Assembly: GCA_054600435.1 (NCBI GenBank) | Contig: BAAIJX010000039.1 | Location: 1-64,000 of the forward strand | Length of the DNA stretch: 64,000 bases | Origin: Neophaeotheca triangularis | Lineage: Eukaryota | Direction: 5' to 3' | Part shown: piece after piece, positions 1 through 64,000 of the stretch | How positions within the stretch are numbered: the stretch's first letter is position 1 | Layout: the number at the start of each line of letters is the position of its first letter | The notes under the pieces: generated by a model | What the model was told of the DNA's origin: nothing | Seen by the model: only the letters and a program-made list of their open reading frames with translations | The model's database searches: none | Translations under genes and position numbers: made by a program

Positions 1-758
1 TTTTTTCCCTATCCCGTTTGCAGCGAGACCAAAATCGATACCCTCTGTACACGCAACTGTTGTGCGTTTTTTTTTTTTTTTTGGTCTTTCGGTAACCTCC
101 CTTTTATTTTTCCCCCTGGGAATTCCATCAACGACGCAAAATTCTAACGGCGTAGCTGGCGTTTCCAACGTTTTCAAAAGGCCATACATCTGTTTCATTG
201 GTAGGAGGGGGAGCAGGGGTGGTATATGTATGTACGTAACTCTCGGCTCGCTGCCGTACAGCAGCGGCGCAAATACCGCGCGCCTTTCATTCATACCCGC
301 TCTGTGTGCTGGGGTTGTTCAGCGAACTCCTGGGTTCTGGCTTGTGAGAGCCGAGGGGGCTTGGGGAGTAACCACGTGGGTAGGTTCGTGTGGTCGACAC
401 GGTGGGTATTAAGGCTTAGGTCAGTGATGGTTGTATTTGCCAGCCAAGCGCGTCAAAAGGTCTCGTGGCTTGGTGATGAAGGCTGAGTTGACCGTTTTGT
501 GTAGGGTACGGTCTTGGGGAGTTCAGCAGTCGGCCATGCTTCAAGATACTGTATGTCTTTTTCGTTCCGTTTATCTTCCATTGGTTGATTGAGGCACCGG
601 AGCGAAACGTGCTCACCCGCTCTGCCTGTGCCACAGTTTTGCTCGCTGTCCTTGAGACTCATCAAGCCTCCTCCATCGACCCAATCGTCCGCGCTCAAAC
701 CATCGCATCCCACACCCAGAGAAAACCCAGCGTCGAATCTACATGCCCATTGCTCATC

Positions 759-3105
759 TCAGAGCCCTGGCCCAACCCCACACCTCTTCAGAGTCTCCCG
801 CGCAGTCGTAACCTTCAGACCCAATCTCGCGTCCAGGTCGAACTTCTCCCACCCTTCAATCTTGGCCAACCACTGGCTGCAAGCCTCCAAGTCTGCCGGG
901 TCCCCGCCCTCGCCCCCGGCCCTTTGCCAGAAACAAACCGCCAGTTCGTAATTCGCAACGGCCAGCGCCCACGTCTCTGGGTACGGGCATTGCTTCAGCT
1001 GCCAGAGTTCATGGGTCAGCGCGCCAGTCTGCAGTTCCTGCATGGCGGGCTCCACTTCGCCGAGCTCGCGGAGGCAAGTGGCGCGTAGGACTGAGAGGGC
1101 CGTGTGCTCGTCGTTCGGTTCTGAAGGCCAGGTGGGCTGGGTGGTGCTCCAGTCCAGTCGGTCGAGCGAGGTGCGTAGTAGGTCCGGGGACATGCGTTTG
1201 TAGCCGTTCCAGAAGTAGGTCATTTCTTGCAAGGGGCTGAGGCCGATGGCGTCGACGAGGGGGACGTTGCGATCTTTGGCCCGTGCTTCCCATTTGGCGA
1301 GTTTGCGCGCTACAAACGTGTCGAAGGGTAATTGACGCGCCATGAATTTTTTTTTGCCAATGTGTTGCGGGCAGGTGCGAAGGAGAGATTCGGCTTCGGC
1401 GGCGTGTTTGGCGGCGGTGCTGGGGTCCGTGGGCTGCAAGGTACGGTAGAGTTCTAGGTGGCAGGAGCCGGCGATGTAGTAGTAAAGGGCGTGGGACCAG
1501 CTGTTGAGATTGACGCATTCGATGAAGGAGTCCGCGCAGGTTTGGTAGTGATGCAGGTACATGTGGTTGAGGCTGCGTTCGAAGTGGCGTAAGGCCTCGA
1601 CTTGCTTGAGCGAGGATTTGCCACCGCGCGATGCGAGCTCGACGGCTTCCGGGAGTTTGCGCTCGGCTGAAAGCATGCGCGCTTCTTCGAGTTGCCAGAG
1701 CATGGATTTGGGGTAGAGCTCGCGCATTTCGTGGAGGAGACCGCGTAGACGGTCTTGGGGCAGGGCATCTTCAGTGATGATGTCGCAGAATGCAATGGCG
1801 CCGTTGTGGAATCCCAGCGTGATGAGACCCGCCATGGCGCCGTTAATGTTCTCTTTGTGTTTCGTTGCTTGCCAGAGAAGGCGCAGGCCATTCTCACGGT
1901 CGCCACGGAAAGAGAAGAGGGACAAGAGTTTGCCGAATGCCGGTGGAATCATGGAGAGCATCAGCTGCAGTAGTCCGTACCAAAGGGAAGAGCCTGAATG
2001 AATGAAGAGATCGATTTGCGAGGAGGTAAACTCGCGGATGTCGGGTTCCTGCTCTGCTCGGTCTGCGGCACTCTTTGAGCCAAGTGTTGCACCTGGGGGC
2101 TGCAATGGTGCTTGAGGGCTGAAATTGGCATCTTTGCCTTCCTTTTCCGCAAGACTGAGCCGGGCAATGTCAGGGGTTTCGGTATGGCCTTGATACTGTT
2201 CTTTTGGCTGCTCTGATCTGGCCTCCTCGGCATCGACAAACTCCAAGTCGTCGTCTTCGTCTTCTTCGTAGGGTGGTGGGGGTTTCTCAGCTGGAACAGT
2301 GGTAGCTGCACCACTTGCGACGGCTTGTGCTCCTTTGGTAGCGCCAGAGGTCTGACTCCGCGTGTCCGTCGACTTGCGTGAGAGAGACTTCAAGCTCGTA
2401 GTACTCTTTCCCTTTTGCCGTTGTAAAAATCTCTTCTCTGCCTCACTGATCTCTTGTAGCGTGGCAAAAGCCTTTCTCAGCTTGTAAAACCCTCGGAGAC
2501 TTTCCGTTAAGCTCTCGTTCAGAACGCCTATCAAAGCTCCCATGATTTGGCTCTGGGCATTCAAGAGGGCATATTCAGAGCCGACAGGGTATATCTCGGA
2601 CTGATAGGCGGTTGAAGGGTCCCGGATGGCTCGCCTCTGGTGCTCCCAGGACGATTCCTCTGCTTCCGCCAGCCGCTCGCCGGCTTGCGCCATGACATCC
2701 TTTTCGAAACCGAGCGTGGCCCTGAGAAACAACGTGGTACCTCTACCTAGCTACTTTTGTAGTAGAGATTAGTGATGCGGTAAAATGAAAGTAGGTATTC
2801 GTTGCTAGCCATACTTTGTGGAATGGCGAATGGCCCTTGCTTAATTCTTCTTCGGCGGCGTCAACGTCTGTTAATTGTCAGGAGCCATCCTCGTTTTTGT
2901 TTATCTGCGAATGATCTACCATCGTTCATAATGTGTTGCGCCGCAGCCATTGCTTGTTGCACTGTCGTCTGTCAGCATGCTTCCTTAAGATGACACGTCG
3001 AACTAGAGAGTTCTAACAGGCATGAGGTTCGTCCAAAGCATTCAGTGACTTGCTGGCATTGGAATTGGACAGGACTGGTGCCTTTGCACCGAACCAGCGC
3101 TTCAT
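759..3105 (-). CDS. IML2: IML2/TTC39-family TPR-like protein (inclusion body clearance / mitochondrial outer membrane protein)
   Basis: The 657-aa ORF carries family-like segments (FLRATLGFEK, FIHSGSSLWYGLLQLMLSMIPPAF, FMARQLPFDTFVARK). Upstream exons run from ATG 3105 (MKRWFGAK...) through GT-AG introns 2962-3017, 2868-2919 and 2751-2814, keeping frame. Confidence 0.85.
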
Positions 3106-3615
3106 ATTGAATCAACTGATGGTCGAATTATGTCGGTCAGATAGACGGGGTGGCGAGAAGGTCTTTGGTTATGTGACCGAATAAATGGCTCTCGGTGGAA
3201 GGGAAGACAAGTGTGTTGTATAGAAAGTGGCCACGAATGCAGAGAGTACACGGTTTGATGTCAAATGAAAATTGAACAAGATCAATAGGGTGGATGTTCT
3301 CGTTGACCCAATCTGGAAGGTATGACTATGTGGCGGTGCTGCAAGACGGCTACACGTGACTAGCACTGACACCGATCAAGCGCGGCAGTATCCTGCATCA
3401 CGCTAGTAGCCGCTAGCCACGAAAGTCTTTGGAGCTTGCGGGCCGGGCGCAGTTGCGACTTGCCTGCACAGCCTGGAGCCCAATGTCACTTGCGACTTGA
3501 CCTCTCCTGCACCTTCACAACTTTGACGCGCGCGCGCATAATCGTCAGCTTCTTCCATCACCGCGCAACACACTCATTCTCTGTCACTTATCACCGCGAC
3601 AACACCGCCGCCGCC

Positions 3616-5903
3616 ATGGCTGACTGGCAGAAAGTCATCTCGGCGACCGGCAGGCCGTACTACTTCGACCGCAATAACACATCCAACGTCACCTGGGACA
3701 GGCCCGCCGACTACGTTGAGCCAGACCCTCAACAAGCACAACAAGCGGCAGAGCAGCAGGCGCAGAAGCCTCAGCACTCTCAAGAGGCTCTCGAGAACGC
3801 GTGGAAGGCGACGCAGAATGCTGAAGGAAAGACATACTACTGGAACCAGCTTTCCAAGCAGACCACCTGGAATCTGCCACCTCACCTTGCGCAAAAGGCC
3901 CAAGCCTACCTCCCACCAAATGCTGCTCCTGCCCAAGCCGCCGCTACCGGTTACAATCAAGGCGCGCCCGCACAGCAGCGCCAAGACGATGTTCGTGCTA
4001 CCAATGGCAATGCGATGGTCCCATGGGGCCAAAAGCAGGAAGGAGCCGATTACAACCGCCATGCTGCACCAGCCAAAATCTACGACGCCGAATTCGCTAC
4101 ATATGAAGAGGCTGAGACAGCTTTCTTCAAACTTCTCAAAGATAACGGAGTCACACCTGCCTTGTCCTTTGTGGATGTGATCAAAGCTATTGGGCATGAC
4201 CCTGTCTATCGTGGCATCAAAGACCCAGCGCAGCGCCAAGCCGCTCTTCAGAAGTACCAACGCGAGCTCAAGGAAAAGCAAGTCAACCAGGAGAGAGAGC
4301 GCAAGACTAAGCTCAAGGCGGACTTTCAAAGAATGCTTGCCAAACACACTGAAATCGTCCACTACACCCGCTGGAAGACTGCTACCAAAGTGCTCGAAAA
4401 CGAAGACGCGTTCCAGGCCATCAGCGATGACTCGGAGCGCCGTCAAATTTTCGAAGAGCACATTGTCGAGCTCATAATACGTCACCACGACGCGAAGAAT
4501 CAGAAGAAGGAAGCCGGCAAGCGCGCTATGGAAGACATGCTCAAGGACATGGTCATCGATCCTGAGACCACCTGGGCCGATGCTCAGCCAACCATAATGG
4601 AAGACGAGCGCTTCCTCAACAACCCACAAGTCAATGACCTCCACAAAATCGACGTCCTGTCAGCCTTTGAAACTCACATGACTGCGCTGGAACGTGAAGC
4701 AAATGCGAGGCGCCAGCAGGAGAAGAAGATTGAGGCGAGGCGCGCCCGCAAAGCACGCGACCAATTCATCGACTTGCTCGATAACATGCAAAAGAAAGGA
4801 GCGATCAAACCCTACATGCGCTTCGATGAATTTGTCAAGCTTGTGGCCGACGACGAAAGGTTCACAGCTCTCCTCGGAACATTCGGCTCTAGTCCTCTTG
4901 ATCTGTTCAGGGATTTCGTCGTCGAGGAGACCTCCAAGTTCAGGATTAAGAAGAACGAAGCCATGGACCTCTTGGAAGAGGAGGGGTTCGAGATGACGGT
5001 CTCCACCACAGTTGATGAGTTTGCCAACGTTATCCGCCATGGCCGCCGTCGCCCCCAGCACTTCACGTTCAACGAGGTTCCTTCTCTCTTCGAGGGAGTC
5101 ATGGCCAAGGTCAAAGAGCGCGCCAACAAAGAGCGTCTCGAGAGCGAGAAGGCACAGCGTCATGCATACGACGACTTCAAGCGCGACCTCGCCCGCATGC
5201 GTTCAATCCATCCCGGTGACAAATACGAGGACGTCCTTCCAACGCTCACCCAGCTCGAGTCGTTCCAGCATCTCGACGAAGAGACTGCCAAGAAGGCGTT
5301 TACGAAATTCATGAGGAGCCTCGAGGAGGACGACCACGATCGATCTGAGCGCCGTCGTGAGCGCCGCCGTGGTGAGGGTCATCACGACTCTCGCCGCTCC
5401 CACCGCCGCACCACGCATACGCCAGAGACAGACGCATACGAGGCCGAGCGTCGCAAGGCGCAAGAAGCCAGAGAGCGCCAGTACCGAAACACCTCAGCCG
5501 GTGTTCCATCGCCAGGCCGGCGTGATCGCAGGATTAGCGGCGGTCGCTTGGAGCGCAGCAGTATGCCGCGTGAATACTCCGGTATGGAGCGTGGTGGCGG
5601 CGGGCGCTACAGCAGCCGTGCCGACCCCCGCGAGAAGATGAGCAAGGCTCTGGACTACGGCGACGAAGACGCCGTTGGCAGCGGACCGAGCTCCGCCCGG
5701 AAGCGTCAGGGCTCCCAGGGAAGCGGGCGCGCTAACAAGGTGGGTCTAAATGACTTTGACCAGGAATTGAATCACTGGCAAATGCTTACATTGTTGCACA
5801 GCGTCAACGAACTGCTTCCGCCAACGGAGCACCTCAAAAGGAGAAGGAGCTTTCCGTAGAGTACCATTCCGGAAGCGAAGAGGGTGAACTTGCCGTGGAC
5901 TAG
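3616..5903 (+). CDS. PRP40: U1 snRNP-associated splicing factor Prp40/FNBP3 (2 WW + FF domains)
   Basis: Two WW domains (W..GRPYYFD..VTWDRP; W..GKTYYWN..TTWNLP), FF repeats and an RE/RS-rich tail. ATG 3616 in GCCGCCATGG. Intron 5740-5801 gives the end ...SGSEEGELAVD* at 5903. Confidence 0.88.
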
Positions 5904-6726
5904 TTGTCTCGGTATGGTATTGCCGACTTTCTGCACATGCTTGACCTGTTACTGACTGAGTCCTCGGACTACGATGGCGCAGCACCCGGTCAAAATCCGC
6001 TCGAGTACTACGACGGGTAATCATTTTCTTTTGTCAAGCGGCCACGAGAATGAAAGCTGCTATGCGTGCGCAACCAACGAGGCTGGTGAGTACCAACGCT
6101 GCGAAGCAGCACGCAGCTGGGCAGTTAGAATAACAACGGACGTCTAGCAATCAAAAATGGGAGTTTATTGCGGGATTTTTAATGCGGACAAAATGCGCGA
6201 CCAACAATGGGCAAGAATGTGGTGGGTTTTTCTGCGCGCTGAGCGCAAGGGGCTCAGGTAATGTAGCACTCTCCGATTGTATTGCTTTAATCAAACTCTC
6301 TCCTCCAACCCCCCATCTGAACGTCATTCAACTTGGCGCTTCAGCCCCTATTCGCTTTCTCTGTCTTGTTGCTTGCTTTGTTCTTGTTGTCATGATCAAG
6401 GGAGGCTGTGACGACCGTGACGGGTTTCTTGGTATGGTTGTGAGGATGATGCGTTGAAGGTAAGTTGATCTTTCGCCTCTGCAGTAGCCCCGTGGTCTAC
6501 GAATACAGATGGAGTCCAGTCCAGACCACTCATCCAGAGCGACAGAAGCGTTGAAGCCAGGGAACGCAGAACAATCTTTCAGTCTTCTATTGGCGCCAAT
6601 GACTGGGGATATAAGGAAGCAAAGGGAGAGCTGTCACAGGATGCACAATCTACTGAGACAGTCGAAAACCACTTGAAAACAACGTTGCAGAGCTATCAAG
6701 CAACAGCAGACTCCATTGCATTACTT

Positions 6727-7318
6727 TTAGTCCTCTTCATCCAGTCGCTCAGCATCCGGCCCTGCAAACTTGATCTTGTACTGCTTCACCCCGTCCATCT
6801 TCCCCTGCCAAGGATGTCTATGCAGCGCAAAAGACTCGGCCTCCGGCTGTGGAATCCGCGGCATCATTCCCATCTTGACGACCACTTTACCAGGATAGCT
6901 GGGTGTTTCTGACTTGATGGGGCTACTCGTTGTCAATCACCTGCAGAAAAAGACCCCAAAATACTCGCTCCCCTAATTGAGAGAGCTTGGAGTAGCTAGC
7001 CACTTACTTTCCATCCCTGCCACAGAAAAACCTACTCACCACCTTTCCGCTCCCCGTCGCAGAGTCCTCGTAGCATCTTAGCGTGCCGTCCCGATCGGTT
7101 ATTGAGACTTTTTCGTTTTCGATTAGCAGGTTCGCGGAGCTAAAGGAGCCCGCAACGGCGCGGCAGTTCGCGCAGTTGCAGATGTGCCCGCGTGGGCGGT
7201 CGAAGAGGTGCGCGTCGTGGAGGGTTACAGTTATGCTGCCGCAGAGGCAATGGCCTGTCATGGCTTCGGCGAAGTCGGAAGGGGCATGAGCTTTGGGGTC
7301 GCCTGTTAGGGAGGCCAT
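6727..7318 (-). CDS. GFA/CENP-V (Mss4-like) Zn-binding protein
   Basis: GHCLCGSI, CNCANCR and RFFCGRDG motifs. Intron 6923-7007 joins to NPIKSETP... Confidence 0.8.
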
Positions 7319-8094
7319 GGTTGAGTTTCTTGGGGTTTTGAAGTGGAGTGGAGTCGTGAGGGATTTGTTCACTTGGTTTGGAACCGGGATTGTGGTTGTA
7401 AGTCTATCAATGCCTGACTTCGGGATGTGATCCGGCGAATGTCATGATGCTGGGTAACAGTGTCGAAGGAGATTCCCGTCCGAACGCATACCGTCATTGG
7501 TCTTGGAGAGGTGCAGGTAGTGAAGTCCCCGCTCCCGAGGTCGCGAAGTCTATCCCGTGAGCCCTCAAAGCTTCTGCTTGTTGATCACGCAAGTCTGATC
7601 GCACCAGCATTTTGTAGACATCGCGGAATTGATCGATTCGGAAAGATGAAGCTCTTGAGGATATGCATATGCCCCGGCTGATAATGATATGGTCCCCAAT
7701 GATCCCTAAATTCGTCTGTTTTTATGAGCTGTGAATGGCGATGCTGCTGCAGTGACCATCGTTGGGTTGAACTCTACTATTCCGTGCTAGGGACAGGTGT
7801 CTTGGGAAGAGATCCAACATCAGCTAGCTCGTTACTCTCTGGAAGGCCTTTTCCCAATTGTATCGCTCGGTCTCGTCGATTGACGACTTGTACCGAGGAG
7901 TACGTAGCGATGAACGATCCCTGGTACCTAGTGAGTGCGGCGCGGCTCAGCAGTATTTCGCAATATATGCCATCGTCTTGTTGTAACTACAGTTTGTGCA
8001 GTTATAACAAAAGATGGAAAGATGACCAGGTGATGTCGAAAGTAACGTTATTTGGGACGAGCCATTAGGGGAGCCTGCATAAAACAGATTGGAT

Positions 8095-8142
8095 AGTCGC
8101 GCTTTCGCATGTCACGTGCACCGCGCTTTCTTCGCGTCGCCG
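8095..8142 (+). promoter_or_regulatory. CGCG (MCB-like) cluster plus a CACGTG E-box upstream of MPH1
   Basis: gtcgcgc, tcacgtg, ccgcgc and ttcgcgtc lie within about 120 nt of the ATG at 8216. Confidence 0.4.
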
Positions 8143-8215
8143 CCGGATTGGTGGCAACCTTGTGTGGACGACATTCGCAGTCTGTGACCTTACAACGCCC
8201 TCACATGGCGATGCA

Positions 8216-11200
8216 ATGCCTCACAGCGACGACTATGATATGGAGGGTGATGACACCGAGATGATAGCAGTGGCGACCCAAGCGGAGACTTCGCAAGATG
8301 GCCCGGATATGGACGAATCCCCCCGGCCAGCCAAAAGGCGACGCGTCGGACGCGCCCAGCTCGATGGGGCCAGCTCAGATGAAATCGAGTGGTCTGGCAG
8401 CGATGTCGAAAAGCCCACCAAGCCAATCACTCGAAAGCCAGATTTTTTACGGGAGGATGAGGATACCTGGAACATTCCTGGCGAACTAGGCCCCGGCGAA
8501 AGCGCCGCGAAGACCTCGAAGCACAAGATCCATGTCCCTAAAGATGCTGAGGCACTTCAAGACAGGTATTTCACCCAGACGCAAGCTGGTCTTGACTCCA
8601 GTCCAACTACATTCCGAGGAGCCATATGGAAAAAGCCATCCAAAGCTCCTCCACCACCTTTGTTCGAGAAATCAACCAATGTGCCTGCGCCGGTCTCTGG
8701 AAATGCTAGTCGTCCACCCAGCAAGCCGCCGGCGTTCAAACCACCGCGAGCTGCGCAAGGTCTGTCCGCGGCCAACGACGCAGGGAGAAGAATGTTGGCT
8801 CGCCCTGCAAATCCCGTGATCGAGAATGATGCAGCCATGGCAGCTCGTTTGCAAGCAGAAGAGGATTCTCTCGGCCGTGGGCCTTCTCAAACCACGACTA
8901 TGCCAGTGAATCCGGCTAAGCCATCAGCTTCATTTGATTACTCCGAAGAGCTGGCCGATCTACCTTCTGACGCTTTCTCGTCCTCTGCAGGATCGCCGGA
9001 GAAGGAGGTCATCACTGTATCGTCGGGCCAACCGAGAGCATCCCAGCTACAGCCCGGCGGGCTGCGTGCGCCTCAGGGAGGACTGAAGCAAATGACTATC
9101 TTCGGTCAGCCAGCAACCCAAAACATGACGGCTTCGCAGGCCGCGACGAAAAAGCATGCATGGCCCATGAAGGCTCGCGAGGAGCCCCCAACCCACCACG
9201 AGCTGGACGACAAGGCTATGGAGACATGGGTGTATCCAACAAACCTAGGCACCGTCCGTGACTACCAGTACAATATCGTATCACGCTCGCTATTCAGCAA
9301 CACTCTTGTTGCACTTCCGACTGGCCTAGGCAAGACTTTCATAGCTGCAGCACTCATGCTGAACTATTATCGATGGACCAAGAACGCGCAAATCGTCTTT
9401 ATGGCACCCACTAAACCACTGATCGCCCAGCAAATGGAGGCTTGTTACCACCTGGTCGGAATCCCTAGGCAAGACACAGTACTGATGACCGGCGAGACTT
9501 CTCCTGCGGTGCGAGCCGAAGAATGGATAGAGAGGCGCGTGTTCTTCATGACGCCTCAAACGGTGATAAATGACCTGAAGCACGGCACCTGCGATCCAAA
9601 GCGAATCGTGCTTCTGGTAGTTGACGAGGCTCACAAGGCCACCGGTTCCTACGCTTATACAGAGGTCGTTTCTTTCCTGCGCCGTTTCAACAGCAGTTTC
9701 CGCGTCCAGGCACTCACTGCGACCCCTGGATCGAAGGTTGCCCAGGTGCAGGATGTCATCAACAATCTTGGCATAGCAAGAATTGAAGTCCGCACCGAAC
9801 AATCGCTCGACATCCGACAGTTCACGCACGAGAAGCACACCGAGATTGAGATGTTTGACTACAGCGATGAACAAGCCTTGATCATGGAGCTCTGCTCAAA
9901 AGCGCTCCGTCCTACGTTGGAGAAGCTGAATACGCAGAATGCGTACTGGTCAAAAGACCCCATGAACCTTACCGCATATGGTATCACCCAGGCTCAACGC
10001 CAATGGAACGCCTCTGATGCCGGGAAGAAGGCACCGATGGGACTCAAGGGTATGGTCAATGGGATTTTCGCAGTGCTTGCGAGCATAGCGCACAATATCG
10101 GCCTGCTCAAGAATCACGGGATTGGACCTTTCTATTCTGGAATGCTCACGTTTCGGCGCGACATTGAGTCCGGCGCAAAGAAGGGCAAGTACGCTACGCA
10201 AATTGCACAATCTGAGGACTTTACTAAGATGATGGACCGAATCCGAGGCTGGACTAATAACCCGGATTTCATGGGGCACCCAAAACTTTCATACCTACGA
10301 GAGGTCGTTCTCAATCACTTCCTCGATGCTGGTGATGGTAATCACGGTGCTGACAGGCCACCCTCCTCTACTAGAATCATGATTTTCACGTCTTTTCGCG
10401 ATAGCGCGGAAGAAGTGTGCAGAGTCATGAAGCGGAACGAGCCTATGATCAGGCCGCACGTCTTTGTCGGCCAGGCTGCAAGCAAAGGGAGCGAAGGCAT
10501 GAATCAAAAGAAGCAGAACGAAGTCATCAAGGACTTCAAAGCTGGCAAATACAACACCCTTGTTGCCACTTCAATTGGCGAGGAAGGTCTGGACATCGGC
10601 GATGTCGATCTGATCATATGCTACGACTCATCCGCTTCTCCTATTCGCATGCTTCAGCGCATTGGCCGCACTGGCAGAAAGCGGGTCGGTCGTGTTCAGC
10701 TCTTGCTCATGAACGGGAAAGAGTCGAACGATTGGGAAAAGGCAAAAGACAACTATCAGTCCATTCAGAAATCGATTGCAGACCCCTTGAACTACGAGTA
10801 CCGCGTGGACCAAAGCCCTCGCATCCTGCCAAAAGACGTGTCTCCCGCTGTTGACAAGCGGGTTGTTGACATACCTGTGGAAAATACCCAGCCAATAGAT
10901 CTTGCGGAAAAGAGTCGCAAAGCTCGAGCCAAGGGCAAAAAGAGGCCGCCGAAGAAGTTCAACATGCCGGACAATGTACGGACGGGATTTACCAAGGCCA
11001 GCAGAATCGACGGCTCAGAAGACGATTCTGAGGTAGAGGCAGCGCCAAGACCGCGAGCGAAGAATGCGATCAAACGAACTGCCAGCAAGAAGCAAGCAGA
11101 ATCACCTGAACCAGAAGCCGTTCAGCTTCCTTTTCTCGAAGACGTTTTGCTCGACAATTTCAACCAGAAGGAGCTAGAGAGGCGGTACGCGCAGGTGGCT

Positions 11201-12022
11201 GAGAGTGATGGTAACCTTGTCATTCGCGCCCCTGATGTGAGCCGTTTTCCGAGCGCCCTCAGGACCTTGGGACTTACAACATACGTCCGACATGGCAGAG
11301 GTGCAACCGCGACTTCGAAAGCTATGCAGGCTCTCCATGACATTGATGAGGGCAAGCTCAAAGCGATGCAAGAAGCCCTTCATCTCAGCGATTTAAACGA
11401 CGTAGGAGACGCCAGGCACCGTCTAGTTAGCCCGGAAGCGGAAGCGGAGCCCGAGGAAGCCGGACTGCCAACTCGCCCTCCGCCCAAAGCTGCGAGAAGC
11501 AAAACGAAAAAGGCCGCACCTCGCAAAAAGCAGCCTCTTGCACGCGCTGTCTCCTACGGCTCTGCAGCCGGCGAAGGCGCAGAGTCCAGCCCTGAGCCTA
11601 CGCCGGCGAACATGCGGATAGGGACTCAAGGTATCGATCTTGGGTCGGACGATACTGACGGCGAAGATGCTGCAGAAGAACAGCAATACGACAGCGAGCT
11701 TGACGATTTCGTCGTTAGGTCGGATCAGACTATTGAGGTTGTTAGCTCGTCGTTACCGGGTAGTCAGGAGGCTGTGGCTCAGAGGCCGAAAGGCAAGAAG
11801 GCGGCAGGGCGTTTGAAGAGGAAAGCTGGGTCTGAAAGGCTGACTACTGTCCTGGAATTGGAGGATGAAGAAGCTGGAGAAGTCATGGAACTGGAAGATA
11901 GCGATGGAGAGGAAAACGAGGGGGTCGGTGTAGCTGATGGCGAGGTTGAGAAGGGTCCCCCGGTCAAACCTACGCATGTGAGGAAGCGACGGGTGGTGGA
12001 GGAGAGCGAGGAGGATGACTGA
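8216..12022 (+). CDS. MPH1: FANCM/Mph1 DEAH-box DNA helicase
   Basis: RDYQYNI, LPTGLGKT (motif I), VVDEAH (II), TAT (III), ATSIGEEGLDIG (V), QRIGRTGR (VI). Intronless. Confidence 0.95.
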   Translation: MPHSDDYDMEGDDTEMIAVATQAETSQDGPDMDESPRPAKRRRVGRAQLDGASSDEIEWSGSDVEKPTKPITRKPDFLREDEDTWNIPGELGPGESAAKTSKHKIHVPKDAEALQDRYFTQTQAGLDSSPTTFRGAIWKKPSKAPPPPLFEKSTNVPAPVSGNASRPPSKPPAFKPPRAAQGLSAANDAGRRMLARPANPVIENDAAMAARLQAEEDSLGRGPSQTTTMPVNPAKPSASFDYSEELADLPSDAFSSSAGSPEKEVITVSSGQPRASQLQPGGLRAPQGGLKQMTIFGQPATQNMTASQAATKKHAWPMKAREEPPTHHELDDKAMETWVYPTNLGTVRDYQYNIVSRSLFSNTLVALPTGLGKTFIAAALMLNYYRWTKNAQIVFMAPTKPLIAQQMEACYHLVGIPRQDTVLMTGETSPAVRAEEWIERRVFFMTPQTVINDLKHGTCDPKRIVLLVVDEAHKATGSYAYTEVVSFLRRFNSSFRVQALTATPGSKVAQVQDVINNLGIARIEVRTEQSLDIRQFTHEKHTEIEMFDYSDEQALIMELCSKALRPTLEKLNTQNAYWSKDPMNLTAYGITQAQRQWNASDAGKKAPMGLKGMVNGIFAVLASIAHNIGLLKNHGIGPFYSGMLTFRRDIESGAKKGKYATQIAQSEDFTKMMDRIRGWTNNPDFMGHPKLSYLREVVLNHFLDAGDGNHGADRPPSSTRIMIFTSFRDSAEEVCRVMKRNEPMIRPHVFVGQAASKGSEGMNQKKQNEVIKDFKAGKYNTLVATSIGEEGLDIGDVDLIICYDSSASPIRMLQRIGRTGRKRVGRVQLLLMNGKESNDWEKAKDNYQSIQKSIADPLNYEYRVDQSPRILPKDVSPAVDKRVVDIPVENTQPIDLAEKSRKARAKGKKRPPKKFNMPDNVRTGFTKASRIDGSEDDSEVEAAPRPRAKNAIKRTASKKQAESPEPEAVQLPFLEDVLLDNFNQKELERRYAQVAESDGNLVIRAPDVSRFPSALRTLGLTTYVRHGRGATATSKAMQALHDIDEGKLKAMQEALHLSDLNDVGDARHRLVSPEAEAEPEEAGLPTRPPPKAARSKTKKAAPRKKQPLARAVSYGSAAGEGAESSPEPTPANMRIGTQGIDLGSDDTDGEDAAEEQQYDSELDDFVVRSDQTIEVVSSSLPGSQEAVAQRPKGKKAAGRLKRKAGSERLTTVLELEDEEAGEVMELEDSDGEENEGVGVADGEVEKGPPVKPTHVRKRRVVEESEEDD

Positions 12023-12471
12023 GTCTTCGATAAGACTAGATGTGCATTGAGAGGGTAAGCGCGCCTTGAGAGTGCAGGTGCCGTGCTCGACATGTGCATA
12101 TCATCAGTCAGCGCCAAGCCCGGCTTACTGTACCTGGCTAGATGCTGCGCTTTCGCTTCGAGACAGGCATCTCTCCCCTGCAGTCTTCCCGGTCAGCAGT
12201 AGCATGGGCAGTAAGATTATAGTCAGCTCGCTACATTATTCTGCAACCCGTTCAATACCATGATTCCAGCCACTTCTTAGCTTAGGACGGTAGGTACATA
12301 TACAGCGCCCGTTTCGACAAAAGCACAGCAAAACCCATCCTTCTTCCCTAGCCATAGCGTCCGAAGCACCACTCCTCTTGCTCCCCCATTTCCCGGCGAC
12401 ATTCCACCTCCTCGCCTCCCATAACCAAGCCCCTCAGCAAGAGCCACCCAACCAACACCCCACCCTCCACA

Positions 12472-13593
12472 ATGGACCTCTCAACCTGGTACTACCCGCT
12501 CCTCGAGCGCGTAATCCCAACCCCTACCCCTCCCCCCCGCGTCCGCACTTCCCCAATGGCCGTCCTCTGCGTCGGCCTCCCGCGCTCCGGAACCGAATCT
12601 TTACAAGTCGCGCTCCAAAGACTCGGCTACCCCACCTACCACGGCTGGGACATCCTATTCGAAGAACCGACGCGCTACCGGGCTTGGAGCAATCTGTGCC
12701 GGAAGAAATGGTACGGGGTCGATGCCGCCAGTGCCTCGGCGGGTGAGAGGGAGTTTACGGCGGAAGCGGATTTTGACCCGTTGATCGGGCATGTCGAGGC
12801 CGTGTGTGATGCTCCTGCTAATGCTTTCGCGATGGAGTTGATAGCGGCTTATCCCCGGGCGCGGGTTGTGCTGAATGTAAGGAGGGATTTGGGGGATTGG
12901 CATCGCAGTGCCAGGGTTAATCTTGTCGAGAGGGTGAATGAGAGTTGGGGGGTTTATGTTTGTACTTTTTTCAGCCCGGCGCTGTGGTGGGGGTGGCATC
13001 TTTATGAGAGGTGGCTTTGGTATGTTTTGTTTGGTGGCTTTTGGGGTGATGTCTAGGTGAGCGGAGCTGACTGCTGTGATTCATTTAGGTGGCATGTTTT
13101 TCGCTGTGTAGGGAGTGGGATGAGGACGGGGATTGTGGGAAATGGGGTCAGGGTTTACAAGGGTGAGTTGTTCTTCGTATTCCCGCTTGTGTTCCTTAGT
13201 ACGTTTTGGTCTTGCACGGGGCCGCTTTGCTCTTCGCTCGTGTGTGGTCCTGAACTAGTGGAGGGCTGATGGCTGACCTTCAATGTGGCAGAGCATTGCG
13301 CCATGGTCAGAGGTCTGGTGCCCAAGGAGAATTTGCTCGAGTGGAGTGTCGAGGATGGCTGGGAGCCGTTGTGCAAGTTTTTGGGCAAGCCGGTCCCCAA
13401 GGAGCCCTTTCCAAGAGTCAACGACGCGGCGGGGTTCGATGGCAGGGTGCGGGCGATCATGGCCAATCACCTCACCATCGCTGTTTGTAATATGGCGTGG
13501 GTATCAGCAGTGCTTGTGAGCGCTGGAGTCTACCTTTGGAGATCTGGGACGCTGGATAGGTTGGTGGAGCGGTTGTTGCATTCTGTCTGGTAA
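12472..13593 (+). CDS. P-loop sulfotransferase-like protein (Sulfotransfer_4 type) with C-terminal TM helix
   Basis: VGLPRSGTESL, YHGWD and LLEWSVEDGWEPLCKFLGKPVP..PFPRVND motifs. Introns 13020-13088 and 13163-13291 restore one frame. Confidence 0.85.
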
Positions 13594-13966
13594 TTCTTTG
13601 GCGGGCTATGCTACTGTGCTTTCCTAGTTTGCTCTACCTACGCCTATTGAAAGCTCTTTTCCATCTGGCGTGCTTGATAGGTAGGTGTGGTGCAGATCTC
13701 GTTTAAACGGAGCTTGTGTGGTATCAGGCTTCCAATTTCTCCTGACTTGTCCAAGCTGGGTAGCGGAGGGAAATGTTAACAGATGCTCAAGAGCGTAGCC
13801 AATGTTGCAGTAGACATACTCATGCTTCGTGCTCCCCTAAGCGTTCGTAGAAACGGTCATCGCGAGTGCGGGTATTCGTATCAACATGGTCATGCACTCC
13901 GACCCCATCCTCCCCGCGCTGTCCAAGACCATCCTGTGGGTATCTTATTCCTCGCAGCCCTCACGC

Positions 13967-14359
13967 TCAACCAGAAGGCACCTTGGTGGTGTGGATCTCA
14001 GCACCCTTCACCTTGGCCCAATTAATTTGGTCGTCGATCTGCTCATCCACAAGCCCAATCATCACGACGGAGTCGCCGCGGATAAACTGGATACCACCCG
14101 TCGGCCCGATCTGGGAGTCGTCGGCGTCGTCATGGGTGGTGATGGCGCGCTGCTCGACGTTGTTGAGGCTGACGTTGGTGTTATTGTCGCTGCTGATGAA
14201 GTTGCCGACGAAGATCAGGCCTTCTTCTGTCATGACTAGAACTTTCTCTGTGGGGTGTTGAGGTTAGGTCGTGTGAGAGTGATGACGAGAGAAGAACCAA
14301 GGGCGGCGCATACTCCCTTCCCATTGCTTGGGGACGCAGGGGTCTCCGCGCTTGTTCAT
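13967..14359 (-). CDS. LSM8: Sm-like protein, divergent Lsm8
   Basis: ATG 14359 and intron 14248-14313 give KKVLVMTEEG..GNFISSDNNTNVSL (Sm1) and FIRGDSVVMIGLVDEQID..INWAKVKG (Sm2 plus an Lsm8-like tail). Confidence 0.75.
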
Positions 14360-14969
14360 GCTTGCTTGGTACTGAGTGAGGTAGGCGTGCTTTTGTGATG
14401 ATGTTGTTCGGTTGGACTTGCGACCTATACCACACTTGGTACAGTGCCTCTCCCTACCGGCGCGGGAGGCAACGTGACGAGAAAGCAAGCGGTTGCAGTT
14501 TAGAAGAGTCTGGTGAGGAGACCAGGAGGTATGCTGGTTCGTGGTAGGGTGTCGTCGCGTGAAGTCGAGAAGTTCAAGGTTGCGCGTGGGAGCGAAACAT
14601 GTGAAAGTTGAGTACCTTGGGTACCTTAGGTAGTGTTTCTCGCGAACCTTAAGCTGCTGTCACCCTGTGAAGCTCCTCTCCAATAATGCGTGCAACACAA
14701 ACTCGAACCCTAAGCTCCCCGCCAACAGTCAACTACTCGCAAACTTGAACCTCACCTGAACTTTCAGGTTGGTACTACATGGTCAGGTACCCTTCACTGC
14801 AAATGTAGAACAAATTGGCCATCACATAACGTACCAGTGGCTATTGGCAACTGCACCTCCAATCAGAAAACTTCTAGGTAGGTACTTACGTCCAACATGG
14901 CCACCAACGCGACGGACGTCTCAATTCGTGCTGTCACCCTTTTCAGACGCTATAAAAACACCCCCAACC

Positions 14970-17180
14970 ATGGCCTCTAAGCGCTCCCGCGCAGCCTTCG
15001 AAGCCGACAACAAAGCAGGCTCACCGGCGCATGCTCCCTACGCTCTTTATGGTACTCCGCTCCCGGCCTTCGACCCCGAGCGCCGCGAGGATGGCTCCAA
15101 GGTACCTCTCTGGCAACAACAGGCTACCGACGAGCAGGGTCGGAAACGTTTCCATGGCGCTTTTACCGGGGGTTACAGTGCTGGCTACTTCAACAGTGTT
15201 GGCTCGGCTGAGGGGTTCACGCCCAAAGCCTGGGTTTCTTCCCGTTCGCAGAAGAAAGAAGATGGGGCAAAAGATGAGAGTGGTGTTCAAGGGTACAGTT
15301 TGGATGATGTCATGGATGAGGAGGATAAAGCGGATCGAGATGATGCGCAAAAGTTGGAGACGACGGGGAGTTTTGCTGGACTTGGTGCGGGTGTAGCAGG
15401 TGGCAAGGATCCGCGCGCGCAGGGCATGTTCTCGGACCTTTTCAAAAGCACGGGGGAGACTATGGGGGTGAAGTTACTGCAGAGGATGGGTTGGAGGCAT
15501 GGTGAGGGCGTGGGGCCGAAGGTCAAGAGGCGCGCACAAGGTGACAAGGATGGCCCGCTACATGAGTTTGCGCCGCAAGACACCGAGATAGTCAGTTTCG
15601 AGCGGAAGACGAATCAGAAGGGTCTTGGGTTTGCCGGTGAGGCTGGCTTGAACGCAGGCTCTGGATCTGGGGCGGCTGGCGCTGGTGATGGGGACGACAG
15701 TGAGAGCGGTGATGATGCTCGTATGCTGCGCGCGAACCGGTCAAAGATTTCTACGAAGCCCAAGAAGAGCAAAGTCTCGGGGCTCGGGATGGGTGTGCTA
15801 AATGACACTGGATCTGACGACGATGACGATCCTTACGCCATGGGACCGAAGCTCTCTTTCAACCGTACAATCGGCGGTAAGAAAAAGAAGCGTACGATAG
15901 GGTTGGGCTCTGGCGACGGCAGTCCAGCTCCTAGCGTCGTCAAGCCTACGAAATCGCGAGGACCAGCACTTCGTGGCTTCCGAAAGTGCCACGATAACCG
16001 CCTTCCCTTGGACGGGTTCATTCTATCTGTCTCCACCCTGGACCTAAACAGTGCCAACTCCTACCCGCCTCCCACAGTACCCCCAGGTTGGGTATCTTCC
16101 AGACTCAACAGCTCCGCCGCAGACCCAACGAAGACATACCTTTCCACAGCCGAAGCCGCGAAAGCCTCTACTCTCGACCCGAAAGCCCGCGCAAAAGCCT
16201 TAGGCCAGCAAGCTCTACCCGGAAAAAGCGTATTCGACTACATGTCACCGGCAGCCCGCGAGCGCCTCGCAACCGCTAGCGGCAAGAGCAACCTCCCTCA
16301 AGCCAAGAGTGAAAAGGTCCCAGACGCCTTCGAAACCCTCGAAGCCCAGGGCCCACGCTCGCTCTGGAGCTTAGTACCCCCACTCGACGCCACAACCGCA
16401 AATGAAGCCCTGCAACGCGGCAGAGCAGCCGGCTGGCCTTACGAAGAAGACCTCCCCAAGCAGCGCCGCTACCGCTACTACCTCGAACTCCGCGCGGGAA
16501 AGCACTCAGACCTCCCTTCGCGACCCGCAGACCTGCCCGCAAAGACCTGGGGCGACGAGTTAGAAGAATTCGCCGACGCCGCGCACCTATACAAACCCCT
16601 GACACAAGGCCTCGCCAGCCGCTTCGAACGGAGCTCCGGTTTCGCCGGCGAGACTGGCGCCAAAACTTCGAACAAACCCGAGAACGCCTCTTCCTCTTCC
16701 TCCGCCAAAGCTAGACACGACGAACCCGCCCGCGAAGCTGCAAAACTGGGAATGTACGGCCGGCTCACCAGAACCGTGTACCGCTTCGACCCGGGCAGAA
16801 TAGTCTGCAAGCGCTTCGGCGTCGCGTGGCCGGGTCTCGTCGATTACGAAGAAACGGAAAATTTCCAGTACCGCGAGCGCGGCAACGACGAGAACGTGGG
16901 CTGCGATGGTCCTGCTGGCGCTGGCCAAGGCGGGAGCACTGATATGGTGGTTTTAAACGACGACAAGGTCAAGCCCAAGAGTTTTGTTTCCGGCGGGACG
17001 GAGGGAGTGCTTTCGGGGGTTGAGGAGGGTTTGGGGCAGGTGAGTGTGGCGGGAGGATTGTATGTGCCTGGCAAGCTGGATGGTGGTGGGGAGAAGGCTT
17101 GGAAGCCGGTTGAGGGGGGTGAGAGGGCTGTGGAGGAGGTCATGAGGGGGGTTTTCGGGGATGCTATGGATGAGAGTTGA
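14970..17180 (+). CDS. G-patch domain protein, GPATCH1/TOUGH-like (DUF1604 + G-patch)
   Basis: DEQGRKRFHGAFTGGYSAGYFNSVGSAEG (DUF1604), MGVKLLQRMGWRHGEGVG (G-patch), AAKLGMYGRLTR..CKRFGV. Confidence 0.88.
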   Translation: MASKRSRAAFEADNKAGSPAHAPYALYGTPLPAFDPERREDGSKVPLWQQQATDEQGRKRFHGAFTGGYSAGYFNSVGSAEGFTPKAWVSSRSQKKEDGAKDESGVQGYSLDDVMDEEDKADRDDAQKLETTGSFAGLGAGVAGGKDPRAQGMFSDLFKSTGETMGVKLLQRMGWRHGEGVGPKVKRRAQGDKDGPLHEFAPQDTEIVSFERKTNQKGLGFAGEAGLNAGSGSGAAGAGDGDDSESGDDARMLRANRSKISTKPKKSKVSGLGMGVLNDTGSDDDDDPYAMGPKLSFNRTIGGKKKKRTIGLGSGDGSPAPSVVKPTKSRGPALRGFRKCHDNRLPLDGFILSVSTLDLNSANSYPPPTVPPGWVSSRLNSSAADPTKTYLSTAEAAKASTLDPKARAKALGQQALPGKSVFDYMSPAARERLATASGKSNLPQAKSEKVPDAFETLEAQGPRSLWSLVPPLDATTANEALQRGRAAGWPYEEDLPKQRRYRYYLELRAGKHSDLPSRPADLPAKTWGDELEEFADAAHLYKPLTQGLASRFERSSGFAGETGAKTSNKPENASSSSSAKARHDEPAREAAKLGMYGRLTRTVYRFDPGRIVCKRFGVAWPGLVDYEETENFQYRERGNDENVGCDGPAGAGQGGSTDMVVLNDDKVKPKSFVSGGTEGVLSGVEEGLGQVSVAGGLYVPGKLDGGGEKAWKPVEGGERAVEEVMRGVFGDAMDES

Positions 17181-17785
17181 ATTGATGATTGGATTGCACA
17201 GGTGGTGGGGTCCAGGTTGCGAGTTTCGGGGAAAGCAGGTGATAGTCTAGGCTGTACTGATGTGTTGCTGAGTATCTTTACAATTTTGTGGTACTATCGC
17301 GATCAGTGGAGCTACTACATTCTATCATGTTGTACATCCGGCCAAAAGCCTTACTTCAGGCCTTCCCCTGCTACTCCGCAACCAAGGGCTGATATCTATT
17401 CTTTCATCCCGGGCTTCGTATAGCCAGCTGGCGGCCTCTACAAGACCAGCAGAAGCAATGCCGTTGCTAGCGATGCTGCTTGTCATGGCAGAGTTGCCAA
17501 GCTGACTCGAGCCATCTCCAGCCTAAGCCGCCTGTAAGGGGGTCGCGAGCTCTACATCATATCTTTGCCAGAGCCAGACGTGCAGTCGTACCACCGGCTA
17601 CCTCTTGAGCTGAAATAGTTGCCGAGGTGCCTGGCAGCATACTATCATGTTGTCCAGTAGAGAGGGACGCTGCCTCCTACTTCGTCATGCCCCTGAGAAT
17701 ATTCCCAGGACACAGGCCCTTGTTCTCAGAACAATCCAACGTAGGTAAGAAGCAGCCCGAAAAGGTAAGCTTCCCATAACGTCTC

Positions 17786-18619
17786 TTACCAGATACCAAA
17801 CCATTTCTTTTGTACAGGCCTCTCCTTGCCCTCAAAGTCAACGTAGGTCTCGCCATCTTTGCTAACCGCGTCCTTAACCACTCCCACAACCGTATCGCCC
17901 TCCTCAGGCGCCCTCACATCCGCAGCCACAGGAGTAGCATCAATCACATTCCCACCCTCCCTCACCGCAGCAGCCTCCGCAGCCTCCTTAGTCTCTTCCT
18001 CATCCGCCTTCAACCACCTACCCAAGAACCCCTTACTGCCCTCCTCCTCCAACCCATGCGCCTTTCTATACTCCCGCCTCTTCCCCGCATCCTCCACCTT
18101 CTGCTTCCTCATAGCAGCCGTTTGCTCGCTCGTCCACGCAACATGCAAGTCATAAACCTGCATATACCTGCCCGCAAACTGGAACGGATGCGCCCAGAAC
18201 ATGGAATTCGGCGGTAACTGGTCCTTGAAGGGCGTGTTGTGCAGGAAGTCCAGGAACCAGGTGCCCAGCACGAGGGAGATGAGGATTCCCAAAGTGATGT
18301 AGAGGTGCAGGTTGCGGTTGGTGAGGATAGTGTGCGTTAGGGTGCCCTCGGGTGGCATCATGTTTGGGTAGCGGCGCGTTTTCTGCGCTTGGCGCTCGTG
18401 TTCGCTCAGAGGGGCGCCTGGGTATTGGCGATTCTTGCGGGGCAGGCGCGATGGGTGGGAAGGGGGGTTGAAGCGTTCGGGTTTCTCGAGCACTCGTGGT
18501 TTGGGAGGTGGGGTTGTGGAGGCATGGCGGAGGAAAATGGGTTTGATGAGGCGGTGCTGGAGTTGGTGGGATTGCAGAGCGAAGGCGGAGTGCCTGGGAA
18601 GTAGGCGGAGGGATGACAT
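17786..18619 (-). CDS. Conserved fungal single-pass membrane protein, probably mitochondrial
   Basis: The Arg/Leu/Ser-rich N-terminus ending ..FLRHAST resembles a presequence. LEKPERFNPPSH motif, one hydrophobic helix, C-terminal KKWFGIW. Confidence 0.7.
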   Translation of the reverse strand: MSSLRLLPRHSAFALQSHQLQHRLIKPIFLRHASTTPPPKPRVLEKPERFNPPSHPSRLPRKNRQYPGAPLSEHERQAQKTRRYPNMMPPEGTLTHTILTNRNLHLYITLGILISLVLGTWFLDFLHNTPFKDQLPPNSMFWAHPFQFAGRYMQVYDLHVAWTSEQTAAMRKQKVEDAGKRREYRKAHGLEEEGSKGFLGRWLKADEEETKEAAEAAAVREGGNVIDATPVAADVRAPEEGDTVVGVVKDAVSKDGETYVDFEGKERPVQKKWFGIW

Positions 18620-19002
18620 GGTGGTGGTCACGGGGGAAGTACCTCGTAGGAGGGGGTAGTCAACACGTGAAGCAAATGGACAAAAAGACGAGTTTAAGCT
18701 GGGCACATGTCCTGAGCAACACGTGATCTACAATGGGTAAAAGCCGGGACCTACCACCAAGCGCGCGGGCCACACGCACGGGAGCAGCCGCTGTTGCTCT
18801 TGGCAAAACAATCCAGCCAGCTCCCCGGGGAGGAGCCCTTCTCTCTTGCTGCCTCACCGTCTCCCTCACCACCGCCTCCACCACCACCGCTCAGACAACA
18901 GCTCCCTCGCGCCCTCGCCCTTCTCGTCGCCAGACAGCCATAGTGCACCCTTTCTCGCCTCGTCGGCCGTAACCCAAAGACAAACCCGTTAAAATCTCCA
19001 CA

Positions 19003-20681
19003 ATGCGTGAAATCGTACGTCCGCCCTTGAACCCTACGCGTGCCCCGCGTCGAAACTGTCCAGCAGCAAGGAAACAAAACAAGTGCTAATCTGCCTTCAC
19101 ATTGCAGGTCCATCTCCAAACCGGCCAGTGTGTACGTATTCGATGACGAAGAGATGGAATTGGACTTGCGAACAAGGCTCTAACCCGATGACAGGGCAAC
19201 CAAATAGGTGCTGCTTTCTGGCAGAACATCTCTGGCGAGCACGGCCTGGATGGCTCTGGCGTGTGCGTATCTTCCAGCATATCAAGGCCATGAGCAGTCG
19301 CTGACTTTCCCCGCAGCTACAATGGCACGTCCGACCTCCAGCTCGAGCGCATGAACGTGTACTTCAACGAGGTAGGTTCCCTTCAAGACCCACCGTCTCC
19401 ATTCGCCAAGACACGGAGCGCTAACAACACCAACAACAGGCTGCCGGCAACAAATATGTCCCTCGCGCCGTCCTCGTCGATTTGGAGCCCGGCACCATGG
19501 ACGCGGTCCGCGCTGGTCCCTTCGGCGGTCTGTTCCGCCCCGACAACTTCGTCTTTGGTCAATCTGGTGCCGGCAACAACTGGGCCAAGGGTCACTACAC
19601 TGAGGGTGCTGAGCTGGTCGATGGTGTCTTGGACGTTGTGCGTCGTGAGGCCGAGGGCTGTGACTGCCTTCAGGGTTTCCAGATCACCCACTCCCTCGGC
19701 GGTGGTACCGGTGCAGGTATGGGTACGCTTCTGATCAGCAAGATCCGCGAGGAGTTCCCCGACCGCATGATGGCCACCTTCTCCGTCGTCCCTTCGCCCA
19801 AGGTCTCCGACACCGTCGTTGAACCCTACAACGCCACTCTCTCTATCCACCAGCTTGTCGAGAACTCTGACGAGACCTTCTGCATTGACAACGAGGTATG
19901 TGCTCAAGCGCGCACTTTGCTAACGAGATCCCCTGCTAACGAGACTACCTAGGCGCTCTACGACATCTGCATGCGTACCCTCAAGCTCAACAACCCATCC
20001 TACGGCGACCTGAACCACCTCGTCTCCGCTGTCATGTCTGGTGTGACCACCTGCCTGCGTTTCCCCGGCCAGCTCAACTCCGACCTTCGCAAACTCGCCG
20101 TCAACATGGTGCCCTTCCCTCGTCTCCACTTCTTCATGGTCGGCTTCGCTCCCCTGACCTCGAGAGGCTCCAGCAGCTTCCGCGCCGTCAGCGTGCCTGA
20201 GCTCACCCAGCAAATCTTTGACCCCAAGAACATGATGGCTGCCAGCGATTTCCGCAACGGCCGCTACCTCACTTGCTCTGCCATTTACCGCGGCAAGATC
20301 TCCATGAAGCAGGTTGAGGACCAGATCCGCAACGTCCAGAACCGCAACACCGCCTACTTCGTTGAGTGGATCCCCAACAACGTCCAGACCGCCGTCTGCT
20401 CGATCCCACCGCGCGGCCTCAAGATGTCTTCTACTTTCGTCGGTAACAGCACCTCCATCCAGGAGCTGTTCAAGCGTATCGGTGACCAGTTCAGCGCTAT
20501 GTTCAGGCGCAAGGCTTTCTTGCATTGGTACACTGGCGAGGGTATGGACGAGATGGAGTTCACCGAGGCGGAGAGCAACATGAACGACTTGGTATCCGAG
20601 TACCAGCAATACCAGGAGGCGTCCGTCAGCGAGGGAGAGGAAGAGTACGACGAGGAGGCCCCTATGGAGGGCGAGGAGTAG
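19003..20681 (+). CDS. TUB2: Beta-tubulin
   Basis: MREI start, GGGTGAG signature and acidic tail. Introns 19015-19107, 19132-19194, 19263-19316, 19372-19439 and 19896-19952. Confidence 0.99.
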
Positions 20682-21273
20682 ACCCTGCTCGCTCGTTCCT
20701 TTCCCTTCCCTGAGATGCGGCGAGAAGGTGTAATCGGAGTCTGAAAAGCCATCAAATCCTTTGGGCTGTCGAGGAAGCTTGTGCTCTTGAATTCGAAAAT
20801 GATTGTGCAGGAGGTGCGGCTAGTACTAACAGCGTCGGCGCTACCGCCTGGTATGCTAGCTATCCTACAAAATCGTCCCATTGTATTTCGTAATGTATTC
20901 TTCAATTTTGCTTCTTCACCCCCGATTGTCTCCCACTTACTATTCACATTTGTGTGGTCTCTTGTCGCAGAACACTAGCCACAAAAAGACCCTTTCATGC
21001 ATAATGTTACACTGCTTGACCATAAAAGCAATCCCCGAGCTTTCCACCCCAGGAGCCTTGTCGTGCCTTGTCTCCGGGAATAATTATATCCGGCCCTCTA
21101 CTTCCCCACAATCATTCCCCTCTTCCCCAATCGCGGACCTGTCATCACAGCAGCCACCGCAGCAGCTCTCTCCCAAGCTTATTTTACGGAAGAAACGGCA
21201 CATCACCTTGCTTGCCTCACCACTTAGGTAATTACCGAGACGCAAGTGTAGATCAGTCCAGCAAGATGGAATC

Positions 21274-21312
21274 GTAGAAGTAGTAGCAGTAGCAGTAGCA
21301 GTAGTAATAGTG
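21274..21312. repeat. Imperfect (GTAGCA/GTAGTA)n microsatellite
   Basis: gtagaagtagtagcagtagcagtagcagtagtaatag is directly visible. Confidence 0.6.
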
Positions 21313-21600
21313 GTAGGTTTTGCCGTCCCTCACCATTCCCCTTACCTTACTTCTTAAGAGTTCGCGAGAAGTGTTGTTCGTGTTGCATGCATCTATCTGC
21401 TGTTGATCTCTACAGACTCGAGCCGAGATCGACCTGTCAAAGATATATTGATGGCAGAGTAAAGAGTTGGATTTCAAGAGCGAGTGGATATACACACCGT
21501 GAGACGGGAACAGAAAGCTCGCATACAAGACATTGGATTAGAGGGAGCAAGTTGCAGCACGCAAGCACGACAAACAAGCCTTCGCCCAACCGCGCCAACC

Positions 21601-23094
21601 ATGGCGGAGAAAAGCAGCCATGCACGGGAAGAGCGAAGCGAGAGCTACAGCAGCAATACCGACTCCCTTCAGCAGCACCACGAGCGAGGTCAAACCTCCT
21701 TCCCGACGCCCGAAAGCAAAAACGAAACCACACCCGCGTCAACTTCGACGACGCCGCAAACGCCGTCCCCCCCTCCCCCTCCCAATGGCGGCTACGGCTG
21801 GGTCTGCACGGCGTGCTGCGCGATGATAAACGCTCATACTTGGGGTTTGAATTCAAGCTTTGGCGTCTTCCTGGCGTACTATCTCTCCGAAGACGTGTTT
21901 CCGGGCGCGACCTTCCTCGAATACGCCTTCGTGGGCTCGCTCAGCATTTCCTGCGCAATGCTGATTTCGCCCGTCGCGACCATCACGACGCGGATCTGGG
22001 GCACCAAAGCCACGCTGGGCATCGGTGTGGTGTTGGAGACGATAAGTCTGATTGGGGCTAGCTTCGCGACGGCTATTTGGCAGCTATTCCTCAGCCAGGG
22101 GGTCTGCTTTGGGCTGGGGATGGGGTTTATGTTTGTGGGGAGCGTGGGGATCGTGCCGCAGTGGTTTACGACAAGACGGAGTTTGGCGAATGGGTTCGCG
22201 ACGAGCGGGAGTGGGTTTGGCGGGTTGCTTTATTCGTTGGCGACCGGAGCGATGATTGAGAGTATCGGGCTCGCGTGGACGTTTAGGGTGCTGGGGATTT
22301 TGGCGTGCGTGGTGAATACGATTTGCACGATCTTGATCAAGGACAGGAATAAGATTATTGGGAGTAGTCAGTTGGCTTTTGATACGAAGCTGTTTCGGCG
22401 TGTCGAGTATCTGCTGTTGCTGGGGTATGGGTGGTTCAGTTTGCTGGCGTATGTGGTGCTGATATTCTCGCTGGCGAACTACGCGCGGAGGATTGGGCTT
22501 TCGGCGCTGCAGGCTGCGAACGTATCGGCATTGCTGAACTTGGGACAGGCAATTGGAAGGCCACCTCTTGGATTCGTGAGCGATTATTGGGGAAGGATAA
22601 ACACAGGCGGAGCGATGACCTTCATGAGCGGACTATTCTGCCTAGTCATATGGACCTTCGCCGAGAGCTATGGCGTGCTCATCTTTTACGCCTTGTTGGG
22701 AGGTACCGTGGCTGGAACGTTCTGGGCGACAGTGGCACCCATATCGGCAGAAGTCGTGGGCTTGAAGCATGTGCCCTCTGCGCTGAATATCATGTGGTTG
22801 GTGCTCGTGCTCCCAGCGACCTTCAGCGAACCGATTGCTCTGCAGATCGTTGATGGGACTGGCAGCTACCTTGGCGCCCAGCTGTTCACAGGCTCCATGT
22901 ATATCGCTGCGGCTATTTGCCTGCTGTTCCTTCGGGGCTGGAAGATCGGGGAACTTAATGAGCTGGCTAGGATGAAAGCTGAAGATGTCGACCCTGTTGG
23001 TGCGGAGACGAGCTCGGAGGATTTAGAAACAGCCGCAAAAGCTGTCGGTCGGAAGAACATGGTGGCCAATTGCTGGAAGTTGCGGAAGGTGTAG
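21601..23094 (+). CDS. MFS monocarboxylate-transporter-like (MCT/Mch family) protein
   Basis: PPPNGGYGW..INAHTWGLNSSFGVF, QGVCFGLGMG and PQWFTTRRSLANG motifs, with about 12 hydrophobic segments. Confidence 0.88.
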   Translation: MAEKSSHAREERSESYSSNTDSLQQHHERGQTSFPTPESKNETTPASTSTTPQTPSPPPPPNGGYGWVCTACCAMINAHTWGLNSSFGVFLAYYLSEDVFPGATFLEYAFVGSLSISCAMLISPVATITTRIWGTKATLGIGVVLETISLIGASFATAIWQLFLSQGVCFGLGMGFMFVGSVGIVPQWFTTRRSLANGFATSGSGFGGLLYSLATGAMIESIGLAWTFRVLGILACVVNTICTILIKDRNKIIGSSQLAFDTKLFRRVEYLLLLGYGWFSLLAYVVLIFSLANYARRIGLSALQAANVSALLNLGQAIGRPPLGFVSDYWGRINTGGAMTFMSGLFCLVIWTFAESYGVLIFYALLGGTVAGTFWATVAPISAEVVGLKHVPSALNIMWLVLVLPATFSEPIALQIVDGTGSYLGAQLFTGSMYIAAAICLLFLRGWKIGELNELARMKAEDVDPVGAETSSEDLETAAKAVGRKNMVANCWKLRKV

Positions 23095-23184
23095 GTTTAA
23101 ACAAGTACCAAGAAAAATGATTGCTTGTTCCCGCCGCGTGCTGTGGTGTAATTTCATTGTAGCCCCCGTGCAAGAGCCTTCGCA

Positions 23185-24624
23185 TCACTCCCCCTGCCAG
23201 TCCTTCCTCCAAAGCCAGATCTTAGCTCGTGAGTATGAATGATAGCGCAAGAAGCTCGCAGGCTGAGGGCGCCCGTAAGTTCCGACAATACCAAAAGGCG
23301 TGACTCGACAGCTCCAGTGAGTTTCCGTGTATTCCGGGTAAGAGGCAAGGTGGATGCGGAAGACGATGCCAGTGCATATCCCGACGTCGCTGTATTCCGC
23401 CCAAGCAGTCTTCTCTCCACTCCCGTCTCCGTTCGTCATTTGAGGGTTCTCGATGCGGAAGGGATAGATTTTCCCATTCGGACCTTGTTGGACGTGACTA
23501 TCACCCGTGATTGGAGTGATTGTGATGGGATCGAGTGCCATGTGGGACGCGCCATTCGTTTCGTACGGTGGTATCACGCAGCCGCTCCACTTGCTTTCGC
23601 TCAGTGATTCGGGCGACATGTTGATTTGCGTCAGCTTGTAAAACCAGGATTCCCATGCGTCGCTCGTGGCGCTCAAAGGGTCAGATAGCAGGCGCGAGAA
23701 AGGTATTGGTGGTTGAATGGAGCCGTCTCTAGCACGTAAGCGCACCTGACCAGCCTTGAGCGGCTTAACTATTACCGTCTCCGAATGCGTTCCTTGTTTT
23801 TCAAGGGACCACTTCAAGCTGGAGATGGCAAAGCAGAGGTCCCAAAGCGTTTCAACGTAGCTGGCACACCGGGGTTGCCCACCGTTCCACGCGATCTGGA
23901 ATCTGGTCTCCTTTTCCACGTCGTTGGATGAGAGCAGCATCATGCCGAGACTGAGAAGTCGGCAAAGCGGTTGTTCGCGAACTTGACAAATGTTCGAGAA
24001 CCACGACCGGTCAACTTCTAGTGGGACTTGGTATCATCAGTATTGAACGGCAGAGAGAGAAACGTAGTGAGCCTCATCAAATCATCATCAGAGGCTCAGG
24101 AACTTACAATTCACCACAAGAAGCTCCGCCATATACTCCCGCAACATCTGCCAATAGCGTTCAGGAGAAAGATCCTTGGACACCTCCTCTATCGGCCCCA
24201 AAGCCTTGGCATAGCGTGCCCACACCGCGGGATCCGAGCCAGCGATCGCAGCAATATGATCCACGTCGACAGCACCGGTACGAAACAAACGGGCAGAAGT
24301 CGTCGACAGCATCGACCGCAAAACCAGGGCATCGTAGCTTGCCGCACGGATGAACTTGTTGGTTGCCGCCAGTGCGAGGATGGTGTCGGCGTCGGTTTCT
24401 GCAGCGATGAGCGCGATTATTTCGCTGGGGAGATCGTCGAGGGGTCTTCGAGGGCCGGTTTTGTTTGGCGGCATGTGGATTGAGGATGTAGACTGAGCTA
24501 TGATTTTGTGCTGCGGAACCGTGGATGGAAGATAGCTGTTGCGGATTGCTGTTTCGAACTCTGCCATGTTTTGTTCTGAGACGGTTGGTCTCGTCGGTTG
24601 CTGTGCGGCTGGTTCGGGATCCAT
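23185..24624 (-). CDS. Hypothetical protein with F-box-like motif
   Basis: LDDLPSEIIALIAAETDADTILALAATNK resembles an F-box. Intron 24027-24107 joins the two ORFs in frame. The start codon is uncertain. Confidence 0.6.
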
Positions 24625-25859
24625 GGTGATGTCGCTTTGGTCTGCGGTTTGTGGTGAATTGCTATAGCTGGGGCGAGGCGCGAACGCTCTCCTGTAGCTG
24701 GGCGACAACATGGCGGCGTTTAGTTGAAGACGTCTTGCCGCGTGGGATGGTAGAAGAAGATGCCCGTTTGCGCTTCCTACCTTTGGAATGGACGGAGTGG
24801 TCTCCTCTCAAGGCTGGGAGTCTAGATGTACCGACGTGTTATCAGAAACTCGAGCAAACAATCGAAAGAGCTGAAGACGTTTCGCTGCGATGAGGAGCAT
24901 TAGGTTGCTTGGATTATTAGGTTAGGTAGGTAAAGGTGAGGTCACTTCGGGAAGTCGCGCCAAGCCACACGAACGAAGTCAAGCAGCCCCTTGATGGACC
25001 TGGAAGAGTACACACTACCAAAATAAGAAAGCCACCTTACGCCGCCCAAAACAATGCGTCCCACCTTAGAGAGCAGAACCATGTGACACGTAAACGTCTT
25101 TCAGATATCTAGATTACAGAGAAACCCTCAACGCCCAGCTGAATGACCCATGATGTTACAAGCCGTGCCGTCAAAACACTTCGCAAAAAGACAACGTATG
25201 CCAACGCCATGCTTTTTATGAATCCACCACCGATCGAGTAAAACCCGTGCCGTGTCAACCCATCGTGAAACACCCTCGTAGCTCAGCAACTAGCATTCGT
25301 AAGTCTCGCAGAGAACAGATTCCGCGCTCCCAAGTATCCACAAGCCTCTGTCCTTTTCTCTTTCCTCAACACCGGGAAAACGATGCTTTTTCCGTCGGGC
25401 AAACAAAGTGCACAATCTGCTGGGGTATTTGGGGTATATTATGTGAAGCAATCAAGCAAACAAGCGCGTCGAGTTGCATCGAAGTGGGAACAGAGTGTGA
25501 AGCCGCTCGCAGCCGAAAAGTGCCGTAACCGCCATGTGAAAGATAAACGCAATGTCCGATGTATTTGCTCCCGCCGTCATGTCTGCGCCCCAATGAGGCT
25601 CTGAGGCCTGAGTCCATTGCCCATCAACTGCCGGGTAGCGTCGTGGTCATCGCGCGAGTCGTGATCGTAGAAGAGGCAAGGGGCACTCTTAGCCAAGGCT
25701 CAGTCGTCCGCAGGTGGCGAAGGCGGGAATGGCTTGTACCTTTGCGGGTATGTGGCGTGAGTAGTCCCACCGCTAGAAAGAAAAACCTTATTGTTAGCAT
25801 GCTCGTGGTCTAGGCCTTCGGCGGAAATTCCGCCGGTTTTGTCCTGAATTGTGTTCCTA

Positions 25860-27245
25860 CTAAGGCATCAGGCTGGGCTGGTGGTGACCGTAACTCGTCG
25901 TCATGGCAGCTGGCTCGGCTTGATCGCTCAGTGCGAGGAGCAGCTGCGCGAGGCACCGCTTGGTTGCGGCATCGTCGCGGAGGACGGGGGAGAAAGTCGC
26001 ATCGCGAAGAGGCTCGGGTAGGCACTGGCGGAGGGCTTCCCGCGCGCGAGCGTTGTCGGATAGGCTGGTGTAGAATGTGAGCAAGGACCTAGTAAGGAAG
26101 ACTTGTAGGGATGCTTACCGTAAGAAGCAGCGAACGACGTGCTTGAGAAGGCGCACCGTCTGCTGATCCACAAGCTGCGTGACCATGTTGCTGAGTACAG
26201 TACCGACGGCGTAGAAGCGCTCGTAAGTCTGGCAAATGTACTGCAAGCCCATGTCATCGAGGAGGATCTTTTGCACAATGAAGATCGCAACTGTCTTGCT
26301 GAGCTCCGAACCAGTCTCCATGATACGCAGACAAAGCGGGATGATCTCGGTAGTGAGGAGAAAATTGATGACTTCGCTGCTGTCGTTCTTGACGAGCGCT
26401 CCAATGACTCCAAGAGAGGTCAAGCGCAGGTATTCAAAAGGACGCGATTTGGAGGTCGTGTTAAGGAAAGGATATAGGAAGAGCGGAATGTGAGCCCCGA
26501 GGAACAGGCCACGAGTCTCCGGGTGCGATGCGACGCATTGAAGCAGAGCGAGGGCGTTGCAAACACGGTTGCTAGCGGCGGCCGTGAGCTGCGAAGGGTT
26601 GAGGAGAGGGTACACCGAAATGATCTCCTGGAGGAGAGAGGTCATGACGCCTGGACTCCCTATTAGCACACCGCGACATTATACAAAGATCCGCGTTCTT
26701 CCCACGTCAAACCTACCGAACGAATGCCACAAGATCAGAGCCAGCTCCTGCACCTGCTCACGCTTCTTGCTGAGCTCCAAGAGCGCACTCTCCCGCGTGT
26801 TCGCATTGAGAGTCTGCGCAATCCAATCCAGTACCTTCCTGTTGTCCTCGCTCATGTTGTCGCGGTCCCCATTGCCGGCACCCGGTAGCCCACCAGCACC
26901 AGCGCCCACGTCTCTCTGCCCACCGAAACCCTGCGCGTGCTCAGCATCCCGGCCCATATCTCTGCCACCGAAGCCCTGCCCGCCTAGGTCCCTTCCGCCT
27001 GCCAGGCCCTGAGCACCGCCCAGACCGCGCGCGTCTCCGAGTCCTTGATTGAATCCGTTGTTGCCGCCAGGCCCTCCACCGCGACCGTAGAGGTTCTGCT
27101 GGTTCACTGCGGCGGCTTGCGCAGCAGCAGCAGCCTGAGCTTGAGCGTTGGGGTAGTTGTGCGCCTGCTGCTGGTGTGGGAGGTTGTGTGACTGCCAATC
27201 AGAGACTCCAGGCTGGTGATACTGGTGGGTGAAGGCATGTTGCAT
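25860..27245 (-). CDS. CAF40: CCR4-NOT subunit Caf40/Rcd1/CNOT9
   Basis: [52 protein letters not shown] and [16 protein letters not shown]. Introns 26651-26716 and 26065-26118. Confidence 0.95.
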
Positions 27246-27746
27246 GATGGCGGTGATTTGCTCGCGATGAGCTGGCAGGCTTGGTGTGGGTGTTGCCAAT
27301 GACGTGGATGTGTAGTGGTAGAAAAAATGATACCTTGAGAAGTGGTTGAGGTCGCCGTAGTAGTTGATGTGAGCAAGAGGAGGAGTTCAGACTGAGGGAA
27401 GCGTTGATAGCGGGCGCGAAGGTGGTGGTAAGTTGCAGCAGGAGCTCGACCGTGAAATGGCGGGTTAGGTACCGATTGCGGAAGTACCCGCATCTTAGTC
27501 GAAGCTTCTTTGCACTGACAGTTGCTGAGTGGCTACTTCTCTCGGCGCGCTAAAGAACGGACGGGTTTTGACCCAACTAACACTCTGCCCTTACACAAAC
27601 ATTCACTGCCTGGCCTTGGCTGCATATAGGTGAATAGACAACGGCATGTTCGAGCCCGAGACAGTGTTCATTCTCTAAAGCAGCGAAACGTAGCTATGTT
27701 ACATCTCTCGCATGCACATCCGGAGCAAGCACACCGCTTTAGGTCT

Positions 27747-30638
27747 TCAATACTCAAACTCGTCATCCACGCTCGGCCCTTTGCCCTTCCCAACGGCCTC
27801 TTGCTTTCTATACATTTCCGCAACCTGCCTACTCGTGGTCGCTTCATCGGGCTTCTTGTCGTCCCTGACCCTCAACAACCGCGGGAACCTCAAACTCACA
27901 CCCTTGCCGAACTCACCATGTGCAGCTCTGTACTTAGGGCTCAAGGTCAAATCAGCAGTCTTGACCTCCCACACGAACCGCGGCTCGAACCACACATCCG
28001 GCTGTTCGTTCTTCGCCGGGGAGTGGTCGTAGAAGGGCTTGGCGCGGTCGATGGTGATGGGTGAAAGGTCGTTGTAGAGAGTCTCAAGCAATTCTTCGCT
28101 AAAGCCTGTGCCGATCTTGGAAATGAACTCGTAATTTTCGGTTGTAGGGTTGTAGCACGCAAGGCAGAAAGCGCCATAGACGGAGGTGCGTTTGCCTTTG
28201 CCGTAGTAAGCACCGAGAACCACGAGATCAAGTGAGTCTCCGGCGCCGCTGAGGTAATCTTTCTTGACTTTCAGCCAGTTCTGGGACCGACGCGAAGGTT
28301 CGTAGTGAGATTCGACCCCGTCAAGCATCTTCACCATGAGACCTTCACACGATGCCGAGATGGACTGATCAAGCAAAACCTGAATCTCCTCAATGTCCTT
28401 GGAGTTGCCGAACTGGGCGAAACTGAACTCACCCTCAATTTCTTCAAAGGCTTCGTGCAAGAGGCCTCGGCGTTCCCGGAACGGCTTGTTGACGAGAGCG
28501 TCACCATTCAGGAAGAGCAGATCAAAAGCGAAGACGCAGACCTTGACTTTGATATCCTCAACCTTCACGTCCTTCTTTTTGCGAGTCATCAGCTGCTGAA
28601 ACGGGAGCACTGTCTTCTTCTCCACATCCCAAGCCACAGTTTCGCAGTCAAGGACGAAGCTCTTCGTGCCTTGCTTGACCCACGTAGGCAGCTTGCCGAG
28701 AATGTCAGGGTACTTCTTGCTGAGATCCTCCGAGTTGCGTGAGAAAATATTGGAAATACCCCTTTCAGTCTTTCCAGCTTGAGGCGCAACGGTGGCAGCA
28801 AAGTCCTGCTTGGCGTCGTGTGCAACGAAATGGATCTGAGCTCGTTCGCCGTCGTACTTGTATTCGCAAGTAAAGTCTTTGCCTGTGAAACGGTCGAGGA
28901 CCTCGGTGATTGATTTTGTGGGTTTCGCCAACATGGGCTTGAGAGGAACGCCGGGTTGTAACTTGCACTCGTCGCGGAGCTTCCAGATGCCTCCCTTGAG
29001 TAAAGCAGGGATGATGACTTCGTAAGCCGGCAATTCGTTGTAAACGGATTTGAATGTCTCCTCGCCTTTCTTTAATTCATCATCACTCGGCACCTTCCTC
29101 CCATCCACCGAAGCGCCGTGCGCAACCATAGCATGAGCCAGCGACACCTGAACGGACTTGTCTGCCAATCCAAGTCTCATCTTACCTTCCAGCGCTCGAA
29201 TGATGAATTTAGCCTCGCTCGGGCCGCCCTTGTTGACATCGATGTCAATGCCTTGACCCTTGGCGAGATTGGTGTCTGCTGCAGAAAGTAGCTTCTTGAT
29301 GCCATCAACCTTGCGCCCTTGTCCGCCCTGACCCTCTACGCTAGCGATCTTGAGGAGACTCTCGTGAACGCCGCGGACAGTCAAGGGCTTAGGCTTGAAC
29401 ATGGTAGGCTGGTTTTGCCGGCTTTTGGCTGCAACAAGCCCGAGGTCGCCGATCTTGCGCTGATCTTCCTTGATTATCGCAAGGCTGCGGCCGGTGGAAT
29501 CGCCGATGGCTTTCATGATGAGTGACTCGCCGATGCCCAGCTCGATACCAGAGTAATCTGCCGCAAGCTTTCCTATCATCAGAAGAACAGTGGGAAGGAG
29601 ATCGTTGGGTGTCAACCGCAGAACTTGTCGCATGAACAAAGAGCAGTGAGCCATTATCTCAAGGCGCTTGGTGGTCATCTCGATCTTGGAGAAGGTGGTA
29701 CATAGCGCAGCATACGGCACAGGCTCACCAGCTTTCCAGTCTGGGTAAGGATCCTTGCCTGACGCTTTGAGGGTGCTCTGTACCTTCTCGCGAGCTTTGG
29801 CGGCCGCTTCAGGTTGCTCGTCTTCGCTGTCTTCCGGCTCGCTCTCGCTGCCTTCGTTGCTGTAAGTCGCTTTGCCCTCGTCAGCAGCGTTCGTGACATC
29901 GTCGGTGTGGTTTGTAGCTGCTGTGTGGCTCCGCATCGTTCCCTCCTCGTCCTCCTCTTTACTTCCGGTTTGTTTAGCCTTCTTACGGGCAGGTTCCGGA
30001 CTGGCCTTGGCTTCGACCTTTGGCTTACGCTTCGGACTCTTTGATTTGGCTGCGACTTCGTCCTCGTCTTCGTTGGGTGGCGTGGCGGACCGCTCAACCT
30101 TGCGTGATGACACCTTCATAGCCACTCCCTTCTTGGCAGTGCCATTTGCGCCGGGTTTCTGTCTTTGCTTCTTCGTTGGAGGCTCCTCTGCATCTTCATC
30201 CTCGGCCGGTGAATCAGCTGGCTCGGTAGAAGCAGGTCTCTTCTTCGCGCCGCTAGACATGGGCTCCTGCTTCACGGTTCCTTCCTCCTTGGCATCCTCC
30301 TCTTTCACCGGGGGCGATGCGTCCTCCATCTTCACATCGGCGTCATTCTCGTGCTTGGTGGCACCGTTGGTATCGTTCTCAGCAGTGGCGCCGGAGGTTA
30401 CTTCATCGTCGACATCCTCTTTCTTGGGTGCCCTTTTCGAAGACTTTGAGGAGAAGGACAGCTTGGATTGCTGACCCTCTGGTTTCGATCCACTAGGTTT
30501 GCCGAAGAAGTTCCTAACGAGAAAGTCAGTCCTGAACTGCAGATTTATTAAAGCAGATCACTGATGGTAATCGCACCCTAACGTCCGCTGAGAAGACTTG
30601 ACATACCCCAATGTCGCCTGTTGCGGTTTCGGAGCCAT
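27747..30638 (-). CDS. CDC9: ATP-dependent DNA ligase I
   Basis: EYKYDGERAQ (adenylation Lys), CEGLMVK, WLKVKKDYL, SLRFPR. The N-terminal PIP box is assembled across an intron ending at 30514. Confidence 0.96.
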
Positions 30639-30913
30639 TCTGACGAGACCAAAGCCCCGGCGACAAGCTCGTAGAGCTTTCGGCGCCTTGCAGAGATTAG
30701 AAGCTTGTCTTTGGAGAGGATGTTGGTTGCCGTTCGGGAGTGTGGTCAGGTATCGTAGCACTCGAAAAGGTTTATCTATGAGTTGGCGGGATGATCGAGG
30801 TAGCGGAGGAAGAAAGTGCAGCATGCCACTCTACCAGATTCGGGAGAAGCAATCGGACGAGTGTGAAAGTGGTGGTGGTGGTGGTGGTAGTAGGTAGGCA
30901 ACCAACCAATTAA

Positions 30914-30950
30914 AGTCGCGTCTTGACGCGCGACAGGCAGAAACGCGACG
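30914..30950. promoter_or_regulatory. MCB-like (ACGCG) cluster in the CDC9/MIX23 divergent promoter
   Basis: agtcgcgtcttgacgcgcgac...aaacgcgacg contains three CGCG cores. CDC9 is an established MBF target in yeasts. Confidence 0.55.
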
Positions 30951-31228
30951 TCCCAGATGCAATGACGTCGGACATTTCGACTCTGAAGCTCCGACGTCGA
31001 TCAACGTCCCAGGGTCAACTCCGCTCATAAATGAAAGTGCACACCAAAAGACAAGGTAAACATCAAACCGACATTGAATTCCTCGTCCACAATCAATCGT
31101 CCACTGGTACTGCTCTGAGCACCATCGACTGAATAATCCTGGCGATCTTGTTCTGGAAGCGACAGCAACCTCCCTCCCCGCCACCCTCCCCCCCATCCTC
31201 CATCGCATCGTCTCCAAAAGCGCCCACC

Positions 31229-31901
31229 ATGTCTCGCACCCCAGACGAGCCCCGACTCACCCCCCAATTCTGCTTCAACCAAACCGCGCTCCGAGGTAAA
31301 CAGAACCAACCCCCTCCACCACCTTCACCACCACCACGAAAGCTCACAAGCTCATAGTCCCCCAACAACAGACTTCCTCCGCCTCTCACGAACAGCCGTC
31401 GACGACACAATCTCGCAAAACCTAAACGCGCTCGTGACACCCGCTTCGACGCCCTTTGACCCTTCGTCCACGACGTCGCGCCAACCGAGACCCATAGGGA
31501 GCCGAAGCCCCATCGACCCGACAGCATGCGAGACCTTCAAATCCCGCGTCCTCTTCCCGAGCTGGCAGAGCCGCTCCGACGTCCTGAACTATTGCGCCGG
31601 CGTCGCCACTTCCCCCGACCCAGAGGACCCGGACCATGTGCTCAGGCAGGTTGAGGACAGTCGCGCGAGGGAGAGGGTGGTGAATGAGAGGTTGGATCCA
31701 TATAGCGCTAGGTATTTCCCTAGGGATACGCGGACGGAGGCGTTGGCGGGGCTGGTACGGAATGAGAGGATGGTGGAGGGGATCATTAGAGCGAGGACTT
31801 GGGGTTTAGTGGGGGAGAGGTGCGAGAATGATGGGAGCGGGTTTGAGGAGGCTTTAGATGCGTGGCGGAAGCGTAGAGGAGGCGAGGGAAAGGGGGAGTA
31901 G
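31229..31901 (+). CDS. MIX23: Mix23/Cid2/CCDC58 mitochondrial intermembrane-space protein
   Basis: LTPQFCFNQTALR|DFLRLSR..DDTISQNLN (intron 31296-31371), LFPSWQSRSDVLNYC, ERLDPYSAR, VEGIIRARTW..ERC. Confidence 0.85.
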
Positions 31902-32419
31902 TGAGGTAGTGGCGATGCTGTTTGGGTAGCGTTCGGAGCGAGCATGTACTGTATAAACACCGCTTACAATGCTGATGTCGGAGCGAGCAACACGGAACGT
32001 CTGGGGTTTTTTTTATAAACGGTCAAATTACCCGCCGAGATCTATGCTGGCGATAGGGTGATACTAATCCGAACGGCTTCGATGTCACCTCACCACATCC
32101 GTCGCGCGACTGCAAGCCTTGCGAGGTCGCTAAAGATGGAATGGCAAGGGGGAGACAAGAGGGATGACCATGGGTGCAGTTCTGGGTTTAAAAAGCGAAG
32201 GTCTCTTCCCTTACTTCCAACCCTCGTCTTCCTAGACTATAACGGGCGATCCGCTTCCTCGCCATCCAAAAGGCCAAACAGCAGTCTCCCTTCTGTTTCT
32301 CTCACCTCGCCAGACCAAAATGCAACGTACGCGATGCCTCACACACCTTCCCTTCATTCGTCACCAACAATCCAAGCCCACCTACCGCACACCACACCAC
32401 ACCAGCCCATCCCCGCCCC

Positions 32420-33166
32420 TCACCCCCTAGTACCCCCCAAACTACTCCCCCAATCCAAACACCCCCACTTCCCCCCCGCACCCCTCGACTGCACATGCAA
32501 CCTCACGTCCCCAACCCGATAAGAGCAAACATTACAAAACCGCTGCCCGCTTGCCTCATCGAAACCGGGCGCCACAGGCCCCGAGTTCTTCCTCTGTCGG
32601 CGGTGCGTTTTGCCAGCGCCAGCGGGTCGGCCTTTACGGCGGGCGTTGCGGCCGATGCGGTCCGGCCAGGCGGCTGTTTGGCGTGGGGGGTTGAAGGTGT
32701 AGGCGGGTGTGTTGGTGGCTGGGTAGATTGGGGGGTGGAGGGGGCCGCTGGAAGATTGGGCTCCGAAGGTTGGGGGTTGGCTGAAACCTGGGGGACAAGT
32801 TGGGGTTGTTTGGTAGCGCGTTGCTGGACGTGGTGGTGGGGGCATTAGCTGGCTTGGGCCTGCTTGGGCCGAGTCGACTTGGTGGAGCTCGGGCATAAAG
32901 GGGACAGGAGGCTCGAGGAGAGCATCTGCCGGTGCTTGCGTTGCGTACGAGTTCTGCCGGTGGGTCGCGGCTGGCCCGAGGTCTTCTTGTACAACGTGGT
33001 TATCGAGCCATGACGGCGCGGCGCCCACCGAGCCGACAGTGGGATGCTCGGCAGTCGCTGCGAACAAGTCCCTTAGGAAATCCTCGACAGGTTCCGTCGT
33101 GGGATACAGATTCGGGCGACGCTCCAGGGCATGATCCCTCGCATGCTCAAAAGCCTGGTTCACCAA
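32420..33166 (-). CDS. Possible hypothetical protein (Pro-rich, basic patch, CxxC..H..C at the end)
   Basis: A 248-codon ORF with no ATG at its 5' end and no family I recognise. Confidence 0.3.
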   Translation of the reverse strand: MVNQAFEHARDHALERRPNLYPTTEPVEDFLRDLFAATAEHPTVGSVGAAPSWLDNHVVQEDLGPAATHRQNSYATQAPADALLEPPVPFMPELHQVDSAQAGPSQLMPPPPRPATRYQTTPTCPPGFSQPPTFGAQSSSGPLHPPIYPATNTPAYTFNPPRQTAAWPDRIGRNARRKGRPAGAGKTHRRQRKNSGPVAPGFDEASGQRFCNVCSYRVGDVRLHVQSRGAGGKWGCLDWGSSLGGTRG

Positions 33167-33266
33167 AGGGTGTTGATCGTATAAAGGGCGAGCGCGCGCT
33201 TTCTAAGCGTATCGAGGCAAACCGCTGACGATCGCATCCGGTGCCTAGCAAGAAACATTTAGCATC

Positions 33267-35682
33267 TCACGTATTTGATTGCCAAGTAGCGTGAGGCGGT
33301 ACTGCATTCTCTTCGTCCAGCGTATCCGGCACTGAAGGTCCTCCATACCCCTGCCATCCTGCAAATTGCTGGGTAGGTGCCGCGTAAGCCGATGGGTTGG
33401 GGTAAGGTTGCGCATGGCTGTTGATATCGAACTGCTGTGGGGTAACAAAGTACTGCGAAGGTGGCTGCGACTGGGGCATGGTGGCTTGAGTGAAGCTGTA
33501 CTGAGGCTGCTGGAACACAGTCTGGGTCTGGGTCTGATACTGCGGTGAGCTGCCGTGGCGTCCGTCACTGCTCTCTCCATAACTAGACGAGTGATTTAGC
33601 AAAGGCGGAGTTGGCTGGTAAACAGATTGGCCAGCAGCGCTATTGTGGGCAGATCGCTGGTACAGGCTCACGTTGCTACTACTAATCGAGCCAGCTGAGC
33701 TGTGATGCCACATGCTTGGTCTTCGCTGGCCCATATCCTGGAGTTCTCTTCGCCGGAGATGAAGGTTTTCGAGCATGGGCTCAATTTCTTTTTGAAAGCG
33801 TTGATTCCAGCTGCTCTATGTTAGTAATGCGCAACATAATAGGTTGAGTCAGTACGTACCTCATGTAGCCCCATCTAATGCCGAACCGAGCCAAGCAGTC
33901 CGTAGTCTGCTTGAGACATCGTATGCTTCTGTTGGTGTTGAAGTGCTGCACAGTCTCCCCTGGAGGAAGGGGGATATTTGGCATTTGAGGCGGTGGCGCT
34001 GTTGACGGTAGCACTTCCGGGAGCGGAGGCACCTGCCCGTTCAAGAGCCCATCAGCGTTGTGGTTGAGAACGTCGAGGAATTGACGACCGGTCATGTACA
34101 CCCTCATAGCGTCGTAAAACGTGAAAGGCGCATTGTACCCTGGATCATCCATGAGTTGCGACATCAGACTAGCATAGCGCATGCAATGCTCGAAGATCAG
34201 GGTCTGAGCGAAAGGCGTGATGATTGGCACGCGTGGTGAAGGTGAAAGTACGTAGATGTAAGAATACAGCAGGTCGAGCTCAAAGAACGCCCGCATGCTG
34301 TCGCTCGTAGATGACGACAGGTTCTCAAACCATTGACGCATCTCGTCACATGTATTCCAAATGTAAGGATAAGGCTCGCTCCATGCCTGCCGCCCTGATT
34401 GGAAGAGGTCGGTATACCACTTGGATTGTATTTGACGCAGACCGACAAGGTCAAGCGCGTGTCCGCTAGACTGTAGCCAGATTGATTGGCCGTTCGGCGC
34501 TGGAGAAGAGGGTGCGGATGTCGGTGCCCTTGTGAATGGAATCTTGACTTGAGCGCTGTCATCCGAAAACGAAAATGCGCGTGTCTGCACCAGGGAGGTA
34601 GATCTGTCCAGAGCATACACACAGTAGAATACGCGACGCCTGAGCTCAAGGTGCCCTTTCGACATGTGGGCACCCTTGGGAGGGTCGTGATGAAGACCCA
34701 AATCTACCATTGCCCGCGAAGCTGCACCTATGAGACTCCACGAATCGAAATGATGAGGATCCAGCATAGCGTATTCAGTCAGCAACAGAAGTGCCTGTAC
34801 ACTAGATATAGAACCTGGATGGAGTACGGCTTCAGCGTACTCCAGAGCTGCTCCGACATGGCCAATGCCTTCGAGGTAATGTTGGTCGCCACGTTGATCG
34901 GACATTGATGCGCTGCCAATAGCGAGTACCATGCGTACTATCCAATGGTCCTGCGCCTCTACCAGCTGAGCGGCAGGGTTCCTCGAATAGACTTTGTCCA
35001 CTGAGGCGAAAAAGCTGGCTTCATCGAAACAGGGTAGCAACGAGAATGCATTGCTAAAGTAGTGCTGGATCAGTGGCGTTGCTGCATATCGAGGCGGAAG
35101 CGCCTTTGTCGTTCCCTGGGGAAGGGGGTCTTTTGAACATGCTGCAAAGATGAGTTTGGCGTAAGTCATAGCGCTAGTAAAGCCATAAAAGTCTCGTGCG
35201 GTGGCATTTACTGAAAGAAACCCGAAGTCGGACACAAGGTCATCAATGGCTGTTGCTTCGGTTCTTCGCTCTTTCCTCGTAGTCACTGGCGTCGGGGGTT
35301 CAGTGACCTGATAGGATGGCCTTCTTGATGGTGGCGCAGTTTCATCGTCATGCATCGAAATGACGGAAGGCTTGCGAGCCCTGGCTAATTCGAGTTTTTC
35401 CTGAAGACGGTCGATGCGGGTTTCTAGCGTAGACACATAGCTGCGCTCTTTCCCTCGCGCAAACTGATCGTTGGTGCTGGTGCATTCAGCGGCCCTGCCG
35501 TTCTTCTCGCAAGAGGAGCAAGCCTGTCGCAGTCAGCAACAGTACATCTAGTCTAGACACGACCAGGCTCAGGATTCAGACCATACCGGAAGCTTGCCAT
35601 CGCATTTGATCTTTGCGTTTCTACACCGACTGCAGGCCGCTACGGGCCGCGATACCTTCAGTATCGGCGTTTCTAGAGGCAT
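33267..35682 (-). CDS. Zn(II)2Cys6 transcription factor with Fungal_trans domain (Ppr1/Stb5-like group)
   Basis: ACSRCRNAKIKCDGKLP|ACSSCEKNGRAAEC (intron 35524-35586), ELRRRVFYCVYALDR, intron 33811-33859. The likely start is ATG 35682 after a 5'UTR intron at about 35709-35931; ATG 35760 is an alternative. Confidence 0.88.
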
Positions 35683-37384
35683 GAGGCCCAAAGCATCTAT
35701 CTCGGCCGCTGAAATATTGATTAGTCCACTACCAGACATACAGTTTTGAGGATACTCCATTGTGGGAATTCAATCGGAAAGGGAAGCAAGGTATTTGCTG
35801 AAGGCAAGACGAAAGAGGGCAAGGCCACCGCTTTTTTACCATGCCTGGCCTTGAAGAAGGCCTCGCGGGAACCTGGAAGCTGAGAGACAGAGGCGGTGGG
35901 GGCACTGTTCGCAGGGGGTTTTGGCACGTACCTGTGTGTACTAGACGTCTGACTGCAGTAGTGTCGTGTCGTATTCAGCCTCAGCCCTGTGACACGCTTT
36001 CGGGCGCAGAGCTGAGCCTTCAGCCCCTACCTTCCTGCCCAGGTAGGTAGGCTCTAGCTCGCCAGTCGATAGAGTCTCCGGAGTTCCGCTCGCTAGCAGT
36101 GTGATGATTGCAGCTGAAAGGGCCGGGTGAGATGATGTACTTAGGAACGATAGCGCATTCTTTCGACTCTGCTGCTGATCGTATACAGCACAGCTGCTGC
36201 GGGTATGTGGTAAGACGGACAAAGGCGCTAACTAGGCGGCAACGACGTCTGGACGTTGTGGTAAGAAGATAAGGTAGGGCCGCCGGGTCAGATATCAAAG
36301 TATCAATGCTTTCCGATTCTGACGAAAATGGCCGTGAGGCGTCGTCTCTGCTGTGGTTTGTTGGTGTTGATATGAAGGATGCTGTGCCTCGGGACAGGCC
36401 AGTTTTTTTGCGCGTTGCCTCTGACGGGAGATGCAGGTGCAGGTGCAGATGCAAGTGCAAGTGGGATGCTCAGATGGGGACGGGACGGGCGTGATTGCAG
36501 GTTGAGCGCCTCCTCACAAACGACTTGTGCCTTCCGGATTGGACGTATGTGGGAGATGTAATCAAGAGATGTAATCAATAATGATTACATAGTATCAGTA
36601 GTGGTCACTGGAGTCTGGTACATACAGTACCGTACCGTATTGTTGAAACGTTTTGCAGGGCATTAAGGTATTATTACATAGATAGATAGGCTCTTTATCG
36701 ATATTAACAACGGTATGCATCAGAAAGGCAAAGGCCGGACAGCTCTTTGATTGGTCTCCACGTCGATATTCGATACAGCGCTAGCAGCTGGACTACTGCA
36801 GTTGGTCCCCGCGTGCCTGTTCTTGTCAATCCGGATGTCGGCCTCTCCTCTCGCTGTTTGCTCAGCACACCTCATCAATTCCAGGTTAGGTGTAATAATC
36901 TTAATCTAACATAACCTACCTATCAAGGTTTTTACCGTACATACAGTACTTTACCTCACATATTATTAATATCATTACTGTGCGTACTGAATATCACCCA
37001 CCTCACGCCTTCCAGTGCTGCAGTAGCTACCTGACCTTAGCCTGCTATTAGTCGTTGGTGGTTCAGTCCAAAGACTTCCGTGCCAACAACAAGACTCCGG
37101 ACGAGCCAGGTAGCATTATTAGTCTACCATACCATATTAGTACTGTAGTACAGACTGTACAGTACTGTAGCTATCGCGTGGCACGGTGCACCGTCTATCT
37201 CACACAAGCATCAAACCCTCCCCCCACCCTGACACCTTATTTTATTACCTCCCCCTCCCTCTCCCCTCGAACATCAAGGGTCAATGGCCCGCGCCCCGGC
37301 CTAAAGGGATCCAGTTGATTTGATCAACCCAACAACTCTTTCCAGCCTCGGACTTGCTTCCCTCTTCCCTCTGCCTTCGTCGCC

Positions 37385-37408
37385 ATGTCAATTGCCGTCA
37401 CACACGCC

Positions 37409-37439
<31 letters not shown>

Positions 37440-40178
37440 CTTTCAAACACTCGACCGCTGCATCGCGACCCAAGACTGTGCGCCGCCAGCACGTCGCGGG
37501 ACCCGAGGCCGCCGCCGCCGCCGCCGCCGCATCAACCTCCACCCAGGTCGCCCATACTCTAACCGCGTGTACTAGATGTAGAGCGGTGTGTAAGATGCAA
37601 CTATCGCGCACATTCGAATAAGCCTGCTGATTCGTCCGGCCAGCGCAAAACGAGATGCGATCCAGGACTCCCCCGCTGCAATCCGTGCGAACGAACAAAC
37701 TCTGTCTGCGAATACTTCGACTCTAACAAAGGCGGCAATGTGAATCGCAACTATGTCGTCTACCTACAGCACAGGCTGCGCGATTTGGAAGAGGAGCTGG
37801 CGCGAGTCGAAGGCGACGACTCGACCGAGGACGAAGAAGCCATGATGCGCTCGGCTGCGGTGCGAATGCAAGATGCGAAAGAGACAAAGTTCTTGGGTCC
37901 TTCGAGTGGAATCGCAATCACACGCCTCGTCATGCAGTTGGCGAAGCAATTCAACGACGCCAAGTCTATAAAGGATATAGTCTCGGAGGACAAAGCGCAA
38001 CAGATCAAGGAACTCTACAACCAAGAACAGGCCAAGCCGACATCAAAGGTCTATCCGCTCACCAGCGATGTCGCCGCTGATCAGTTGCCCAACCGCGCTC
38101 TCGGCGGCATGCTGCTCCACCTGTACAGGCTCAAGGTACAGCCCATGTACCCGGCACTCCATGAACCAACTCTCGACAAGGATTTTGAGGCGGCGTACAC
38201 GAATTGCCCAGCCGCGACTGCTTATCAGAACTTTGTCTGCCGCATGGTCATTGCCATCAGCCTCCAGAAGATGGACACCCAATACGCTGGCTTGGCGGAC
38301 AGCTACTACCTTGCGGCATTGACCTTCTTTCAAGAAGTGGTGAAACCGATGAACCTCCAAACGTTGCAGTGCTTTGCACTCATGGCTGAGTACTCGCTAT
38401 TGACTCCAACACGTACGGCCATTTATTACATTGTAGGATTGGCGGTCCGCCTGCTCCAAGCTCTCGGATACAATGAAGAAAAGACACTAAGTAAACCAGG
38501 CCCAGACGGCAGGATCGACGTCTTGGAGGTGGACATGCGAAGGCGGATTTTTTGGTGCATTCTCGTCATGGAATGTGGTTTGTCGCACTCGTTGGGCAGG
38601 CCTTGCATATTAGCAACGAATCAGGACCACATTGACGTGGGATGGTTCGAGACTTGCGACGACAAGTACATCACACCTGAAGGAATCGACCCTGCCGCCC
38701 ATAGACCGCTCCTCTCCAAATGGGTATCAATACATTTCTTCAAAATGAGACTCTTGCAACTTGAGATTCGAAGGAAGCTGTACCAAAAGAAAAGACCAGA
38801 GCCGAAGAACGACCAACATGAGTGGTTCATTCAGATGCAGGCCAAACTCTCCGCGTGGGTGGATGCATCTCCAAACCAAGACGAAGGTTCAGGTATCGAC
38901 AAGAGATGGTTCATCGGACGCTACAACACCATGGTCGTCTTCCTCTACCGGCCGTCTCCCCAAGTCCCTCGCCCCTCGCTGGACGCAGCACTAAAGTGTT
39001 ACGATGCTTGCGAATACAACATCTACATGCAGCGAGAGCAAATCACCAAACGCAATGTCGACCTGACTTGGATTTTCACACAGTCAATTTTCATGGCGAT
39101 CAACACCATGCTGTGGTCTTTAAGCTACGAAGAGGTCCGTCGGCGACATAGCAAGGACGAAGTGGGAAAGCACCTCGACGTAGCAATGGATGCAATACAG
39201 CTTGCTTCTGAGCGCTGGCCTGGTGTCGCTTCAGCAGTACAACTTTACCACAATCTGATCAACGCAGTCATGAAGATTTACGAGAAAGACGGCGACGTAC
39301 CGATATCAGCGGCTTCACCCTCGGATCAAGCTACTTCGCCGGCGCAGGTATTCTCAGATGGCACAAATCGCTCACGTGGCACTAGTCCGGCGACGGTAGC
39401 TAGTAGTCCCATCGCCACACCGCCCGAAACTCGCTACGGCTATGTCCAGCGAGGCTCCAGAGGTAGCGTGGAGCAGCCACCACCCGAGCCGTATCAAAGC
39501 AACACCCCACCACACCAAGCACAATCGTCATACCAACAGCAACAGCAACAACAGCAAACCATGCAAGCCATGCAAAACGCTCAAGAACCCCTCTCAAACC
39601 CTTACCAACAATACCAACAGCAATTTGTAAACTTCGACCCCTCGAGCTCCCTCAACCCCCTCCCGCAGTTCACACCGGAGCTTACCATGCCCGGCTGGAA
39701 CCCCGCCTTCGCCTCACACCAACCACCTTCCTACCATACCTATTCCCTCACCAATAATGCCCCGTCCTACCCCCAACCCTACCAACCCTACCCTCTCCCC
39801 CAATCCCAACCCCAACCCCACTCCTCAACATTCGACCCCACCCCTTACCCCTACCCAGACCCCCTCATCCCGACAAACCCCTCCCAACCCCAAACCCAAG
39901 ACAACATGCCCTCCCTCGACCAACAATTCCTACCGCTCCCGCAACTCTGGGGCCCCAGCGACACCCCCGATACAGCCATGTTCAACGACGCCCCGGGGCT
40001 GAATCAGTCGCAGCACGAGGAGCTCATGCTGGCGCTGGAGAATGAGGGCATGGAGGACATCCAAACGTTGATTACCGGGGCTGTAGACGCCATGGCTGCT
40101 GCCACTGGAAAAACGGGAGCGGTGCTGGGGCAGGGCAGTCAGGGAAGTCAGGTAGATTCGGGTGGGAGGGCGTATTAG
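37385..40178 (+). CDS. Zn(II)2Cys6 transcription factor with Fungal_trans domain (Ppr1/UaY-like group)
   Basis: ACTRCRA|RKTRCDPGLPRCNPCERTNSVC (intron 37586-37643), DMRRRIFWC..LSHSLGRP, Q/P-rich tail. Confidence 0.9.
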
Positions 40179-40872
40179 AGCCTTTCCTGGGGCGGGACAC
40201 TCGCGAGGTGTGGGTTATTGTTTTGTTGGTTCCAGGGTGGCTGGTTGCATTGCGGGATGGCGGTTTTGGATTTTGACGGCTGAGCTGGCGCTCAACAAAG
40301 CTGAGATGGGAGGGGAAAAATGGAAACGAAAAAAACGCGCACGCGGCTCGCTTTTAACGATGGAAATGACTTATGCTGGGCGGGCTGGGGGAGAACACGG
40401 TAGCTGCTACAGCCAGCTTTGGTCGGTGCTTTGGGTATGCGCTTATTATCATGCTGGACGATGGAGGGACTTTCTTGCTTGCGGATTGAACTGCTGGACG
40501 GTCATGTAGAGCGAGGAGTTGGAGGCGCTTCTTTTTACGACAATGGCAACTCTTGCCTGGCGAGGTGTTTGAGTGGCATTAGCTAGACTGAGTTAGTGGT
40601 AACGACGCTCCTTCTTCATGTCTCGACACTCTCTCTTCCGTTTTTTGCTCTACTGGTGCGTGCCGGCTTTTGTGTTAGTTGGTACCACAGAAAGAGATCA
40701 CGCCTGCTGCACGCTTTGGGCGAGCGGGACGAGAAGGTCAGGTCCTTCGCGGCAGGCACCACTGGTACTGAAAGCCAGACATAATGAGTGATTTCGTTTT
40801 GTCAATCTGTACTTTTTTCATACAAGCGGACGGCTGATCTAGGTAGGCGGATATCGTAACATCTATTCGACG

Positions 40873-40876
<4 letters not shown>

Positions 40877-40908
<32 letters not shown>
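40877..40908. repeat. (CT)n microsatellite, about 16 units
   Basis: Directly visible. Confidence 0.9.
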
Positions 40909-40911
<3 letters not shown>

Positions 40912-41378
40912 GCTCAAAGTACAGTCTTGTCGTAGCAGACTTTTTGCCGCCTTAAAGCTCAGCGACCAGAACCTTTCCGCAACTCGTCCCTTGCTCCTGC
41001 ACTTCTTTCGTGCAGGATATGTATAGCGTTAGATGGTGGTGGTGGTGGCGTCCGAGTCTTAGAAGACACATTCACGGCTGATATTCCGGCCGGCTTCTCT
41101 CGGTCTCTGTCTTTGTTTGATTTTCAGGTGTTGTGTCAGGGGGTATAAACAAATGCTCGCAATGCGTGAACGCTCAAATCGGGGGTATTCTTTTTGGTTT
41201 CGATTTTGTGGAAAACAGGAGAAACACGAATCGTTTGGAGGACGATCCGGAGAGAAACAGGACTTTTGCAGGTATTCCTGCGTGTTTAAGTGTGTCTTGA
41301 TGGTGTGTCCAAGAGTAGGTGTGGTGTGTAGTCGTGGTGTGGATCGGCGATGCGGAACAAGGCGGACGGAAGGTCGTG

Positions 41379-43266
41379 CTATGAGCTGCGCACACCCATC
41401 ATTTGGTTCGGACCATTTGCAGTGAAAGGAGGTGAATTTGCTACGCCATAGTCCTGCTTAGATGTTAGTGAGCGCTACTTCCCAACATAGGGGTCAAGCA
41501 TGCACTGCCGCAATGTCTCCAAAGGATTGTCCGAACTGCTTACATGGACAGAGCCAACAATGGTTTGATCGTTTAGCGCGAGGGATTTGAATCCCTCGAT
41601 AGCTATCCCGCTTTATCACATTGTTTCATTCAAGCTCGTCCTGCTCAGTCGATCCCTATTCGAGTCGTGCATGGTAGCCTGGAATCCGACCACTGACCTT
41701 TCGTTTCTGCCGCTTGCCGCCGCTGCTGGCTCTGTCGTCCATGCCGCCTGTACTATAGCCGTCGTCCTCGAAGCCCTCGTAGCCGGTATAGCTGCTGTCG
41801 TCGTAACGCCGCTTCTTGTTCTGCCGTTCGGGCCTCTGCAAGTTTCGTGGCGAAGCAGGTGCAGAGTTGCGACCGAAATTGGCAGGATGCGTCTTGCCCA
41901 TAGCTTTGCCGGCCACGGTTTTCGTTGGTGCGACCAATGGCGTGCCCTTCTTAGCGGCAGCCGGTTCGTCGAGGCCGAGCTCTCTGCTCCATTGATGGTC
42001 CTCTTGCTCCGGAAGCTTCCCCGGCGCAAACGACAGAGCAGCGTCCAGTCTTGCGAACAGCTGATCCTCCTGACCACTACCGAGCATGGTCTCTGCATGG
42101 GTCGCGGTCCACCATGTACCGCCGTCCTCAGTTGTGTTGTTCCATGCCGGATCTACAAGCCCCTCGAGCTCCGCTTTGCCTGCTTTAGCTTTGGGCTTCC
42201 CTTCTAGGCCTAGATTTTTGACCTTGCTCTCGTAAGACTTGCGTAGCTTGTTGATCTTCTCGCCGGTGACAGGGTCCTTGCGAGCGACGGATTGCTGGAT
42301 GTCCTGCAAAGAGTACATCTCCAAAAGATTGTCGGCAGGCTTCGGTTGTGACACCGGAACGTCTAGAGTAAAACGCATTTAGCAAAGGGAAGACAAGTAA
42401 GGCAAAGCAAAAGGGCCGCAAAACTTACGCTGCGTGCGGAGCAAGTGAAGCGCACACGCACCTGGTACAAGCTCCTGAGAAGCATCGCCTTCAGCAGTCG
42501 TATCCGTGGTGATCGGCTCGTGGTCTGTCTTTCTGCGCTTGGCTTCTTCAGACTTGGACGACTCGGCTTCGGTCTCGTCTCGCTCGCGTTTGCGGGAATT
42601 CATCTCCTCATGGCCAGGGAAGCCGTCTTTGCCATCTACAAAGGCGGTCTCCTCATCCGGCTTCTTAGGACTTGATGGCATGCTTGTCACGTTGTGGCTG
42701 GGCCTTGCTTCTCCTATGTCGTGGCTTGCATTCCCATGCTTCTCAGTTGAGGACATATATCCTTCAGTCTTCAGCTTTTTGGGTGGCGTTGCTGAATCAC
42801 CAGTCGAGGATTGCTGTCTTTCAGACAAACTTGTCGCATCTCCTTCCTCGCGCTTGCGCTTGAGGTGTTCCGCGTTTCCACCTTCCTTGGCATCACCAGA
42901 TGTCTGCCGCATCCTCTGCTGGGACCCTAACTCTACTTTGCGCGCCTCTGAATCGCTCTGCTCGACCTCTGTAGCTGGTGTGTTCTGCCCAGTGCGCAAA
43001 CTACCCTCGCTGCTTCCGGTCCTGCCCATTGGGGGATTTTGGCTCTCAAAAGGTGGGGTAGTGGAGGTATTGTTGCTAGCACCATTGCCTGCGCCTGTGA
43101 TTGAATGGTTCGAACTCCATGACGGAGACATGTGGACTGAGGGTGGTGGGGTTTGTGGTGCCTGGTTTCCTTTGAGGGAGTCCTTTGTTGTTGTGGTGAA
43201 GGGTGGAGATGCTGGGCTAAAGGATCGGCGCTGACGTTTTGGCGAAGCGTCACCAGATGAGGACAT
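41379..43266 (-). CDS. MED19: Mediator subunit Med19/Rox3
   Basis: PQTPPPS, then NLLEMYSL..VARKDPVTGEKINKLRKSYESKVKNLGLEG (Rox3-like domain) and a basic tail. Introns 42363-42428 and 41454-41697; the last exon reads DYGVANSP...MMGVRSS*. Confidence 0.8.
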
Positions 43267-43990
43267 GGGGTAGGTTGTGGCGGAGAAGAAGCTGTGGATG
43301 GCGAAGGTGTACAGATATGGGTGTAGGAATGGATACCGGGTTGTCGCAGGTGAAGCCCGGCTTCACTCCCGCGGCCAAGTCTTCGAGGGCGCTGTCTCAA
43401 GAGTGGAGCTGCCGTTGTCTCATTCGAGGTGTGAAATGTAAGTGTCCAGTTGGTACGGATGTGTTTCCGATCGTGGTCCGTCGTTGGTGATGGTCAGATT
43501 GGAAAAGTCGTACTGGCGGATTTGGTGAATGGGAAGGAGATCGGCGGTGGTGGTGGTGTTGAAGGTGAAGGTGTGGTGGTGTGGTGTCGATGATGGGCGG
43601 GCGGGCGGGCGTGCGTGCTAGCCTACCTTACCTTAGGTAGCCTAGCGGGCGCTGAGCGGATGTGGGTACCGTGGCTTAGTCATCGGTGCCTACTAGTAAC
43701 GTTAGAGGTAACCTGGAAGTTAAGGTACCTACCTACCTTACCTAGGTACACTCGGTACATAGTAGTACTCGACGAGCTTCCACTCACAGACCTCCTGATC
43801 CCAAGGTTATGACTGCAGGTGCCTTTTAGATTGTGTCTGCTGTCATTACTAGTATTGTTCGCAACAACAACCTGGAATCTCATAACAGCCACGTCTGGTT
43901 TGCTGTTTGCTGTTTGCTGGTAAAACGCGCCATAGCGACCATCACCGGCATTCTCACAGTACTTACCTTATGTGAAGCACACCACACAAC

Positions 43991-45130
43991 ATGGACGACG
44001 ATATTGTCGGAGCTGGTCCCTCGAGGAATCCATCTGGACCCAGTACTTCGCGCCCTCTCAATCCACAGAAGAATGCAGCCCTTGACAGAAGAGAAGGTCA
44101 GTCTCAGCCGAAAAAGACTGGCGTCGTACAACCCAAGCCTCAGGCGCTGGCGAAACGCTCCGGGCCAAGCAGCGTGATCGTCTCGCCACGCCAGAAAGGA
44201 AATCCGATCTTGAACCACATCAAATCAATGCCTTGGGAGTATGGCGATATCCCGGCGGACTATGTTCTCGGTGCTACGACCTGCGCGCTGTTCTTGTCGT
44301 TGAAGTACCACAGACTTCATCCGGAATACATCTACACTCGTATCAAGCAACTGCAGGGAAAGTACAACTTGAGAGTAGTATTGACCATGGTCGACATCGA
44401 CAACCACGAGGAGTCTCTCAAGGAGCTCAGCAAAACGAGTCTCGTCAACAACGTCACCATTATCTTGGCCTGGAGTTCGGCGGAAGCTGGCAGATATCTA
44501 GAACTCTTCAAGACCTATGAGAATTCGCCAGCGACAAGCATACAGCAGCACCAGAGTACTACTTACAGTGATCGCATGGTCGACTTCATCACTACGCCGC
44601 GCAGTATCAACAAAACCGACGCAGTCTCGCTCGTCAGCCAGTTTGGCTCTGTGAAAACGGCAGTCAATGCGCGACACGAGGACATCTCTGGGATTGCTGG
44701 CTGGGGCGAGAAAAAGGTACAGCGATGGTGCGCGGCTGTACGAGAGCCGTTCCGTGTCCAAAGAACGGCGAAGCGCGGGCTTGCGCGCGAGGACACAACC
44801 GCTTCTCAAGCCGTTCCAAGAGCGCAAACGCTTTCGAGAGATGTCACTAGAGGAGAGACTGCAATCAGCAAAAGCACCACTCCCGCACCTGTCACAGCTG
44901 ATGCCGACCTTAGACCTGATACACGTCCGGCCGAAGAGGTGTCACTTCCAGACACGTATGTGGAAGATGAAGAGGCTCTCGCTGAGGCCATGACTGCGCC
45001 CGCCGTACCACCTAAACGTTCCGGAGCCCCCCCTGAAAATGAACCGGAACCGAAGAAGCGCAAGCCAGAAGACGATCCGCTCAGTGATGGTGTCATGGCA
45101 GCATTAAGCAAGTTGAGAAAGAACGGATGA
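43991..45130 (+). CDS. RAD10: ERCC1/Rad10/Swi10 nucleotide excision repair endonuclease subunit
   Basis: VSPRQKGNPIL, DYVLG..CALFLSLKYHRLHPEYI, AWSSAEAGRYLE, and HhH segments (SINKTDA..GWGEKK). Confidence 0.95.
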   Translation: MDDDIVGAGPSRNPSGPSTSRPLNPQKNAALDRREGQSQPKKTGVVQPKPQALAKRSGPSSVIVSPRQKGNPILNHIKSMPWEYGDIPADYVLGATTCALFLSLKYHRLHPEYIYTRIKQLQGKYNLRVVLTMVDIDNHEESLKELSKTSLVNNVTIILAWSSAEAGRYLELFKTYENSPATSIQQHQSTTYSDRMVDFITTPRSINKTDAVSLVSQFGSVKTAVNARHEDISGIAGWGEKKVQRWCAAVREPFRVQRTAKRGLAREDTTASQAVPRAQTLSRDVTRGETAISKSTTPAPVTADADLRPDTRPAEEVSLPDTYVEDEEALAEAMTAPAVPPKRSGAPPENEPEPKKRKPEDDPLSDGVMAALSKLRKNG

Positions 45131-45198
45131 TATGGCGAAACTTTTCCATTCAATGAAGCAGATCGATCTATGGCAACAGTCCCAAGTCTTAAAGTTTA

Positions 45199-46512
45199 TC
45201 ACGACCAATCATGCCCATCAACAATCCTCCGAGCATATCTCGCAAGCTTGAGGCAGATGTGGTCCTCTTTAGCGAGATGTTTGCCCCCTATCGGCACTCC
45301 CTGGCGGTCTTTGGGAGAATCCGCCGGCATCAACAGACTATGCCATCTCTCTTGTCTCGCCTGCATCTGCTCAATCAGCGCAACGAAAGAAACACAACAG
45401 TCGTTCCCATCGCTCGGCCCATACACCTCGGCCTTCACAACCTTCTTGGCCATCACCATCCACTCTCCGGCCGACAGATCGATATTAAACCCCGCTGCAC
45501 ATTCCCAGCCTCCAGTGTGCAGATGCGAGTTATGCTGCGAAAGCTCAGCGAGTCGGAATTTTTTGCTCACACCCTCGGATTCGGCTCTCGCGGCTTCGGC
45601 GGTGATGGAATCAAGTATTTTGCCAAAGCGCTCGGCTATTGTAACTAACAGCGTGCCGAGCAGCTGGGTGTTTTGAATTGCGGTTATGAAGCTCTTGGGA
45701 CATTGCTGGCAGGTTACGACTTCAGAGGCCGTTTGCATGGCACTGCGTAGGGGACGGAAAGCAAAGGGGAAGGGGAAAGTGGAGTCCATGTTCTGCAGAT
45801 CTGAGAGGGTTAGGTACATGGTGCTTAGGCAGGCGCAACCACTTTGATTGGGGAGGTTCGTGGTGCTGTTGTTGGTTTCGGCGGCGGCTTGCGTGGGATT
45901 TTGCGTGTAACTGGAGAGAAGTGGGTCGAGGAAGGGCTGAGCGTTCAAGTCGTGGGTGTTGCCGTGAGCATGCTGCCCTCCCGATTGCAGTTCTGGTAGA
46001 AGGTTGACGGTCGGAGGCGAACGTCCGCTCGATGAATCGGGCGTCAGTTCAGGCACTGAAAGCAGCCGATCGTGAGAAGGGGCTTGAAAATCATCCAACA
46101 CAGCATCGAAATTCCAGTTCTGCTGCTCGTGCAACCAAGGCTGCAAGCCGCCATCGGCTGCGAAAGCACCGTCAAAGGTGTCGGAATCCAGATGATGATG
46201 AGGCCCCGCGCTGCTGCCAACTTCCTCAACACCGTCCTGGTGAGCGGACAAGGCCCCCTCACGTCCTCCTCCCGCGCTTACTCTCCTCTGCCCACCCTCC
46301 GACCCTTCCTCCTCACTCCTCGCCCTCTTTTTCGGTCGCCCCATTCGTTTCTGCACGCTGTAAACGCACGGCAACTCCTCCCTCACGCAGCGTGCACAAG
46401 CTGGTTGCTCGCCAGTGCACTTGAGCTTCTTGGTCCGGCATTCGTCGCAAGCTGCTCTTTTCTTGACAGACGAGGGATCTGATGATGCCTGGTGAGCAAC
46501 TTCGAGATCCAT
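45199..46512 (-). CDS. Zn(II)2Cys6 transcription factor with AflR-like C-terminal region
   Basis: ACDECRTKKLKCTGEQPACARCVREELPCVYS..MGRP, with later CACL and CQQC motifs. Confidence 0.85.
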   Translation of the reverse strand: MDLEVAHQASSDPSSVKKRAACDECRTKKLKCTGEQPACARCVREELPCVYSVQKRMGRPKKRARSEEEGSEGGQRRVSAGGGREGALSAHQDGVEEVGSSAGPHHHLDSDTFDGAFAADGGLQPWLHEQQNWNFDAVLDDFQAPSHDRLLSVPELTPDSSSGRSPPTVNLLPELQSGGQHAHGNTHDLNAQPFLDPLLSSYTQNPTQAAAETNNSTTNLPNQSGCACLSTMYLTLSDLQNMDSTFPFPFAFRPLRSAMQTASEVVTCQQCPKSFITAIQNTQLLGTLLVTIAERFGKILDSITAEAARAESEGVSKKFRLAELSQHNSHLHTGGWECAAGFNIDLSAGEWMVMAKKVVKAEVYGPSDGNDCCVSFVALIEQMQARQERWHSLLMPADSPKDRQGVPIGGKHLAKEDHICLKLARYARRIVDGHDWS

Positions 46513-47638
46513 GGGGGTGATGTTTTGGTGGGAACTGGTGGGTCGGTGTGGCGGTTGTCACGGGCGTCGAAGTTTACTAGTTGTTTCAAGACATGGACTA
46601 CGAGGCTGCCTGTGGTGGTGACTTCTGCTTCAAAGATCTTGAAGGCATGTAACAACAGTTTGAATTTAGCCTTTGAGATGAGGTCTGCTAGTAGTTTGCC
46701 GTGTATGTAAGCTTCGTCGGTCATCCTAGCTGGAGGTACTTATTAGTACCTTAGGTATTCATCAGCCCTCGACCAAGATCGGCCTTCGCTCAACAGGCAA
46801 GGCGGGGACGCCACTTCAAGTTGTCAGGTCAGCCCCTGCCCCGCGATTTCTTAATAAAGTGCTTGCAGGGGGTGGGGGCAGTAATATTACCAAGTACGGT
46901 ATTGCTCGCCATTGCTGAACCCGCTGTCGTGGGTGGCTTCGCAGCTCTACGAACCGACTCGAACAGGAGTCTGCTTTGCCATTACTGTGTATTTATGTTG
47001 CGACATGTCCCGTTGGCAAGTCCCGCCCCCACTGCAGGTATGGGTGAAAGATAGCGCAAAGTAAGCATTATCTCAAGGTAAGGGATTAGGGAATGCTAAT
47101 CGCTCTCTTCGCGACACATTTGTAGATGGAAAACCCGGCAAGGCGCTTTGAACAACCTTGCGCGAATCCCTCCAGTCATCCCAAGGACACCCGACCTCGT
47201 GGTCATTCCTGCTGGGCGTTGACGACGCTGCTCATGCTGGCTGCCTTGCCACTCTGCCGCAGTGCATACCTGTGTGACAGGTCCAGTACCAATTGGCGCT
47301 AACGGTTGGACGCCAAGATAGAGCGAGATGCTGGCCGGCACGACCCAAACAGACTTCGTCCAGCCGCTAGCGTGAAATAGCCAGTCATCGAATCAAACGA
47401 GCACATGACCCTTGGTCTCTACCAAAACCGCAAGACATCTGCATGTGATTTGCTTTCTTTATGTGAAGGCGTCAAGAGACTACCATAGCGCTATGCTTGG
47501 ATCGACTTGTTCCGGGCGTGACAGTCTGGCTCTGCCTTGTCAGATGAGGCCGCCGTCCGAACATCTCAGGGGTTCAAAGGCCAGGCTACTGCCACCTTTC
47601 CTCCAGCATGTCTTCTTCGCTACCTTACACCCACTACG

Positions 47639-49477
47639 ATGACGGACAGGAGTACGCCATCGAGTGGTCCCCATGAAGATAGCGAAACGTACTATGCCTC
47701 GTTGCCGGACAATGAAGCTCAGGAAGCGTTCCGGAATCTGGACGATCACTCCGTTCTGGATGCATGTCTGCTTAGCATCGAGAGCCCGCAACTACAGACT
47801 TTCGTACTCGATTTTGGCCCCAGCAATGCACATGTAGCCCTCGACCTGTCGGTGAGAGCTACCTCAGCACTTCTCAGCGCACCGCGACCCGAAAGCCTTA
47901 GCACCCGGTGGATCAACATTTGGCAGCCTGTCGAGCAGATACCGCTCTTGCACCGACTAGCCCAGCAATATGACCTGTCGCCCCGTTTGCTCGCTCTGAT
48001 GTGTTCGGATCCAAAGCAAGGCAATCATCCTGCGCCTTCGTCCCTGATTCACTCGCAAAAGCGCAGCTGGCGCTGGCACCGCCGCACCGCCGCACCCACA
48101 CCCACCCCCTCCATAGGGAAGGGCTCAGATGAGCTATCAGAGCACACATCCATATCTAGCCATGAAATGCCAGCTTCAGGCAACCTGTACAAGGTCGTGG
48201 ACGAGATCTGGCACTATTCCTCTGTCGACTTTGGCCGTAATTTTGTCTGTCTCGGTTTCAATTCATTGTACGGTACCAAACCGCAGGCCGATGGCGATGA
48301 TTTTGCAGAGCAACAGTTACCTCACTGCACCCGAATTTGGTCTTGGTTGTTACTGTGCTCTGACAACACCATCATCAGCATCCAAGAAGACCCCTTTCCT
48401 TTTGCCCGGAAAGACCGCTTGAGCGCCGCGCAACAGCGTATACTTTGCAGAACGCGGTGCAACCTCCTCAACATCTTCCGCTCGCTCTCTGCGGTATCCT
48501 ATGGTCCCCTCGCAGCGCAAAATCCAATGACGCTGCTTCCGATTCGGACACGCTTGGGCTCGACGCCCGAGGAGTCCGCTCACCGCAATTCCGACGCCCC
48601 AGGCCTCCTCTTCTACTACCTCTTCGAAAATTGGCACAACAGCTACACCCTCGTAACGCGCAAAGACTCCCGCTACGGCCACGAGCTCGCCACCATCAGA
48701 CGCGAGATGTTTTCGCGCCCCACGCTCTCTCACATCGATCGTTTGCATCGCGTCGGCGAAGAGCTAGGCGTGTTACGCAGGCACTACCAGTCGTACAACC
48801 GCATCATCGATCGCTTGCTCGAGCCCAGAGTAGCCACTAGCGCCTCGCTCGAAAACTCGCGGGTCGTGAGCGAAGGCTCCAGAAGCAGTAGCATGGACAC
48901 CATCAGGCCGGCAATGGTGACAGAGAAGGACAGTTTACTAGGGGTCTCGCTCAGCTCAGCGGCAAGAGTGCGCTTCAAAAGACTCAAAGACCTGATAGAC
49001 CTGTACGCGCTGTCGGAAGTGCAAGAATACCTCCAGCAAAAGGAAAACCTCGTCTCCATGGTAAGTAAGTCCAGCAAGCTCCTCCTCCCCCTCATCAACA
49101 TCCTCCTCTACCCACTGCCCTTCCAAACTAATCCTCCAACCCCACCCCCACCGCAGAACTTCAGCCTCATCGCCCACCAGCAAAACCTCTCCGTCGACCG
49201 CCTCACCCGCGTCACCCTGCTGTTAACCAAAGCTTCCATCCTCTTCCTCCCCGTGAGCTTCGTCTCGGGCTACTTCTCCATCAATTTCGACGAGAGCAGG
49301 TACACCATCCCAGAGTACTGGGTCAGTTTCGCCGTCATCTTCGTCTTGTCGTGGGCTTCGTTGTTTGTCTTTGGCGCTCTGAGCGGCACCATGGAGACGC
49401 GGGTGATTTGGAGGAGCTTGCGCGGGTGCGCGAAGGCGGGTTGGGGCTGGGTCAAGAGGGCTGTGGGTGGGGGTTGA
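47639..49477 (+). CDS. CorA-like protein (fungal) with two C-terminal TM helices
   Basis: A long helical region, then RLTRVTLLLTKASILFLPVSFVSGYFSIN (degenerate GMN position) and a second TM helix. Intron 49061-49156. Confidence 0.7.
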   Translation: MTDRSTPSSGPHEDSETYYASLPDNEAQEAFRNLDDHSVLDACLLSIESPQLQTFVLDFGPSNAHVALDLSVRATSALLSAPRPESLSTRWINIWQPVEQIPLLHRLAQQYDLSPRLLALMCSDPKQGNHPAPSSLIHSQKRSWRWHRRTAAPTPTPSIGKGSDELSEHTSISSHEMPASGNLYKVVDEIWHYSSVDFGRNFVCLGFNSLYGTKPQADGDDFAEQQLPHCTRIWSWLLLCSDNTIISIQEDPFPFARKDRLSAAQQRILCRTRCNLLNIFRSLSAVSYGPLAAQNPMTLLPIRTRLGSTPEESAHRNSDAPGLLFYYLFENWHNSYTLVTRKDSRYGHELATIRREMFSRPTLSHIDRLHRVGEELGVLRRHYQSYNRIIDRLLEPRVATSASLENSRVVSEGSRSSSMDTIRPAMVTEKDSLLGVSLSSAARVRFKRLKDLIDLYALSEVQEYLQQKENLVSMVSKSSKLLLPLINILLYPLPFQTNPPTPPPPQNFSLIAHQQNLSVDRLTRVTLLLTKASILFLPVSFVSGYFSINFDESRYTIPEYWVSFAVIFVLSWASLFVFGALSGTMETRVIWRSLRGCAKAGWGWVKRAVGGG

Positions 49478-49981
49478 AGAGAGCGCGGTTTGGTTTTGGA
49501 GGCGCTGTGGTGCTCTTTCTTCTTTTTTTTAATTTCATTCTCCTATAGAAGGGGGGGGAGGGAGTTTAGAGCTGTTGTGATGGGATGGCGCGGATGGGGA
49601 TTATGGAGCTTTGAGATGGAATGGAACTAAGCTTATACATCCGTGGACGCGCTTGTAGAAGGATGACGAGGAGGACGTGTGAAGAGGGCCGGATGTTTTG
49701 GGATCAAGACGCCGGAACGTGCAGTCTATCTAGCAAGGAGAAGGCGAGGTAGCATTGGGACGGGTTTAGCTGATCAGCAATTTAAAACGTATGCTGCTTG
49801 TTGCGGGGCTTCTGCTGGACTTTGTACGATTTGCGGGAGTAGTAAAGGGCACACGCTTGATCACGGAATGACCTTTATCAAGTAACCGCTAGCCCATGCG
49901 ATTTGCAAAGCGGCCGAATCTTCTCTTGATTCCAAATTTCGAGCCCGCACCTTACACCATACCATACTATACCAAACCACT

Positions 49982-51581
49982 TCAATCACACTGCTCTCCA
50001 AACAAATAAACGGCGGTGTCGTTGGCCGCAAGCGTAACCTCCACGCTCTCCTCCACACAGCCCAAACTCTGCCCACTCCACACATCCAGCACCTCGTAGC
50101 ACGCCCCGGCCTCCAGCTGCGGAATCTCGGCGAAGACGGCAGTCATAGTCTTCTCCTCGTGGAAAGGGTTGAGCATGGCGACCATGGTGCCGTTGCTCGA
50201 GCTACCGGACCAGTACATGGCCGGGAAGGTGCTGTTGAAAGTCCAGTCCGGGTTGACGCCCCATTTGTAGGGGGTGGCGGGCTCGCCGATCGTGGGGTCT
50301 TGGTTGAAGGCTAGGAGGTGTTTGTTTTGTAGGAGGGCGATTTGCTCCGTGCTGAGGTCGCTTAGCACGGTGCCCATGAGTAGCGGGCCTTTCATCATCG
50401 CCCAGAGCGCGAAGTGTGAGCGTTCTTGTTCTATGGTGAAGCCGTTGCCGATCTAGATCGGAAGGTTAGGTATAAGTGTTTAAAGAATTCTAGGGGCTTG
50501 TGGAGGGTCCTACCTCGAGCATGTCTGGGTCGTTGCGACCCCAGAAGTTGGTCCAGTTTAGGAGGAAGGAGTTGACGTTGAGGATCTCGAGGACGCGGTT
50601 CCAATCCACTGGACAGATATTAGCAAGGCTCGTGGTTGTCGGGTAGCTACGGCTGATGCACTCACCCTCGCCGAAACCAATGTCGTTGCTCATTCGCCAG
50701 GAATTTCCTGTCTCGTTTCCCCAGGTCCAGACCTGATCGACTCCCCAGTTGCAGAGGGAGTAGAGGATCGTGCGGTTCTGGGCTTGCAGAGCCCTCTCCA
50801 TGATCTTGAACTTCAGCGCGGTGTACTGTGCAGTGTAGTTGACGCCGTCGACGGGGAACTCATAAGCGCAGAAAGGGCTGGTGTTGTTCCAGGAGTAGTA
50901 GTCCGTGACGGGCGTCTCATCAGTGCAACTGCCATTAACCTTGCCAATGCTGTCGAAATTGGGGTCACCGTTGCAGGCGAAGCACTCGTCGATCCACTCC
51001 GGTGGTGGGAAGCAGTTGTCGTACTGACCGTCACGGTCTCAGCACGAAACCCGCACGAAAAGACGTGGACGACGAACTTACCTTGAGATAGTCGGCCCCC
51101 CATTCAGCAAAAGTCTCAGCATCGATCATCTCGTACCCCAAACTGCCAGGATACCTTCCGCAAGTCATGGTGCCGGCGCTGGAGTACATGCCCCACTTCA
51201 GTCCAAGGTCATGAACCATGTCCGAAGTCCCCTTCATGCCATCCGGGAATCTCGTCAAGTTGGCCTTGATACGGTACGAAACGGGATCACGCTGCTCCTC
51301 CTGGTAACAGTCGTCGAGGATCAAGTACTCGTAGCCGGCATCCTTGAAACCGAGGTCGACCATTGCGTTGGCCGCTTGCATGATGTTGGTCTGGTTGACA
51401 TCGCAGAAGTAGGCGTTCTGGCTCCCGGCGTTGTTAGAGGGGAGAGTGTTGTGGCGACTGCGGTGGGAGAACTTGCCCAAGAGTTCCAACCCAGGGCCGG
51501 GAGCTTTCCGACTTGGTTAGGGAGCTCGAGGCCCAGCACTGCGGGGATGACGGAGAGGGTGAGGAGTATTGATCGAGACAT
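49982..51581 (-). CDS. Secreted GH27 alpha-galactosidase
   Basis: Signal peptide, LPALGWNSW|NAY, LDDCY, RFPDGM, ADYLK|YDNC, SWRMSND, NDPDMLE. Introns 51418-51476 (GC-AG), 51024-51081, 50609-50665 and 50453-50513. Confidence 0.93.
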
Positions 51582-52439
51582 GATTAATTATTGTTGAAGG
51601 TGCGAGGGTGATGGCAGTGGGAGGACTTCCATTCATATTCATTCATTATTGTATGACTTGTACTGCCTGGGCCCTGCGAGCCGGCCATCTTTGCTAGCCC
51701 GTACTTTGCGTCGGCTCCACGTACATGGCCCCCTTGTGATTATGAGGAGGCTTGCCCCACGATCCCCGCACATGTCGGGTACTGCTGATGTTGTCTGCTA
51801 GTGCACTCGTAGCGATGGTACAACAGATCGTATTGGACAGAAAGGAAGTCGTCGTCAACCGATTGGCAGCATTACCGGGCAAGCGAGTGGCCGTCACTAT
51901 TGAAGTGGGACCATCACGTGGCCGGCAGCATGCGTGAGAGTTTCGACAATCGTGCTCCAGGCATTGCATCGCCGGTGCTTCACCGTGACGATTCATAGAG
52001 ATACTGTACGGAGAAACAGAGTCATGGACATGATCCTTCTCGTCTATCCTTCTCGTCTCATCTTCTCGTCTATCCTTCTCGGCTACGGCGCGGCGCGCCT
52101 TGGAGCAAACCCGCATTCCAGCTCGCGGTACGCCATTCTGTCACTGCCCAGTTCTCGCTTGTTGGCGACCATGTCAGCGTAATAATGACTTGCCACGACC
52201 GTCGCTTTGCAAAGGATGATGTCGCCAAAGCTCGGCACGCAGAAACGCTGTAAGAACGTTTCATTACGCACAACCCACTATCGTGGAGCCGAAAACGGTC
52301 GGAAACGAGTACCCGGGCTAGCACTCCCATCTCCACGGAAAGCGACCCAATCCATCCTCGATAACATGCCCATTCATGCCAAAAACACCGCACCTCACTC
52401 CCAGCCCAGCCCATCCCAGCCAATTCCCACTCAAACCCC

Positions 52440-53750
52440 CTAACGCCCCTCCACCACCCTTCCTACCCCCTCCCTTAAAACCTCCATCTTCGCCAAGCTC
52501 CCCCACCCCTCCTCTACAGCGCTAACACCCTCCTCAACCCTCTCGCCTACAAAATTCTCCAATTCCCTCCTCGCCTCAACCCCAGCTCTCAACCACGCCT
52601 CCCCCGCTTCGACCCCGGGCGGTACTAAATGGCTCTCATCGGCCAAACGCGCGAATAAGCGTTTGTGAGCCTCTGTGGAGGAGGCGAGGGTGCGGCGGAG
52701 GTGGGTCGTTGTTATTGAGTGGGAGCTTTGGGAGGTGCTCGTTGAGAGGAGGGAGGGAAGGTGGGGGAGAAGGATTGTCGCTGGATTTGAAGTTTGCAGG
52801 CTGGGGAGGGTGTGGCTTGTGTTGGGGGGTTGGGGGATGGGGGAGTCGGGGTTTGAGTGAGGTGTGGGTGGGGTGGTGAGGGTTTGGAGGATTTGGCGTC
52901 GGGCTGTTAGGTAGTTGTTGTAGAGGGTTTCGATGTCAGGCGTGTTTTGGGATTGGTTAGGCGAGTGTCTGGATTGTTGTGGGTTCGAGTTGTCGGGAGA
53001 TGTTTCGGTTTCGGAGATAATTGCGAGTTGCTGTTCGATCCATTGGCTTAGCTGGCCGTGGGCGGCTTGTATAGCGTGCAATTCGTCTTTGCTATTTTGA
53101 TCGGAATTGCTGTTGCCGCTTTTTGCTCGGATAGCTTCGACGCTGGATTGGGTAATCAAGATGGCCTTCTTCAACTCAACGACCCTCTCTTCGACAACGC
53201 CTGAAACATCAGGCGCAATTGTCGCGAGGACAGGTGGTGTGGGCGACTGCCCAACCTGCGAACCAACACTTTCCTCCAGCCCTGCCGCCAGCAGCTCATC
53301 CCCTGTAGCTGTCGTTTCGTCCAAAGCTCGCTCGACAGCGCGCAGTTCGCGCAATTTCCGTCGTTGACGAAGCACTTTCACATAATCCGCGACCTCAGTT
53401 GGCTCACCTCGCCATTGATCGCTCACGTGATTAACTTCGCTTCGACCGAGACGTTCCAAATCGGCTTTGAGACTTTCATAACGGGTCTGCGCCGCAGTAT
53501 GGCTTTGCAGGGCGCAATAGTAGGCTTTGCGGACCCCTGAAAGTGCTTCTGGTGGAGCTCGAGAGGGGTCTTTGAGCGTTGCATCGTAAAGAGTGACGGC
53601 GGTGAGGGGCGTGTCGCTTGTTTCGAGGTGGGATTCTAGGTACGCTTGTAGATTTTGCCGTATGGCTTTTACTTCCTCACGTGGTTTGATGAAAGGGTTT
53701 AGAGCTTCTGCCACTTGCGGCAGAGGGAAGTCCTCAGGAGGCGTATTCAT
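52440..53750 (-). CDS. Hypothetical coiled-coil fungal protein
   Basis: A long intronless ORF with helical segments (ALNPFIKPREEV, LSGVRKAYYCALQ, RLADESHL). No function recognised. Confidence 0.7.
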   Translation of the reverse strand: MNTPPEDFPLPQVAEALNPFIKPREEVKAIRQNLQAYLESHLETSDTPLTAVTLYDATLKDPSRAPPEALSGVRKAYYCALQSHTAAQTRYESLKADLERLGRSEVNHVSDQWRGEPTEVADYVKVLRQRRKLRELRAVERALDETTATGDELLAAGLEESVGSQVGQSPTPPVLATIAPDVSGVVEERVVELKKAILITQSSVEAIRAKSGNSNSDQNSKDELHAIQAAHGQLSQWIEQQLAIISETETSPDNSNPQQSRHSPNQSQNTPDIETLYNNYLTARRQILQTLTTPPTPHSNPDSPIPQPPNTSHTLPSLQTSNPATILLPHLPSLLSTSTSQSSHSITTTHLRRTLASSTEAHKRLFARLADESHLVPPGVEAGEAWLRAGVEARRELENFVGERVEEGVSAVEEGWGSLAKMEVLREGVGRVVEGR

Positions 53751-54480
53751 GATGATGGTTTTGATGTTGCCAGATTGAGGAAGTTTTGGGATCGTTCTAG
53801 TTGTGGCGTCTCGGATGCATTGTGCGTACGTATTAGGTCGGTCGGATTGGGATTTCCATTTGGAGGCTTGCACCTTGGCTTCCCTGTCAGATGGGGAGGT
53901 GAGGTTAAAGAAATGTTGTCCGGAAATAGAACAAGGTATGTACCTGGTGTAGGTAGACAGCGGTAGAGTGCACGGGTGGGAGGGGAGAGGATCGGAGAGG
54001 CATCATGGTGTCCCGCCGGTTGGTCCCGCTTGGCGGGTGGAACCAAGACCAAGATGACGGAGGTCGGCGGCGGCGGCGGCGGCGAGGCATGAAGGTCGAC
54101 GTGGCAGCGAGGATGAGAATCGGTAAGGTATAGCATTTACTAAGTACTATCTTACGGTAATTGGTGTAACTCACCCATCTGCATTGCATCTAGTACTATG
54201 TAGGAGGTAGTCAGGCAGGCAAGTTATACCTTACCTTACTGTACTAGTCCTTTACTGTACTACCACTACCTTCACCACCTGCACCCCCTCCCCTCATATC
54301 ACACCTTCTCCGAGCAACACCAACACACGGCAATAACCACCAGTGCCCCACGCCTTACTACTTGCGGTTCCAATATCGGCCGGAATATAACCACGACGAC
54401 GAACTAATAATAATAAGGTACCCACGCCACGACACACCCGGCGCATCTTCTAGAAAGAAAGCTAGCTACCTAGTACCTAC

Positions 54481-54510
54481 CTACCCTACCCTACCCTACC
54501 CTACCCTACC
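54481..54510. repeat. (CTACC)n pentanucleotide repeat upstream of PEF1
   Basis: ctaccctaccctaccctaccctaccctacc is directly visible. Confidence 0.8.
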
Positions 54511-54564
54511 TTTTAGCCGTCTTCTCTGCCTCTGCGCGCGCGACATCATCCCAAAGTCTAATCC

Positions 54565-56042
54565 ATGGCGTATAATCGAGGAGGCTACAACCCGGATGCC
54601 TTGCCCGCGTAAGTCTTGCTCTTTCAATCTTCCCTCCCCCATGGCCATTCCAGAACTCCAACGACTCACCATGGACGACTACTACAACTACTCCAAACGC
54701 CCGCTGACTTACTACCCTTACCGTAGACATGCCGAACCCGAACAGGCAGCTCAGATGCTAGGAGGCGCCTCCTCTAGTCAGGCACCGCCCGCGGGTCGTA
54801 GCCATAGCAGCTCAAACTCGAGCGCGGCAGGTTACAACAAACCCATCCCTCCACCACCGCAACAGCAGCAAACCCTCCGACCCCAAGACCCCTACGCGCG
54901 ACCCCCACCGAATCAAGGCTACTCCTCGCCAGGGCCTATACCAGGCTCCTACGGTTCCTCAAACCCACCTCCCACCCAACAGACCCCAAACTACGGCGGC
55001 AACGACCCTTACAACCGCCAACAGCCCTCTCCCCGCTACGACCAATATTCGCAACCCAACCGCTACAACAGCCCACAACCACCCCCCAACAACCCAAGCC
55101 CCCAACCATACACCAACAGTAACGGAACCGCACCCCCACCCCCTCCGAACCGCCCATCCTATGCCTCTCCCCCTCCACCCGCCTCCTACGGCCAGGGTCC
55201 TCCACCCCAAACCCACCACAACCGCCCACCGATCCCCAACCAACACCGCCCCCCCACCACCGGGCCCCCACAATCCCGCGACCCTAACGACCGCGAAGCC
55301 CTCTGGCCACTCTTCCAACAAGTCGACAAAGACCGCTCGGGCCAACTCTCCGAAAGCGAACTCCGCCGCGCCCTCGTCAACGGCGACTACACAGCCTTCG
55401 ACCCCCACACGGTAAAAATGATGATCCGCATGTTTGACACGGACCGCAGCGGCAAAATAAACTTCGACGAGTTCTGCGGCCTGTGGGGTTTCCTAGCCGC
55501 CTGGCGTGGCCTCTTCGACCGCTTCGACGTGGACAGGAGCGGCAACATCAGTCTGCGGGAGTTTGAAGACGCCCTCGTCGCTTTTGGTTACAGGCTCAGT
55601 CCGCAGTTTGTGCAGTTGCTATTTACCACATATGCCAAGGGCAGGACGGGCGGTAGAGGCGACGAGGGCTGGCGCGAGCGCGTGCTGAGCTTCGATCTCT
55701 TCGTCCAGGCGTGTATTAGTCTGAAGCGCATGACGGATGTCTTTAAGAAGTACGATGAGGACCGGGACGGGTATATTACATTGAGTTTGTAAGTCCTTTT
55801 CCCTCTCCCTTTTTAACTCGAGACGTCATAGGTCGCAAGCGGGTTTTTGCTAACTTTTGGTGTCGCGGTAGCGAGGAATTCCTAACAGGTGCGCAAGCTC
55901 TCTTCCTCTTCAATTCCATTTCCCCCGAGACGGACACGGGACTCTATTGAAATTTCAAAACTTTCTCTCCACTCATGAACACACGACTGACACGACTGCT
56001 TTTTTTTTCGCCGTGGTTAAAGAGATTCTACGGCAGCGATAG
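54565..56042 (+). CDS. PEF1: Penta-EF-hand protein (peflin/ALG-2 family)
   Basis: P/Q/Y-rich N-terminus and EF hands DKDRSGQLSESE, DTDRSGKINFDE, DVDRSGNISLRE, DEDRDGYIT. Introns 54609-54726, 55789-55871 and 55889-56022. Confidence 0.92.
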
Positions 56043-56763
56043 GTTTTTTTTGTGTTTTTTTCTGGCTTATACCCTCTACTGTTTACGGCGACTGCGCGAA
56101 TGCCGTGGTTTTTGGGCGGTGCTTGAGACGTTCAGTTGGTGGAGTCAACTGTGACGAATCAAACGGGGGGAGGAACCATCGCGTAGGGTGGCTGGGAGGG
56201 ACGGGAGCTTGGGACCAGGAGGGGGGGCGTGAGAAGCCCGCCGTCGCGGTTGTGGTCGCGCAATCGCCGCAGGAGGCACTCTTAGGTACCACCGAGAGAA
56301 TCTGGTAGATCTGTTCTTACCGGCTAGGCGTTGACGGTCGAGACGCCTCGGAAGACTACCTACCTATCCACCTACCTATACATCCGCACTCTTTACAATC
56401 GGCCATCGGCCACTGAGCTTCGGACGCCGGCGAGTGGCACTGAAGAAGAACGCCGAGGCTCAGCAAGCGGATAGCACTGGAGGAGGAACCGTGGAGGCTG
56501 GGTTCTCGACGAGAGCGCATACCAGCTTTGAATTTTGGGGGATTTGTCATGGTCAAGAGATCCTAGCATTAATTACAGTTAACCATCGACTGCGAAGATT
56601 CTGGTACCTACAAAACTTCTTGTTGTTGTTGCGAGAACGCTCAAATGCAGCAGGTTCCCTTGCACTCCGTTCCCATAGCATCCCAGGCACCCAATGAATG
56701 GCCCATGTCCAAAAACGCCAAAATGTACCACACAAAACCCCTCCCTCCTCACGCCTTGTCTAC

Positions 56764-58736
56764 CTACCTAGCCGGTTCTTCAGCCGGCCCGCTCTCAACA
56801 TCCGCCCCCTCCCCCGACTTCCTGCCCCCACCACCAGCCCGACTAGCCCTCTTCTCCGCCTTACTAGCCCTCTTGGCAGCCCTCTCGGCATCGCGCTCAG
56901 CCTTGTTCTCCCTCTCGGCCTCCAAGCCCGTCTTCGTCTCCTGATGCTGCTTACTCAGCGCCTTCTTCCTGACGCCGAGCGACGCCACGACCCCCAGCGC
57001 CGCAAAACACACGTACATGATCCACATTTTCTGCAAACTCTGCGCGAAAGCGGTGCGCACGGTGGAGCGCGCGGGCTCGTCGAGAGCGGCGATGATGTCG
57101 GTGGAAGCGCCGGCGCTGCCTCCGGAGAGCCGGTTGGCGGTTGCCGCCGGCAGGACGGCGAGGAAGTCGGAGCTGTACGTGGACATGCGGTTTTGGAAGA
57201 CGACTTGGCCGATGACGACGGAGATGGACGTGGCCAGCTGGCGGATGAAGCCGAAAGTGGCGGTCCCTGTGGCGATGTCGCGGGGGTTGATGCGGGATTG
57301 GAACGCGATGAGGGGGGCTTGGAAGAGGGGGCCGACGCCGAAGCCGGCGACGCCTTGGTAGAGGATTATTTTGGCGAGGGACGAGGTGGCGCTGAAGTCG
57401 ACGAAGAGGCCGTAGCCGAGGACGAGGAAGAAGACGCCCGTGTAGATTGGGGGCAGGAAGAGGCCGGTTTTGCGGATGAAGATGCCCGTTGCGATGGAGG
57501 AGATGGAGAGGGAGATGGCGGTGGGGAGGAGGTAGACGCCGGAGAGCAGCGGGCCGAGACCCCGGATGGCTTGGAAGTAGAGCGGGAGGTAGTAGGAGCC
57601 CGCGATGAAGACGATGCCGTGGATGGCGACGAGGAAGAGGATGGAGATGTTGGAGAAGTCGCGGAAGAGGCGCAGCGGCATGATCGGGTAAAGGGCAAAG
57701 CGTGCTTCCCAGAAGATGAAGAGGCCCCACGTCACTACGCCGAAGACTATGAGGCAGATAACCGTGGCCGAGTCCCAGGGGTATGTGACGCCGCCGTATT
57801 CCAGGCCGAAGAGGAACATGAGAGTTCCGCCGACGACTGTGAGCACGCCTATCCAGTCAATGGCTTTTAGCCCGGCGACTATGGGGGTTTTGGGTGTTTG
57901 TACGTCTAGGAAGAAGACGATGATTATGAAAGCGACGCCGTCGAGTGGGAGGTTGATGTAGAAGCACCAGCGCCATGTGACTCCTTGGGTGAAGGCGCCA
58001 CCGATGATTGGCCCGATGCTGGTCGCGAAGGACCATACCATGCCGATGAAGGCGTAGTAGAGCCCTCTATTCCTCAAGCTGAATAGATCGCCGATGAGGA
58101 TGTTTACTAGAATAACGAGACCACCTGGTTGAAATGAGTCAGATCAGAGTTGCTTTGACGCGGTCCTCCCGGCGAACACTCACCCGCTCCAAGACCTTGG
58201 ACCGCACGCGCCGCAATCAGCATGCCAATCGAGTTGGCGAGCGCCGCTACCAAGCTGCCGACGAAAAAGACAATGTTGGCGCCGAGAAGGACAGGCTTGC
58301 GACCAAAGATGTCGCTACATTTCCCCCAAACCGGCGCGCTAGATGCGTTTGCGAGGAGAAAAGCAGAACCAATCCAAGTGTACCCAGACGCCGAGTTGAA
58401 CTCTTCCGATATGGTAGGCAAAGCCGTTGTGATGATTGTGACATCCAAAGCCGCAAGGAAGACAGCCATCATGAGCGCCGCCATGATCAGGACAGTCTTC
58501 AGTTTCGTCCGCTCGACTTGCTCCGGCTCTTGTGGTTTGCCATCTTCAGGTTTTGATTGACCTTGCGCATCGTCGGTGGATGATGAGCCTGACGTTGGTG
58601 GTGCCTTCTCTTCTGCCCCTGAGAGAGCGTTATCGTTTCCTTTATTGGGTCCAGATTCGTCCATGGCGGCATCATTCTCAAGGTTGTCTCCAGTCTTCTC
58701 GACTTGCGCCGTCGACTCAGTGTTTGATGCAGCCAT
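56764..58736 (-). CDS. MFS DHA2 (14-TM) drug/toxin efflux transporter
   Basis: FLAALDVTIITTALPTI, WGKCSDIFGRK, GPIIGGAFTQ..WRWCFYINLP. Intron 58125-58183. Confidence 0.92.
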
Positions 58737-60126
58737 TGCTTCTGGATTCGCGCTTCGAGGTGATTGGACGTTTGTCCAGGCTTGACGATGCGATCGTTTT
58801 ACTGGAGGGATATGGACGCATTCATAGTCCTAGACAGAGTCGCTTGACAACCAGACGACTGCTGGTGATGTTTATAACGTCGCTAAAGAACTAACCTGGA
58901 CGTATGCGAATAGAAGAAAGAAGATGAAAGTCAAGTTCAATGACGCCTGAGGGGAAGTCTTATGGTTCCAACCATAGGGTTTGTTTCTCGCGCCTCTCGG
59001 TTGTTGCGGCATCTTCAAGATCCGGTCAATCTGACTCCAGAACGAAAGCTTGGCCATGCTTGGATAAGGTAGGTTAGGTTCTAACCATGGCCACCGTCCG
59101 GGCCATCTCTACTAATAAATAATAAATATTAAATAAAATAGTACTAACTACCTAGGGAGTACTTACAGTAGCTACAGTAGGTATTAATGAATTGTATTCC
59201 TCTTCGTAGGTCTACATGACAGACATTATTCGGACACTTTTAGAATTACAATATTAATTACCTTCAGATGAAAGGGTTCCGTCAAATCTGGTTTGACACT
59301 TCCTTCGCACGTGGACGGGAGACGTTCGCAAAGGCGGGTTTTGCGGAGTTAGAATTGAGAAAGTTAGAAAGATTATGTTCCGATAAAAGGAGGGCGTGAG
59401 GGCTTTAGCCGATCTCCGGCGCAGGTGGCTTGAGCCTTGTTGGCTGGGCATCCGCATCCCATCTCGACTTCATGTCACGGCTACTCCTTTGGCAATTGTC
59501 TACAAAGCTGTCGAATTCAAGTCAGCGCGATGCCCGAGTGTAGCTGGTAGCATCGGAAGACATCGATTGATAACCTTCAAGCCTCCTTTGCACCGCGCTA
59601 CTCAAATGCTTTCTGAGAGGAGGCTGCTGCTTTCATCGTCCATGTTCGTTACAAGGAGTTCCGTGTCCCCCTTCCAGACTACGATACATCAATCTCGTAG
59701 GCTCAGAATGTGTTGTTTGCTCGACGGCCTGGCTTGATAATTTCCTGTGTCCGGGAACATGAAGCACTCGGGGGAAGGGTGCTCGGGTGTCAGGGAAGAC
59801 TACAAGCCACCTGCATCTTGCTGACTATATATATGCTCATCCGTTTCCAGCTTCTTTTCTCGCGGAATTGGAATCAAATCCGGTAGGTGTGTACGATATG
59901 ACGCCTTTTCATGTTTCTGAAAGCAACACTGCCCTTATTTCCACTCAACGGCCTGAACAAGTTATCATTGAGGATGGAGGGACACTCAGGAGGCAGGATC
60001 AAGGGGGTGGCCCAGTGTTGGATCGAAGCGCGTTGAATGTCAGGTCGGGTCTTTTGTGGTAACCGTGGCCCCCGTCTCTTTCTGGCAGTGTCTGGCTCTA
60101 TTTCGTAGAGGGACAAGTCATACATA

Positions 60127-60158
60127 CATCCATCCATCCATCCATCCATCCATCCATC
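60127..60158. repeat. (CATC)n microsatellite, about 8 units
   Basis: Directly visible. Confidence 0.85.
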
Positions 60159-60588
60159 CCTCATGTTCCGGTCAGTCATGTGGAATTTAACCTTAGGCAC
60201 ACACCTCAGTACTTTTGCAGGACTGAGGCAGGCGCGAAGACAGTCGCGCTCCTTCCTCGGGCGTGCGTGAAAATGCAGGCAGGAGCTGGAGGCCTCCATC
60301 GAAAACAACCTGGGACTTGGAACCTGGAACCTTCCAACACTTTCAGCCCGCCAACGTCTTCCCTGCCACCCACCCTCACCTCCCCTCACTTCACCCCTCA
60401 AGGCACAACAAAGCAGCGCTTCGCAGCATGGGCTACTAGGATATGATAACTACACACATCATATCAAGCGCAACTCCATCCACAGCAACCATCTCCGTAC
60501 CGACCTCACACCATTCACCACATCTCAGCCATCCTCGGACCGTTTCCACCTCACCTGCTTCATCACCACCGCGCAAAAAACATCCACC

Positions 60589-62928
60589 ATGTGTTTCGTC
60601 GGCACCGCGCACTTCGCGTGCCACCATGTGCGCATGATCGAACAAGAATGCGAAGAGGCCTTGGAGGTGCCTTTCTTCATCAAGATGAATTGCCCCAACT
60701 ACCGCTCCGAAAGTACACCACCTCAGCCAAACCGCAAGTGTGGCATTGGCGGTTTCTACTGCAAGCAGGTCCCCGACGGGGAGTATCTCGACCAGCTCTG
60801 CTCAGAGTATCTATCGCTCAAGACGGACATGGAGCAACTTGGAGCCCGCATCAAGAGTATTGTTACGTACAGGGAGAAGCTCAAGTCGCAAGGCATCCAA
60901 GCTCTCCAAGCAAACAGCTCTTCTCCTGCTCCGACCGCGCAACAGGCAGAACAGCAACTCCGCCTGGCAATCTGGAACCGTGCGCAGCACGCCCACAAAA
61001 TGGGAAACCTGGCGACCATTCTCAATGAGGCCAAGAGTTACTACGCCAAATATGATCAACAGCAGCTGAGCGGTACAGCAGGCCCAGCTTTGGTGCTTGG
61101 TCCGGAGGCTCAACCTCGTGTTCCTGTGGAAACATCGACGTTCTCTGCGACGCTGGCTTTCCCACAGCAATTCTCGAGTGATGTTTCCGAGAAGACTTCT
61201 GCCCAGCCAGTCACTGCCAGCGACTACGGCCCCACGATTATTCGCCGTGATGCGGACGAACCTCATGCGCCGGTTCTTGCGCAACACGCTGCATCTATGC
61301 TTACCAAACCGGTTCAACCATATGCCGAGCAAACCGAGCTCCGCAAGCAACGCGCTACAGACTACGCACTGAGCGCGCCTCTTTCTCTTTCAGCTTCTGC
61401 CGACGAACAGCGAGAGTCCAGCCCAGTACATGCAACAGATCTCCCCGACGACACTCCCTCGAAGGCCTCACCGCGCAAACGCAAGGCACAAAATCAGGTA
61501 CCAGAAGGGTCCAACGTGCGCCGCAGTTCGCGTGTTGCAAACAAGAAGGTCAACTATGCCGATGATGACGATGGTGATTCAGAAGGTTCACCTTGCTCTT
61601 CCCCGAACATTAACAGTGCCTTGACCAAGCTAATTCAAAAAGGAGCTGCAGCAGGTAGCAAGTCATTGACCAACAAGCCCCGCAACCCGTCGCCACTACG
61701 CAACAGTATTATGCGTGTCACCGACCCTTCTCCCCGTCTTAGGCACAGTAGCACGAACAACCTTCACACCATGATGGGCAACTGGAGGAAGATGAACGAT
61801 CCATCTAGAGTCAATGCCCAGGTTCCAGGCGGTTTTGCGAACATCAACGCGTCCGACAATGTCTCTGCTGTAGACCTGAGCGGCATGAGGAAGGACAGCG
61901 TAGTTTCCGACACGTTATCCGGCAGTCAGACAATGAAGCAAAAGCTTCAACAAGCCAAGCCGAACGCAAAGGCCCCTGGAGGCACGGCGTACAGCGACTT
62001 GACAGTCCCAGGTAGCTCGCAGCACTACCCAAGCAAGGTCCTTCTTCCGGGTAGGACATTCGAGCAAGAATTAGGCAGCGTCTTCGCCGAGCAGCCTACC
62101 ATCACTGGCCCAAGTACCATATATTGGGGGCCCGGCTTCGATCTGGGCAACAGCATGCGCACGAGCGCTCAAGTAGACGGTGAAAGCAACGGGGGCGGTC
62201 GCGCCAGTATCAATTTCGCACCACCAGGTGAGTACTCGAACCCAGCAGCCCAAAAGCGCCGAGACGCAGCGCGAAAGAGTACGAAAGCTAGCGATCGTAC
62301 CCTTTTCGGCTCGCTCGTCGCTCTGCCAAGGGCAAGTGAGCCTCCTCCGGCTCTCGACCAGCAGAAGCCTTCTTCCCAACGCGCGGAGGCTGACAAGCTC
62401 TTCGAAGCCAGCAGCACCCCCGAGATCTCCGAGTGGGCCAGCCCTGGTACGGTGGCAGCGAGCAACGACTACGACCAGCTCCGCCGCAGCTTCGGCTCCG
62501 GCGCCAACCTCGCTCCACCATCGTCCGACGTCCTTACCCTGTCTATTGGTTTTGCCGGTGAAGACAGCACTGAGCCCCGTAAGAGTAAGTTCATTACCTC
62601 TTACCCTGAGCCGCGAGACGAGCTTTTTCCCTCTTCACGGCTGGCAAAAGACAATGCACCGTTTGAGCCTCGTTTCAGCGCTGACCAAGATACAGACAGC
62701 ACGTTTCCCACCCCTGCCCCCTTCGACATTCCCCCTTCCACCATGGCCCAGGGAGTGGGCCGCTCCTCGCCGTTTACCATGAACCAACAAGAGAGCATGC
62801 CGGATACCATGGGAATGCCTACCGAGGGCAGCAGTAGTTTCGGCGGAGCGTTCGAGGGCGAAAATTTCGGCCATGAGGGATCCGGGATCGACTGGGGATT
62901 CCCGGACAGCTGGTCGTGGGAGGACTAG
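60589..62928 (+). CDS. Hypothetical, probably nuclear protein with N-terminal Cys/His cluster and long disordered region
   Basis: A 779-aa ATG-initiated ORF with MC..F.CHH..C..C..C..C at the start and an NLS-like SPRKRK. Confidence 0.7.
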   Translation: MCFVGTAHFACHHVRMIEQECEEALEVPFFIKMNCPNYRSESTPPQPNRKCGIGGFYCKQVPDGEYLDQLCSEYLSLKTDMEQLGARIKSIVTYREKLKSQGIQALQANSSSPAPTAQQAEQQLRLAIWNRAQHAHKMGNLATILNEAKSYYAKYDQQQLSGTAGPALVLGPEAQPRVPVETSTFSATLAFPQQFSSDVSEKTSAQPVTASDYGPTIIRRDADEPHAPVLAQHAASMLTKPVQPYAEQTELRKQRATDYALSAPLSLSASADEQRESSPVHATDLPDDTPSKASPRKRKAQNQVPEGSNVRRSSRVANKKVNYADDDDGDSEGSPCSSPNINSALTKLIQKGAAAGSKSLTNKPRNPSPLRNSIMRVTDPSPRLRHSSTNNLHTMMGNWRKMNDPSRVNAQVPGGFANINASDNVSAVDLSGMRKDSVVSDTLSGSQTMKQKLQQAKPNAKAPGGTAYSDLTVPGSSQHYPSKVLLPGRTFEQELGSVFAEQPTITGPSTIYWGPGFDLGNSMRTSAQVDGESNGGGRASINFAPPGEYSNPAAQKRRDAARKSTKASDRTLFGSLVALPRASEPPPALDQQKPSSQRAEADKLFEASSTPEISEWASPGTVAASNDYDQLRRSFGSGANLAPPSSDVLTLSIGFAGEDSTEPRKSKFITSYPEPRDELFPSSRLAKDNAPFEPRFSADQDTDSTFPTPAPFDIPPSTMAQGVGRSSPFTMNQQESMPDTMGMPTEGSSSFGGAFEGENFGHEGSGIDWGFPDSWSWED

Positions 62929-63342
62929 AGGTCCTGGAGAGAGCAGGTTGTTAGGGGTGTCTCTATTTCAGCAAGATGCCAAGGAGCATCGATGGCAAGA
63001 ATTTCTTGAGGAGTGTGAAGATTCCATTGCATCCATCAAAAAGGGGGATTGAAGGGCAATTTCTCGGCGACCGTAGATACAGGGTCCAATGAAAGCACAC
63101 GAGGACTTGCGCTCAACATACATACTCAAGCATCTATACCAGAAGACTTGCATAATGTCGATCTCTCGCATTCGCGGCTATGGATAATTACACACCAGTG
63201 CCCAAACTAACCAGACCATACTAACCAGACCATGCAAAGCGCCAACGCCAACGCCTATTCCCAAACCCCAACCCCAAGCAAAAGACATAAACCAAACTCC
63301 CCACCTCCCTCACAAACCCCAGACCCCAGACCCCTACCCAGC

Positions 63343-63990
63343 TCAAGCCATCTTCCGCCTCCTCATCATAAACTCCTCATCCCTCCTCAACTCCTCCCGA
63401 CCCCTCAACACAGCACGATCCAAACTCGCCTGAATCCTCCCGGCAATCTCCTCGACAGGCGTCTCCATGCCCACCAACCCAATAAACTTGCCCACCTTGC
63501 GCCTCTTAATCCGCACCCTCTCCTTCTCACTCAGCCCCTCATAAGACTTCTCCCGACCCCCACCAGCGCCACCCGCAACCCCATCCCCCTCCCCGGCCCT
63601 CCCCCAAGCCAAAACCCCCGGCTTCTCAGCCACCAACGCCATCAGCTCATCCACAAACCCAACCTCCTGCGCACTAAGCCTCCGCACGTGGCCGCGCTCC
63701 TTGCGGTCCCCGGCAGCAGCACCGCCCAAAGCTGCGGGCTTGGCGAGGAATTCCTTGTCCCAGTTCATGCTGGCCGGGTAGTGGTGCGTCCAGGGCCCGG
63801 GCGTGGATTGGTGGTAGTAGTGGGCGATGCTGTCGAGTTCGTCTTCGGTCAGGAGGTGGAAGGCCATGAGGGTTTTGGGGAAGTTTGGGTGCGGGGGCCC
63901 CGAGGGGAGCGGGACGAGAGGCGCGAGGCGGAGTTGGAGGGTGCTGATTTTGCGGGCTAGGGCGCTGTTGCGGCGGGTTGTTGGGGCCAT
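63343..63990 (-). CDS. Conserved fungal hypothetical protein
   Basis: A 215-aa ORF with PHPNFPKTLMAFHLLTEDELDSIAHYYHQ and KRRKVGKFIGLVG.ETP, which look like a conserved ascomycete family. Confidence 0.7.
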   Translation of the reverse strand: MAPTTRRNSALARKISTLQLRLAPLVPLPSGPPHPNFPKTLMAFHLLTEDELDSIAHYYHQSTPGPWTHHYPASMNWDKEFLAKPAALGGAAAGDRKERGHVRRLSAQEVGFVDELMALVAEKPGVLAWGRAGEGDGVAGGAGGGREKSYEGLSEKERVRIKRRKVGKFIGLVGMETPVEEIAGRIQASLDRAVLRGREELRRDEEFMMRRRKMA

Positions 63991-64000
63991 TTTGTGTTTT

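Follow-up and report, generated by a model that had tools for sequence, protein, structure and literature searches.

Work by Solnick from 1985 and later studies reportedly found that an exon looped into a hairpin is skipped. In introns of Saccharomyces cerevisiae, structure formed over decoy or cryptic splice sites is thought to favour use of the proper sites, according to the available part of PMC12350175. For the Capnodiales, introner-like elements have been described that have about twice the length of regular introns, carry a stable predicted structure or inverted repeats, and decay fast (PMC3609843 and PMC8469720, in the portions available). A different kind of variation is described for human MED19, in which the C-terminal part of an 'alternative' isoform is replaced by four unique residues; the isoforms were established at both the RNA and the protein level, and the accessible part of the source implicates no RNA structure (PMC10600210). 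For fungi, a full-text literature search returned no case of alternative splicing of Med19/Rox3 among the matches listed, which does not prove its absence from print.

The second intron of the fungal MED19 gene described here, located in a 64-kb stretch of DNA (the window), touches on all of these systems. As in skipped exons of the Solnick type, a segment bounded by an acceptor-like and a donor-like site lies wholly inside a stem-loop, and the gene encodes the same Mediator subunit as human MED19. The intron also resembles the introner-like elements of the Capnodiales and the symmetrical (stw)introns of the Hypoxylaceae, as far as the available descriptions go, in being unusually long and in containing an inverted repeat or stable hairpin, and its host belongs to the same taxonomic neighbourhood as the introner-like elements of PMC3609843, a source available in part.

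The MED19 Gene and Its Conserved C-Terminal Tail

The minus strand between positions 41379 and 43266 carries a gene of three exons, the coordinates of which are listed in Table 1. When joined, the exons amount to 1545 nt or 514 codons and form an open frame in which the sole stop is the terminal one; the frame of exon 1 starts with MSSSGDASPKRQRRSF, resembling the N-termini of the orthologues. The best protein matches were found in the Dothideomycetes, including Zymoseptoria, Zasmidium and Pseudocercospora, with an identity of 45-56%, and belong to the Mycosphaerellaceae and Teratosphaeriaceae. A preliminary description of this DNA had named the gene MED19, an identification that the Pfam Rox3 match supports; going by its sequence, the gene is a Med19/Rox3 of the Dothideomycete type.

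Table 1. Features of the MED19 locus, with positions in the 64-kb window.
Feature	Position	Strand	Remarks
MED19/Rox3 exon 1	42462..43266	-	Starts with the ATG at 43266; N-terminal part of low complexity; phase 1 at its 3' end
MED19 intron 1	42363..42461	-	99 nt, GTGCGT...CTAG; required for the open 514-codon model
MED19 exon 2, Rox3 domain	41698..42362	-	Pfam PF08633, E 1.5e-48; ends ...GGKRQKRK, phase 0
Exon segment complementary to the 3' arm of the hairpin	41728..41743	-	CATGGACGACAGAGCC; 13 bp with a 3-nt bulge; from an inverted-repeat search
MED19 intron 2	41454..41697	-	244 nt, GTCAGT ... ACTAAC ... CAG; removal fuses KRK to the conserved tail
Internal acceptor-like site CTGAGCAG	41641..41648	-	Lacks a well-placed branch site; paired with p 0.94-0.97 in 6/6 contexts
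Self-complementary segment (putative cassette exon of the preliminary description)	41544..41640	-	97 nt; in frame DELE and stop; -31.9 kcal/mol, z -3.98
Hairpin apex	41579..41598	-	8-bp stem CGAGGGAT/ATCCCTCG, UCAA loop; inverted repeat; p 0.97 in 6/6 contexts
Internal donor-like GTAAGC	41538..41543	-	3' foot of the hairpin; CAT/GTAAGC; mean paired probability 0.43-0.65
Branch-site consensus ACTAAC	41464..41469	-	Perfect; the branch A (41465) is 11 nt upstream of the distal junction
MED19 last exon	41379..41453	-	DYGVANSPPFTANGPNQMMGVRSS and TAG stop at 41379-41381

Of 21 residues compared in the tail encoded by the last exon, 14 are identical at the C-terminal end of P0001, the protein from Zymoseptoria brevis. 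The same conserved end is present in P0002, P0005, P0006, P0014 and P0020, and a terminus of the form ...NSP(A/S)F...GMVGVRSS followed by the stop recurs in the Med19 proteins of Zasmidium, Pseudocercospora, Polychaeton, Neohortaea and Aureobasidium. The 97-nt segment in the middle of the intron, by comparison, brings an in-frame TGA after four codons and has a length not divisible by 3. As the tail reached through the distal acceptor is conserved and the 97-nt segment breaks the frame, a productive mRNA must drop all of 41454-41697. The junction 41697>41454, to which the preliminary description had attributed full-length Med19, thus yields the conserved form of the tail.

The distal acceptor is itself a tandem NAGNAG (41454-41459 on the minus strand, TAAG/CAG/GAC). 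Splicing to the first AAG would insert a single glutamine (KRK-Q-DYG...); the orthologues match the CAG form.

Splice Signals in and around Intron 2

Fungal introns have CTRAY as the consensus of their branch site, and the consensus of the donor is CAG/GTAAGT. The outer donor of intron 2, AAG/GTCAGT with its G at 41697 on the minus strand, has an unusual C at +3; the distal acceptor, CACTAACATCTAAGCAG, ends at 41454 on the same strand. By a hand count, the two donors of the intron match this consensus about equally (8/9 and 7/9 positions), and on this count the internal GTAAGC is comparable in quality to the main donor. The ACTAAC lies 78 nt downstream of GTAAGC and is followed by the CAG, as judged by motif match only; since this combination would give an intron of 90 nt, a normal size, GTAAGC could credibly serve as an alternative donor or as a decoy, and is probably a decoy.

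The proximal acceptor is of a different quality. No CTRAY was found at the usual distance from it, the sole candidate being a CTGAG, the A of which is only 4 nt away from the junction, and the sequence upstream is purine-rich. For both reasons the first of the two sub-introns that the internal sites would define, 57 nt in length, looks weak. Translation through this acceptor reads GAC GAG CTT GAA TGA, that is, DELE and a stop at 41628-41626. The TGA is located 82 nt before the 3' end of the 97-nt segment (41544), which is beyond the ~50-nt criterion for a premature stop and agrees with the preliminary description, where the stop was put about 80 nt upstream of an intron. That description was accurate also in its other positions, as the donors at 41697 and 41543, the acceptors at 41641 and 41454, the TGA and the tail were all found where it had placed them.

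The Palindromic Core of Intron 2

Folding of the 97-nt segment by itself gave a single hairpin with an energy of -31.9 kcal/mol, composed of the helices AACAATG/CATTGTT, TGAT/ATCA and TAGC/GCTA and the 8-bp apex; its base takes in the acceptor G at 41641, which pairs with the C at 41546. The self-complementarity reported in the preliminary description was thus reproduced in silico together with the listed helices, and the hairpin proved more stable than its shuffled controls: none of 200 shuffles was equally stable (z -3.98), and a repeat with 100 shuffles gave a z of -3.57. Random 97-nt windows provided a second reference, in which 0 of 300 reached z <= -3.5 (the minimum being -3.49) and 5 of 300 reached z <= -3. 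The raw energy is ordinary, as 11% of 15,976 windows have -31.9 kcal/mol or less, 2% of them all as single hairpins; the G+C content is 55% in the 64-kb window and 45% in the hairpin segment.

Within its own intron the hairpin is only modestly special. When the best 90-nt hairpin per intron was compared, two of 50 shuffled introns equalled that of MED19, and the entire 244-nt intron had a z of only -1.79, with 5 of 100 shuffles equally stable. The claim that the segment pairs 'end to end' holds for the segment folded alone and fails in part when flanking sequence is included. The basal helix was formed with p 0.66-0.99 in four of six folding contexts and with p ~0 in the other two; it was in these two, where the folded sequence extended 60 or 100 nt into the upstream exon, that the basal and middle helices were lost. 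An outer helix, CATGCAC/GTGCATG (41667-41673/41499-41505), had a probability between 0.00 and 0.78 depending on the context.

The arrangement was compared with the zipper stems of yeast introns, as defined in the available part of PMC12350175. As in that definition, the hairpin (intron nt 57-152) precedes the branch A (nt 233). The linkers of the 97-nt hairpin, however, are ~126-136 nt, compared to 42-85 nt in the yeast definition (PMC12350175, same portion), and only the outer helix at 41667-41673/41499-41505 fits this range (~47-57 nt), although it is not robust. Zipper stems are moreover a feature of yeast introns, whereas the present fold is a computed one in a filamentous Dothideomycete, where introns are normally short. 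The path that links the 5' splice site with the branch point in the minimum free energy structure was also determined, for seven introns, each against shuffles. In the MED19 intron it measured 16, compared to 14.1 +/- 8.8 in the shuffles, of which 58 of 100 were as short; as shuffles bring the ends equally close, this measure has no power to detect a shortening of the intron.

A Probable Single Long Intron

The reading that we consider probable is that 41454-41697 is a single long intron, the palindromic core of which never enters the mRNA. Productive splicing would join the GTCAGT donor to the CAG behind ACTAAC and so produce the conserved C-terminal tail. The imperfect palindrome in mid-intron would meanwhile fold into a long stem-loop, in which the internal CAG that resembles an acceptor would be kept paired, along with a portion of the internal donor GTAAGC. 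Such a fold would loop out ~100 nt, so that the spliceosome would pair the outer sites over the decoys. The palindrome may have been selected for hiding the decoys, or it may be what is left of an insertion or expansion by which the intron became long. By analogy with the yeast introns treated in the available part of PMC12350175, the fold plausibly holds the decoy sites out of reach. Points against this reading are the unusual C at +3 of the main donor and the GTAAGC at the foot of the hairpin, which is only about half paired and could well be used, making a normal-sized fungal intron of 90 nt. If the hairpin does no more than sit in a long intron, the locus would be another example of a structured long fungal intron.

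The one RNA run found, X1 (0.08 of words), gave a single 229-nt contig over 40900-43500, which corresponded to 41740-41968 in exon 2 with 3 differences and no joints; as it ends short of intron 2, it has no bearing on the splicing. A motif-only census of introns in the window produced 15 short candidates, compared to 8 in reversed-sequence controls, and was too noisy to be used for splice-site statistics.

Two more elaborate arrangements were considered and rejected. A stwintron was discarded since, by eye, no internal intron restores an outer donor, branch site or acceptor; recursive splicing was discarded since no GT would arise where 41698 is joined to 41640.

The Intron Site in Related Loci

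A metagenome scan yielded 59 Med19 loci, 51 of which reach the C-terminus and were used for the intron table; L038, L039, L042, L050, L051, L055, L056 and L058 were excluded, their matches ending before query residue 118. An intron of 48-75 nt was found at exactly this phase-0 site in 23 of the 51 loci by script and, in addition, in L037 by eye. Long introns at this site were present in 6 of the 51 (L002, 230 nt; L014, 280 nt; L022 and L023, 488 nt; L028, 201 nt; L030, 208 nt), while L019 has one of ~98 nt, L001, L003 and L040 have none, and 17 of the 51 have a differing or unreadable C-terminal end. The intron site is old, since distant orthologues have an intron at the same phase-0 position after K(R/K)RK, and on the sequences compared it is the 244-nt length of intron 2, not its position, that is unusual. 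No sequence was shared between the intron in the window and the long MED19 introns of other lineages, or any of the 59 loci.

Hairpins in the long introns of the relatives were evaluated in a local test that left out L022. In the related loci L028 and L030, the long MED19 intron folds at its centre into a hairpin that was matched by 0 of 50 shuffled introns at either locus, and 3 of their 32 consensus pairs are changed on both sides with the pairing kept. In L002 and L014 the hairpin was unexceptional, being matched by 8 and 28 of 50 shuffled introns, respectively. A strong central hairpin is therefore predicted in two of the four lineages tested, and this is no general rule.

Further details were observed in these introns. 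In L028:1539-1739 (201 nt) and L030:1797-2004 (208 nt) a common long-range helix encloses the central hairpin, the inner arms of which differ in sequence. The 488-nt intron at L022:3187-3675, present also in L023, is the longest found here; it contains a short tandem run of GTACT and has a whole-intron z of +0.82. Two public gene models, P0004 (...KRQKRQVS) and P0008 (...KRKVSGF), run into the intron and therefore lack the last exon, which is conserved. The exon missing from P0004 was found on L002, behind the 230-nt intron (region L002:1526-1756). These cases are of practical value for annotation, as gene callers that enter such introns miss the last exon of MED19.

It is possible, if rather unlikely, that the intron, or the palindrome at its core, goes back to an introner-like or foldback element, since decayed, such as proliferate in the Capnodiales. 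The hairpin would then be a neutral relic without any part in the splicing of MED19, an origin that would be compatible with a single intron. The intron is indeed both longer than its counterparts (244 nt, compared to 48-75 nt in 23 loci) and structured (hairpin z -3.6 to -4.0), and the families of the best protein matches are those where such elements are described (PMC3609843 and PMC8469720, in the portions available). The loci of highest protein identity, L001 and L003, are intronless at this site, and the lack of common sequence among the long introns of different lineages also speaks for such an origin. On the other hand, introner-like elements and (stw)introns occur, in the available accounts, as many near-identical copies at new positions, while the MED19 intron is single in the window and occupies an old, shared position. 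Neither the intron nor the hairpin was found a second time in the 64-kb window, self-comparison of which gave 0 repeats, or in the 59 loci. Nor does the position appear newly gained, as distant orthologues share it, though L001, L003 and L040 are without the intron; the shared phase-0 site speaks for inheritance of the intron more than for its recent gain by insertion.

Alternative Use of the Splice Sites

The two donors leave room for a second possibility, namely that the hairpin, or its pairing with the exon segment 41728-41743, sets the choice between the outer donor (41697) and the internal one (41543). Use of the internal donor would retain 154 nt, and the protein would end in ...KRKVSGRIPGYHARLE and a stop, losing the conserved tail. 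The partner of the exon segment is 41543-41555, comprising the 3' arm of the hairpin and the G of the internal donor. In foldings that took in the upstream exon to a length of 60 or 100 nt, this stretch bound 41728-41743 (p 0.91 and 0.81, respectively) and displaced the basal stem of the hairpin. Two partners that exclude one another are thus open to the 3' arm, and the one it pairs with changes with the folding context. Mutually exclusive intron structure regulates yeast RPL7B, according to the available part of 10.1101/2025.03.14.643126. The signals themselves are also in keeping with a choice of donor, since GTAAGC, ACTAAC and CAG make up a textbook intron of 90 nt and the two donors differ little in their match to the consensus. 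The exon-intron pairing was, however, seen in only 2 of 6 contexts, with p falling to 0.17 and 0.00 in the longer ones. It was furthermore noticed post hoc; as it was spotted after the fact, its chance probability is too large for it to carry weight. We therefore regard a regulated choice between the two donors as improbable.

In its fullest form, such regulation would be a two-state RNA switch: with the 3' arm on the 5' arm, the internal sites would be hidden and full-length Med19 made, and with the 3' arm on 41728-41743 the alternative would be taken. This, too, is improbable. If true, the switch would set the balance between Med19 with the conserved tail and a tail-less or NMD-targeted form. 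A fold that steers the choice of splice sites would represent a rare instance, for a filamentous fungus, of splicing under the control of RNA structure, and a point at which a core subunit of Mediator is regulated after transcription.

The preliminary description had gone further and taken the 97-nt segment as a cassette exon, poisonous or truncating, which is skipped when the hairpin is formed, giving full-length Med19, and included when it is melted, giving a protein that ends in DELE. The geometry is suggestive: the flanking sub-introns of 57 and 90 nt are both of normal fungal size, the internal donor GTAAGC is consensus-like, the ends of the hairpin coincide with both internal sites, and the internal acceptor is paired in the predicted structures (p 0.94-0.97). 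Human MED19 likewise has a shorter C-terminal isoform, an analogy only (PMC10600210, in the available part). The exons of the Solnick type are, however, real ones with working splice sites, whereas the upstream acceptor in MED19 lacks a proper branch site. It is because of this, and of the purine-rich stretch preceding the acceptor, that a cassette exon looks very improbable, and neither the exon nor its control by folding is supported by the present analysis. To judge by its energy, the hairpin is in addition unlikely to melt in physiological conditions, and exon skipping is a rare splicing mode in fungi in the accessible part of the literature.

Structured Non-Coding RNA and Neighbouring Sequences

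The boxes that define snoRNAs are C (RUGAUGA) and D (CUGA), or H (ANANNA) and ACA. The long and fairly clean intronic stem-loop could in principle be the precursor of an intron-hosted microRNA-like or unrecognised snoRNA-like RNA, but this is extremely improbable: an Rfam search at E <= 10 over 40500-43500 gave nothing inside the intron, ARAGORN found no tRNA in it, inspection by eye revealed no box C with a box D in the right order and no correctly placed H or ACA box, and none of the 59 loci conserve the sequence. An intronic structured non-coding RNA had been the alternative offered by the preliminary description; as a known family, it found no match in the Rfam scan or the tRNA search.

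A point in favour of such a precursor is the hairpin apex, which appears to resemble a tRNA T-arm with one extra base, or a B-box. A tRNA or SINE origin of the apex was rejected, both ARAGORN and Rfam being negative.

Downstream of the gene, ~470 nt from the MED19 stop, lies a (GA)n microsatellite of ~18 units at about 40870-40912. The only Rfam match nearby, snoZ178 (E 5.7), is this low-complexity (GA)n run. Further on, a long open frame on the plus strand (37563-40178) has a Zn2Cys6-like N-terminus (CVRCN...CDPGLPRCNPCE), identified by eye; as it runs towards MED19, the pair would be convergent, their ends lying ~1.2 kb apart.
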